From: Candidatus Heimdallarchaeota archaeon
GTDB lineage: Archaea > Asgardarchaeota > Heimdallarchaeia > Heimdallarchaeales > Heimdallarchaeaceae
Assembly: GCA_030668825.1 (NCBI GenBank)
Contig: DAOVET010000018.1
Location: 1 to 39,416 of the forward strand
Direction of reading: 5' to 3'
DNA length: 39,416 bases
In this document: in pieces, positions 1 through 39,416 of the stretch
Layout: each line of letters opens with the position of its first letter
Numbering within the stretch: position 1 is the first letter of the stretch
Program-made: the position numbers and the translations under genes
Notes under the pieces: generated by a model
Database searches by the model: none
Told to the model about the DNA's origin: nothing
What the model saw: only the letters and a program-made list of their open reading frames with translations

Positions 1-962
1 CACTCTATGAATTTACAATAGGTTATATTCACATTATCTGATTCACGAGCTTTAATACCTAATGCTGAATCAAGAAATATTGTATTATTAATCGTTACTT
101 CATTACACTGGAACAAATAGATGCTAGTTGAGGTTGAACTAAATATCTGATTTGCAATCAGCACATTTGAACATTTTATAAAAACAAGTTGAGCATAAAT
201 TGAACCATTGAGGTTTATATTTGCGCAATTACTAAAATATCCAAAACTTTTACCGTTGATAATATTTTCTTCAAAAGAATTGTTTGATATCTCTATTTCA
301 TGAAAATAACTTATACTAATACTACAGTTTTCGAATATATTTCTTGAATAATTACAATTATAGGAAGTAACTTCTAATTCAGATTCATAGAAATAATTGT
401 CATTAATCTCTGAATAATAGATGTCAGTACTCATTCTTCCACAATTAACAAAAGAGTTTTTTTCCACATTAAGATAGAAACACAAAAGTGTAGAAATACA
501 ATAATTACAATCAATAATCAAATTATTTGTAATGTTTACATTACTTACAGAATCCATTAAAATTCCACCCCATGAAGATCTAATTGTGTTATTGTAGATA
601 GTAATTGACCCATCATAGATATTATCAAGGGTTATTGCATAAGGATAACAATCAACAATACAGCGTACATCTTGAATAATACAGTTTCTGATTATAATGT
701 GTTTAGTTGTACTACTAATATCAATACTACTAAAAGTATAACCACTTGCATGAAGGTCCAAGTTTTCTATGATATATGGATTTTCAAGTGTACCATTTCC
801 TGGAAAACCTATTAAATCTGCATCTGAGTGGATATAAACACCATCATCTCCTTTATTTCTTATATTCCGTAGAATCCCAGGCATGATTAATCCTACAACC
901 AATCCTGAGACAACTACAGTTATGAGAAACAGAATTACGATGGTCTTAGTTTTCTGTTTCAT
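1..962 (-). CDS. Membrane-anchored right-handed parallel beta-helix (NosD/pectin-lyase-like) protein, truncated by window start
   Basis: Not in the ORF track. Translated by hand from ATG at 962: MKQKTKTIVILFLITVVVSGLVVGLIMPG...FPGNGTLENPYIIENL. Same N-terminal TM and GxGTxENPYIIE motif as the two neighbours; Asn/Ile/Cys-rich repeats follow. Confidence 0.85.
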   Translation of the reverse strand, partial: MKQKTKTIVILFLITVVVSGLVVGLIMPGILRNIRNKGDDGVYIHSDADLIGFPGNGTLENPYIIENLDLHASGYTFSSIDISSTTKHIIIRNCIIQDVRCIVDCYPYAITLDNIYDGSITIYNNTIRSSWGGILMDSVSNVNITNNLIIDCNYCISTLLCFYLNVEKNSFVNCGRMSTDIYYSEINDNYFYESELEVTSYNCNYSRNIFENCSISISYFHEIEISNNSFEENIINGKSFGYFSNCANINLNGSIYAQLVFIKCSNVLIANQIFSSTSTSIYLFQCNEVTINNTIFLDSALGIKARESDNVNITYCKFIE

Positions 963-1040
963 TTTTCAATAATAATACTATGTTGAAACAAATATAAATT
1001 TTATTCAAAAGTAGAGAAATATTGGATATGAGAGATTTAG

Positions 1041-2327
1041 TTATACAGGTGGTTCAGATAAAGGATAAGGATCATTTGACATTGCATCACCTGGTATATT
1101 ATAAGAACCTACTCCGTTCCATGTGTCCCAATAATTACCTTCTAGTAAGATTGTATCATACCAAATGTTAGTGTCCCCATTATCTTCTGCATGAAGATTA
1201 TTTGAAATAAAACTATTATGGTGAATTAAACAATCACTAAATTTTAAGTATATTCCTCTATTGCTAGAATTGGAGAATTGGTTATAACTTAGTTCCATAT
1301 TATAGCTTCCATAGATATACAATGGTGAAGAACAGTTTATGAATAAACATCTTGTTAGGGTTATATTAGAAACAACATCGCATGTTATTCCAGTATTAAT
1401 TCCAGAAAATGTGCAATTGAAGATACTTATATTTGAACATCTGTATAAATATATATGAAAGTACGAGCTGTCTGTATACTGATTAGTAATATTCACAAAA
1501 GAACAATTGACTAAGTAAATTTGCCCATATTGTGCAGCATTTAACAATAAATTAGCTTCATTCAGGAAGCAACCAAATTTCAAACCATTTATCGTATTAT
1601 TTTCAAAAGTATTATTCTGTTCTAATATTACAAGAGGGGATGCACATATAATTCTGCAGTTCCAAAATGAATTATTTACATATAATGAATTATAAGAACA
1701 AACCCACATACCACGTGTGCAATCTATAAATGAATTATCACTCATTTTTGAGATATAGGATAATCCAGTGTTCATCCCGGTATCACATCTAATAAAAGAG
1801 TTGGATTGAACAGTTAGATTATTACCAGAAGATATGTAAATGCCCTTGTAACATTCAATGAAGGTGTTTCCTTTTATAAGAACTGAATCTACAGCTAAGA
1901 TATGTATACCTGCCGCTGGACTTGTAATTGTATTATTAATTATAGCAACTGTGCCATCAGCATTCTCGTAAAGTTCAATTGATGAGGGATCACAATCAAA
2001 TCCAATGCACTCTGGAACACTTACAAAGCAATTTCTAACAACTAAATATTTAGTAGTATCTCCAATTTCTATATTTCCTTGTTTGATGTTTAAATTCTCT
2101 ATAATATAGGGATTTTCAGGTGTTCCATCTCCTGGAAAACCGTAACTAATGAGATCTGTATCAGATTTTATAATTATACTTCTATCTCCAGGATCCTCTT
2201 TTTCATATGTAATTAGAAAGTATGAGATGGTTGTTAATACACCAACCAATAGTATAGACAAAACAATTATGCTAATAAGTTTTCTAGAGATATTAGTCAT
2301 ACTAATAACATAAACAATAAGGCACAA
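1041..2327 (-). CDS. Membrane-anchored parallel beta-helix (NosD-like) repeat protein
   Basis: N-terminal TM helix, GDGTPENPYIIE, repeated I.NN.F/GI.I motifs, C-terminal GNYW...D.YPL. Start may be the Met of MTNISR. Confidence 0.85.
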   Translation of the reverse strand: MCLIVYVISMTNISRKLISIIVLSILLVGVLTTISYFLITYEKEDPGDRSIIIKSDTDLISYGFPGDGTPENPYIIENLNIKQGNIEIGDTTKYLVVRNCFVSVPECIGFDCDPSSIELYENADGTVAIINNTITSPAAGIHILAVDSVLIKGNTFIECYKGIYISSGNNLTVQSNSFIRCDTGMNTGLSYISKMSDNSFIDCTRGMWVCSYNSLYVNNSFWNCRIICASPLVILEQNNTFENNTINGLKFGCFLNEANLLLNAAQYGQIYLVNCSFVNITNQYTDSSYFHIYLYRCSNISIFNCTFSGINTGITCDVVSNITLTRCLFINCSSPLYIYGSYNMELSYNQFSNSSNRGIYLKFSDCLIHHNSFISNNLHAEDNGDTNIWYDTILLEGNYWDTWNGVGSYNIPGDAMSNDPYPLSEPPV

Positions 2328-2351
2328 ATACCTATAAATCTAGCGCTAATT

Positions 2352-3713
2352 TCATTGAAAGGATATCGGTGGATCAGATAATGGATAAGAATCAATCGAT
2401 CCTGTTGAACCTGGAATTTCATATACAGAATAACCTGTAAAATCTATCCAAAAGTTCCCTTCATTTAGACTATCATCGAACCAGAGATTATTGTTACCGT
2501 TTCGATCAATTGCTGAAGAACTATCCATGAAAGAATTGTGATGTACAGTGGAATTAAAAACTTTATCGAATATAATTGCTGAATCAGAATTATTTTGAAA
2601 TAGACAATAGGAAATGTCGAAATCTACTCCACTTATAATATTAATAGCTCTAAAACAGTTTGTAAATCTAGAGTTATTGATTTGAATTTTTGAACAGTCT
2701 AGAGATAGTAATTTTGAACAGAAAGAGAAAGAACTATTGAAAATTGCGATATCTGTGCAATTCATTATACTAATTTGATTAGAATTCTGCAAACTTATAT
2801 TATTTACTGTAACATTTGTACATCTGATCAGAGTAAGTTGTCCTAATTCTACATTAGAAATAGATAAATTATTTTTATGCGTTAGAAAAATTATCTCTTT
2901 TCCATTAATCGTGTTATTGATAAAAGATGAATTTTGAAAAGCATTATAATCCATATACTCAATAAAAATTATCCCTCTATGAAAGTATTCGGTTTGATAA
3001 TATTCAACAAAAGAATTGAAACTAAAATTGAGTTTCTTTTGATAATATAAATTACTGGCATATGACCCAACAAAAATGCTGCTGTAGAGAAAAGTATTTT
3101 GATAAATATTTAGTGTATTATATGTCGGATAAGAGATACTAATACCATAGCATCCACTAAAGGTATTGTTCATTACTGAACCTTCAAGTACACTACAAAT
3201 GTCAAGTCCATGTGCCCCCCCAGAAATTGTATTATTACTAATAGACATATTAGTGACTCCTTCTATGCTAAATCCTACAGTAAAAGCTGTGATATGACTA
3301 TTTTCAACAATAAAAGAATTGATTTCACTTGCATAAATACCTAATTCATGTGCAGAAAAAGTTGAATTATAAATCCCACAATAAGAACTGTTAATGTTAT
3401 GAATAGAGATAGCTATCCAATTTGCAGAAATATCACAATTACGAATTTCAAAACATGATGTTACATCTTTAATAACTAGCCCATTAGATCTGATTGTATC
3501 GAAACTCAAACCTTCAATTATGTATGGATTCTCAAGAGTTCCATTCCCAGGATATTTAGCTAAATCTTTATCTTCATCAATTAGAATTTTTGTTCCTGGA
3601 AGTCCACCATGATGGTTCATCATTGTAAATATTATTGATATACCATATGATACACCAATTATTGAACAGATTACAATCAGAATAATTATCAGAGATTTTT
3701 TTTTGATTTTCAT
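2352..3713 (-). CDS. Membrane-anchored parallel beta-helix (NosD-like) repeat protein
   Basis: Basic N-terminus plus TM, GNGTLENPYIIE, HHNSF, GNFW...DSYPL; paralog of the two downstream genes. Confidence 0.85.
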   Translation of the reverse strand: MKIKKKSLIIILIVICSIIGVSYGISIIFTMMNHHGGLPGTKILIDEDKDLAKYPGNGTLENPYIIEGLSFDTIRSNGLVIKDVTSCFEIRNCDISANWIAISIHNINSSYCGIYNSTFSAHELGIYASEINSFIVENSHITAFTVGFSIEGVTNMSISNNTISGGAHGLDICSVLEGSVMNNTFSGCYGISISYPTYNTLNIYQNTFLYSSIFVGSYASNLYYQKKLNFSFNSFVEYYQTEYFHRGIIFIEYMDYNAFQNSSFINNTINGKEIIFLTHKNNLSISNVELGQLTLIRCTNVTVNNISLQNSNQISIMNCTDIAIFNSSFSFCSKLLSLDCSKIQINNSRFTNCFRAINIISGVDFDISYCLFQNNSDSAIIFDKVFNSTVHHNSFMDSSSAIDRNGNNNLWFDDSLNEGNFWIDFTGYSVYEIPGSTGSIDSYPLSDPPISFQ

Positions 3714-3867
3714 AATCTAGCAGCCCAGCATAGAAATATACGTATATATCAATATATCAATATATTGACACTTAATAAATCTTTCGGTGACTCTTAAACA
3801 AATAGTAGTAATATCCTTTTTGACGCAAATTTTAATTACCTAGTAGAAATATCTCTTTTGAAAGGAA

Positions 3868-4380
3868 ATGTCTGAAGATTTAAAGATTCGAAATTACAGA
3901 GAATCTGATAATGCTCTTTGTCAGAAAATGTGGATTGAATTAACTGAATATCATCAGGAAATATATGTTGATCCATCTATTGGAGGGGAGAATTTAGCTC
4001 AAGGATTCAAAGATCATTTAGAACAATATGGGGGAGAGAGCATTTGGGTAGCAGAAGTAGATGAGATCATAATCGGGTTAATAGGTTTAATTGTCAGAGG
4101 TAAAGCTGCAGAGGTGGAACCCATCATAATAAGTTCAGCTTATCGAAAACAGGGAATTGGGAAGAAATTACTACGATTCATAATCAACCATGCAAGAGAA
4201 AAGGGAATAAAATATTTATCAATAAGACCTGTAGCGAGAAATAAAAATGCTATGAAACTATTCTATGAAATGGGATTCATCATAATTGGACATATTGAAC
4301 TATTTATGAGTTTAAAAGAAAAAGAAAGTAAAAAATGGAAAACAGGTATAGAAATACACGAAATACCTTTCGAATATTGA
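3868..4380 (+). CDS. GNAT family N-acetyltransferase
   Basis: Acetyl-CoA motif A YRKQGIGKKLL and C-terminal N..AMKLFYEMGF. Confidence 0.9.
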   Translation: MSEDLKIRNYRESDNALCQKMWIELTEYHQEIYVDPSIGGENLAQGFKDHLEQYGGESIWVAEVDEIIIGLIGLIVRGKAAEVEPIIISSAYRKQGIGKKLLRFIINHAREKGIKYLSIRPVARNKNAMKLFYEMGFIIIGHIELFMSLKEKESKKWKTGIEIHEIPFEY

Positions 4381-4399
4381 AAGAAAGAAGGAAAAGAAT

Positions 4400-5038
4400 T
4401 TAGAAAGTCGCTCTTATTTCTTCATCTAATCTGTTGACTTTTTCTTCAACGCCTTCAACTAGTTCTTCAAGCTGTGCATACATTTTTTCTGCATATTCAG
4501 CATCTTTGTTTTTTATCCAACCGAGATTAATTTCCACATTATGCATAGCTGACTTGAGACCAGTCAAAGCACAAAGAGCACCTACAGCGATATCTGAAAG
4601 AGCTTGCTTATTTCCTTTAGTTCCCATTTCTATATGAAGATCAATTACTTCTTTACAGGCTATACATGTGTCTAGAGGTACCTCAGCAGCTACTTTGTAC
4701 TCTGCTAAGACTTTAGCTGAACGAGTTGCTTTCTCTTCTTCAGTTTCTTTAGGCATTCCGAATGCCTTAATTACACCACTAAAAGCATTGGCGTCCTTAT
4801 CAGTTAATTCCGTAAGTTTTATTCTAAGTTCTTCAGTTTTTTTCAATTTTTTCTTGAAAAACTTTTCAACATCTTTGTAATCTTCCTTACCTATTGTAAG
4901 TCTCGCAACCATGCTACCTAATGCGGCACCCATAGCTCCAGCAATACAAGCTGCTGAACCACCACCAGGTGCAGGAGCATCACTAGCTAATTCATCCAGA
5001 AAATCTGTTATTACTTTATTTATTAGCATTTCACCCAT
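4400..5038 (-). CDS. Formiminotetrahydrofolate cyclodeaminase / cyclohydrolase (FTCD C-terminal domain)
   Basis: FLDELASDAPAPGGGSAA and SD.AVG...NVEINL signatures; directly downstream of the formiminotransferase. Start placed at ATG 5038. Confidence 0.92.
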   Translation of the reverse strand: MGEMLINKVITDFLDELASDAPAPGGGSAACIAGAMGAALGSMVARLTIGKEDYKDVEKFFKKKLKKTEELRIKLTELTDKDANAFSGVIKAFGMPKETEEEKATRSAKVLAEYKVAAEVPLDTCIACKEVIDLHIEMGTKGNKQALSDIAVGALCALTGLKSAMHNVEINLGWIKNKDAEYAEKMYAQLEELVEGVEEKVNRLDEEIRATF

Positions 5039-5039
5039 T

Positions 5040-5951
5040 TTATTCACCTTTTGAAAAAACTCTTTTTTCGATTATTTGATCTCTATCAAATTTGTTTAAT
5101 TGTAAGTAGAATTCTGCAGCTTCTAAAAGAGCATCAAGAGGAAGCATCCCATAAACTTCTGATTCAGTAACATTTACACCGAATCGTTTTGCTTCTGTCT
5201 TCACCATTTCAAAGACTCTATGTAAGGGGGTTCCTTTGAAATTGGTTATATTCATGCTGACTTGAACAACACCACGATCTTCAATATTCATAGCTCCAGC
5301 TTGAATATACCTTAATCCTCCACCAGAATGACGAATATTTTTAGCTATTTTCTTAGCAACATCCATGTCATCAGTATCAAGATAGATGTTGTATGCAACT
5401 AAGAAGTTTCTAGCCCCAATATTTACTGCTCCAGCTTTAGGATGTATCTTCTTAGCTCCAACATCTGGGAAGTAGTCTTCATTTGTAGTTATTTCTTTTT
5501 TCAGCTGTTCATATTGGAATGATTTTGTTCTATAATTTTGAAGTACTTCTCTAGCTGGATCTTTTGCAGCTGCTCCATAGAAATAAACAGGTATTTTCAG
5601 TTCTTTAGCAATTCTTTTTCCTAGTTTTTGAGCTAGTTCTGCACATTCTTCTAGAGTTATAGCAGTGACTGGAATGAAGGGAATAACATCTGTAGAACCA
5701 AATCTATTGTGTTCTCCTTTATGCTCATTCATATCTATTAACTCAGTAGCCTTCTTACATCCTGCAAATGCAGCATTAACGCATTCTTCAGGTTCACCAA
5801 TAAATGAAATAACGGCTCTATTATGATCAGGATCCATCCTGCTATCTAACATAATGATTTCTCCACCCTTTTGGATGGCATCAACGATTTGGTCAATAAT
5901 CTCTTGATTTTTTCCTTCGCTGAAATTGGGTACACATTCAACCAGAGGCAT
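5040..5951 (-). CDS. ftcD: Glutamate formiminotransferase
   Basis: Canonical N-terminus LVECVPNFSEG, D.DHNR, H.G.H.R.G..DVIPF, GAR.FLVAYN, QVSMN. Start moved to ATG 5951 (GGTGA upstream); the longer ORF-track extension overlaps the upstream gene. Confidence 0.95.
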   Translation of the reverse strand: MPLVECVPNFSEGKNQEIIDQIVDAIQKGGEIIMLDSRMDPDHNRAVISFIGEPEECVNAAFAGCKKATELIDMNEHKGEHNRFGSTDVIPFIPVTAITLEECAELAQKLGKRIAKELKIPVYFYGAAAKDPAREVLQNYRTKSFQYEQLKKEITTNEDYFPDVGAKKIHPKAGAVNIGARNFLVAYNIYLDTDDMDVAKKIAKNIRHSGGGLRYIQAGAMNIEDRGVVQVSMNITNFKGTPLHRVFEMVKTEAKRFGVNVTESEVYGMLPLDALLEAAEFYLQLNKFDRDQIIEKRVFSKGE

Positions 5952-6055
5952 ATTTTCACCTTGCCCTCTTTTTTGGATTTGAACATATAAGTTTTTGGTA
6001 TCAATGCTCAAAAAAACCAAAAAACAGTGGAAATAGAAAGAAAAGGAAGAGAAAA

Positions 6056-7360
6056 TTAAAGGTTTTGAATGACATCTCTCAGAATGCTCATACATTCATC
6101 AATTTCCTCAGATGTAACATTGAGATAAGGTCTGAAACGGATGGTTTTTTCTCCACAAACAAGTAAAAGTAGTTCTTTAGCATAAGAATCTTTTTTGATT
6201 TGATCGCGTTTCTCAGTAGATTCTAAATCAAATGCAGTGAACAATCCTCTTCCTCTACAATTGGATATTTTCTCTGGAAAATCAACTTGGAGTTCTTTTA
6301 CTTGCTTTAACATATACTCGCCCATTTTAGCAGCATTATCAGCAAGATTCTCCTTCTCGATAATTTCAAGATATTTTGTTGATCGGAAGATATCAGTTAA
6401 GTTTCCGCCCCATGTAGAGTTAATTCTACTGCTTTCTTCAAAGACATTATTTTCAACTTCTTTAATTTTATCAGATGCTAATATTCCACACACTTGCATT
6501 TTTTTACCAAAACAGAGGATATCTGGTTTTGCTTCTCCAAAGTGTTCATAGGCCCAGAATTTTCCTGTCATTCCAACGCCAGTTTGAATCTCATCATAGA
6601 TTAACAAAACGTCATGATTATCTGCTATTTGTCTTAGCTTTTGGAAGAATTGTGGACGGAAATGATTATCTCCACCTTCAGCTTGTATGGGCTCAATTAT
6701 CATACAAGCAATATCATCACCATATTTTTCGATAGTATCATGTATCTCCTGACAGCTCTTCTCTTCTGCTATAACAATTTGTTCAAAATTATCTTCAATT
6801 GGGAAAGTTACTTTGGGATTAGATACTCTAGGCCATTGGAATTTGGGGAAGTACTTTGTTTTCTTGGGATCAAAAGTATTTGTTAAGCTCAAAGTATATC
6901 CTGATCTTCCATGGAAAGCTTGCTCAAAATGGATTACTTGACTTCCTACTTCATCTTCAAAACCTTTAGAAAAGTTCTTTCTAACTTTCCAATCAAAAGC
7001 AGTCTTAAGAGCATTCTCTACAGCTAAAGCTCCACCTGAGATCAAGAAAAGATTTGGCATATCGTTGGGAATTCCTACTCTACTAAAAGTTTCCACAAAA
7101 TCACCCATTTCATCAGTATAGATATCTGAACAACTGGGTTTATTTACTGCAACTTCTGCTAATTGGTTGAGAAAATCCTTTTCCATCATTGCTGGATGAT
7201 TCATTCCAATGGGTGATGAAGCAAAGAATGAATAGAAATCAAGAAAGGTTTTATCATTCTTTTTATCAACTAATCTGCATCCATGACTTTTCCTTAAATC
7301 AAGTACTAAAGGATAACCATCAACAAGCATGTGTTTACCTATTTTTTCTATAGCATCCAT
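6056..7360 (-). CDS. lat: L-lysine 6-aminotransferase (class III PLP enzyme)
   Basis: HMLVDG..LVLDL, SGGALAVENALK.AFDWK, AFHGRSGYTLSLTNT, EPIQ.EGGD, DEIQTG, FGKK.Q, SRINSTWGG. ATG 7360 preceded by AGGTGA. Confidence 0.92.
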   Translation of the reverse strand: MDAIEKIGKHMLVDGYPLVLDLRKSHGCRLVDKKNDKTFLDFYSFFASSPIGMNHPAMMEKDFLNQLAEVAVNKPSCSDIYTDEMGDFVETFSRVGIPNDMPNLFLISGGALAVENALKTAFDWKVRKNFSKGFEDEVGSQVIHFEQAFHGRSGYTLSLTNTFDPKKTKYFPKFQWPRVSNPKVTFPIEDNFEQIVIAEEKSCQEIHDTIEKYGDDIACMIIEPIQAEGGDNHFRPQFFQKLRQIADNHDVLLIYDEIQTGVGMTGKFWAYEHFGEAKPDILCFGKKMQVCGILASDKIKEVENNVFEESSRINSTWGGNLTDIFRSTKYLEIIEKENLADNAAKMGEYMLKQVKELQVDFPEKISNCRGRGLFTAFDLESTEKRDQIKKDSYAKELLLLVCGEKTIRFRPYLNVTSEEIDECMSILRDVIQNL

Positions 7361-7450
7361 TTTCAATATCACCTTTATGAGCATAGAAGTTCGTTTATTT
7401 ATAAATTGAACTGAAGGAACACGCAGCTTCTATCTGAAAATTGAAAAAAA

Positions 7451-8830
7451 TTACTTCTTCCTTCGAAATGGTTTTTTCACAAAATTGGCAAAATTCGATA
7501 AAGTATAATGTGGTAATTCTCTAAAGGATGAAGAAAATAGCTTCACTTCCTTCAATGAAAGGAACATGAAACCCAATATGAATCTCATTACAGTAACAAA
7601 GGCTAGAGCTATAGTAAGAGAAACTTCTTGCGAGTACCAATTTTGTAGAACTTGAACCATATATCCTCCTAGTAGAGTTCCTACAAAATAGAATACTCCT
7701 GTGACCAAACCCAGAACACCAAAATATAATCCACCATTTTTTCTAGGTATTATATCTAAAATGTATGCATTCACTCCTGCAATACTTAGATTGAATATAC
7801 CTGCAATAAAGAAGTGCACCAAATAAAGATGCCAGATTTCAGAAGCAAAAATGTATCCAAGAGGGAAGAGAAACAAGATCATACGATTAATCAGAATGAG
7901 TTTTGTTCTTCCAAACTTATCGGCTATCTTAGCTCCCAACATAATAAACAATATTGTAGTAACTGCAAAGATTATTTCAAGCAAAGCGACTTCAACTGCT
8001 GTTGCATTCAAAATATTGATCTGTTTAAGACTAAATAATGGCCAAGAAAAAGTCCAAAACAGTCCAAAGATTGAATAAAGAAGCATAAATTTTCTGAAAG
8101 GTTTATTCCTAAAAATTTCTTTAATTCCATCTTTCAAATTTCCATCAGTTTTTTCAAATTGCACTCCTTCGCGTTTTAGAGGTTCTTTTATCTTTCTGAA
8201 AGGAAGCACAGCTATAGTGGAAATCAAAACTCCTAGACCAACAGGGATGAGGATATACTTTTGATACTCGATGTTTTCTCCAAAGGCAAAAGTAAGTATT
8301 ACTCCAGTAAAAAGTGTAGCAATCATACTGCCAAATGATCCAAACCAGAAAGCCCTACCAGTAAGTTTACCTCTAACCTCTTTTGGAAAAAGTTCATTCT
8401 GTAAAGCATTCCATGCAGGGTTACCTAAACTCAACAAGATGTTAACAATTGCTACGATGAGAATAACAAATTCAGGCGCCTTAACCCAATAAAGAAATGC
8501 GTAAGGAATAATCCAAGTGATAGTTGAAATAACTATGAAGGGAATTCTTCTTCTAACCATATCTGAAAGTCGTCCAAAAAAAGGATCCAAAAATTGTCTT
8601 AGAAGGTTAGCTATTGCTTGAATCCAACCCAAGATTCCAGCTGATGCACCTAAATTTAAAGAAATAAATGAGACAAATGGATTTACTAGACCATAGGATA
8701 CACTGGTAGCTATTGAACGAGAGTAAAGAGCAATTTCCTCAGTTCTTTCGATTTCATGATCTGTTTCATCAGTAGACTCACCCAATGGAATTGTATCAAG
8801 TAAATCTATAGAAGAATCAGAATCAGTCAT
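7451..8830 (-). CDS. MFS transporter
   Basis: About 12 hydrophobic segments; motif A-like GRLSDMVRRR and GAKIADKFGR. Confidence 0.92.
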   Translation of the reverse strand: MTDSDSSIDLLDTIPLGESTDETDHEIERTEEIALYSRSIATSVSYGLVNPFVSFISLNLGASAGILGWIQAIANLLRQFLDPFFGRLSDMVRRRIPFIVISTITWIIPYAFLYWVKAPEFVILIVAIVNILLSLGNPAWNALQNELFPKEVRGKLTGRAFWFGSFGSMIATLFTGVILTFAFGENIEYQKYILIPVGLGVLISTIAVLPFRKIKEPLKREGVQFEKTDGNLKDGIKEIFRNKPFRKFMLLYSIFGLFWTFSWPLFSLKQINILNATAVEVALLEIIFAVTTILFIMLGAKIADKFGRTKLILINRMILFLFPLGYIFASEIWHLYLVHFFIAGIFNLSIAGVNAYILDIIPRKNGGLYFGVLGLVTGVFYFVGTLLGGYMVQVLQNWYSQEVSLTIALAFVTVMRFILGFMFLSLKEVKLFSSSFRELPHYTLSNFANFVKKPFRRKK

Positions 8831-8850
8831 GAATAAGAGGATTATTCATG
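8828..8850. promoter_or_regulatory. Palindromic operator candidate overlapping the MFS start codon
   Basis: CATGAATAA-GAGGA-TTATTCATG, a perfect 9-bp inverted repeat with a 5-bp spacer. Confidence 0.5.
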
Positions 8851-8935
8851 TTATTCTAAAAGATTGTGTTAGAAAAATGAACCTAAATCTTACTATCAAA
8901 TTAATGTAGAAAATAAAAAAAGAGAAAATTAGTGT

Positions 8936-11191
8936 TTAGCTAATTTTTTTCCTTCTTTTAACTCTGAAAATTACCGGAATAACTAAGATGACTAAAAGAG
9001 ATATAATTGGATAACTAGCTAGAAATTCGTTATATTTTACTCCTACCCTGAAAGAAAACACTCCGGCTGCAAAATCGTTCCCAAAAACATTCGTAGCAGT
9101 GATAGTAAACTCTATAGTTATATTCTCAACATAATCTGAACCAATATCAGAAGTATAGTAACTATCTTTCTCCTTAATCATTGGAGCAATAAACGGAAGT
9201 GAATAATTAACAGAATAGGTAAGAATAGAATTTGTGACATTAGGACCAGATGTGTAATCCGCAATGAAATTGATATTTTTTCCAACTTTATGATGATTTT
9301 CTACGGTTAAATCCATTACTGGAACAGAAGAAGTAGCATCAAACCATTCCTTAGCTTTCTCCAAATTATAATCGTACTTTATGATGTCATTATAATAATA
9401 GAAAGATAATGATGGATTAAGAGGGCTATGACAAATAAGAGATTCACCGTCAAAAAGAACATCATTGATTTCATTTCTGTCGATTGCATAGCAAATAGCT
9501 TTCCTTAATGCAGTAGCTTTTGTATACATTTCCTTACCTTCATCTAAAAGAAAAATTTCATTAGAAGAACCACCGATTAAGGGTCGTCTTAAATTGAAAG
9601 CTAGACAACTCAAAGAATTTCCTAAATAAGATTGAACATCATACTGAGGATTAGCTTGCATTATTTTTCTATCAGATGGTAAATTAGACACATCAACAAT
9701 ATCTAGCTTTCCAGCTTTAAATTGTGCTAGTGCTGCAGAAATATCAGGAATGACACGAACTTTGATTGTTTCAACGAAAGGAGTTAATCCAGTTTCACCG
9801 GTGATTGCACCTTTACCAAACCAGTAAGGACTTCTTTTAAGAACTGTGACTGAATTTCTTACAGCGTAATCTAGAGAGTATTTTCCACATCCAAATGCTG
9901 AAGCTAAGTAAGCTACCCATTGAGGAGTGTCAGTAATTCCAGGATATAGACCAGTAGTCTCAACACCACCTTCTGTGTATGTAACAGTGGGATTGGTGGA
10001 ATTTAAGAAAAACTCTGGCAAGCAGTACCTTGGGAGTCTAGCCCACATATCTGCATATCCTTCTATTTCTGGAGTTTCTGGGTCACTATCTACATGTATG
10101 TGGAAGGATAAATTATCTACAGGATCTACATAAATATCTGAAATCCACTCACAATGGATTGTACTTTCACTTACAACTGAATTTGCCCAAGCAATGTACG
10201 TGAAAACCGCGTCTTTAGCAGTAACCTGTTGATTATTACCATCACTATATTCTCCTGTTTTTAAACCAACCATTAGTTCACCAGTTGGAATGCTGGGTAA
10301 TGGAACAGAATTTGAATCTCTATCTATGGAGTTGTAGGAAGGATTCCAAAAGATATCATCTAACATCCAGAATTGGTAATGGTTTTCATCTATTTGATCC
10401 CAATCATATACAAGTCCTGTCTTCAATGGAGCAAAATCTGGGTTCATTTGAACAATTGGTTCCATAATCAAACTTTGAATGAATGAACTGGAGGAATCTT
10501 CAGACATCAATGGGTTTAGATCATTCCAATTAGCATCTGCTATGTTGAATTCAGTAAGATCTACTTGACCAGCATGATATCCATTATAATTCATGTAAGG
10601 TAAGGAATCGCTAATTCCCCAACGGATATTATAACCTTCAGTGTTCGCCCAAGTAGCTATATAATTTCGAGCTGAGTAGAATGGAAGCATAGGTACAAGT
10701 TTATCCATCATTAGTTGCTGCCATTCATAATATAGTTGTTGTCTTGCATCTAGGTCTACTGTAGTAACACCTTGATTTTGCATTTCTTCAGATTGATCTC
10801 CATATGGCATATCTTGAGTTAAACCGAAGATATTTTGACTCCCATCTTCTGCATAAACATTACGTAAATCAGGGGATCCCGTCCCTCCTTCAAGTGTGAC
10901 AAAAGCTAAATCAAAATCTTGTGTAGTATGAATTGTTCCAAGAAAAACAGTCCATTCTTCTACTCTGACTTCTACTTCAATACCTATATCTCTTAAATAT
11001 TGGGCAGTATAAAGGCAAATATCGGGTTTAACTCCTCCTCCATTTGTTTTTAAAACCAGTGGAATTGTAAAATTATATCTTACTATTGCTCTACTAAAAT
11101 TTAAAGATGAGGGAGACAGAATTAAAATCAATATCATTAAACTTAGAAAAAAGAAATATTTTCTCTTAGACATAGATCTTACTGTAAACAT
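8936..11191 (-). CDS. ABC-type oligopeptide-binding protein (family 5, apparently circularly permuted), C-terminally anchored
   Basis: Signal peptide; TAKDAVFT, G.GKY, AQFKAGKLD, LRKAICYAIDR, YNLEKAKE. The LRDIGIEV...RQQLY.EWQ block, normally C-terminal, is at the N-terminus. C-terminal TM plus RRKK. Confidence 0.85.
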   Translation of the reverse strand: MFTVRSMSKRKYFFFLSLMILILILSPSSLNFSRAIVRYNFTIPLVLKTNGGGVKPDICLYTAQYLRDIGIEVEVRVEEWTVFLGTIHTTQDFDLAFVTLEGGTGSPDLRNVYAEDGSQNIFGLTQDMPYGDQSEEMQNQGVTTVDLDARQQLYYEWQQLMMDKLVPMLPFYSARNYIATWANTEGYNIRWGISDSLPYMNYNGYHAGQVDLTEFNIADANWNDLNPLMSEDSSSSFIQSLIMEPIVQMNPDFAPLKTGLVYDWDQIDENHYQFWMLDDIFWNPSYNSIDRDSNSVPLPSIPTGELMVGLKTGEYSDGNNQQVTAKDAVFTYIAWANSVVSESTIHCEWISDIYVDPVDNLSFHIHVDSDPETPEIEGYADMWARLPRYCLPEFFLNSTNPTVTYTEGGVETTGLYPGITDTPQWVAYLASAFGCGKYSLDYAVRNSVTVLKRSPYWFGKGAITGETGLTPFVETIKVRVIPDISAALAQFKAGKLDIVDVSNLPSDRKIMQANPQYDVQSYLGNSLSCLAFNLRRPLIGGSSNEIFLLDEGKEMYTKATALRKAICYAIDRNEINDVLFDGESLICHSPLNPSLSFYYYNDIIKYDYNLEKAKEWFDATSSVPVMDLTVENHHKVGKNINFIADYTSGPNVTNSILTYSVNYSLPFIAPMIKEKDSYYTSDIGSDYVENITIEFTITATNVFGNDFAAGVFSFRVGVKYNEFLASYPIISLLVILVIPVIFRVKRRKKIS

Positions 11192-11300
11192 GTGTAGTTA
11201 AACTTTTAATATCATTTAAATCTTTTGTAGAAATAAGGAGAGAGTTGAAATTCTAAGAAACACTTCAAGAATATACTAATTTATTACTCAAAAAACAAAT

Positions 11301-11391
11301 CCTTAGCCAAGAGAGGAAATTCGAGTGCCAGTTTTTTTACTCGGCGCTGGTCACTCATGCATCCTCTAGGGCAAGGGGTGCCTATCGGCAT
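11301..11391 (-). ncRNA. Candidate structured small non-coding RNA (family unknown)
   Basis: GC-rich island in an AT-rich spacer. Nested stems CCUU/AAGG, GCC/GGC, AGAGGA/UCCUCU, GAGUG/CACUC, CCAG/CUGG plus a 5' UGCC-GAUA-GGCA hairpin. TATA (TATTTAAA, 11411-11418) upstream and a T-tract immediately downstream. Confidence 0.55.
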
Positions 11392-11507
11392 TTCTACATG
11401 TGAAACATCTTTTAAATAGATTCTAATAGTTCTATCCGCAATAGATTTTGGAAAAACTTTTGAAGATAGAAATACCAATCTTTTATAGTTAAAAAAGTCG
11501 TGAAAAG

Positions 11508-12371
11508 TTGAGTAAGATGCAAGAAGTAAAAATACATGTAGGATGTACTGGTTTTAACTATGATGACTGGAAATCCCATCTTGGAGCTTTTTATCCTGCT
11601 AAAATAGACAAATATGCTCTCTTGGAATTTTATTCTACTCAATTTACAACTTGCGAGATTAATTCTACATTCTATGCATTTCCAAAATTAGAAACAACAG
11701 CTAGATGGAACAAATCTCTACCTGACGATTTTGTACTAACCGCAAAAATCCCCAAATCGATTTGCCAAGCTGATAATCTATCAGTTGTTGAGCAGAATCT
11801 CAAATCGTTTCTACATGTCATGAGTCCTTTGAAAAAGAAACTTGGTCCTCTTGTTATGCAACTAAAACCTAGCTTCGAAAAGAATGATAAAACAAGGGAA
11901 CAGATCTATGATTTTATTTCGTTTTTCCCACACTCAGATTATCAACTAGTCATAGAATTTAGAGATAACAGTTGGTATAATGAAGATACATACGAAATGC
12001 TTAATGAGAAAGATATTGGCATTGTTAGTTCATTTCTACCCTATATCAAATTCAATCTTTTTGAAGAAGTTAAAAAAGATTATTTCTACCTTAGATTGAT
12101 TGGGTCTTATAAACAAACCATAGGATTGGGCAAGGAGTTAAAGGATCAGGCAGAATTGATGGAAAAAACAGTAGACCAACTGGGGGATGCTTACTCAAAA
12201 AATACTAATAAAAGCACAGGATATGTTTTCATTAACAACCATTTTTCTGGATATGCACCTCCAGCAGCAAGAAAATTCAAAGATCTACTTGCAGAAAAAA
12301 ATCTTATCCCTATTGAGCCTAAAAGAACCACATTCAAAGGACAACAGAAACTGGCTGATTTCTTTGGTTAA
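11508..12371 (+). CDS. DUF72 (YecE-like TIM barrel) protein with C-terminal PIP-box
   Basis: GCTGFNYDDW, FYP, EINSTFY..P, LGP..MQL.PSF, EFRD.SW, YLRL.G, FINNH..G.AP; ends QQKLADFFG. Confidence 0.92.
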   Translation: MSKMQEVKIHVGCTGFNYDDWKSHLGAFYPAKIDKYALLEFYSTQFTTCEINSTFYAFPKLETTARWNKSLPDDFVLTAKIPKSICQADNLSVVEQNLKSFLHVMSPLKKKLGPLVMQLKPSFEKNDKTREQIYDFISFFPHSDYQLVIEFRDNSWYNEDTYEMLNEKDIGIVSSFLPYIKFNLFEEVKKDYFYLRLIGSYKQTIGLGKELKDQAELMEKTVDQLGDAYSKNTNKSTGYVFINNHFSGYAPPAARKFKDLLAEKNLIPIEPKRTTFKGQQKLADFFG

Positions 12372-12381
12372 AGGAAAGAAG

Positions 12382-13833
12382 CTAAACCTTAATCTTCTTC
12401 CAGAATTTCTTAGCTGACTTATTACCACCATAACCTAACAATCTACCAACATGAGGCCATATAGGGTTGAAAATAGGCATGTTCATAACAATCCAATTAG
12501 CTACTTTATGAGGCCAGCTTGGTTTATGATTATACTCACAATCAGATATACACACACTGCAATCCCCACCATTTTCTATCCAAAACATATAGCAAGTGTC
12601 AACATTGACATACCATTTCTTCACACCAGGATTATTGCTTATACTATGTGTTTTATAGGATGTTTTTTTATCAAAGGAAATTGATGCACTTGGACATTTC
12701 TCAGCACAGGTCATACAGGTTTCACAGAATCGTTCAACAGATTTAGCAAAACGATAGCTAGGTTTGTCAGCTACTAGTGGCATATCAGTTAATATTTTTG
12801 CAACCCTCACTCTAGGACCATATTCCTTTGTTATCAACAAACCATGACGACCATATCCTCCAAGTCCTGCTTCAACAGCTACTGGAACAGACAAACCTAG
12901 AGCATTTCCAGCAGGTATTGCTTCATAACCTAAATTCTTGATGAAGCTTGATACTAGTGTTCTTACAAAAGCTATTTTAGAATACCCAAGTCCTGTGGCT
13001 ATACCTCCAGGCATCTTTGGAGTTGTATTAATCGCATCTAGATCCATTTCAACTACTAAAACTATGACATATTTTATTTTTTCAGGAATAACATAAGCTC
13101 TATCCATTCTATCGTGAGTGTAAATCCACTTCGGATCAAACTTTGCTACACCTATCAGATTTGCACCATAGAATTTGGAAACTTTCTTCAACCATTTGGA
13201 CATCTCGTGTGGATCATCAACTTTGTAATGATGTGGTTCTTGAACATCATAATTGACTTGTTCAACTTTTGTTTTTACCTTCTGTTCTTCAAGTTTCTTC
13301 TTGTTTTCTTCATCCAATGTTTTTGGCCTTTCCTTCTGAAATTCATTCATACTTACAAGATTTTCAATTGACCATGCAGCATCGATTGCTGCTAATTCAA
13401 TTTCAGAGTAGCCATCTAAACCCATTTCAATGCGTTCTTTTGCTTTTCCAAAAATAGGTTTCTTAAATCCTTCATACTCCTCATCCCACATTCTACGACT
13501 GAAAATATTATATTTTTCGTTGAAAGGTTCATATACATCTTCATTTATCTCAAACAATTTCTTGTCTTTTTTTCTTTGCTTTTCTTTCTCTTTAGACTGT
13601 AGAATTTTCTTAGTAATTTTACTCTTATTTTTCAAGACAACTTCTATAGCATCAAAAGGACAAGCATAGACACATTGTAAACAATTTATACAATTACTTT
13701 TGTTTATTTCTGCAATTGTTTTTTCAACTTTGATTGCAATTTTACCTTTTTTATTTTGAGGACAAACTGATACACATTCATGCTGACATTCATTAGGATT
13801 GCAGCTCTCAACAACTACCTGAAGGCTCATCAA
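12382..13833 (-). CDS. Reductive dehalogenase-family corrinoid Fe-S protein with an extra N-terminal ferredoxin domain
   Basis: GA.LIGVA...WIY, AGLG.YGRHGLLITKEYGPRVR..KILTDMPL, CETCMTCAEKCP and C..C...C motifs. N-terminal CNPNECQHECVSVCP / CINCLQCVYACP. No TAT signal seen. Confidence 0.85.
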   Translation of the reverse strand: MMSLQVVVESCNPNECQHECVSVCPQNKKGKIAIKVEKTIAEINKSNCINCLQCVYACPFDAIEVVLKNKSKITKKILQSKEKEKQRKKDKKLFEINEDVYEPFNEKYNIFSRRMWDEEYEGFKKPIFGKAKERIEMGLDGYSEIELAAIDAAWSIENLVSMNEFQKERPKTLDEENKKKLEEQKVKTKVEQVNYDVQEPHHYKVDDPHEMSKWLKKVSKFYGANLIGVAKFDPKWIYTHDRMDRAYVIPEKIKYVIVLVVEMDLDAINTTPKMPGGIATGLGYSKIAFVRTLVSSFIKNLGYEAIPAGNALGLSVPVAVEAGLGGYGRHGLLITKEYGPRVRVAKILTDMPLVADKPSYRFAKSVERFCETCMTCAEKCPSASISFDKKTSYKTHSISNNPGVKKWYVNVDTCYMFWIENGGDCSVCISDCEYNHKPSWPHKVANWIVMNMPIFNPIWPHVGRLLGYGGNKSAKKFWKKIKV

Positions 13834-13878
13834 ACAAGTGGAAATTTAGAATAAATATACGTTTTGGTGAAAGTAGGA

Positions 13879-15420
13879 CTATTTAGTACCATTTATACAA
13901 AAGTAGTCCTCACCACGTTTTTGGATTTTATTTTCCTTTGTCAATTTTGATAGAATAATAAAAACAAGATTAACTGCACTATCTCTCCATTTTAAATCAG
14001 AATTTTCTAAAACTGCGTTAATAAGCTCATCTAAAGTTGATTTTCCTTCCTTTATCAAGCGTAGTATGAATCCTTCATTTTTCTTAAGATTCTTAAAATT
14101 AAAATTAATAGCTCCTTTCACATCTGAAATAATATCTCTATGCCCAGAGAGAACGTATTTTAGCTTATATTTTGATATTTTCTTTAAACTATTGAAGAAA
14201 TCAGAATAAGCATTATCGTAAGAACTTATCAAACTGATAATACCTTTGTGTAAAAGACTTCCAGAAAATAAAACTCCTCTTGGATCATAATAACCCAATA
14301 GGCCTTTAGTAAATCCAGGAAGTTCCACAACTTCAAGTTCCCATTTCTTAATTCCAAGAGGTTCATAAGTTCCTAAATGAATTTTCATTCCTTCCTTTAG
14401 ATAGGAATTAAAAACAAATCCCTCTTCTTCTAATTCTTTTGCGGTTTCTTCAGATGCATATAACGGGATATCGTATTTCTCCTTAAGTTGGAGAGCTTGG
14501 TTGCAGTGATCAACATAATGATTTGTTATAAGAATGCCATCTATTTTATCTAAATTTTCTTCGATATAGCCTTCTAGTACAGCAATCGCTTTTGAAGTGG
14601 CTGAACCGGGATCAATAATATACTGTCTTTCGTTCCCCACAACATAGATGTTACATAAATTAAAAGGAGCTCGAGTAGGAGCTGGGGTCTCAAATTTCAA
14701 TATTTTCGGAAGAATGCCTAATTTGAAAAATCTTGTATCTAAAGATTCTTTATCTAACTCTCTAGCAACATCTACAATTTTTTTCTTTTCATTGTGGAAT
14801 TTAAAAATGAAAGTCATAACAATTGGATCAAAAAGACCTTTAATCTGGTTATATTTTTTTACAATTTTACTTGATTTGAACCACCAGTTTTTCTCTTCCA
14901 AAACTATATCTTTGGAACTTATATATTCTGAATCCTGGGATAATTTTCCCCCACCAAAAATTGAAGATGTTGGAATAATATAAAGGTAGTAATAACGATC
15001 TAAGATATCTTCATTAATAAATGCTTTTTGTCTTCCCCAAGGAATCATTGAACTGAAGAAAGTCATTAAATAAGCAGGGTCCATTTTCAAGATTTTTTGT
15101 CGAACATCTGAAAACAAAGGTACAGAACTTAGCAATTCTGTATCATGAATCAAATCCCTTTCTAAAAGAAGTCTTAAAGCTGTTACTTTGTCTGCCATAT
15201 TATCAGAAATTTCACCATACTTCTTTTCTAATTCCTCAGCAACCTTAAAATCTTTTGATGAAATTACAGAGCCAATAGGTGTCCATGTTTTAGGAAAAGC
15301 AGGCAAGTTTATACTTCTTCTAACGAGATAAAAATAATATTTACCTCTAAAGATTCTGAAAACAAGAATAGCTATAGTTCTATACTCAGACATCTGGTGA
15401 AATAAGTGGGGACTACTCAT
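13879..15420 (-). CDS. NUDIX-like + metallo-beta-lactamase (LACTB2-like) + wHTH fusion with degenerate catalytic motifs
   Basis: N-terminal YLVRR...AFP..W..IG (NUDIX-like); IIDPG, ITNHYVDH, PGFTKG, FSGS, SGH correspond to MBL motifs with substituted ligands. Confidence 0.7.
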   Translation of the reverse strand: MSSPHLFHQMSEYRTIAILVFRIFRGKYYFYLVRRSINLPAFPKTWTPIGSVISSKDFKVAEELEKKYGEISDNMADKVTALRLLLERDLIHDTELLSSVPLFSDVRQKILKMDPAYLMTFFSSMIPWGRQKAFINEDILDRYYYLYIIPTSSIFGGGKLSQDSEYISSKDIVLEEKNWWFKSSKIVKKYNQIKGLFDPIVMTFIFKFHNEKKKIVDVARELDKESLDTRFFKLGILPKILKFETPAPTRAPFNLCNIYVVGNERQYIIDPGSATSKAIAVLEGYIEENLDKIDGILITNHYVDHCNQALQLKEKYDIPLYASEETAKELEEEGFVFNSYLKEGMKIHLGTYEPLGIKKWELEVVELPGFTKGLLGYYDPRGVLFSGSLLHKGIISLISSYDNAYSDFFNSLKKISKYKLKYVLSGHRDIISDVKGAINFNFKNLKKNEGFILRLIKEGKSTLDELINAVLENSDLKWRDSAVNLVFIILSKLTKENKIQKRGEDYFCINGTK

Positions 15421-15459
15421 TATTAACTTCTGTTGTCCATTTTCGGGTGGAAAATTAAT

Positions 15460-18240
15460 TTACATACGCTCAACATCATGTGAAGCTGACTCAGCACGTC
15501 CAGCAGTGGTTATTTTAATAAATTCTGCATTGCTTTGCATCTGTTTGAGATTAGTTGCACCACAATAGGAGATACCGCTTCTGAGTCCTCCAACAAGTTG
15601 TTCAAGAACATCTGCAGCTGACCCACGATAAGGCACTACAGCTTCTACTCCTTCTGGAACTACGCTCCCCATGTCTAGCTCATCAAAAGAGCCTTTTTTC
15701 TCTCTAGCTTCTCTTCCTAAAGTAGCTCCCAAACTTGCCATTCCTCGAACAACTTTATAACTTCTACCAGAACGTAAAATGGTTGTTCCAGGACTTTCTT
15801 CTGTTCCAGCAAAAAGACCGCCAATCATGACAGTTGAAGCTCCAGCAGCAATAGCTTTTGTGAGATCGCCTGAATTACGTACTCCACCATCAGCTATAAT
15901 GGGAATATTATAGTCCTTGGCAACTTTAGCACAATCCATAATAGCTGTTAATTGAGGAACACCGCAACCTGTAACAATTCTAGTGATGCAATTGTGAACT
16001 GCTATTCTGTTAGTCAAATACGAATTGTCCTCATCTACTTCCAAATTATAGACGATTGTTTCCCTGTTTTCTTTTTCAACAGAATGAACTTTCAGATAGA
16101 TATATGCCTCATCAGCCCAAATTTGCTGAGCAGATTTAGTTACTTTCAGATACTCCTCACTTGGATAAAAGGTATCCATAAATCTATCATATTGGGAACC
16201 TGAAATAATAATTTTGTAAATATCTGACCATCTCTCTTCTCTTTTCTTCTCTTTTGAAATAGTTGGTAGAAATCCTAAGCGAATAAGAATCTCAGACATT
16301 TGAAAAGCAAGAGATGCAGATACAGTTTTGTATGATGCTTTTCTTTTTTCGCTAATGCTTCCATCACCATAAAAGGCTCCTTTAATTAATTCAATCAAAA
16401 GATGATTTTCTTGTTCAAAAATAAAATTTGGAAATTTCTTGTTTTTTGAACCTAAAGGAAAGATTCTTTCAAAGAAAGAGGCGATGTAATGAGAATAAAC
16501 TCTAACTTCTGCTGAATTTTTAGTTTTATGATATCTAACTTTTGTATTAGCATATCCAAAAGTGTTCTTAACTAAATTTTTTACATTATTATGATAATCA
16601 GTTTCATCTTTTGAAAAACCAAAAACTAGTTGTCTGTTGTTTTTTGCTCCAATAACAAAACCTTCAGCAACAAAATATCCAAATAATCTCATTAAATCTT
16701 CATTTAATTTAATGTAACGATTAATAGTTAGTGGATCTATTGTTCTCTGATAATCAACTGAATCAAGATATTCATTAACTTCTTGATTTAAAATCATATC
16801 TTGAGACTTACCACCTTTAACTATATTTCCTATAATTCTTTTTGTTGTTGAAAAACGAATAGCTAAATCATTAAAAGATTCTTTGTTTGGGTTGAATCCT
16901 ACTTTGTTTGACCACACTTTTCTATCATCAAACAAACAGTTAACATAATCGGTCAAGTCAAATTGAAGTTTCTTTGTTTTTCTTGCTATAGTCCTAGGAA
17001 CAACAACCAAATCTCCACGTTTAAGTGATGAAGCTTCGAGCCATTCTAAGCCTAGATTATGTTTCTTCTTATCAAAATAATATTTAGAACCGAATTTCTT
17101 TATCTTCTCCTCATCAGAATCGAAGGAAATTGCTAAAACTGGATGCTCTGAGGTGATCTTTATATTTCCAGGAGAACCTTTGATGTTAATATTATAAATA
17201 TCCCCACTAAATTTCCGGGTATATTTCTTTGTAACTGAACGTTTGTTATTCCTATGAGTAACTACTATGTCCCCTGGTACTACATCTTTGATTCTCTTAA
17301 CTGAATAATCTGACATAGTAATTAGAGTATCACCCTCGAGACAAATACTTCCAGGACCCACGCCTACCTTGACGGCATCACATCCAGCTTCAATGAGAGC
17401 TTTTGTTCCCTCTCCAGTAGCCACATTACCCGCAATAATTTCGATATCACTGAAATTCTTCCTGATTTCCTTGACTGTATTAACAGCTAGGTCAGAATCT
17501 CCATGTGCAATATCGATGACTAAAGCATCAACATCAGCATTGACAAGTTTTTCAGCTCGATGCAAGTAATCTCCGCGAACACCAATTGCAGCTGCAACCA
17601 GCAATCTCCCTTTAGAATCTTTAGAAGAATCCGGTAAAACTTTACTTTTGATAATATCTTTAGAAGTGATTAATCCTTTTAGAAATCCTTTTTCATCTAT
17701 TAGGGGTAACTTTTCCATTCTATTCTTTTGAAGATAATCCTTAGCAGATTCTATTGTTATATCAGGAGAAGCAGTGACCAAATCAGTTGACATTAAATCT
17801 GAGATTTTAGTTACCCCATCTTCTTCAAACATAATATCCCGAGTTGTAAGAATACCTACTAGTTTATCAGAGGGATCTGTGATGAGAATACCAGAGATTC
17901 CTTTATCTTCCATCATAGCTCTAGCATCATCTAAGGTGTTTTCAGGTCTTAATCGATAAGGGCGATCAATCCTAATCATCTCAGAACGTTTAACCTTAGT
18001 TACTTCAGAAACATGATCCTCAACAGACATAAAACGGTGAATGATACCTATAGCACCCATTTGAGCCATAACTATAGCCATCTTACTTTCTGTTACTGTA
18101 TCCATATTTGAACTAACAATAGGTACATTCAATTTTATGTTTCGAGAAAGATAAGTAGAAGTTTCAACATCTTTTCTAGATGTAACAGAGGAGCGTTTTG
18201 GTACTAAAAGTACATCATCAAAAGTTAATCCTTCACGCAT
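15460..18240 (-). CDS. guaB: IMP dehydrogenase with CBS domains, interrupted by an intein
   Basis: [38 protein letters not shown]|C.TR, IADGG, RGMAS, EGVE. 926 aa minus a 451-aa intein gives 475 aa. Confidence 0.97.
15991..17343 (-). mobile_element. Intein with dodecapeptide (LAGLIDADG) homing endonuclease, 451 aa
   Basis: Block A CLEGDT, block B TSEHP, LAGLIDADG motifs LFGYFVAEG and [10 protein letters not shown], block F VYNLEV, terminal HN followed by the +1 Cys. Confidence 0.96.
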
Positions 18241-18386
18241 AATCTCAGTCCAATGAAAAAATCCATGGATATTTAAAAGGGTTGTTTACCAAGATAAAAA
18301 TTTTGCAAAATGAAGTAATTAAATGTTAAATTAAATTGAAAAATAGCAAAATAAGGAAGAAAGAAGAATTGCTGATTTTATTCTTC

Positions 18387-20117
18387 TCATAGTAAAGAGA
18401 AATATTGTGTGAATTTCTTAATATATTTCATACCTTTGATTTTTAATTTACCAGTCAAGATTGCTTTTAATGGTTTAACCTTTCCTACACCCAATCCTAA
18501 GAAAGTAGATCTAGTGGTTATTAAGACACCATCGCATTCGTCTGAGAGTTTCTTTATCTCATCTTTGGTGTTATTAACTGGATAAAAAGAAAGTTTTCCT
18601 TCCTTAATTACTACTTTCACTGCATGAGGATCATCTTTGGCCACAAGTAAGAGAGAATAATCATCACTAGAGTAATTCTGTTTAAATTGATCATTTGTAC
18701 TTAAATCCTTTATCATAGAATAGATTATTCCTGCAAATCCTTTGTAAGGTTTCAAATCCTCATAAATTGGTAAAACCATCTCCATTGTTTTCCTGAAACG
18801 GATTATGACTTCGTCTATTATTTTCTCATCCATTGCAGTTGAAAGCATAAAACCGATAACACCTCTTGAAATCCCATATAAACCGTTAATTGGCATAGCA
18901 ATCCTAAGATATTTTGAAAGCTCAAAATAAGGTATAGTATTGAAAGAAATTTCTCTTTTATTCTGAGCAACAACATCTGGAAACTGGACATAAGTAATTG
19001 ATTGAACACCGCCAACATAGCAGTCTACTCCAAGTTCACCCATAATCTCACGAAGACCTTTTCTCAGTCTATCACCTAGTTTACCTAATCTTTCAACTTC
19101 CTTTTCATCATATAATTCTAAAGCTGTTTTACCTGCCGCCATAGTAAGTGCGTTCCCACTGAAGGTTCCAGAATGCATGACAAAATTCTTTTTTGTAGGA
19201 TTGAATTGTTCCATAATCTCTCTTTTACCTCCAAAAGCTCCTATCGGTAATCCTCCACCTATGGCTTTTCCAAGAGCTGTAAGATCAGGAGTTATACCAA
19301 CAACTTTTTGCATTCCACCAGTTGATATTCTGAAAGTGATTACTTCATCTAAAATCAACAGAATATTATACTTCTGTGTTAATTCCCTCAAACCTCTAAG
19401 ATAATCAGGACTAGCTAAAACACCTCCAGCATAACCCAAAACAGGTTCAATTATTAGAGCAGCTATTTTCTTATGATGTTTTTTCATGATTTTTTCTGCT
19501 GCTTTTAAATCATTAACTGGAACAACATAGATGTCATTCAAAACAGACTTTGGAATACCTTTTTCTACACCAGGTTTAGGCATTCCTTCATTCAATAGAG
19601 CTGAATCAAAGTTTACACTAACATAATCATGCGATCCATGATAACAGCCATCCATTAGTATGATTCCATCTTTACCAGTATAAACTCTAGCTGCTCTCAT
19701 TGCAAACATAGTTGCTTCAGTTCCAGAGTTACAGAATCGGATTTCTTCAATAGATGGAACACGTTCACATAGAATTTTAGCTAATTCATATTGACCTGAA
19801 GTTGGTGCATTATGAGCAGTTCCTAATTTTGCTTGTTTCTGTAAAGTTTCAGTTATCTTTGGGTGAGCATGACCATGAAGAAGGACAGTCATGTTGTTTT
19901 GGACATCAATGTATCTATTTCCATCAACATCTTCTAGGTATGTCCCTTCTCCTTTTGTAACATAAAATGGGTAGGGATAAAAGTAGGTAATATTTCTTGT
20001 TCCTCCCCCAGGCAACCATTTTCTCGACTCCTCAAATATTTCTTTAGATTTGGGAGTCATTTCTTCATATTGTTTAACGATATTAGCTTTAACTTCTTCT
20101 AAATCCCGAGAAACCAT
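18387..20117 (-). CDS. Class III aminotransferase (GSA-aminomutase-like) with C-terminal SCP2 lipid-binding domain
   Basis: G.YLEDVDGNRYID, RFCNSGTEA, GCYHG, DEVITFR, GKAIGGGLP.GA, SGTFSGN. Tail ITT..TFLGL..GK.KP.KAILTGKLKIKG is typical of SCP2. Confidence 0.85.
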   Translation of the reverse strand: MVSRDLEEVKANIVKQYEEMTPKSKEIFEESRKWLPGGGTRNITYFYPYPFYVTKGEGTYLEDVDGNRYIDVQNNMTVLLHGHAHPKITETLQKQAKLGTAHNAPTSGQYELAKILCERVPSIEEIRFCNSGTEATMFAMRAARVYTGKDGIILMDGCYHGSHDYVSVNFDSALLNEGMPKPGVEKGIPKSVLNDIYVVPVNDLKAAEKIMKKHHKKIAALIIEPVLGYAGGVLASPDYLRGLRELTQKYNILLILDEVITFRISTGGMQKVVGITPDLTALGKAIGGGLPIGAFGGKREIMEQFNPTKKNFVMHSGTFSGNALTMAAGKTALELYDEKEVERLGKLGDRLRKGLREIMGELGVDCYVGGVQSITYVQFPDVVAQNKREISFNTIPYFELSKYLRIAMPINGLYGISRGVIGFMLSTAMDEKIIDEVIIRFRKTMEMVLPIYEDLKPYKGFAGIIYSMIKDLSTNDQFKQNYSSDDYSLLLVAKDDPHAVKVVIKEGKLSFYPVNNTKDEIKKLSDECDGVLITTRSTFLGLGVGKVKPLKAILTGKLKIKGMKYIKKFTQYFSLL

Positions 20118-20257
20118 TAAAATTCATTCCAGAGTGCTTATCAATGAACAGAAATTAAAAAACTATATTATAAACTTTTATTCTTTTAATTACATAAGTA
20201 TCATTCAGCTATTTATGTATAGAAGAAAAAAAGTAAAAAAAGAGATTAAGAATACAC

Positions 20258-20743
20258 TTACTCTTCAGTTTCTGTCATTGTAGGTGCACCAGTTGGTTTC
20301 CACATCCAGATTTTTAGCAACCAGACTGTCACGATAATTCCTACAAGTGCTATACCAAATGCTAGAGCATAAGATTGACCAAAAGCAATCAACCATGCTT
20401 TTCCCCACCCTGGAGCAAAGTGCATAGCTAACCATGGAACTTTGATAAAAGATACAAGTATTGCAATTTCAATACATAGAAGTGCATCTACAATTAATCC
20501 GAATCCCCAGAATTTTCCACTAGTAAGTAGTTTTTTCATGGGTTGTGTTCTCATCGCTAGCCCGAAATCATATTTCATTACTTTTTCAGCAAAAGGGCCT
20601 ATACCTGGTAGAAGTGGCACATTTTTAATCTTAATACCATTGAAACCAAAGTGAGCTGCAAAGAAAGCTACTGATCCAGCTGCTAAGAGATTTAATGCAA
20701 AGTGTTTTGCTAGATCTGCAGGGCCATATACAATTAATGCCAT
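20258..20743 (-). pseudogene. 3' part of a multi-TM membrane protein gene (DUF2798-like) interrupted by the TnpB element
   Basis: Hydrophobic, KAWLIAFGQSYALAF motif; joins in frame with 22173-22307 at a duplicated ATG. Confidence 0.75.
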
Positions 20744-20773
20744 GATGTGGTTTTGTCATCTTGTCATGTTAAC

Positions 20774-20795
20774 AAGAAAGTTTAACATCTTTCTT
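20774..20795 (-). repeat. Hairpin in the right end of the TnpB element (possible omegaRNA scaffold or transposase site)
   Basis: AAGAAAG-ATGTTAAA-CTTTCTT 7-bp stem between the tnpB stop and the element end. Confidence 0.55.
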
Positions 20796-20803
20796 AGAGG
20801 TCA

Positions 20804-22063
20804 TCATATAGAGTTATGCAACTGTTCTATACTCACTCTGAGTGGATACATCACGTATCCTCCTACCCCGTTCGCTGTGCGTTTAGGCACGGCTTTCGGA
20901 TCGCTTTTGATTAAAATATTGTATGCTGCATTTACATCAGCATTGATTAAATATCCTTGAGCTGAACGAAATAACCCTCGGCTCACTCTCTTACCTGCAT
21001 ACTTTGGTCGGGATTGAGGAAACTCGTTATCAAGGAAACTACACTTAGAGGTGTACTCTTCAGGGATGAGCTCAACATTTATCCCCCGTTCTGCAGCCTT
21101 GTACTTGAGCATGTTAATGATACGCATAAAGGGAATGGTCACAAACATCTGGGTGACCTTTTTCCAGAAGTGCACTCCTTGTTTCCACTTCTGATTGTAC
21201 CCAATAACCACTTCATGAATATCGCGTTCCACCCACAATTCTACTAGATAATGGGTGAGTTGGTGGATAGCGTCTTTGAGTTTCTTCCTCCACTTCTCTC
21301 GAAGCAGGTAAAATGATGTTCCATACTGCAATTTATTCTTTGTTTCCAGCTGCTGACGTTGTTGTTGGACATATTGTTCTCTTAGTTTGGTCTGATTTTT
21401 TAGATAATATTGTGTAATTGATTTTATTCCTTTCCCGTGATCCTTGATAACAATCGGTTGATTCCCGAGGTTATCCACAAAGGTCACAAGGTTGGTCATC
21501 CCTAAATCGATAGCTCCTTTTCTCCTTGAATTTTTCTTATTCTTAGGTAAGTTTTTCAGATAAACCAATTCTATCGTATAGCCTACTCTTCTGGGAATGA
21601 TTCTAACTTCTCTCAATTTGGTTAGTGCTGCTAATCTTGTCTTGTAATAGAATCCTACTTTCCTGGGTAACACTAACCATCCATTCTTAATCCTTGCTTG
21701 CTGATTGGTGAATATTGCCACTACCTCTCCATCTTTAGGTTTGTAATTAGGAGGATGAGGTATAGCAAAAAATGCTGTAGGATTAATTTTCCACTCCTTT
21801 ATTGCTTGAAAATAAGCCTTCCAGTTTCTAGATATGAGTTTAAGGGTGTGTTGAGCTGTATGAGCTGGTAGCACTTTATAACACTCTTCTTCTTTAAGGA
21901 GGGTATTGAGGTCATAATAATACAGGAGCTTGTTCTGCTTATTAAGCGAGGTTTTGATGAGGAAGTTTGCTCGATTATAGAGATTCTTTACTTGATGACA
22001 AAGCTTGCTCAACGCTGGATGATAGGACACTTCTATACATTCCACTCGCAGTACTTGTGTCAT
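20804..22063 (-). CDS. tnpB: TnpB RNA-guided endonuclease
   Basis: KNLYN.AN, AIDLG (RuvC-I), VVIGYNQKWKQ, EEYTSK, R..RGLF, INADVNAAYNI (RuvC-III). Own TATA (TTTTATA) about 25 nt upstream. Confidence 0.95.
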   Translation of the reverse strand: MTQVLRVECIEVSYHPALSKLCHQVKNLYNRANFLIKTSLNKQNKLLYYYDLNTLLKEEECYKVLPAHTAQHTLKLISRNWKAYFQAIKEWKINPTAFFAIPHPPNYKPKDGEVVAIFTNQQARIKNGWLVLPRKVGFYYKTRLAALTKLREVRIIPRRVGYTIELVYLKNLPKNKKNSRRKGAIDLGMTNLVTFVDNLGNQPIVIKDHGKGIKSITQYYLKNQTKLREQYVQQQRQQLETKNKLQYGTSFYLLREKWRKKLKDAIHQLTHYLVELWVERDIHEVVIGYNQKWKQGVHFWKKVTQMFVTIPFMRIINMLKYKAAERGINVELIPEEYTSKCSFLDNEFPQSRPKYAGKRVSRGLFRSAQGYLINADVNAAYNILIKSDPKAVPKRTANGVGGYVMYPLRVSIEQLHNSI

Positions 22064-22172
22064 CAGTAGTTCAGTTGTATTTTCCTATAAAAGCTCCAGT
22101 AATATCTGGTCTAACGCATACGTTCAAGGTGATTCGTTGTTCATTTAACATGACTACATGACAAATATCTTT

Positions 22173-22307
22173 CATAACTAGTGACATTGGGACAGCTATT
22201 AGGATAGTCATGAGTATACTAATCCACCAGCTTCTGTATTTGGGATTGAGTCGAAAACCGATAAATGGACTCCGAGGGAGTCTAAATCTTGCTTGAGAGA
22301 CTGTCAT
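22173..22307 (-). pseudogene. 5' part of the interrupted membrane protein gene
   Basis: MTVSQ...ISILMTILIAVPMSLVM; after Met45 the frame runs into element sequence and stops at 22071. Confidence 0.75.
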
Positions 22308-22407
22308 ATTTTCACCAATTTAGTTAGTTTAGTTAAATCAAAACAGAAAAGCAAAATCTTCCCAAAGAGGTTAATTCTAACTTTTTAAGCCATGTCTTGA
22401 TTTGCTC

Positions 22408-22420
22408 AGCGTTTAACGCT
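22408..22420. promoter_or_regulatory. Palindromic operator candidate upstream of the interrupted gene
   Basis: AGCGTT-T-AACGCT about 22 nt downstream of a minus-strand TATTTATA box (22442-22449), flanked by an outer TTTGCT/AGCAAA repeat. Confidence 0.4.
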
Positions 22421-22542
22421 AAACACAATTTAGCAAATTCGTATAAATACTTAGTAAAAATGTCTTACTAAGAAAATGAAGAAAAAGCTTAATCTCTTAG
22501 ATAGTCTTTTGTTTCCTCTTCTGATTTTCATTCTTCATTTAT

Positions 22543-23535
22543 TTAGCATTTCTTCTTTTTTCTCACATAATATGCTGTACCAATTGTAGTTAATCCTACC
22601 AATACCAATAATGATTCGATATTTAGAGTAATAGTATTTTTATTGGGAGAATGGAATTCGTAGGGTACGAATGAACCGTCTATCGAATCATCAGAGTAGT
22701 TGAACTGCAGTATAAGTCCTGTTTCACTGTGATAGTAGATATCATGCTCAAACATGCCAATTCCACCTGACATCGGATCATTGTTATAGTAAGCTATTGT
22801 ATGAGGGAAATAGCTATGTTTAACCGAATAGATCTTTGAATCTATCTCCACAGTTGTCTCATCAAGTATAGTCCCATTGTACCAACCATAGTCTACAATT
22901 TGTCCGACTTGTGTTTGAGGAGATATTGCAAGCATTGTTCTTTCAGGGAATTCCCTCTTATTTAACCAAATACTGGATATCAAAGCAACAAACATACAGA
23001 AATCATAATTATCTTCAGGTTTAATGAGATTAAAATCCAGTTCAGACCATAGAATAGATGTTCCATTATCAAAAGATATGACTAAATTTTCTAGAGAATT
23101 CATTTCAGTAAAGGTTGTGTAATCCAGCATTGATGCATAATAATGAACAGATCCATTAATATAGTCATATTCAGCAACAGGTATTACAATTTCTCTTGTG
23201 TTTTTCCAAACTAAGTAAGATTCAGTCCATTGAGTATCAGCATTATAAACATCTGTATCATTTGTAGAAATTACATCATAAAAAATACTAATCTGAATAA
23301 GATCTTCTGATACATCAGAAAGACTAAATTCATTCTCAATTTTGAATGTAACATCCAGAATCATTTCAAAATCTGGATAGTCATCTGCCATATTAACAAA
23401 TAATCTATAGTTTCCCTTAACATATTGACCGATATCTACTTCAAGAGTATTAGGAGCAATGGATATTGAAGAAGCATCCAGATTGGAGAATAAAAACATA
23501 CTAAAAAGGAAGAACACTATAATTTTTCGTTTCAT
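22543..23535 (-). CDS. Secreted/surface hypothetical protein with C-terminal TM anchor
   Basis: Signal peptide, acidic body, Y.SETGLIL motif, C-terminal TM plus RKKKK. Confidence 0.8.
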   Translation of the reverse strand: MKRKIIVFFLFSMFLFSNLDASSISIAPNTLEVDIGQYVKGNYRLFVNMADDYPDFEMILDVTFKIENEFSLSDVSEDLIQISIFYDVISTNDTDVYNADTQWTESYLVWKNTREIVIPVAEYDYINGSVHYYASMLDYTTFTEMNSLENLVISFDNGTSILWSELDFNLIKPEDNYDFCMFVALISSIWLNKREFPERTMLAISPQTQVGQIVDYGWYNGTILDETTVEIDSKIYSVKHSYFPHTIAYYNNDPMSGGIGMFEHDIYYHSETGLILQFNYSDDSIDGSFVPYEFHSPNKNTITLNIESLLVLVGLTTIGTAYYVRKKKKC

Positions 23536-23715
23536 ATTATCACTTATCTTTAATATAACTATATGATTTATTAAATATAAGATTTTTATTCTAGAAAATT
23601 CGAAGTAATCAAATTAGATTAATTTAGAAAATTAGTAAAACTTGCGGAATCAAAGAATTTTCAGTAGAAATTCATTAAAGAAAAAAAGAGGAAAGTGTGA
23701 AACTAGATAGAGAGT

Positions 23716-24672
23716 TTATTTGTAGGGAATACCTAATTTCTCACTAACTCCATCGAGCATTGCTACGACCATTTTATCAAATGGAAATTCTGGATTCCAA
23801 TCCCATTCTTCTCTAGCTGCAGAATCATCCAAGCTTTGTGGCCATGATCGAGCGATGGCGTCTCTGAAATCAGGTTTGTAAGTCATTTCAAATTCAGGAA
23901 TGTATTCCTTTATAGCATTAGCTAATTCCTCAGGTGTAAAACTCATTCCAGTAACATTGAAAGAACGATGTTTGAGCCTTTCATCTGGTGCTTCTATTAG
24001 ATCAAAGGTTGACTTGAGACAATCACTCATCATCATCATCGGCAGCCTGACATCTTTCGACAGAAAACATTCGTATTTCTTGTTTTTAATGGCCTCGAAA
24101 AACGACCAAATTGAATAATCTGTAGTTCCACCTCCAGGTTCACTTGGTGAAAGTACTCCTGGATATCGTAAGCTTCTGAAATTTAGACCATACTTCTTAT
24201 TGTAATATTCTCCCATTAGCTCAACATATACTTTTGAAATTCCATAGATAGTTGTTGGCTGCATGATAGTATCATTTGGAGTATTTACCAGAGGAGTTGT
24301 AGGTCCAAAAGCAGCTATTGATGATGGTGCAAACAGCTGTTCTAGATTTAATTCGCGTGTTGCTTCAAGCACATTATAAAATCCTTCAAAGTTTATTTCA
24401 TGTGCTAGTTGGGGATTTTTCTCACCAGTTGCAGATAGAACTGAAGCGTTGTGTAAAATAATATCAATATCATACTCAACCAATAGGTTTCTTAGACCAT
24501 AGTGATCTCTCACATCAAGCCTATGATAGATTACATCTAATTCTTTGAATGTAGGGTTAATTTTCTTTCTTCCTGTAGCAACAACGTTTTCCTTTCCATA
24601 ACGTTCTAGCATAGCTGGAATAAGATCCATCCCTATTTGCCCGTATGAACCTGTTACAAAATATTTTTTCAT
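23716..24672 (-). CDS. L-threonine 3-dehydrogenase (extended SDR type)
   Basis: GSYGQIG, LSATGE.NP.LA, PSSIAAFG, P.TIYGISK, RYPG, PGGGTTDY, IA.SWP.SLDD. Confidence 0.9.
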   Translation of the reverse strand: MKKYFVTGSYGQIGMDLIPAMLERYGKENVVATGRKKINPTFKELDVIYHRLDVRDHYGLRNLLVEYDIDIILHNASVLSATGEKNPQLAHEINFEGFYNVLEATRELNLEQLFAPSSIAAFGPTTPLVNTPNDTIMQPTTIYGISKVYVELMGEYYNKKYGLNFRSLRYPGVLSPSEPGGGTTDYSIWSFFEAIKNKKYECFLSKDVRLPMMMMSDCLKSTFDLIEAPDERLKHRSFNVTGMSFTPEELANAIKEYIPEFEMTYKPDFRDAIARSWPQSLDDSAAREEWDWNPEFPFDKMVVAMLDGVSEKLGIPYK

Positions 24673-24784
24673 TTTAGTTCACCGTATAAGATAAAAACAA
24701 ACGAAAAATGAATTTTAAAAATCTATTGCAATGGTATTAGAATTTAAATAAAAGGAAATTAAAAAAAGAAAAAAAGAGAAGAGA

Positions 24785-27538
24785 TTAGTGAGTTAGTTTT
24801 CTTTTCCTTCTAAGTGCTAGATAGACAGCTGCAGAAAGAGCTCCTAGAATAGGTATCAGAGTTATAGCACTGAATTCAGGAATAACGACTCCTTCCTCAA
24901 TCTTCCACCAACAATCCAATGTTTGAACAACTCCAGTGACGACATCAGTAACTATGAAGTAAACATCATACCAACCTTCGTTCACAAATACCCAATTGAC
25001 ATCGAAACTATACGTTGTCATCGACAGTACCAATTTCGTTTCATTATGGGCTATCCAAGAGTCACTTCCTTGAACTATTTTTACTACAAGATTAAGATCT
25101 TTGTCTATTGAATAGAGATTACCTACACCAAATTGCATAATGTAGTTTACTCCTGTTTCTCCATAATATCCTTGTTCAATCCATATATCTAACCAGCCAT
25201 CTTCATGGATATACCAACGACATTCAGCTATCCAAACATTTCCTGTTTGTAATTCAATTACTACAAAGTAGATATGGAATATTCCTGGATTCATGAATTT
25301 GTAATTCAGATTCAGCCAAAGTAATTGATAAGCTAGTAAAACCAAGTTGTTTGAATATAGTATAACAATTCCGTAACCCGTATCTATTCTTATTTCTACG
25401 TAAATGGGTACATCATAACTATAGTAACTCTGTGCATAGAATTCCATCCACACTTCCTGTCCTACAACTGCTTCATAGTCCTGAATTATCCAGACATCAA
25501 TGAATCCTTCATAGATAGTCCATCGACAGTATTCAAACCATTCAGCACCTGTTACATTATCTATTACAATCAAGGTTACAGTGTAAAATCCTGCGTATAA
25601 GAATGTATAAGGTAATGTGAATGTGTAGATACCATTAGCTGGAATTACCACCGTAGTATTAGTATAAACCATTATAGAATCCGTACCATCACTTATCCAT
25701 ACCTCAACGGTCAAATCCATAACAGTTGAGTAGTAGTTTACTATCCAAAATTCTATAAGGACTTCTTCGCCAACTGAAGCTTCCAGATCTTGGACAATCC
25801 AGATGTCAAGATATTCTGCATAGATCCACCACCAACAATATTCTATCCACACTAGTCCCGTATCAAGTTCCGTTACAACTAGTATCACGTCATAGTAGCC
25901 TACGACTTCAAATATGTACCATAGTTCAAAGAAATAGAATCCAAGTGCATCTATCAGTACAATTTCATAGTATAATTGAACATAATTTACTCCATCGAAA
26001 ATGAGTATTTCAACACCTACAGTCTTCTCTACTGCAAAGAAATTATAGATTTCAAACATCATCCAGAGTTCTTGATATAGTAATCCATAGTATTCTTGGT
26101 AAATATAGAGTTCAAAATATCCCCAATAGACGTACCAATAGCAATAATCTACATATAGTATACCTGAGAATAAATCGATAACAACTATTTTTACATCCCA
26201 ATAATCAGCATAAAGGAACACCCAAAATACCGTAAAGTTATACACTTCTCCAGGAGCTATATCCGTAGTCTCTCCATATATCAGGATGCTATGCGTTGCA
26301 TTACTTATCCACACTTCAATAGCTATATCTCGATCAACTGCATAGTTACTCATAACCCAGCAATACATAATTGCCTCTTCAGAAACGAAAACTTCGTATT
26401 GTTGGTAAATCCAGACATCTATGAAACCACCATAGATAATCCATCCTTCTAGGCAATATTCTCTCCATGTAAAACCTGTTTCATAAACAAACACTTCAAC
26501 ATAGAGTTCCCAGAATCCTTCATAGATGAATGTATAAAAGATGTCGTCAAAAAAATACGTCCCAGCATTTATTGTAACAATAACGTTGAAATATATATCG
26601 AAAGTATGTGTTCCGTTCGTAATCCAAACAGAGACGTCAGCCTCAATATCGAAAGCATAGTAATTGTAAACCCAAATCTGTATTCTTTCTTCAACAAATA
26701 GCCAAGCTTCATAGTTTTGCTCAATTATAATATCAATGAAACCATCATAGACTTCCCAGTAGCAATAAGCATACCATTCTATGTCTTCTACAATATCCGT
26801 AACTATTACAATCACATCATGGGGTCCTGCTACTACAAAGATCCAATAGACTACAATTATCAGTACATCATAAGCATTTACCCACGTGGTTTCTTCATAT
26901 ATTTTTACTGGACCTGTACCATCATCAATTAATACTTCAATATACAATTCTTTAGCAATGGCATACCCATTGTAGATGTATATCTCTATTTTAATTTCTA
27001 TTCCAACTTGAGCTTCGTAGTCTTGATAAATATATATTTCTAAATACCCATCAATAACTTCCCATTGGCACTCTGTTGTAACTTCTTGTCCATGTGTTAA
27101 ATCCATTACTTTGAGATTAGCTAAATGGAAACCTACTAACGTGAAAACATGAGTAACAGTAAACACATATTCTAGGTAAGGATAGAGTACTCTCATTTCC
27201 TCATAGATAAGAAAAACACTACCATTATCATATTGAATCCATAGTTCTATAACTACGTCAATTTCAATGCCATAAAGACTCAGCACATGACACTCTATCA
27301 CGGCTAAGTCATACACCGTTATCACAAAATCTTGAACAATCCATATTTCGATTGTATCTTCCGAGTCTTTCAATCCCACTTCATTTTGTGCCGGTTCAGA
27401 TACTACTTGTTGCACTTCTTGATTAGAGGGATTTTGATTGTAATTTAGAGCTTGTGCAGCTTGATTAGATCCCACAATCATCGAAAATGTCAAAAGTAGA
27501 ATAATGAATGTTGTTTTCATTAATTTTCGTCTGTTCAT
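24785..27538 (-). CDS. Surface protein with eight ~102-aa Ig-like repeats and a PEF-CTERM sorting signal
   Basis: Signal peptide; 8 repeats with consensus I.(I/V).I.Q.Y...EV.I..G...(I/L)Y...F...G.Y.V...V.D..TG..W...C.W.I; C-terminal IPEF plus TM plus RRKRK. Start placed at ATG 27538. Confidence 0.88.
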   Translation of the reverse strand: MNRRKLMKTTFIILLLTFSMIVGSNQAAQALNYNQNPSNQEVQQVVSEPAQNEVGLKDSEDTIEIWIVQDFVITVYDLAVIECHVLSLYGIEIDVVIELWIQYDNGSVFLIYEEMRVLYPYLEYVFTVTHVFTLVGFHLANLKVMDLTHGQEVTTECQWEVIDGYLEIYIYQDYEAQVGIEIKIEIYIYNGYAIAKELYIEVLIDDGTGPVKIYEETTWVNAYDVLIIVVYWIFVVAGPHDVIVIVTDIVEDIEWYAYCYWEVYDGFIDIIIEQNYEAWLFVEERIQIWVYNYYAFDIEADVSVWITNGTHTFDIYFNVIVTINAGTYFFDDIFYTFIYEGFWELYVEVFVYETGFTWREYCLEGWIIYGGFIDVWIYQQYEVFVSEEAIMYCWVMSNYAVDRDIAIEVWISNATHSILIYGETTDIAPGEVYNFTVFWVFLYADYWDVKIVVIDLFSGILYVDYCYWYVYWGYFELYIYQEYYGLLYQELWMMFEIYNFFAVEKTVGVEILIFDGVNYVQLYYEIVLIDALGFYFFELWYIFEVVGYYDVILVVTELDTGLVWIEYCWWWIYAEYLDIWIVQDLEASVGEEVLIEFWIVNYYSTVMDLTVEVWISDGTDSIMVYTNTTVVIPANGIYTFTLPYTFLYAGFYTVTLIVIDNVTGAEWFEYCRWTIYEGFIDVWIIQDYEAVVGQEVWMEFYAQSYYSYDVPIYVEIRIDTGYGIVILYSNNLVLLAYQLLWLNLNYKFMNPGIFHIYFVVIELQTGNVWIAECRWYIHEDGWLDIWIEQGYYGETGVNYIMQFGVGNLYSIDKDLNLVVKIVQGSDSWIAHNETKLVLSMTTYSFDVNWVFVNEGWYDVYFIVTDVVTGVVQTLDCWWKIEEGVVIPEFSAITLIPILGALSAAVYLALRRKRKLTH
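24893..27360 (-). repeat. Eight tandem protein-level repeats (diverged at DNA level)
   Basis: Manual alignment: Q in IVQD/IYQD/IEQN/IYQQ/IYQE/IVQD/IIQD/IEQG; C in ECQW/YCYW/YCLEGW/YCYW/YCWW/YCRW/ECRW/DCWW. Confidence 0.9.
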
Positions 27539-27865
27539 ATAAATACACACCCTTTCTGTGAGTACAACTTACTATATTGAAACTGTATATATATCTCTTT
27601 CCTCAAATCATGCAGAAACCGACAAAAATGATTTAGAATTTAAAATTAACCTTTTTAGAATAGTTCTAGATAAGGTGTATTTTTTCTGATACCCATCAAT
27701 AATCATCTCAACTAAACATCGTTCATTTAAATAAAATTACAATCATTATCTTCTTTCTTCACTTTGTCTATTTAAAAAATACTATAGAAAGTATTAAAAA
27801 AGCCTTTGAGAATTTTACATATCTGTGAAAACTCATGGAAGTATAAGGTAGTTGGGAGATTGTAG

Positions 27866-28831
27866 ATGCAGACTAGAAGTTCAAAGATATTATCGTTTGA
27901 TAAGAGAGGTATTCCTTTAGTTGTAATAGGCTTACCTCAAGCAGGTAAAACTTCTTTAGTCAGACGTATAAAAACTGGAGAGTTTTTAGAAACTAAACCA
28001 ACTCTTGGAATGCAATTTGAGACAGTAGAGGTAGGAGATGCTCGATTCGATCTTTTTGATCTGGGGGGGCATATTAGCTACAGACAGACAATTTGGGAAA
28101 CGTATACAAAATTGGCCTATGGAGTGATTTTCATCATCGATTCAGCTGACCCTGACCAATTTGATCTGGCAAAAGAAGAGTTCTGGAAAAGCATCAATCT
28201 CAAAGAATCTGCTGATGAATTTACTATTCTTTTTCTATGTAATAAGTCAGATTTAGAAGAAAGTGTTGATCTCGAAACAATCATCAATCATCTTGAACTC
28301 TTCAAACTGGCTGAAAAAGAAAATGCTTCCTACCAGTTTTTCAAAACCTCCATGAAAACTGGAGATAATGTAGATAATGCTCTTCAATGGCTTGTAAATA
28401 ATGCAGCCAAAGTTGTCGCTAAAAGGAGTATTGATCCTCATATGTTCATGCTAGCAGACATAGAAGGTTTTCCCATTTTGGAAATCGATAAAATGGGTTT
28501 AGAAGAAGACCCGTCATTATTAGCTGGTTTTTTGTCTGCAATTGAGAGTTTCAGTCAGCGTATTTTTGGCAAAACAGGAGTTCTACAATATCTGCAATCT
28601 GGTGATTACAAATATATCATTAAAACAGAGAACGAGTATATTTATTCTTTAATCATCCATGATACGGATAGTCAAGAGGAAGCTAGGAGATTGTTGGACC
28701 TAATCAGTGAGAAAGTTCAAGACATGTCCGATTTTGGCATTCTAGAAAGTATTGTTACGCAGATTCTCAAAATCGATCCTTCTGAGTACGTAATGAGAAA
28801 AGGTTTTATTGAAGTCAAAGGGAAAAATTAA
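27866..28831 (+). CDS. Arf/Sar1-like small GTPase fused to a C-terminal longin/roadblock-like domain
   Basis: G1 GLPQAGKT, G2 PTLG, G3 FDLGGH, G4 NKSD, G5 TSMKTG; C-terminal D.EG.PI...DPSLLAGFLSAIESFSQ. Confidence 0.9.
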   Translation: MQTRSSKILSFDKRGIPLVVIGLPQAGKTSLVRRIKTGEFLETKPTLGMQFETVEVGDARFDLFDLGGHISYRQTIWETYTKLAYGVIFIIDSADPDQFDLAKEEFWKSINLKESADEFTILFLCNKSDLEESVDLETIINHLELFKLAEKENASYQFFKTSMKTGDNVDNALQWLVNNAAKVVAKRSIDPHMFMLADIEGFPILEIDKMGLEEDPSLLAGFLSAIESFSQRIFGKTGVLQYLQSGDYKYIIKTENEYIYSLIIHDTDSQEEARRLLDLISEKVQDMSDFGILESIVTQILKIDPSEYVMRKGFIEVKGKN

Positions 28832-28854
28832 AAATTGACTAAATAACTCTCTTC

Positions 28855-30234
28855 TTGAAAACGATGGTACAACACTTTTTTTATCCTGAAACCATTGCAA
28901 TTGTTGGAGCTACAGCTGATCCAAAGAAATTTGGCAACGCTGTTACTGTTAATCTTGTTAAAAATGAAGGTTTGAAGAGTGAATTATTCCCTATCAATCC
29001 TAAATCAGATGAGATATTAGGTTTGCAGAGCTATTCTTCAGTTCTAGATGTTCCAAAAGAAATCGATTTAGCCATAATTCTTGTTCCTTCAAAAGCTGTT
29101 CCTATAGTCGTTGATCAATGCATTGAGAAGAAAGTCAAAAGAATCGTTATTGTATCAGCTGGTTTTGGAGAAATCAATGAGGAGGGAAAAAAGATTCAAG
29201 AAGAAATGGTGAGGAAAGCAACTACAGCAGGTGTTAGGATTATCGGGCCAAATTGTGTTGGGATTATGAATGTCGACATCGGCATGAATGCTTCCTTTGT
29301 AATAACACCCCCCCAAGGCAATGTTAGTATGGCCACTCAATCAGGAAGTTTTGGTGCAGCTTGTCTTTACGAGATGGAATGGCAAGGAATGGGTTTCTCA
29401 AAATTTGCTAATCTCGGGAACATGACTGACATCAATTTGACAGATTTAATCCAATACTTCAAAGATGATAAAGCAACTCAAGTTGTTTGTATCTATTTGG
29501 AAAATGTTGTGGATGGAAGGAAATTTTATGAGACTCTTAAGGAAATAACTCAAGTCAAACCAACAATTATTCTGAAAGGAGGAAGAACTTCTGCAGGAGC
29601 TAAAGCTGCATCTAGTCACACAGGATCGATAGCTACAGACTATAGTTCTCTTAAAGCAGCTGTAAAGCAAGCTGGAGCTACTCTCTGCGAAAGTATGAAT
29701 GATTACGTAACGGCTATCAAAGCGTTTTCCAATTCCCCTCTTCCAGCTGGTAATCGTGTAGGGTTGTTTACTAATAGTGGTGGAAGTGCCGTTCTCTTCA
29801 GTGACAACTTAGATGAATTCGGTTTGGAATTAGCTGAATTTAGTGCTGAATTCAAAGAAAAAATTAATCCCTTTGTTATACCTCTTGTAAAGAAAGTTAA
29901 TCCTTTAGATATGATAGCTGGAGCGAGAGGGGAAGAATTCTATCAAGTAGCTAAAGCTATGTTTGAAGATCCTAATATTGACATCGTTATCCCATGTGTA
30001 GTAATTCCCACATTCTTAGAGATGCAACCTGATGAACACTTTAAAGGTGTAATTCGTGCTTGGAACGACACAGGTAGAAAGAAACCTATCTTACCAATTT
30101 TCATGAGTGGGAAGTTAATGGAACCAGTAAAGAAAATTGCAGCAGAAGAAAATGCACCAATTTTTATGTCTCCAAAAGAAGCAGCATTCGCAGCTAAAGT
30201 GTTAATAGACAGAATGAAAAAATTTCAGAAGTAA
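28855..30234 (+). CDS. acdA: ADP-forming acetate/acyl-CoA ligase, alpha subunit
   Basis: P.TIAIVGAT, PINPK, SAGFGE, RIIGPNC.G, QSG, KGGRT.AG..AASSHTGS (phospho-His), TNSGG, NPLD. Confidence 0.9.
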   Translation: MKTMVQHFFYPETIAIVGATADPKKFGNAVTVNLVKNEGLKSELFPINPKSDEILGLQSYSSVLDVPKEIDLAIILVPSKAVPIVVDQCIEKKVKRIVIVSAGFGEINEEGKKIQEEMVRKATTAGVRIIGPNCVGIMNVDIGMNASFVITPPQGNVSMATQSGSFGAACLYEMEWQGMGFSKFANLGNMTDINLTDLIQYFKDDKATQVVCIYLENVVDGRKFYETLKEITQVKPTIILKGGRTSAGAKAASSHTGSIATDYSSLKAAVKQAGATLCESMNDYVTAIKAFSNSPLPAGNRVGLFTNSGGSAVLFSDNLDEFGLELAEFSAEFKEKINPFVIPLVKKVNPLDMIAGARGEEFYQVAKAMFEDPNIDIVIPCVVIPTFLEMQPDEHFKGVIRAWNDTGRKKPILPIFMSGKLMEPVKKIAAEENAPIFMSPKEAAFAAKVLIDRMKKFQK

Positions 30235-30470
30235 GATTCAAGGATTAATTCCTTTACCTTCTCAGCATCCTCAATATATTTGGGGTTGAGTTCTTTTCTT
30301 TTTTCCATAAAAGAATCCAAATCTTTTTCTCCCTTAATATATCCTCTCTCTATGAGTTTCAGTGTAGAAAGTAAAAGAGTTATGCTTACCCTATCCCTTA
30401 AGCACTTATGAATTAAAGGGATAGACTTCTCAAAAACTCTGTTGTTTCGAATATTGTCGGGAGCAACCAT
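30225..30470 (-). CDS. Small hypothetical protein
   Basis: 81-aa ORF with TTTAAA about 25 nt upstream; convergent 10-nt overlap with acdA. Confidence 0.65.
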   Translation of the reverse strand: MVAPDNIRNNRVFEKSIPLIHKCLRDRVSITLLLSTLKLIERGYIKGEKDLDSFMEKRKELNPKYIEDAEKVKELILESYF

Positions 30471-30571
30471 TATACAACATTTGAGCTATAATTATTTAAA
30501 GATGTGTCAGACTGCTTGAATACCGCTTCTAAACTCAAAATGGGGTATTTTTCTCATCCTGCAACCTAAGA

Positions 30572-30817
30572 TTAAGGAAGACTACTATTTTGATTTCCTC
30601 TTCTTTTGTCAAGTATTCTTGAACCTATGATGTAAAACACTGCAAATGTACAAGCAAAGAGAAAAGCTATTATTCCCCAAACAAAAGTAGGCCAATCTCC
30701 ATAAGCTTTTTCAATTGCTAGAAAAGCGAAAGTTAGAGATATAGTAATAATTATGGTCCCCAATGTTGCATATGATGAAAGGATTAAGACATCTCTTTTA
30801 GCTTCTTTATTACTCAG
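30572..30817 (-). CDS. Small 2-TM membrane protein
   Basis: Frame stays open 18 codons upstream of the ORF-track TTG, to a CTG at 30817 overlapping the previous stop. True start uncertain. Confidence 0.6.
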   Translation of the reverse strand: MSNKEAKRDVLILSSYATLGTIIITISLTFAFLAIEKAYGDWPTFVWGIIAFLFACTFAVFYIIGSRILDKRRGNQNSSLP

Positions 30818-31091
30818 TTTTAACTACCTCTGGTTCTTCTTCACCCTCTAGTCTTTCTCCATACTTTAATTGGTCACCTAATGGCTTAGAAATCAGTATT
30901 GGCTTTCGTAATTTAAGAATTGTTTTTGCACCTATAAATGAAATGCCTAAATCAAAAAGAACAGATGCAATCCAGAAAGAAATATTGTTTGTATAAGCTG
31001 CTAGAACAAGTATCATGATAACCAATACTAAAAGTAAAAAACTGAGTGTGGGGACGAGTAAAGGATGATGTTGAGGTTTTAGTTTAAGCAT
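30810..31091 (-). CDS. Small 2-TM membrane protein
   Basis: Two hydrophobic helices; tightly packed in an operon. Confidence 0.7.
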   Translation of the reverse strand: MLKLKPQHHPLLVPTLSFLLLVLVIMILVLAAYTNNISFWIASVLFDLGISFIGAKTILKLRKPILISKPLGDQLKYGERLEGEEEPEVVKTE

Positions 31092-31096
31092 AATGA

Positions 31097-31420
31097 TCAG
31101 CTATTTTTTTCTAAGGATTCCATAGATTGGATTTTCTGTAATTCTTGTATTTCCATTTTCTCTTTATGCATTATTAAGGATATCAATTTGACACTAATAT
31201 AAGTTAAAATGATAAAGAAGAGCCAACCAAAAAGAATCCAGAGAGAGTATTTTCCTAATTCGTTCCACTTACCCATAAAACTAATCAAAGTAACAAAGAT
31301 GAGAATAGTTCCTAATAGAAGGACAATGCTAATTAGGATAATCTTTCCTACAAGGGATTGTTTTCTAAACTTAATCATATCTGTCCATGATTTTTCAGAC
31401 TTTTTCTTAGAGGAACTCAT
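31097..31420 (-). CDS. Small 2-TM membrane protein
   Basis: Two hydrophobic helices; first gene of a three-gene operon, TTATAA upstream. Confidence 0.7.
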   Translation of the reverse strand: MSSSKKKSEKSWTDMIKFRKQSLVGKIILISIVLLLGTILIFVTLISFMGKWNELGKYSLWILFGWLFFIILTYISVKLISLIMHKEKMEIQELQKIQSMESLEKNS

Positions 31421-31500
31421 TGAGATAATTCTATGAATGTTAAGATGATTATAAGTTTTTGTAGATGGTTGGTCAACAAATCTGTTAGTATTTAGATTCC

Positions 31501-31537
31501 AAAATAAAGGAAAAAAAGGTTGAACTTAGGTTCAACC
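31501..31537 (-). terminator. Hairpin plus U-tract terminator
   Basis: GGTTGAAC-CTAA-GTTCAACC perfect 8-bp stem covering the stop codon, followed by TTTTTTTCCTTTATTTT on the minus strand. Confidence 0.6.
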
Positions 31538-32551
31538 ATGTAACTTCTCTAGAAGCTTGAGTAAGATCATCTGTTTTTCTAAAGGTAAAGAATCCTTGGA
31601 ATGAGCTCTAATTGAAAGAGCTTCTAATGCTCTAAATATCCAATCTAATTCTGAACGTACTAGACTATATGCTTCCAGAGCTGTGAGTCCTGGAAGTTGA
31701 GTAGCTATGTCTTGGAAATATTGAGAGGAAAGACCACCGTAAACTATTCCATCATCTAGATTAGCGATAATCAGACTGTGGGAGGGGATCAAACCTCTGA
31801 AGTCGTTTGTACCTATGATATCGAAGCCTTTTTCATAATTGTGTGACCATAACTTAACTTTGAGCAGTTTAGTTGGTGACAGAAAACGTAGCGACTGTAC
31901 CATTGTTTCAACAACATTCCTATTTCCTGCCACAACCACAGGAATGCCTATAACTAAACCATACAGGATTTTATCTAATCCTTCAGGTAATAGTCTTCCA
32001 ATTACTTCAAATGAGAGGAAATCTATGTTTCCTTCTAAAGCGCCATCTTTTGCAACGTTCTTCAGTTTAATTAATGAATCATAATCTGTTAAATCAGTTT
32101 TTTCGAAAATAGTAATCATATTACGTTGAATGTTAGATAGATATTCAGCTAAACAAGATTTGATATTTTTACCTATTTCATTTTCATAACGTAAAGCTTC
32201 AAAAGCATGGAACTTGTGTTTGATTTGAACACTCTTAAACTCAGCTAGTAGAAGGGGTAAGATGTTGCCATTGAATGGGGATTCAATGTCAGCTAAAATA
32301 GAAGCGACAAGATCGTTCTCGTAATAAAAATAGAGTATTTTACCCTCATATTCTATTTCTCGAGGGAAAGAACAGACAACTTCGGAAGATAGAGCGATAA
32401 TAGCACTAATGAGTCCTGTGACTAAGGCATTATCATGAACTACACTATCTGGTAGGGAATCGTACTGATACAGTAACTCCCCATTTTTTGTTGTGATAAG
32501 GATCTTCACTTCTGTCACTCTACTTACTGAATTAAATGCAATCACTAACAC
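31532..32551 (-). CDS. Longin-like N-terminal domain plus DENN/folliculin-like C-terminal domain protein
   Basis: ILI...GELLYQY...D.ALVTGLISAI..LS.EV (longin-like); GLDKILYGLVIGIPVVVAG resembles the cDENN core. Fold call is by eye. Confidence 0.6.
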   Translation of the reverse strand: MLVIAFNSVSRVTEVKILITTKNGELLYQYDSLPDSVVHDNALVTGLISAIIALSSEVVCSFPREIEYEGKILYFYYENDLVASILADIESPFNGNILPLLLAEFKSVQIKHKFHAFEALRYENEIGKNIKSCLAEYLSNIQRNMITIFEKTDLTDYDSLIKLKNVAKDGALEGNIDFLSFEVIGRLLPEGLDKILYGLVIGIPVVVAGNRNVVETMVQSLRFLSPTKLLKVKLWSHNYEKGFDIIGTNDFRGLIPSHSLIIANLDDGIVYGGLSSQYFQDIATQLPGLTALEAYSLVRSELDWIFRALEALSIRAHSKDSLPLEKQMILLKLLEKLHG

Positions 32552-32730
32552 ACCATGTAAATAACTGCACTCCGTCTGCCTTTTATTTATTAATAATACG
32601 TAGATATTAACCCCAAATAACTACAAGTATACATTAGGCATTTTTTTCTTTTAAATCGTTTGGAAAAGGTAAGTAACAGAAAATGATTAAAAATACGACA
32701 TAAATCTTATAGCGTAGATAAAGTGGTGTT

Positions 32731-33087
32731 TTACCACATCCACCAAAATACTCCAAAGAATATTGCAAAGAATATAGCAGGTAATACTAAGAAGAAGATA
32801 ATTAGTAGTGCTTTGACAGCTGGAGACATTCCACCTCGTTTTTGGGGGGGATAAGGATATTGGGTTCCTGGTACTGCATCATAACTTCCTGACATACTTG
32901 AACCCTGTTGACCTTGGTGTTGAGGTTGATATGGTTGATAAGGTTGACCATATTGAGGTTGCGCAGGCTGATAAGGTTGATTCTGAGGAGGACCATCAGG
33001 AGTACTAATTTGCTGACCACAATTTTCACAAAACCTATTAGAGGAAACATTTTTAGCTCCACAATATTGGCAAAACATCGAACTCAT
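32731..33087 (-). CDS. Zinc-ribbon + Pro/Gln/Tyr-rich linker + C-terminal TM protein
   Basis: FCQYCG...FCENCG; PQYGQPYQPYQ; hydrophobic C-terminus. Confidence 0.85.
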   Translation of the reverse strand: MSSMFCQYCGAKNVSSNRFCENCGQQISTPDGPPQNQPYQPAQPQYGQPYQPYQPQHQGQQGSSMSGSYDAVPGTQYPYPPQKRGGMSPAVKALLIIFFLVLPAIFFAIFFGVFWWMW

Positions 33088-33903
33088 TTTTCTTTCAAGA
33101 TTCTATTGTTACAACGATTATTTAAAATAATCCTTTTGGATAAATGAAAAAAAAGAGATATCATACTTCATTAAATATATTTTCAGTACACTATTCTACA
33201 AAACAGTTTTAAATGTGTACTAGATTTGAGATATCATAAATTGGGGTTTTCTTATGTCAAATGTAACAAATGCACCTGAATCTGTCTCCACTGTCTTCAA
33301 GGTTACAGCTGGAGTTCTTATAATATCCGCTCTTTTGGACCTGATATCTGAACTAGTTCCTAGTACAGGACTAGTTTGGACTTGGATGGTTTTTTACTAT
33401 TTAGGATTTGTAGTTTTTGCTTATTTACTCTACAAAACCGGTGAAACATATCACAATGCTAAAAACAGCCTTAATGGAGCTATGGTAGTTCTGATCATTT
33501 CTCTTATTCTAAATCTTATCCTCTTCTTAGGAATGTGGTTTGGTTGGTATCTATTGTTCTATACATATATTGGAGTAATCATGATTTTTGCTGCATCAAT
33601 CCTTCGAGGAATAGCTTTTACTATGGCTCATGTTGGATTCACAAAAGTCAGCAAAAAAATAGGTAATCCAATTTATGTTATCTTTGGATGGGTAGATTTG
33701 GTTTTTCTAACAATCTTCTGGGTAACCTCTCCCCCAGTTGATGATTTAGTTTCAGATATTGGTACCTATGTCGACATTGCTTTGTTAGCACTTATAGCAG
33801 TTGTATTAGTTGTTAAATCAAATGATATCAAACAAATAACTGCTCAACCTCGACTTTTGCCTGCTGCGCCTCAATATGGTCAACCTTATCAACAATATCA
33901 ACC
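32924..33903. repeat. 35-bp inverted repeat pair (32924-32958 and 33869-33903)
   Basis: CCTCAATATGGTCAACCTTATCAAC(C/A)ATATCAACC, 34/35 identical, in the same reading frame in both divergent genes. Confidence 0.85.
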
Positions 33904-34045
33904 ACCTCAGACTCAGCAAACTCAACCTACTCAAGCATATGTTCCTCAAGCTGCTCAACCAGCAAAAGCATTTTGTTCACATTGTGGAGGAACGATAAGT
34001 GGCGATGACAAATTCTGCGAAACTTGCGGGGCAAAAGTGGAATAG
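33254..34045 (+). CDS. Multi-TM protein + Pro/Gln/Tyr-rich linker + C-terminal zinc ribbon
   Basis: About 6 TM helices; PQYGQPYQQYQ; FCSHCG...FCETCG. Confidence 0.85.
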   Translation: MSNVTNAPESVSTVFKVTAGVLIISALLDLISELVPSTGLVWTWMVFYYLGFVVFAYLLYKTGETYHNAKNSLNGAMVVLIISLILNLILFLGMWFGWYLLFYTYIGVIMIFAASILRGIAFTMAHVGFTKVSKKIGNPIYVIFGWVDLVFLTIFWVTSPPVDDLVSDIGTYVDIALLALIAVVLVVKSNDIKQITAQPRLLPAAPQYGQPYQQYQPPQTQQTQPTQAYVPQAAQPAKAFCSHCGGTISGDDKFCETCGAKVE

Positions 34046-34202
34046 AAAAATATTTCTTTTTCTTTTTTCTTACAACAATTACTTCAGTAGTCATTTGAAT
34101 TAGAAATTGATCAAATAAAATATTTTGAGGAAATTATACTCTTTCAAAACTATATTTTTTTAAAAGGTTGATTTTCTTTATTTTTGGAGTTAAGATTTCC
34201 CC

Positions 34203-35288
34203 ATGAACTGGTTTGTTATTACTAGTACAAAATGCAATCTCAGATGTCGTTATTGTATGAATGAACCTCATCCCGATCTACCAATCCAACCAGCTTGGAA
34301 AACCCAAGATTTAGTTGATTTTCTTTCTCAAGATAAATCACCTACTATCTGTTTCTACGGAGGAGAACCCCTTCTAGAAATAAATAAAATACTAGAAATT
34401 ATGAATCAAATAGATGCAGAACATTACACTCTACAAACAAATGGTTTGCTCTTAAACAAACTTCCAACCGAATACTTAACTCGATTTTCTACAATTCTTG
34501 TATCTATTGATGGTGACGAAGAAACAACTGATGTTAACAGAGGGAAGGGAACCTATGATAAATTGTCAATCAACATCAAGGATATTCGTTCAAGAGGTTT
34601 TACAGGAGATCTAATTGCTAGGATGACAATCTCAGAAACCTCTGAGATCTACAGAGATGTTGTTTATTTGATTGAAAATGCAGAATTGACTTTTGATCAC
34701 GTTCACTGGCAGTTAGATGTCGAATGGGATGAGGGAATGGAAACAAGATGGGATGATTTTCCTGAATGGATGCTGAAGTATAATGAAGGAATTTCTCGTT
34801 TAGTAGATTATTGGGTCACAAATTTGGAAAGGGGAAAAAACAAGGGTATGGTTCCCTTATTGGGTATTTTTAGACATATCCTAAACAACACATCAACAGA
34901 TCTGCCTTGTGAAGCAGGGTTGAGAAGTTTCGCGATTAGAACAGATGGTAAGATATCTTTTTGTCCTCTTCCACCTGAATACGAGTTCTCAGTTGTAGGA
35001 GATATAGAGAAAAATAGCCCATCTGAGCTAGAGGATGTTATTGGAGTGGGCAAAACCTGTCTAGAATGCGAGGTTTACAATATATGTGGTGGAAGATGCC
35101 TTTTTGCTGAAAAAACCAAGCTCTGGGGTGAAAAAGGGTTTGATTTAGTTTGTGGAACAGTTAAGCATCTAATAAGAGAGCTCCAATCTATCAAACCGAG
35201 AGTCGAAAATCTAATTCAGAAAGGAATTGTAAAACGAGTAGATTTTGACTATCCAAAATACAACAATACAACTGAAATAATTCCTTAA
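34203..35288 (+). CDS. Radical SAM/SPASM protein, AF0577 (TIGR04084-like) family
   Basis: CNLRCRYC, FYGGEP, QTNG, SIDG, ARMT, HWQLD, C..C.....CGGRC and the family-typical C-terminus YN..EIIP. Confidence 0.85.
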   Translation: MNWFVITSTKCNLRCRYCMNEPHPDLPIQPAWKTQDLVDFLSQDKSPTICFYGGEPLLEINKILEIMNQIDAEHYTLQTNGLLLNKLPTEYLTRFSTILVSIDGDEETTDVNRGKGTYDKLSINIKDIRSRGFTGDLIARMTISETSEIYRDVVYLIENAELTFDHVHWQLDVEWDEGMETRWDDFPEWMLKYNEGISRLVDYWVTNLERGKNKGMVPLLGIFRHILNNTSTDLPCEAGLRSFAIRTDGKISFCPLPPEYEFSVVGDIEKNSPSELEDVIGVGKTCLECEVYNICGGRCLFAEKTKLWGEKGFDLVCGTVKHLIRELQSIKPRVENLIQKGIVKRVDFDYPKYNNTTEIIP

Positions 35289-35289
35289 T

Positions 35290-36237
35290 TCAGATTTTCC
35301 AAAGAGTGTCAACAATTGTAGATTCCCCATCTTCAAATTGTCTTAGAATTCCATCCTTAACTAGCTCATCGATTTCAACGGAAACCTTCTGTTGAGTCGC
35401 TTTAACTTGGGTTATGAGTGAATCTAAGGTAATCCCTCCATTACTATGTTCTTTCAGAACTATCAGAACAACTTCCCTCCGAAGGTCTGGTAAAGAAAGA
35501 ATTGCTTTCATATCAAAATAGTCGGGTTCCTTATTATGTTCAATTATGTCTTGAAGCTGTGAAGACAATTTAGAGAGTGTCGCCATATTAAAGTCATCAA
35601 GCTCGAAGATCCAGTTACTTAATCTCTGAATTAAGAGCTCAATTTTAGAAAAACTGTCATTAAATTTCTGGTAATAATCTTGAGAAAGAATAAGGAATAA
35701 TAAAACAGGGATTTTTGCACCAGACTCGTCATCAATGAGTAAATTAACAGGAGAAACCCATTTCTTAGTATCTTCAACATAAAATGGTTCAAGGAATTGG
35801 TTGATCTCAGCTTCAGTATTAGCAAAGAAAGCAACGAAGAAATCTTGAGTGAAATTGTCCAACAGTAACTGCTCAGAAGCTAAGGGTTTGATAGTAGAAT
35901 AATTCATAGTGTAATTTCCCTTAATGTCGCGATAACTAACAAGATTGAATTCTAAAGCTTCAGAGATGGATCTATGGACCTTCTGAATGGTAACTCGAAG
36001 ACGAGAAGGAAGTCGTTTATCGGGAAGGAAAGATTTGATGTGACCTATGGTTATGTGTCTAGAAGAAGAGAGTTTTTTATCAAAGGGGTAAGTCTTATCA
36101 TCAGTTAGAAGTTGAATATAACCTTCAATTCTGTCACCAGTTTCGATGTAAGTAAGCATGGTAGGAATAGTGATTCGATTAGCAGAGGTTACAGAAGATT
36201 CAAAGGTATAAGGTAACTTCATTTCAACACTTTCCAT
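35290..36237 (-). CDS. Hypothetical protein, possible AbrB/MraZ-like N-terminus and C-terminal winged helix
   Basis: Duplicated SANRITIP / SSRHITIG motif; C-terminal RREVVLI...ITLDSL...VS.EIDELVKDGIL. Confidence 0.55.
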   Translation of the reverse strand: MESVEMKLPYTFESSVTSANRITIPTMLTYIETGDRIEGYIQLLTDDKTYPFDKKLSSSRHITIGHIKSFLPDKRLPSRLRVTIQKVHRSISEALEFNLVSYRDIKGNYTMNYSTIKPLASEQLLLDNFTQDFFVAFFANTEAEINQFLEPFYVEDTKKWVSPVNLLIDDESGAKIPVLLFLILSQDYYQKFNDSFSKIELLIQRLSNWIFELDDFNMATLSKLSSQLQDIIEHNKEPDYFDMKAILSLPDLRREVVLIVLKEHSNGGITLDSLITQVKATQQKVSVEIDELVKDGILRQFEDGESTIVDTLWKI

Positions 36238-36288
36238 TCTAAGTAAAGTAAGAAAAAAGACAAATTACCAGATAAAAAGTTTTGTCTG

Positions 36289-37038
36289 TCATATTTCAAT
36301 CTGCTCTGGTTCAGTGGTTTCTTTGGGAACAGGTTCAAAGCCCTTCTTGAAAGGTTTGATTTTACGATTGAAAACTTCTTTCTCAGCTAAGTAAATAAGA
36401 GCAATGCAATAAAGAAGGAAGTTGATCAGAGGGAGGAAATAACCCCAGACACCGATAGCTACAATGAAGCAGAAAAATCCTACTAAGAAGAGGAAGATAA
36501 GCTCAGCGTGTTTAGCGGTTGCAGTTGTGAATGGAAGGAGTAAATCAGCAAAATCTGGAAGAGCAAAAAAGCAAAAGCAGATTATGAGATAAATTATTAG
36601 CCATCTACCAACAGGAAAATTAATCCAGTTAAAGAAAACTATCAAATCAGGATGAAATTGAATAAGCAAAATGACAACAACTATGTTCATCAGCGGAGCT
36701 ATGCCGATTAATAGGGCGTGCCAGACATTTTTGAGATCTCCTGAAAGACTCTGACTCGACACATCTCGAAGCGTCATGCTCATATGAAAACTCACCTTGA
36801 TGTCATATCCTAACATTCTGATAGCGAGTGAATGCCAAAGCATATGAAACCAACTCCCAGGGAAAAAGATGATGTTGAGATATTTCTTCAGTCCTCTGAA
36901 TAACCAATCAGAAAGAACATCGAACAATAACTTTGCTATAAAAAGGGATAGGAGAGCAAGAAAAGTTATTCTTGCAGCACCTGTAAATATTCCGACGAAT
37001 GCTTCATAGATATCTAGAATGAATGGAGGTATTGCCAT
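36289..37038 (-). CDS. Membrane protein, zincin/M50-like fold lacking the catalytic Glu
   Basis: FPG..FHMLWH..A...LG and IGIAP motifs with several TM helices; HExxH replaced by HMLWH. Confidence 0.6.
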   Translation of the reverse strand: MAIPPFILDIYEAFVGIFTGAARITFLALLSLFIAKLLFDVLSDWLFRGLKKYLNIIFFPGSWFHMLWHSLAIRMLGYDIKVSFHMSMTLRDVSSQSLSGDLKNVWHALLIGIAPLMNIVVVILLIQFHPDLIVFFNWINFPVGRWLIIYLIICFCFFALPDFADLLLPFTTATAKHAELIFLFLVGFFCFIVAIGVWGYFLPLINFLLYCIALIYLAEKEVFNRKIKPFKKGFEPVPKETTEPEQIEI

Positions 37039-37897
37039 GATCTATACTCCTCTTTTCCACAAAATTACCCAAACCTAGTTCATTATTCGCATTCTTCCTC
37101 TTTATTAAAGAACGATACCTGTAGATCTTCCTTTTCAGAAATTCTAAATCTACTTTATACTTATTTTCCAGTAAAATCCAGTAAGCATGAATCATTCCTC
37201 TATCAGAGATATACAAAGTAAGAAGACTTGAAACCATTACCAAAGCAGCATCTTCAATATCTATCTTAGGAATAATCCTATCATCAATAAGATCAAAAGC
37301 CTTCATCTGAATAAAATCAAGTGTGCCTTCATTCTGAGGAGAGAATAGCACAATCTCGTTTATCAGCTGAGTAACCCTGTTCTTCAACATAGGACTAAAA
37401 ATATTATTCCTTTTTCTTTGAATGTAACCTGCAGCAAAAAGCTCAGATTGTGTCTTTTTCATAGAGAAATAACTGAATATCTTACCCTTCTTTAACCCCA
37501 AAAAATCTCTAACATGTTCAATGTGATTAGGTGATAACTTGTTACCCACTAAAGTTAGACGGAAATCTAACAGTGCTAAAAAGTGGTTAGCAACGTGATT
37601 TTTGGTGAAATATTTATTTGAACCATAATCTTCAAGAAAATCAGGTAAAAGCTTCTGAAATTGCATGATAACCTCAGTAACAATTTTGCCAGGATAATAC
37701 TCCAAGAAAATGTTAGAGAGTTGATCGATGAAAGTCATGATGCGATTCGTACGATCTTCTTCAGGATTAACAAAATAGCTCTTTACAATACTAGCTTTGC
37801 GTAAGCCAGGAGCCAAAATTTGTGAGAGATCATGAGGGGAAAGGTAGGTGCCAAGCACACCACCTTGTTCCTCAAATCGTTGTTGTGCCACGCTCAT
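37004..37897 (-). CDS. Hypothetical helical protein (weak resemblance to a cyclin/TFB core)
   Basis: 297-aa ORF with upstream TATATAA; the fold guess is weak. Confidence 0.55.
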   Translation of the reverse strand: MSVAQQRFEEQGGVLGTYLSPHDLSQILAPGLRKASIVKSYFVNPEEDRTNRIMTFIDQLSNIFLEYYPGKIVTEVIMQFQKLLPDFLEDYGSNKYFTKNHVANHFLALLDFRLTLVGNKLSPNHIEHVRDFLGLKKGKIFSYFSMKKTQSELFAAGYIQRKRNNIFSPMLKNRVTQLINEIVLFSPQNEGTLDFIQMKAFDLIDDRIIPKIDIEDAALVMVSSLLTLYISDRGMIHAYWILLENKYKVDLEFLKRKIYRYRSLIKRKNANNELGLGNFVEKRSIDHGNTSIHSRYL

Positions 37898-38033
37898 AAT
37901 ATGTAGACCTTCTTGCCATGTCTAACAAAACAGCTCTGATTTGCTTATATATCACTTACTAGAAAAGTTGCAGTTAGGTTGCAGTTTGCGTCAGAAAAAA
38001 TTCTTGGGGTTTATATACCCTCAAAAAAGGAAG

Positions 38034-38104
38034 AACAGTTATAAATAGTGAAAGTAAAGTTTTCTTCTATGGGGAAAGAAGAGGAAGAACCTACTTTTGA
38101 AGAA
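38034..38104 (+). repeat. 71-bp direct repeat, copy 1
   Basis: AACAGTTATAAATAGTGAAAGTAAAGTTTTCTTCTATGGGGAAAGAAGAGGAAGAACCTACTTTTGAAGAA; 70/71 identical to 38871-38941. Confidence 0.95.
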
Positions 38105-38134
38105 ATACTCAAGATGTTGAATTGGCTAGCTTGA
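38069..38134 (+). CDS. Possible micro-ORF MGKEEEEPTFEEILKMLNWLA
   Basis: ATG about 30 nt after TTATAAATA; below the ORF-track cutoff. Confidence 0.3.
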   Translation: MGKEEEEPTFEEILKMLNWLA

Positions 38135-38138
38135 ACCA

Positions 38139-38495
38139 TTAGTTAAGTTCTTTCTCTTCATCTATTATTTTTTTAATTAATGGTTTTAATGCTGGAATAT
38201 CCTTTTGTATTGTTTCCCAAACCACAGCTTTGTTTACCCCAAAATAGACATGTATTAACTTATCTCTCATTCCTGTCATTTCCTTCCACGGAAGATTGGA
38301 ATATATGTCCTTTATTTCATCAGGTATTTCTTTCGCTGCTTCTCCTATGATTTCAAATGCTCTAATAACTGCGTAAGAAGTCTTATCATCAGTTTCGAAT
38401 TGATCGTAATCTATATCTTTTGTAAACTGCTCAATCTTTTCGATTGAATCAAGAATATCAATTAAGAAATCAACATAAACTCTTTTTGGATTCAA
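38139..38495 (-). CDS. HEPN (DUF86/HepT-like) RNase toxin
   Basis: AVIRAFEIIGEA, PWK.M.GMRDKLIHVYF (Rx4HxY motif). Confidence 0.93.
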   Translation of the reverse strand: MNPKRVYVDFLIDILDSIEKIEQFTKDIDYDQFETDDKTSYAVIRAFEIIGEAAKEIPDEIKDIYSNLPWKEMTGMRDKLIHVYFGVNKAVVWETIQKDIPALKPLIKKIIDEEKELN

Positions 38496-38821
38496 ACCTT
38501 GATAACCCCCTTGAGTATCTCTTTACCTATGTTTGGTTTAAGTGCATTTTTCATTACAAGATCAACTTTGATATGTAATATATCACTCAGATAATTCTCT
38601 AACCTAATAAACTGAAAAAGGGTTGGAATCTCATTGAATTCAACTAGTATATCTATATCACTCGATTCCTTCTGTTCATTTCTAATATAAGAACCAAAAA
38701 CACCTAAATAGTTGACTTTGAACTGTCGTTCAATATCCTTGTGATATTTTCTTAATGTTTCCAATATCAGAATAACTTTGCTATTTTCTCTTGATTCAAT
38801 CTCAGTCATACTATTCATCAT
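38492..38821 (-). CDS. Minimal nucleotidyltransferase (MntA-like) antitoxin
   Basis: GVFGSY.R.EQ...SDIDILVEF, KVDLV; 4-nt overlap with the HEPN gene. Confidence 0.93.
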   Translation of the reverse strand: MMNSMTEIESRENSKVILILETLRKYHKDIERQFKVNYLGVFGSYIRNEQKESSDIDILVEFNEIPTLFQFIRLENYLSDILHIKVDLVMKNALKPNIGKEILKGVIKV

Positions 38822-38870
38822 TTATTATATGTCACGATATAAAAATACTTTCTCTTTATTAACTCTGAAT

Positions 38871-38941
38871 AACAGTTATAAATAGTGAAAGTAAAGTTTT
38901 CTTCTATGTGGAAAGAAGAGGAAGAACCTACTTTTGAAGAA
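38871..38941 (+). repeat. 71-bp direct repeat, copy 2
   Basis: Single G/T difference from copy 1. Confidence 0.95.
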
Positions 38942-38974
38942 TTATTGGAACAATTACAAGGTAATAGATATTAA
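38906..38974 (+). CDS. Possible micro-ORF MWKEEEEPTFEELLEQLQGNRY
   Basis: Same promoter and ATG as copy 1, with a different tail. Confidence 0.3.
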   Translation: MWKEEEEPTFEELLEQLQGNRY

Positions 38975-38994
38975 AATAAAAAAATAGAAATTAA

Positions 38995-39408
38995 CTAGGA
39001 TTTATTCTTCTTCCTAGTTACTAAATAACTCAAAGAAATTACAGCAGTAATTATTATTCCAACTGTTGAGAAATCTGTTCTTGTTGGAGTTGGCTTTAAA
39101 GTATCATCTACTGTAAAAGTAAAGGATATCTGAACTATTCCTCTTATACTGTGTTGTACTTGGATTGCTACCGTATGAATGCCATCTGGTCCTGGAACTA
39201 CAATTTCATATGGAGTATCAAATGAAACTAAAGGTTCTGCATCTATTTGATATTTTATCCAGTTTAAATCTGTTGGGTCAACATCAAAAGTAAGTACTGT
39301 ATCTGAAAAAACTGTATCACCATTGGAATGCGAAGTTAGTGAGACAATTTCGCTTAGTTCCACGCTGCAAGAACCAACATATATTCCATCTACCCACTTG
39401 ACAACAAG
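38995..39408 (-). CDS. C-terminal fragment of a surface protein (Ig-like domain plus TM anchor)
   Basis: Y.ID...PY.I..P..DG.HT..I motif, then PTPT, TM and RKK. Frame is open up to an in-frame TAG at 39409-39411 at the window edge. Confidence 0.7.
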   Translation of the reverse strand, partial: LVVKWVDGIYVGSCSVELSEIVSLTSHSNGDTVFSDTVLTFDVDPTDLNWIKYQIDAEPLVSFDTPYEIVVPGPDGIHTVAIQVQHSIRGIVQISFTFTVDDTLKPTPTRTDFSTVGIIITAVISLSYLVTRKKNKS

Positions 39409-39416
39409 CTAGTAGG

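Follow-up and report, generated by a model that had tools for sequence, protein, structure and literature searches.

A TnpB-only element with inverted ends interrupts a membrane-protein gene in a Heimdallarchaeota genome

Archaeal TnpB occurs most commonly in TnpB-only elements, whose mode of movement is still argued. The window analysed here, a stretch of 39,416 nucleotides (contig DAOVET010000018.1 of the Candidatus Heimdallarchaeota archaeon assembly GCA_030668825.1), contains such an element within a membrane-protein gene, which raises the question of what enzyme moves a unit that carries tnpB and no transposase gene. The family to which this copy belongs, here called the TTAT/TCAT family, is clean material for that question: it offers an exact empty site, a four-base target and a fixed mirror register around AT, together with TnpB-less derivatives and a genus-wide record of the transposases in each genome. 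Positions below are those of the window, and every feature described lies on the minus strand.

The element and the gene that it interrupts

The element occupies 20742..22173, a unit of 1,432 bp reading GAAAG...ATCAT, and similarity to other copies begins and stops at these positions. The original prediction, which had drawn it from 20741 to 22175, was right that an element is present, and alignment of the other copies moves its exact borders to those given here. (Note that this alignment leaves a 3-bp ambiguity, ATG, in the borders at this site, and that contigs of related copies from other runs part from the window exactly at 20742 and 22177.) The left junction reads ...CTAGTTATG followed by AAAGATATTTGTCATGTAGTCATGTTAA and the right junction TTAACATGACAAGATGACAAAACCACATC followed by ATGGCA; the strings quoted originally are correct when the minus strand is read. 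The 419-aa tnpB is the sole gene of the element, as the description "TnpB-only" had held, and the copy in the window represents the complete form that codes for TnpB.

On either side of the element the open reading frame list gives the two pieces of a gene for a membrane protein of about 205 aa that has no match in Pfam. The N-terminal 44 codons lie at 22176..22307 and the C-terminal 161 codons at 20258..20743. In uninterrupted orthologues at two same-genus loci, L005 and L006, all 44 of the N-terminal residues are the same, and the C-terminal piece is 94% identical over 158 residues. Indeed, the two pieces are directly joined in a single open frame of 204-212 aa at 8/8 same-genus orthologous loci (L005-L012), which fully bears out the proposal that exact excision restores the gene; the comparison with the empty allele that had been suggested found AVPMSLV running directly into MALIVYG, as predicted, in 3/8 (L005, L006 and L007). 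The uninterrupted gene of same-genus genomes reads ...GTTATGGCA... at the insertion site, and at the DNA level the empty site in L005 and L006 is ...TCACTAGTT followed by ATGGCATTAATT, that is, GTT-AT-GGC, with AT present once and TTAT present once. The insertion is found only in this species, and neither half of the gene shows damage so far.

The protein, encoded at 20804..22063, belongs to the TnpB family of RNA-guided nucleases, with matches to Pfam OrfB_IS605 (PF01385, 46.6 bits) and Cas12f1-like_TNB (PF07282, 48.4 bits) and to the NCBIfam model guided_TnpB (NF040570, 142.2 bits against a cut-off of 100). It has an NADxN RuvC-III motif and a displaced RuvC-II glutamate and is without a C4 zinc finger, the combination by which a passage of PMC10691335 describes one TnpB clade. 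Residues D193, E342 and D383 are conserved in at least 97% of 66 aligned TnpB sequences, and the displaced glutamate is probably a catalytic residue. A sequence search of the PDB returned weak Cas12f matches only (E ~0.007). A block conserved in the left-end alignment (gGaGtTTtTATAgg) contains, some 25 nt before the ATG of tnpB, a TATA-box-like TTTTATAGG (22084..22092), a putative archaeal promoter that would give a leaderless mRNA. With its intact frame, catalytic residues, promoter block and RNA scaffold all conserved, the window copy looks functional.

Ends, target motif and putative guide RNA

We characterized the ends and the target in 65 full copies, some of them in this genome and the others in relatives; 61 of these keep an open reading frame of at least 400 aa. 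In the window, TTAT (22174..22177) abuts the left end, and the same motif closes the left flank in 50/65 copies (positions -4 to -1: T58, T63, A60 and T62 of 65). The right terminus, ATCAT (20742..20746), is nearly invariant (A65, T64, C65, A65 and T64 of 65), and TCAT ends the element in 63/65 copies. The dinucleotide AT closes both strings, at the end of the left flank in 58/65 copies and at the end of the element in 64/65; in the window its two copies, at 22175-22174 and in the last two bases of the right terminus, constitute the putative core dinucleotide. The right flank is variable, the 4-nt target is present on the left only (with TT kept only there), and there is no target duplication. 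Because the base that follows TCAT varies among copies, the suggested alternative of a crossover at TG is not supported.

The two ends are related to each other as inverted repeats. The segment 20700-22220 contains a single inverted repeat of at least 14 nt, whose 21-nt arms, TTTGTCATGTAGTCATGTTAA at 22145..22165 and TTAACATGACAAGATGACAAA at 20752..20772, are 90% complementary. Both ends read ATGA-N6-TTTGTCAT, with GTCAT repeated at a period of 8 bp, so that the symmetry described originally is evident on reading the sequence. The repeats are kept across the family, and the 8-bp-spaced repeat pairs sit 10-27 bp from each border. Over the 65 copies, the left end scores 11.8 against the reverse-complemented right end, as compared with 6.1 in direct orientation and 6.2 for shuffled sequence; the inverted repeat exceeds chance. 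Among the 49 copies with a clear repeat, 41 share a +2 register, in which left base 1 pairs with right base 3, and identity in this register is 17.4 of 30 as against 8.5-10.1 at other shifts. Because the inverted ends keep to one register, offset by 2 nt, AT is present at each border and a single time in the empty site. Moreover, end pairs taken from their own copy outscored swapped pairs in 2000/2000 permutations, and subfamilies differ in their end motifs, with left and right co-varying (as in L019 and L081). For copies that lacked a recognisable left end, we found no displaced left end within 2.5 kb.

Only the right end has a regular hairpin. In the window it is CTTGT-TAACATG-ACAAG (20760..20776), the family consensus being CTTGTC/GACAAG, and its stem varies among copies (CTTGGC/GCCAAG, GTTGTC/GACAAC and CTTATC/GATAAG). 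IS200/IS605 elements carry subterminal hairpins at both ends on the same strand; here a stem of at least 5 bp is present at the right end in 47/65 copies and at the left end in just 7/65. The mean folding energy of the right end is -3.8 kcal/mol, as against -2.1 for shuffled sequence, whereas the left end folds no better than its shuffled counterpart (-1.8 versus -2.2 kcal/mol). These figures come from folding each copy separately; RNAalifold on mixed alignments of the ends returned no consensus structure. Pairing of the two ends in a read-through transcript is conceivable, and we therefore also considered RNA splicing by the archaeal bulge-helix-bulge endonuclease. We rejected it, since both junctions would lie inside a continuous 7-bp helix and not in bulges of 3 nt, and since pairing of the exons is peculiar to the window site.

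A putative omegaRNA-like scaffold, proposed on the basis of covariation, spans 20742..20942 and overlaps both the 3' end of tnpB and the right end. RNAalifold on 49 copies predicted 19 pairs in this region, of which 135-150, 136-149, 138-147 and 168-180 are kept by two-sided changes in 15-22/49 sequences, inside coding sequence. A search of 20500-22400 against Rfam gave no match with E up to 1. By analogy with the IS605 and IS607 TnpB systems treated in part of PMC10690162, TTAT would serve as the TAM and the flank directly 3' of the right end (GGCATTAATTG..., 20722..20741), which in the empty allele directly follows TTAT, would act as the guide segment.

Transposases in the genome, the genus and the loci of TnpB relatives

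Our searches for an enzyme that might act on these ends covered this genome (90.6% complete), its congeners and the loci of TnpB relatives. Y1 transposase genes (PF01797) were found neither here (0/1) nor among congeners (0/24) and occur in 7/61 genomes from other genera of the taxonomic family. IS607-type TnpA exceeded the cut-off in 9/24 congeners; this genome gave no match to NF033518 above the cut-off and contains no more than a pair of short pieces from another IS607 TnpA, and it likewise gave no match to DDE_3 (PF13358) or to Cas1. The three resident serine recombinases, L001-L003, were rejected as candidates: their catalytic domain is N-terminal, they do not adjoin tnpB, and no end motifs lie nearby. 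TnpB is the only transposon-type open reading frame family that is repeated in this genome.

Among the neighbours of TnpB relatives at 110 loci, just two kinds recur: IS607-type serine transposases (7 loci, on the same strand, including L113/L128, L292 and L144-146) and Y1 transposases (5 loci). The latter are confined to marginal relatives of 23-36% identity, and all transposases found next to a relative of 32% identity or more are of the IS607 serine type. The nearest transposase-linked relative, at 43% identity (L113), adjoins an NF033518 equivalog of 168 bits. No cognate transposase adjoins tnpB at the loci of 80 close relatives, no DDE neighbour was found at the 80 or the 110 loci, and the end signature was absent from all 29 TnpA-bearing loci (0/29); neither these three sets of loci nor this genome contained an autonomous, tnpA-bearing copy with matching ends. 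In congeners, IS607 elements have the ends ACYGT.../...AACGTGYGT and CAAGTTT repeats, which sets them apart from the TTAT/TCAT family, and the right ends of the transposase-linked relatives at 43% identity read ...AACCT, so that their termini are not shared with the family. The left borders of L113, the Borrarchaeum group and the Ga0190 group are indistinct, with GCT preceding the first conserved base in 3/5 aligned TnpB-only copies. When genome contigs were scanned with a degenerate 20-mer of the end motif, the matches listed were mostly in unrelated bacteria, and those in Heimdall genomes were TnpB-only copies.

Routes by which the family may move

We infer the mechanism because no cognate transposase was found, and we consider it probable (roughly 0.6) that the element is a non-autonomous, IS607-like element with AT as its core dinucleotide and TTAT as its target and TAM, mobilised in trans. 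This is in substance what was first proposed, an IS607-like element with a non-GG crossover: AT at both borders, the +2 inverted register, the lack of a left hairpin, the serine transposases beside TnpB relatives and the failure to find a Y1 transposase in the genus favour it, and the absence of matching ends from the serine transposase loci searched tells against it. It would be an insertion sequence, of a family abundant in one Heimdallarchaeota genus, that encodes TnpB and an omegaRNA only and entered the membrane-protein gene at TTAT. A serine transposase supplied from elsewhere would pair the ends and cut both strands at the border AT, releasing a double-stranded circle and resealing the donor gene exactly (donor joint ...GTTATGGC...). 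The circle junction, ...CATC-AT-GATG..., would be a palindrome centred on AT, which the transposase would then recombine with a TTAT site elsewhere. In the emptied site, TnpB and its omegaRNA may recognise TTAT and the former right flank and cut, and repair from a filled copy would restore the element; the right terminus TCAT is one base off TTAT, and the filled site would be spared. The subfamily-specific, co-varying ends would be awkward if all elements depended on one foreign enzyme.

With the IS607 family (IS607, IS1535, ISXfa1 and the Clostridium botulinum IStron) the element has in common TnpB and an omegaRNA at the right end, one dinucleotide at both borders and in the target without duplication, and closest transposase-linked TnpB relatives that adjoin IS607-type TnpA. 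The subterminal short repeats and shared inverted sequences by which a passage in PMC6188088 describes IS607 ends are present here, and the one-base difference between target and right terminus upstream of the dinucleotide (TTAT and TCAT) parallels the TGGG and TCGG of IS607-type elements in part of PMC10690162 and the trinucleotide CGG that, according to part of PMC13521648, an IS607 IStron requires. The differences are that the core here is AT rather than GG, that the inverted repeats reach the tips (~28 bp), that the repeats recur every 8 bp instead of every ~10 bp, and that the element carries no tnpA, which in the IS607 family encodes a serine transposase with an N-terminal HTH, and the searches found no cognate one. 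In a passage of PMC13565253, published IS607 elements end in GG and lack terminal inverted repeats. If the IS607-like reading is true, the family would come to include elements with AT as core dinucleotide and with terminal inverted repeats. The reading would also predict TTAT as the TAM of a TnpB that is compact (419 aa), lacks the zinc finger and comes from the group of archaea closest to eukaryotes.

The combination of TTAT, TCAT and a right-end hairpin also has the look of IS200/IS605, and the original prediction had allowed for a Y1-type reading. In this case, the element would be a member of the IS1341 group, with a Y1 (HUH) transposase acting in trans to cut the top strand after TTAT and TCAT, form a single-stranded circle and insert 3' of TTAT. 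The target rule fits, as do the left-only 4-nt target with its variable right flank, the single tnpB, the compensatory changes in the right-end hairpin and the many diverged copies per archaeal genome; Y1 genes do occur in other genera of the taxonomic family, and passages in PMC10691335 and PMC3119063 describe solo TnpBs within IS200/IS605-like ends as common in archaea. We nonetheless regard this reading as unlikely, since the left end is without a hairpin, the ends resemble each other in inverted and not direct orientation, neither this genome, the 24 congeners nor the loci of relatives at 32% identity or more yielded a Y1 gene, and this TnpB clade is linked to serine transposases. Moreover, the Y1 elements of related genera carry GC-rich hairpins unlike the present ends, and the right-end hairpin may just as well form the final stem of the omegaRNA. 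Symmetrical inverted ends that reach the tips, with AT on both sides, would also be expected of a cut-and-paste element moved by a DDE transposase with a fixed 2-bp AT target duplication. IS630, though, duplicates TA, not AT, and an asymmetric target that keeps TT on the left only, together with the lack of a DDE gene in this genome and beside relatives, makes such an origin highly improbable. Inverted terminal repeats are reported for DDE-linked TnpBs in a passage of PMC10691335; IS630-linked TnpBs and the Fanzor2* and Fanzor1 proteins borne by elements with terminal inverted repeats resemble the present case in having symmetrical ends around a TnpB-type gene and a short fixed flank that joins the guide-RNA scaffold, whereas here the PDB matches of the protein are just weak ones to Cas12f.

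The family is found in 20/24 congeners, with up to 29 matches, and its copies within this genome have diverged (best pair, 84% DNA identity). Given also that the cognate transposase is absent from every collection searched, the family might be moved by an unrecognised agent (a non-cognate serine recombinase, a host enzyme or a TnpB-dependent route), or be immobile in the genus and merely persist, and we judge this very improbable. In favour of fairly recent movement are the species-specific insertion with undamaged gene halves, the copies ~95% identical that other samples have at different sites, and a 95% identical fragment (C12) at a contig end, and known TnpB activity restores copies and creates no new sites. 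If neither a serine nor a Y1 enzyme acts on the ends, a new partner of TnpB would be indicated. A further reading, which we find improbable, is that a TnpB lineage of Asgard archaea whose ends are true terminal inverted repeats, with an end-joint palindromic about AT, spread through the genus without any cognate transposase by means of a partner new to TnpB. This partner would be either a recombinase that is non-cognate or as yet unrecognised, or a route through TnpB and complementarity between the left end and the 3' segment of the omegaRNA.

The contigs of 4 runs contained no circle junction and no contig that skips the element, contigs being unable to show rare forms; the occupied junctions are bridged in X13 (right), X14 (left) and X18 (both). 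This genome also holds two TnpB-less derivatives of 346 and 334 bp (C105 and C133) with matching ends, which shows that it is the ends alone that are mobilised. Unlike the TnpB-coding window copy, these derivatives resemble standalone mobilised omegaRNAs, or PATE-like derivatives, in that they keep the TATA block and the omegaRNA scaffold.

The insertion and its empty site

The mobile element (1,432 bp; 20742-22173, minus strand) lies inside a small membrane-protein gene and carries tnpB as its sole gene (20804-22063, minus strand). The 419-aa TnpB matches Pfam OrfB_IS605 and Cas12f1-like_TNB, and scores 142 bits against NCBIfam guided_TnpB (cut-off 100). The C-terminal piece of the interrupted gene (161 aa) has orthologues in 13 of the 24 same-genus genomes, and at all eight loci that we examined the 44-aa and 161-aa pieces adjoin in frame within a protein of 204-212 aa, bearing out the original prediction that excision restores the gene. 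In particular, the uninterrupted protein reads ...AVPMSLV|MALIVYG at three of these eight loci, the DNA at the empty site of the two closest orthologous loci reads ...TCACTAGTT|ATGGCATTAATT, and the host gene is exactly restored once the element is taken out together with one AT (or ATG). Contigs carrying related copies, from other sequencing runs, stop matching the window at exactly 20742 and 22177, and among the species searched we found the element at this site in its own species alone. The product of the interrupted gene matches no Pfam family; a 576-aa ORF (18387-20117, minus strand) adjoins the gene.

The source assembly (2.76 Mb, 33% GC, 90.6% complete; the window is contig C97) contains about 20 copies of this TnpB family, with protein identities of 57-85%, and no other transposon-type ORF family is repeated there. 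Twenty of 24 congeners have the family, the highest count per genome being at least 29 matches; an ORF of at least 400 aa is kept in 61 of the 65 full copies with flanks, and D193, E342 and D383 are nearly invariant. Two TnpB-less derivatives in the same genome, of 346 bp (contig C105, 7754-8099) and 334 bp (contig C133, 16366-16699), retain the same ends, TATA block and RNA scaffold. We classify the element as a non-autonomous TnpB/omegaRNA insertion sequence. Judging by its flank (C105:7700-8099 region), the 346-bp derivative sits at TTAT, a few bases 3' of what resembles a tRNA 3' end, ...GGTTCAAATCTCCCTCCCCGCACCA.

Terminal repeats and RNA scaffold

The inverted repeat noted originally (20752-20772 and 22145-22165; 21 nt, 90% complementary) proved to be the sole one of at least 14 nt in the region. 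Across the 65 full copies the left flank reads TTAT (positions -4 to -1: T in 58, T in 63, A in 60 and T in 62), the last five bases of the right terminus are ATCAT in 64-65, and the right flank has no strong pattern. The left end scores 11.8 in similarity against the reverse-complemented right end, versus 6.1 against the right end read directly and 6.2 for shuffled sequence. The repeat is clear in 49 copies, and in 41 of these the ends align in a +2 register: left base 1 pairs with the third base from the right end, which takes the repeat to the tips and leaves an AT outside it on either side; identity is 17.4 of 30 in this register and 8.5-10.1 at other shifts. The two ends of a copy resemble each other more closely than they resemble those of other copies (17.4 versus 15.6; observed value reached in 0 of 2,000 permutations), and some subfamilies, such as those of loci L019 and L081, have the motif altered at both ends.

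About 25 nt 5' of the tnpB ATG, and 3' of the left repeat, is a conserved TATA-like block. Within the final 200 nt of the insert, helices keep pairing through two-sided changes in 15-22 of 49 sequences despite being coding; going by this covariation, they look like an omegaRNA scaffold, and no Rfam family matches the element region. Circular isoforms of archaeal IS200/IS605-associated omegaRNAs, described in a 2025 paper (PMC12558985), may be relevant to the potential of the left end to pair with the 3' segment of the omegaRNA.

Candidate mobilization mechanisms

We consider that the best-supported reading is an IS607-like mechanism using AT as its core (probability roughly 0.6), and infer its chemistry. 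IS607 elements are described (PMC6188088; PMC4058570) as sharing one dinucleotide, GG, between the target and both ends; the ends also bear inverted common sequences and subterminal motifs, and joining them in a circle creates the crossover site. An IS607 IStron is described as using a TGGG target/TAM and a TCGG right end, the CGG trinucleotide being needed (PMC10690162; PMC13521648); TTAT and TCAT have the same layout, with AT replacing GG. A passage of a 2026 review assigns GG termini to most IS607 members and describes terminal inverted repeats as absent from the family (PMC13565253). The chief gap in the IS607-like reading is the missing cognate transposase. IS607-type TnpA (NF033518) is above cut-off in nine of 24 congeners, and the genome studied has just two gene fragments. 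The nine have at least 137 matches to the TnpB family (mean at least 15.2), the 15 others at least 66 (mean at least 4.4), and the source genome 20 with no TnpA above cut-off. Copies are more numerous where TnpA is present, a weak pointer to which we attach little weight because these counts, uncorrected for relatedness or assembly quality, are lower bounds from related, non-independent genomes. Three serine recombinases of the source genome were rejected as mobilizers, being resolvase-type and unlinked to tnpB.

Mobilization by a Y1 transposase, as in IS200/IS605, is unlikely. The right end forms a hairpin with compensatory changes (stem of at least 5 bp in 47 of 65 copies), and the left end reaches such a stem in just seven, with folding energy no better than shuffled. 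Y1 (PF01797) was found neither in the source genome nor in any of 24 congeners; the seven of 61 genomes with it all lie outside the genus, where the genes are solitary or beside unrelated TnpBs whose hairpins are GC-rich. The neighbours at 80 loci of close relatives include nothing recurrent and no TnpA. At 110 loci of more distant relatives, the neighbours that recurred were serine transposases (seven loci, same strand) and Y1 (five loci, solely beside marginal TnpB relatives of 23-36% identity); the nearest transposase-linked relative, L113 (43% identity), is a canonical IS607 pair. In a TnpB census (PMC10691335), Y1- and serine-linked TnpBs are reported to have asymmetric ends, DDE-linked ones inverted repeats, and solo TnpBs are described as mobilized in trans. 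A DDE partner is the least probable explanation, at long odds, and neither DDE_3 nor Cas1 was found in the source genome. That the partner is of a kind not yet recognized, or that mobility has been lost, is very unlikely.

Congener IS607 elements and distant relatives

In the IS607 elements of the congeners (loci L361-L365 in genomes G001, G008, G005 and G023; also L109-L118), a serine TnpA of 197 aa precedes an OrfB of 622-647 aa. This OrfB is exceptionally long for a TnpB-like partner, and its C-terminus matches Cas12f1-like TNB only below threshold (24.2 bits; cut-off 26.3). The ends of these elements, ACYGT... and ...CAAGTTTAACCAAGTTTCATAACGTGYGT (...AACGTGYGT) with CAAGTTT repeats, are unlike those of the family studied. 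Remnants of this type occur in the source genome (C28:6928-7092, C133:4762-4896 and C127 at about 11340-11560), its TnpA remnants covering residues 1-55 at 89% identity and 151-195 at 64%, and one copy of the right end lies directly 5' of a remnant of the studied family that has the omegaRNA/right end but no TnpB. At L110 (G008:C15), an IS607 copy without its OrfB, TTAT followed by CGTCATTTGTCGTATTTTGTTCATG lies about 150 bp upstream of the solo tnpA and resembles the studied family's left end, which may reflect nested insertion or chance.

We found no paper on the family in the part of the literature on TnpB in Asgard or Heimdallarchaeota that we searched. TnpB relatives at 43-57% identity (L137-L140, L129-L132 and L289-L304) come from Borrarchaeum, Hodarchaeota, Methanoperedens and metagenome contigs, and all of them terminate in ...AACCT; most are likewise TnpB-only, and they have a GGGGTAGGAGG-hairpin scaffold core in common with the family studied.
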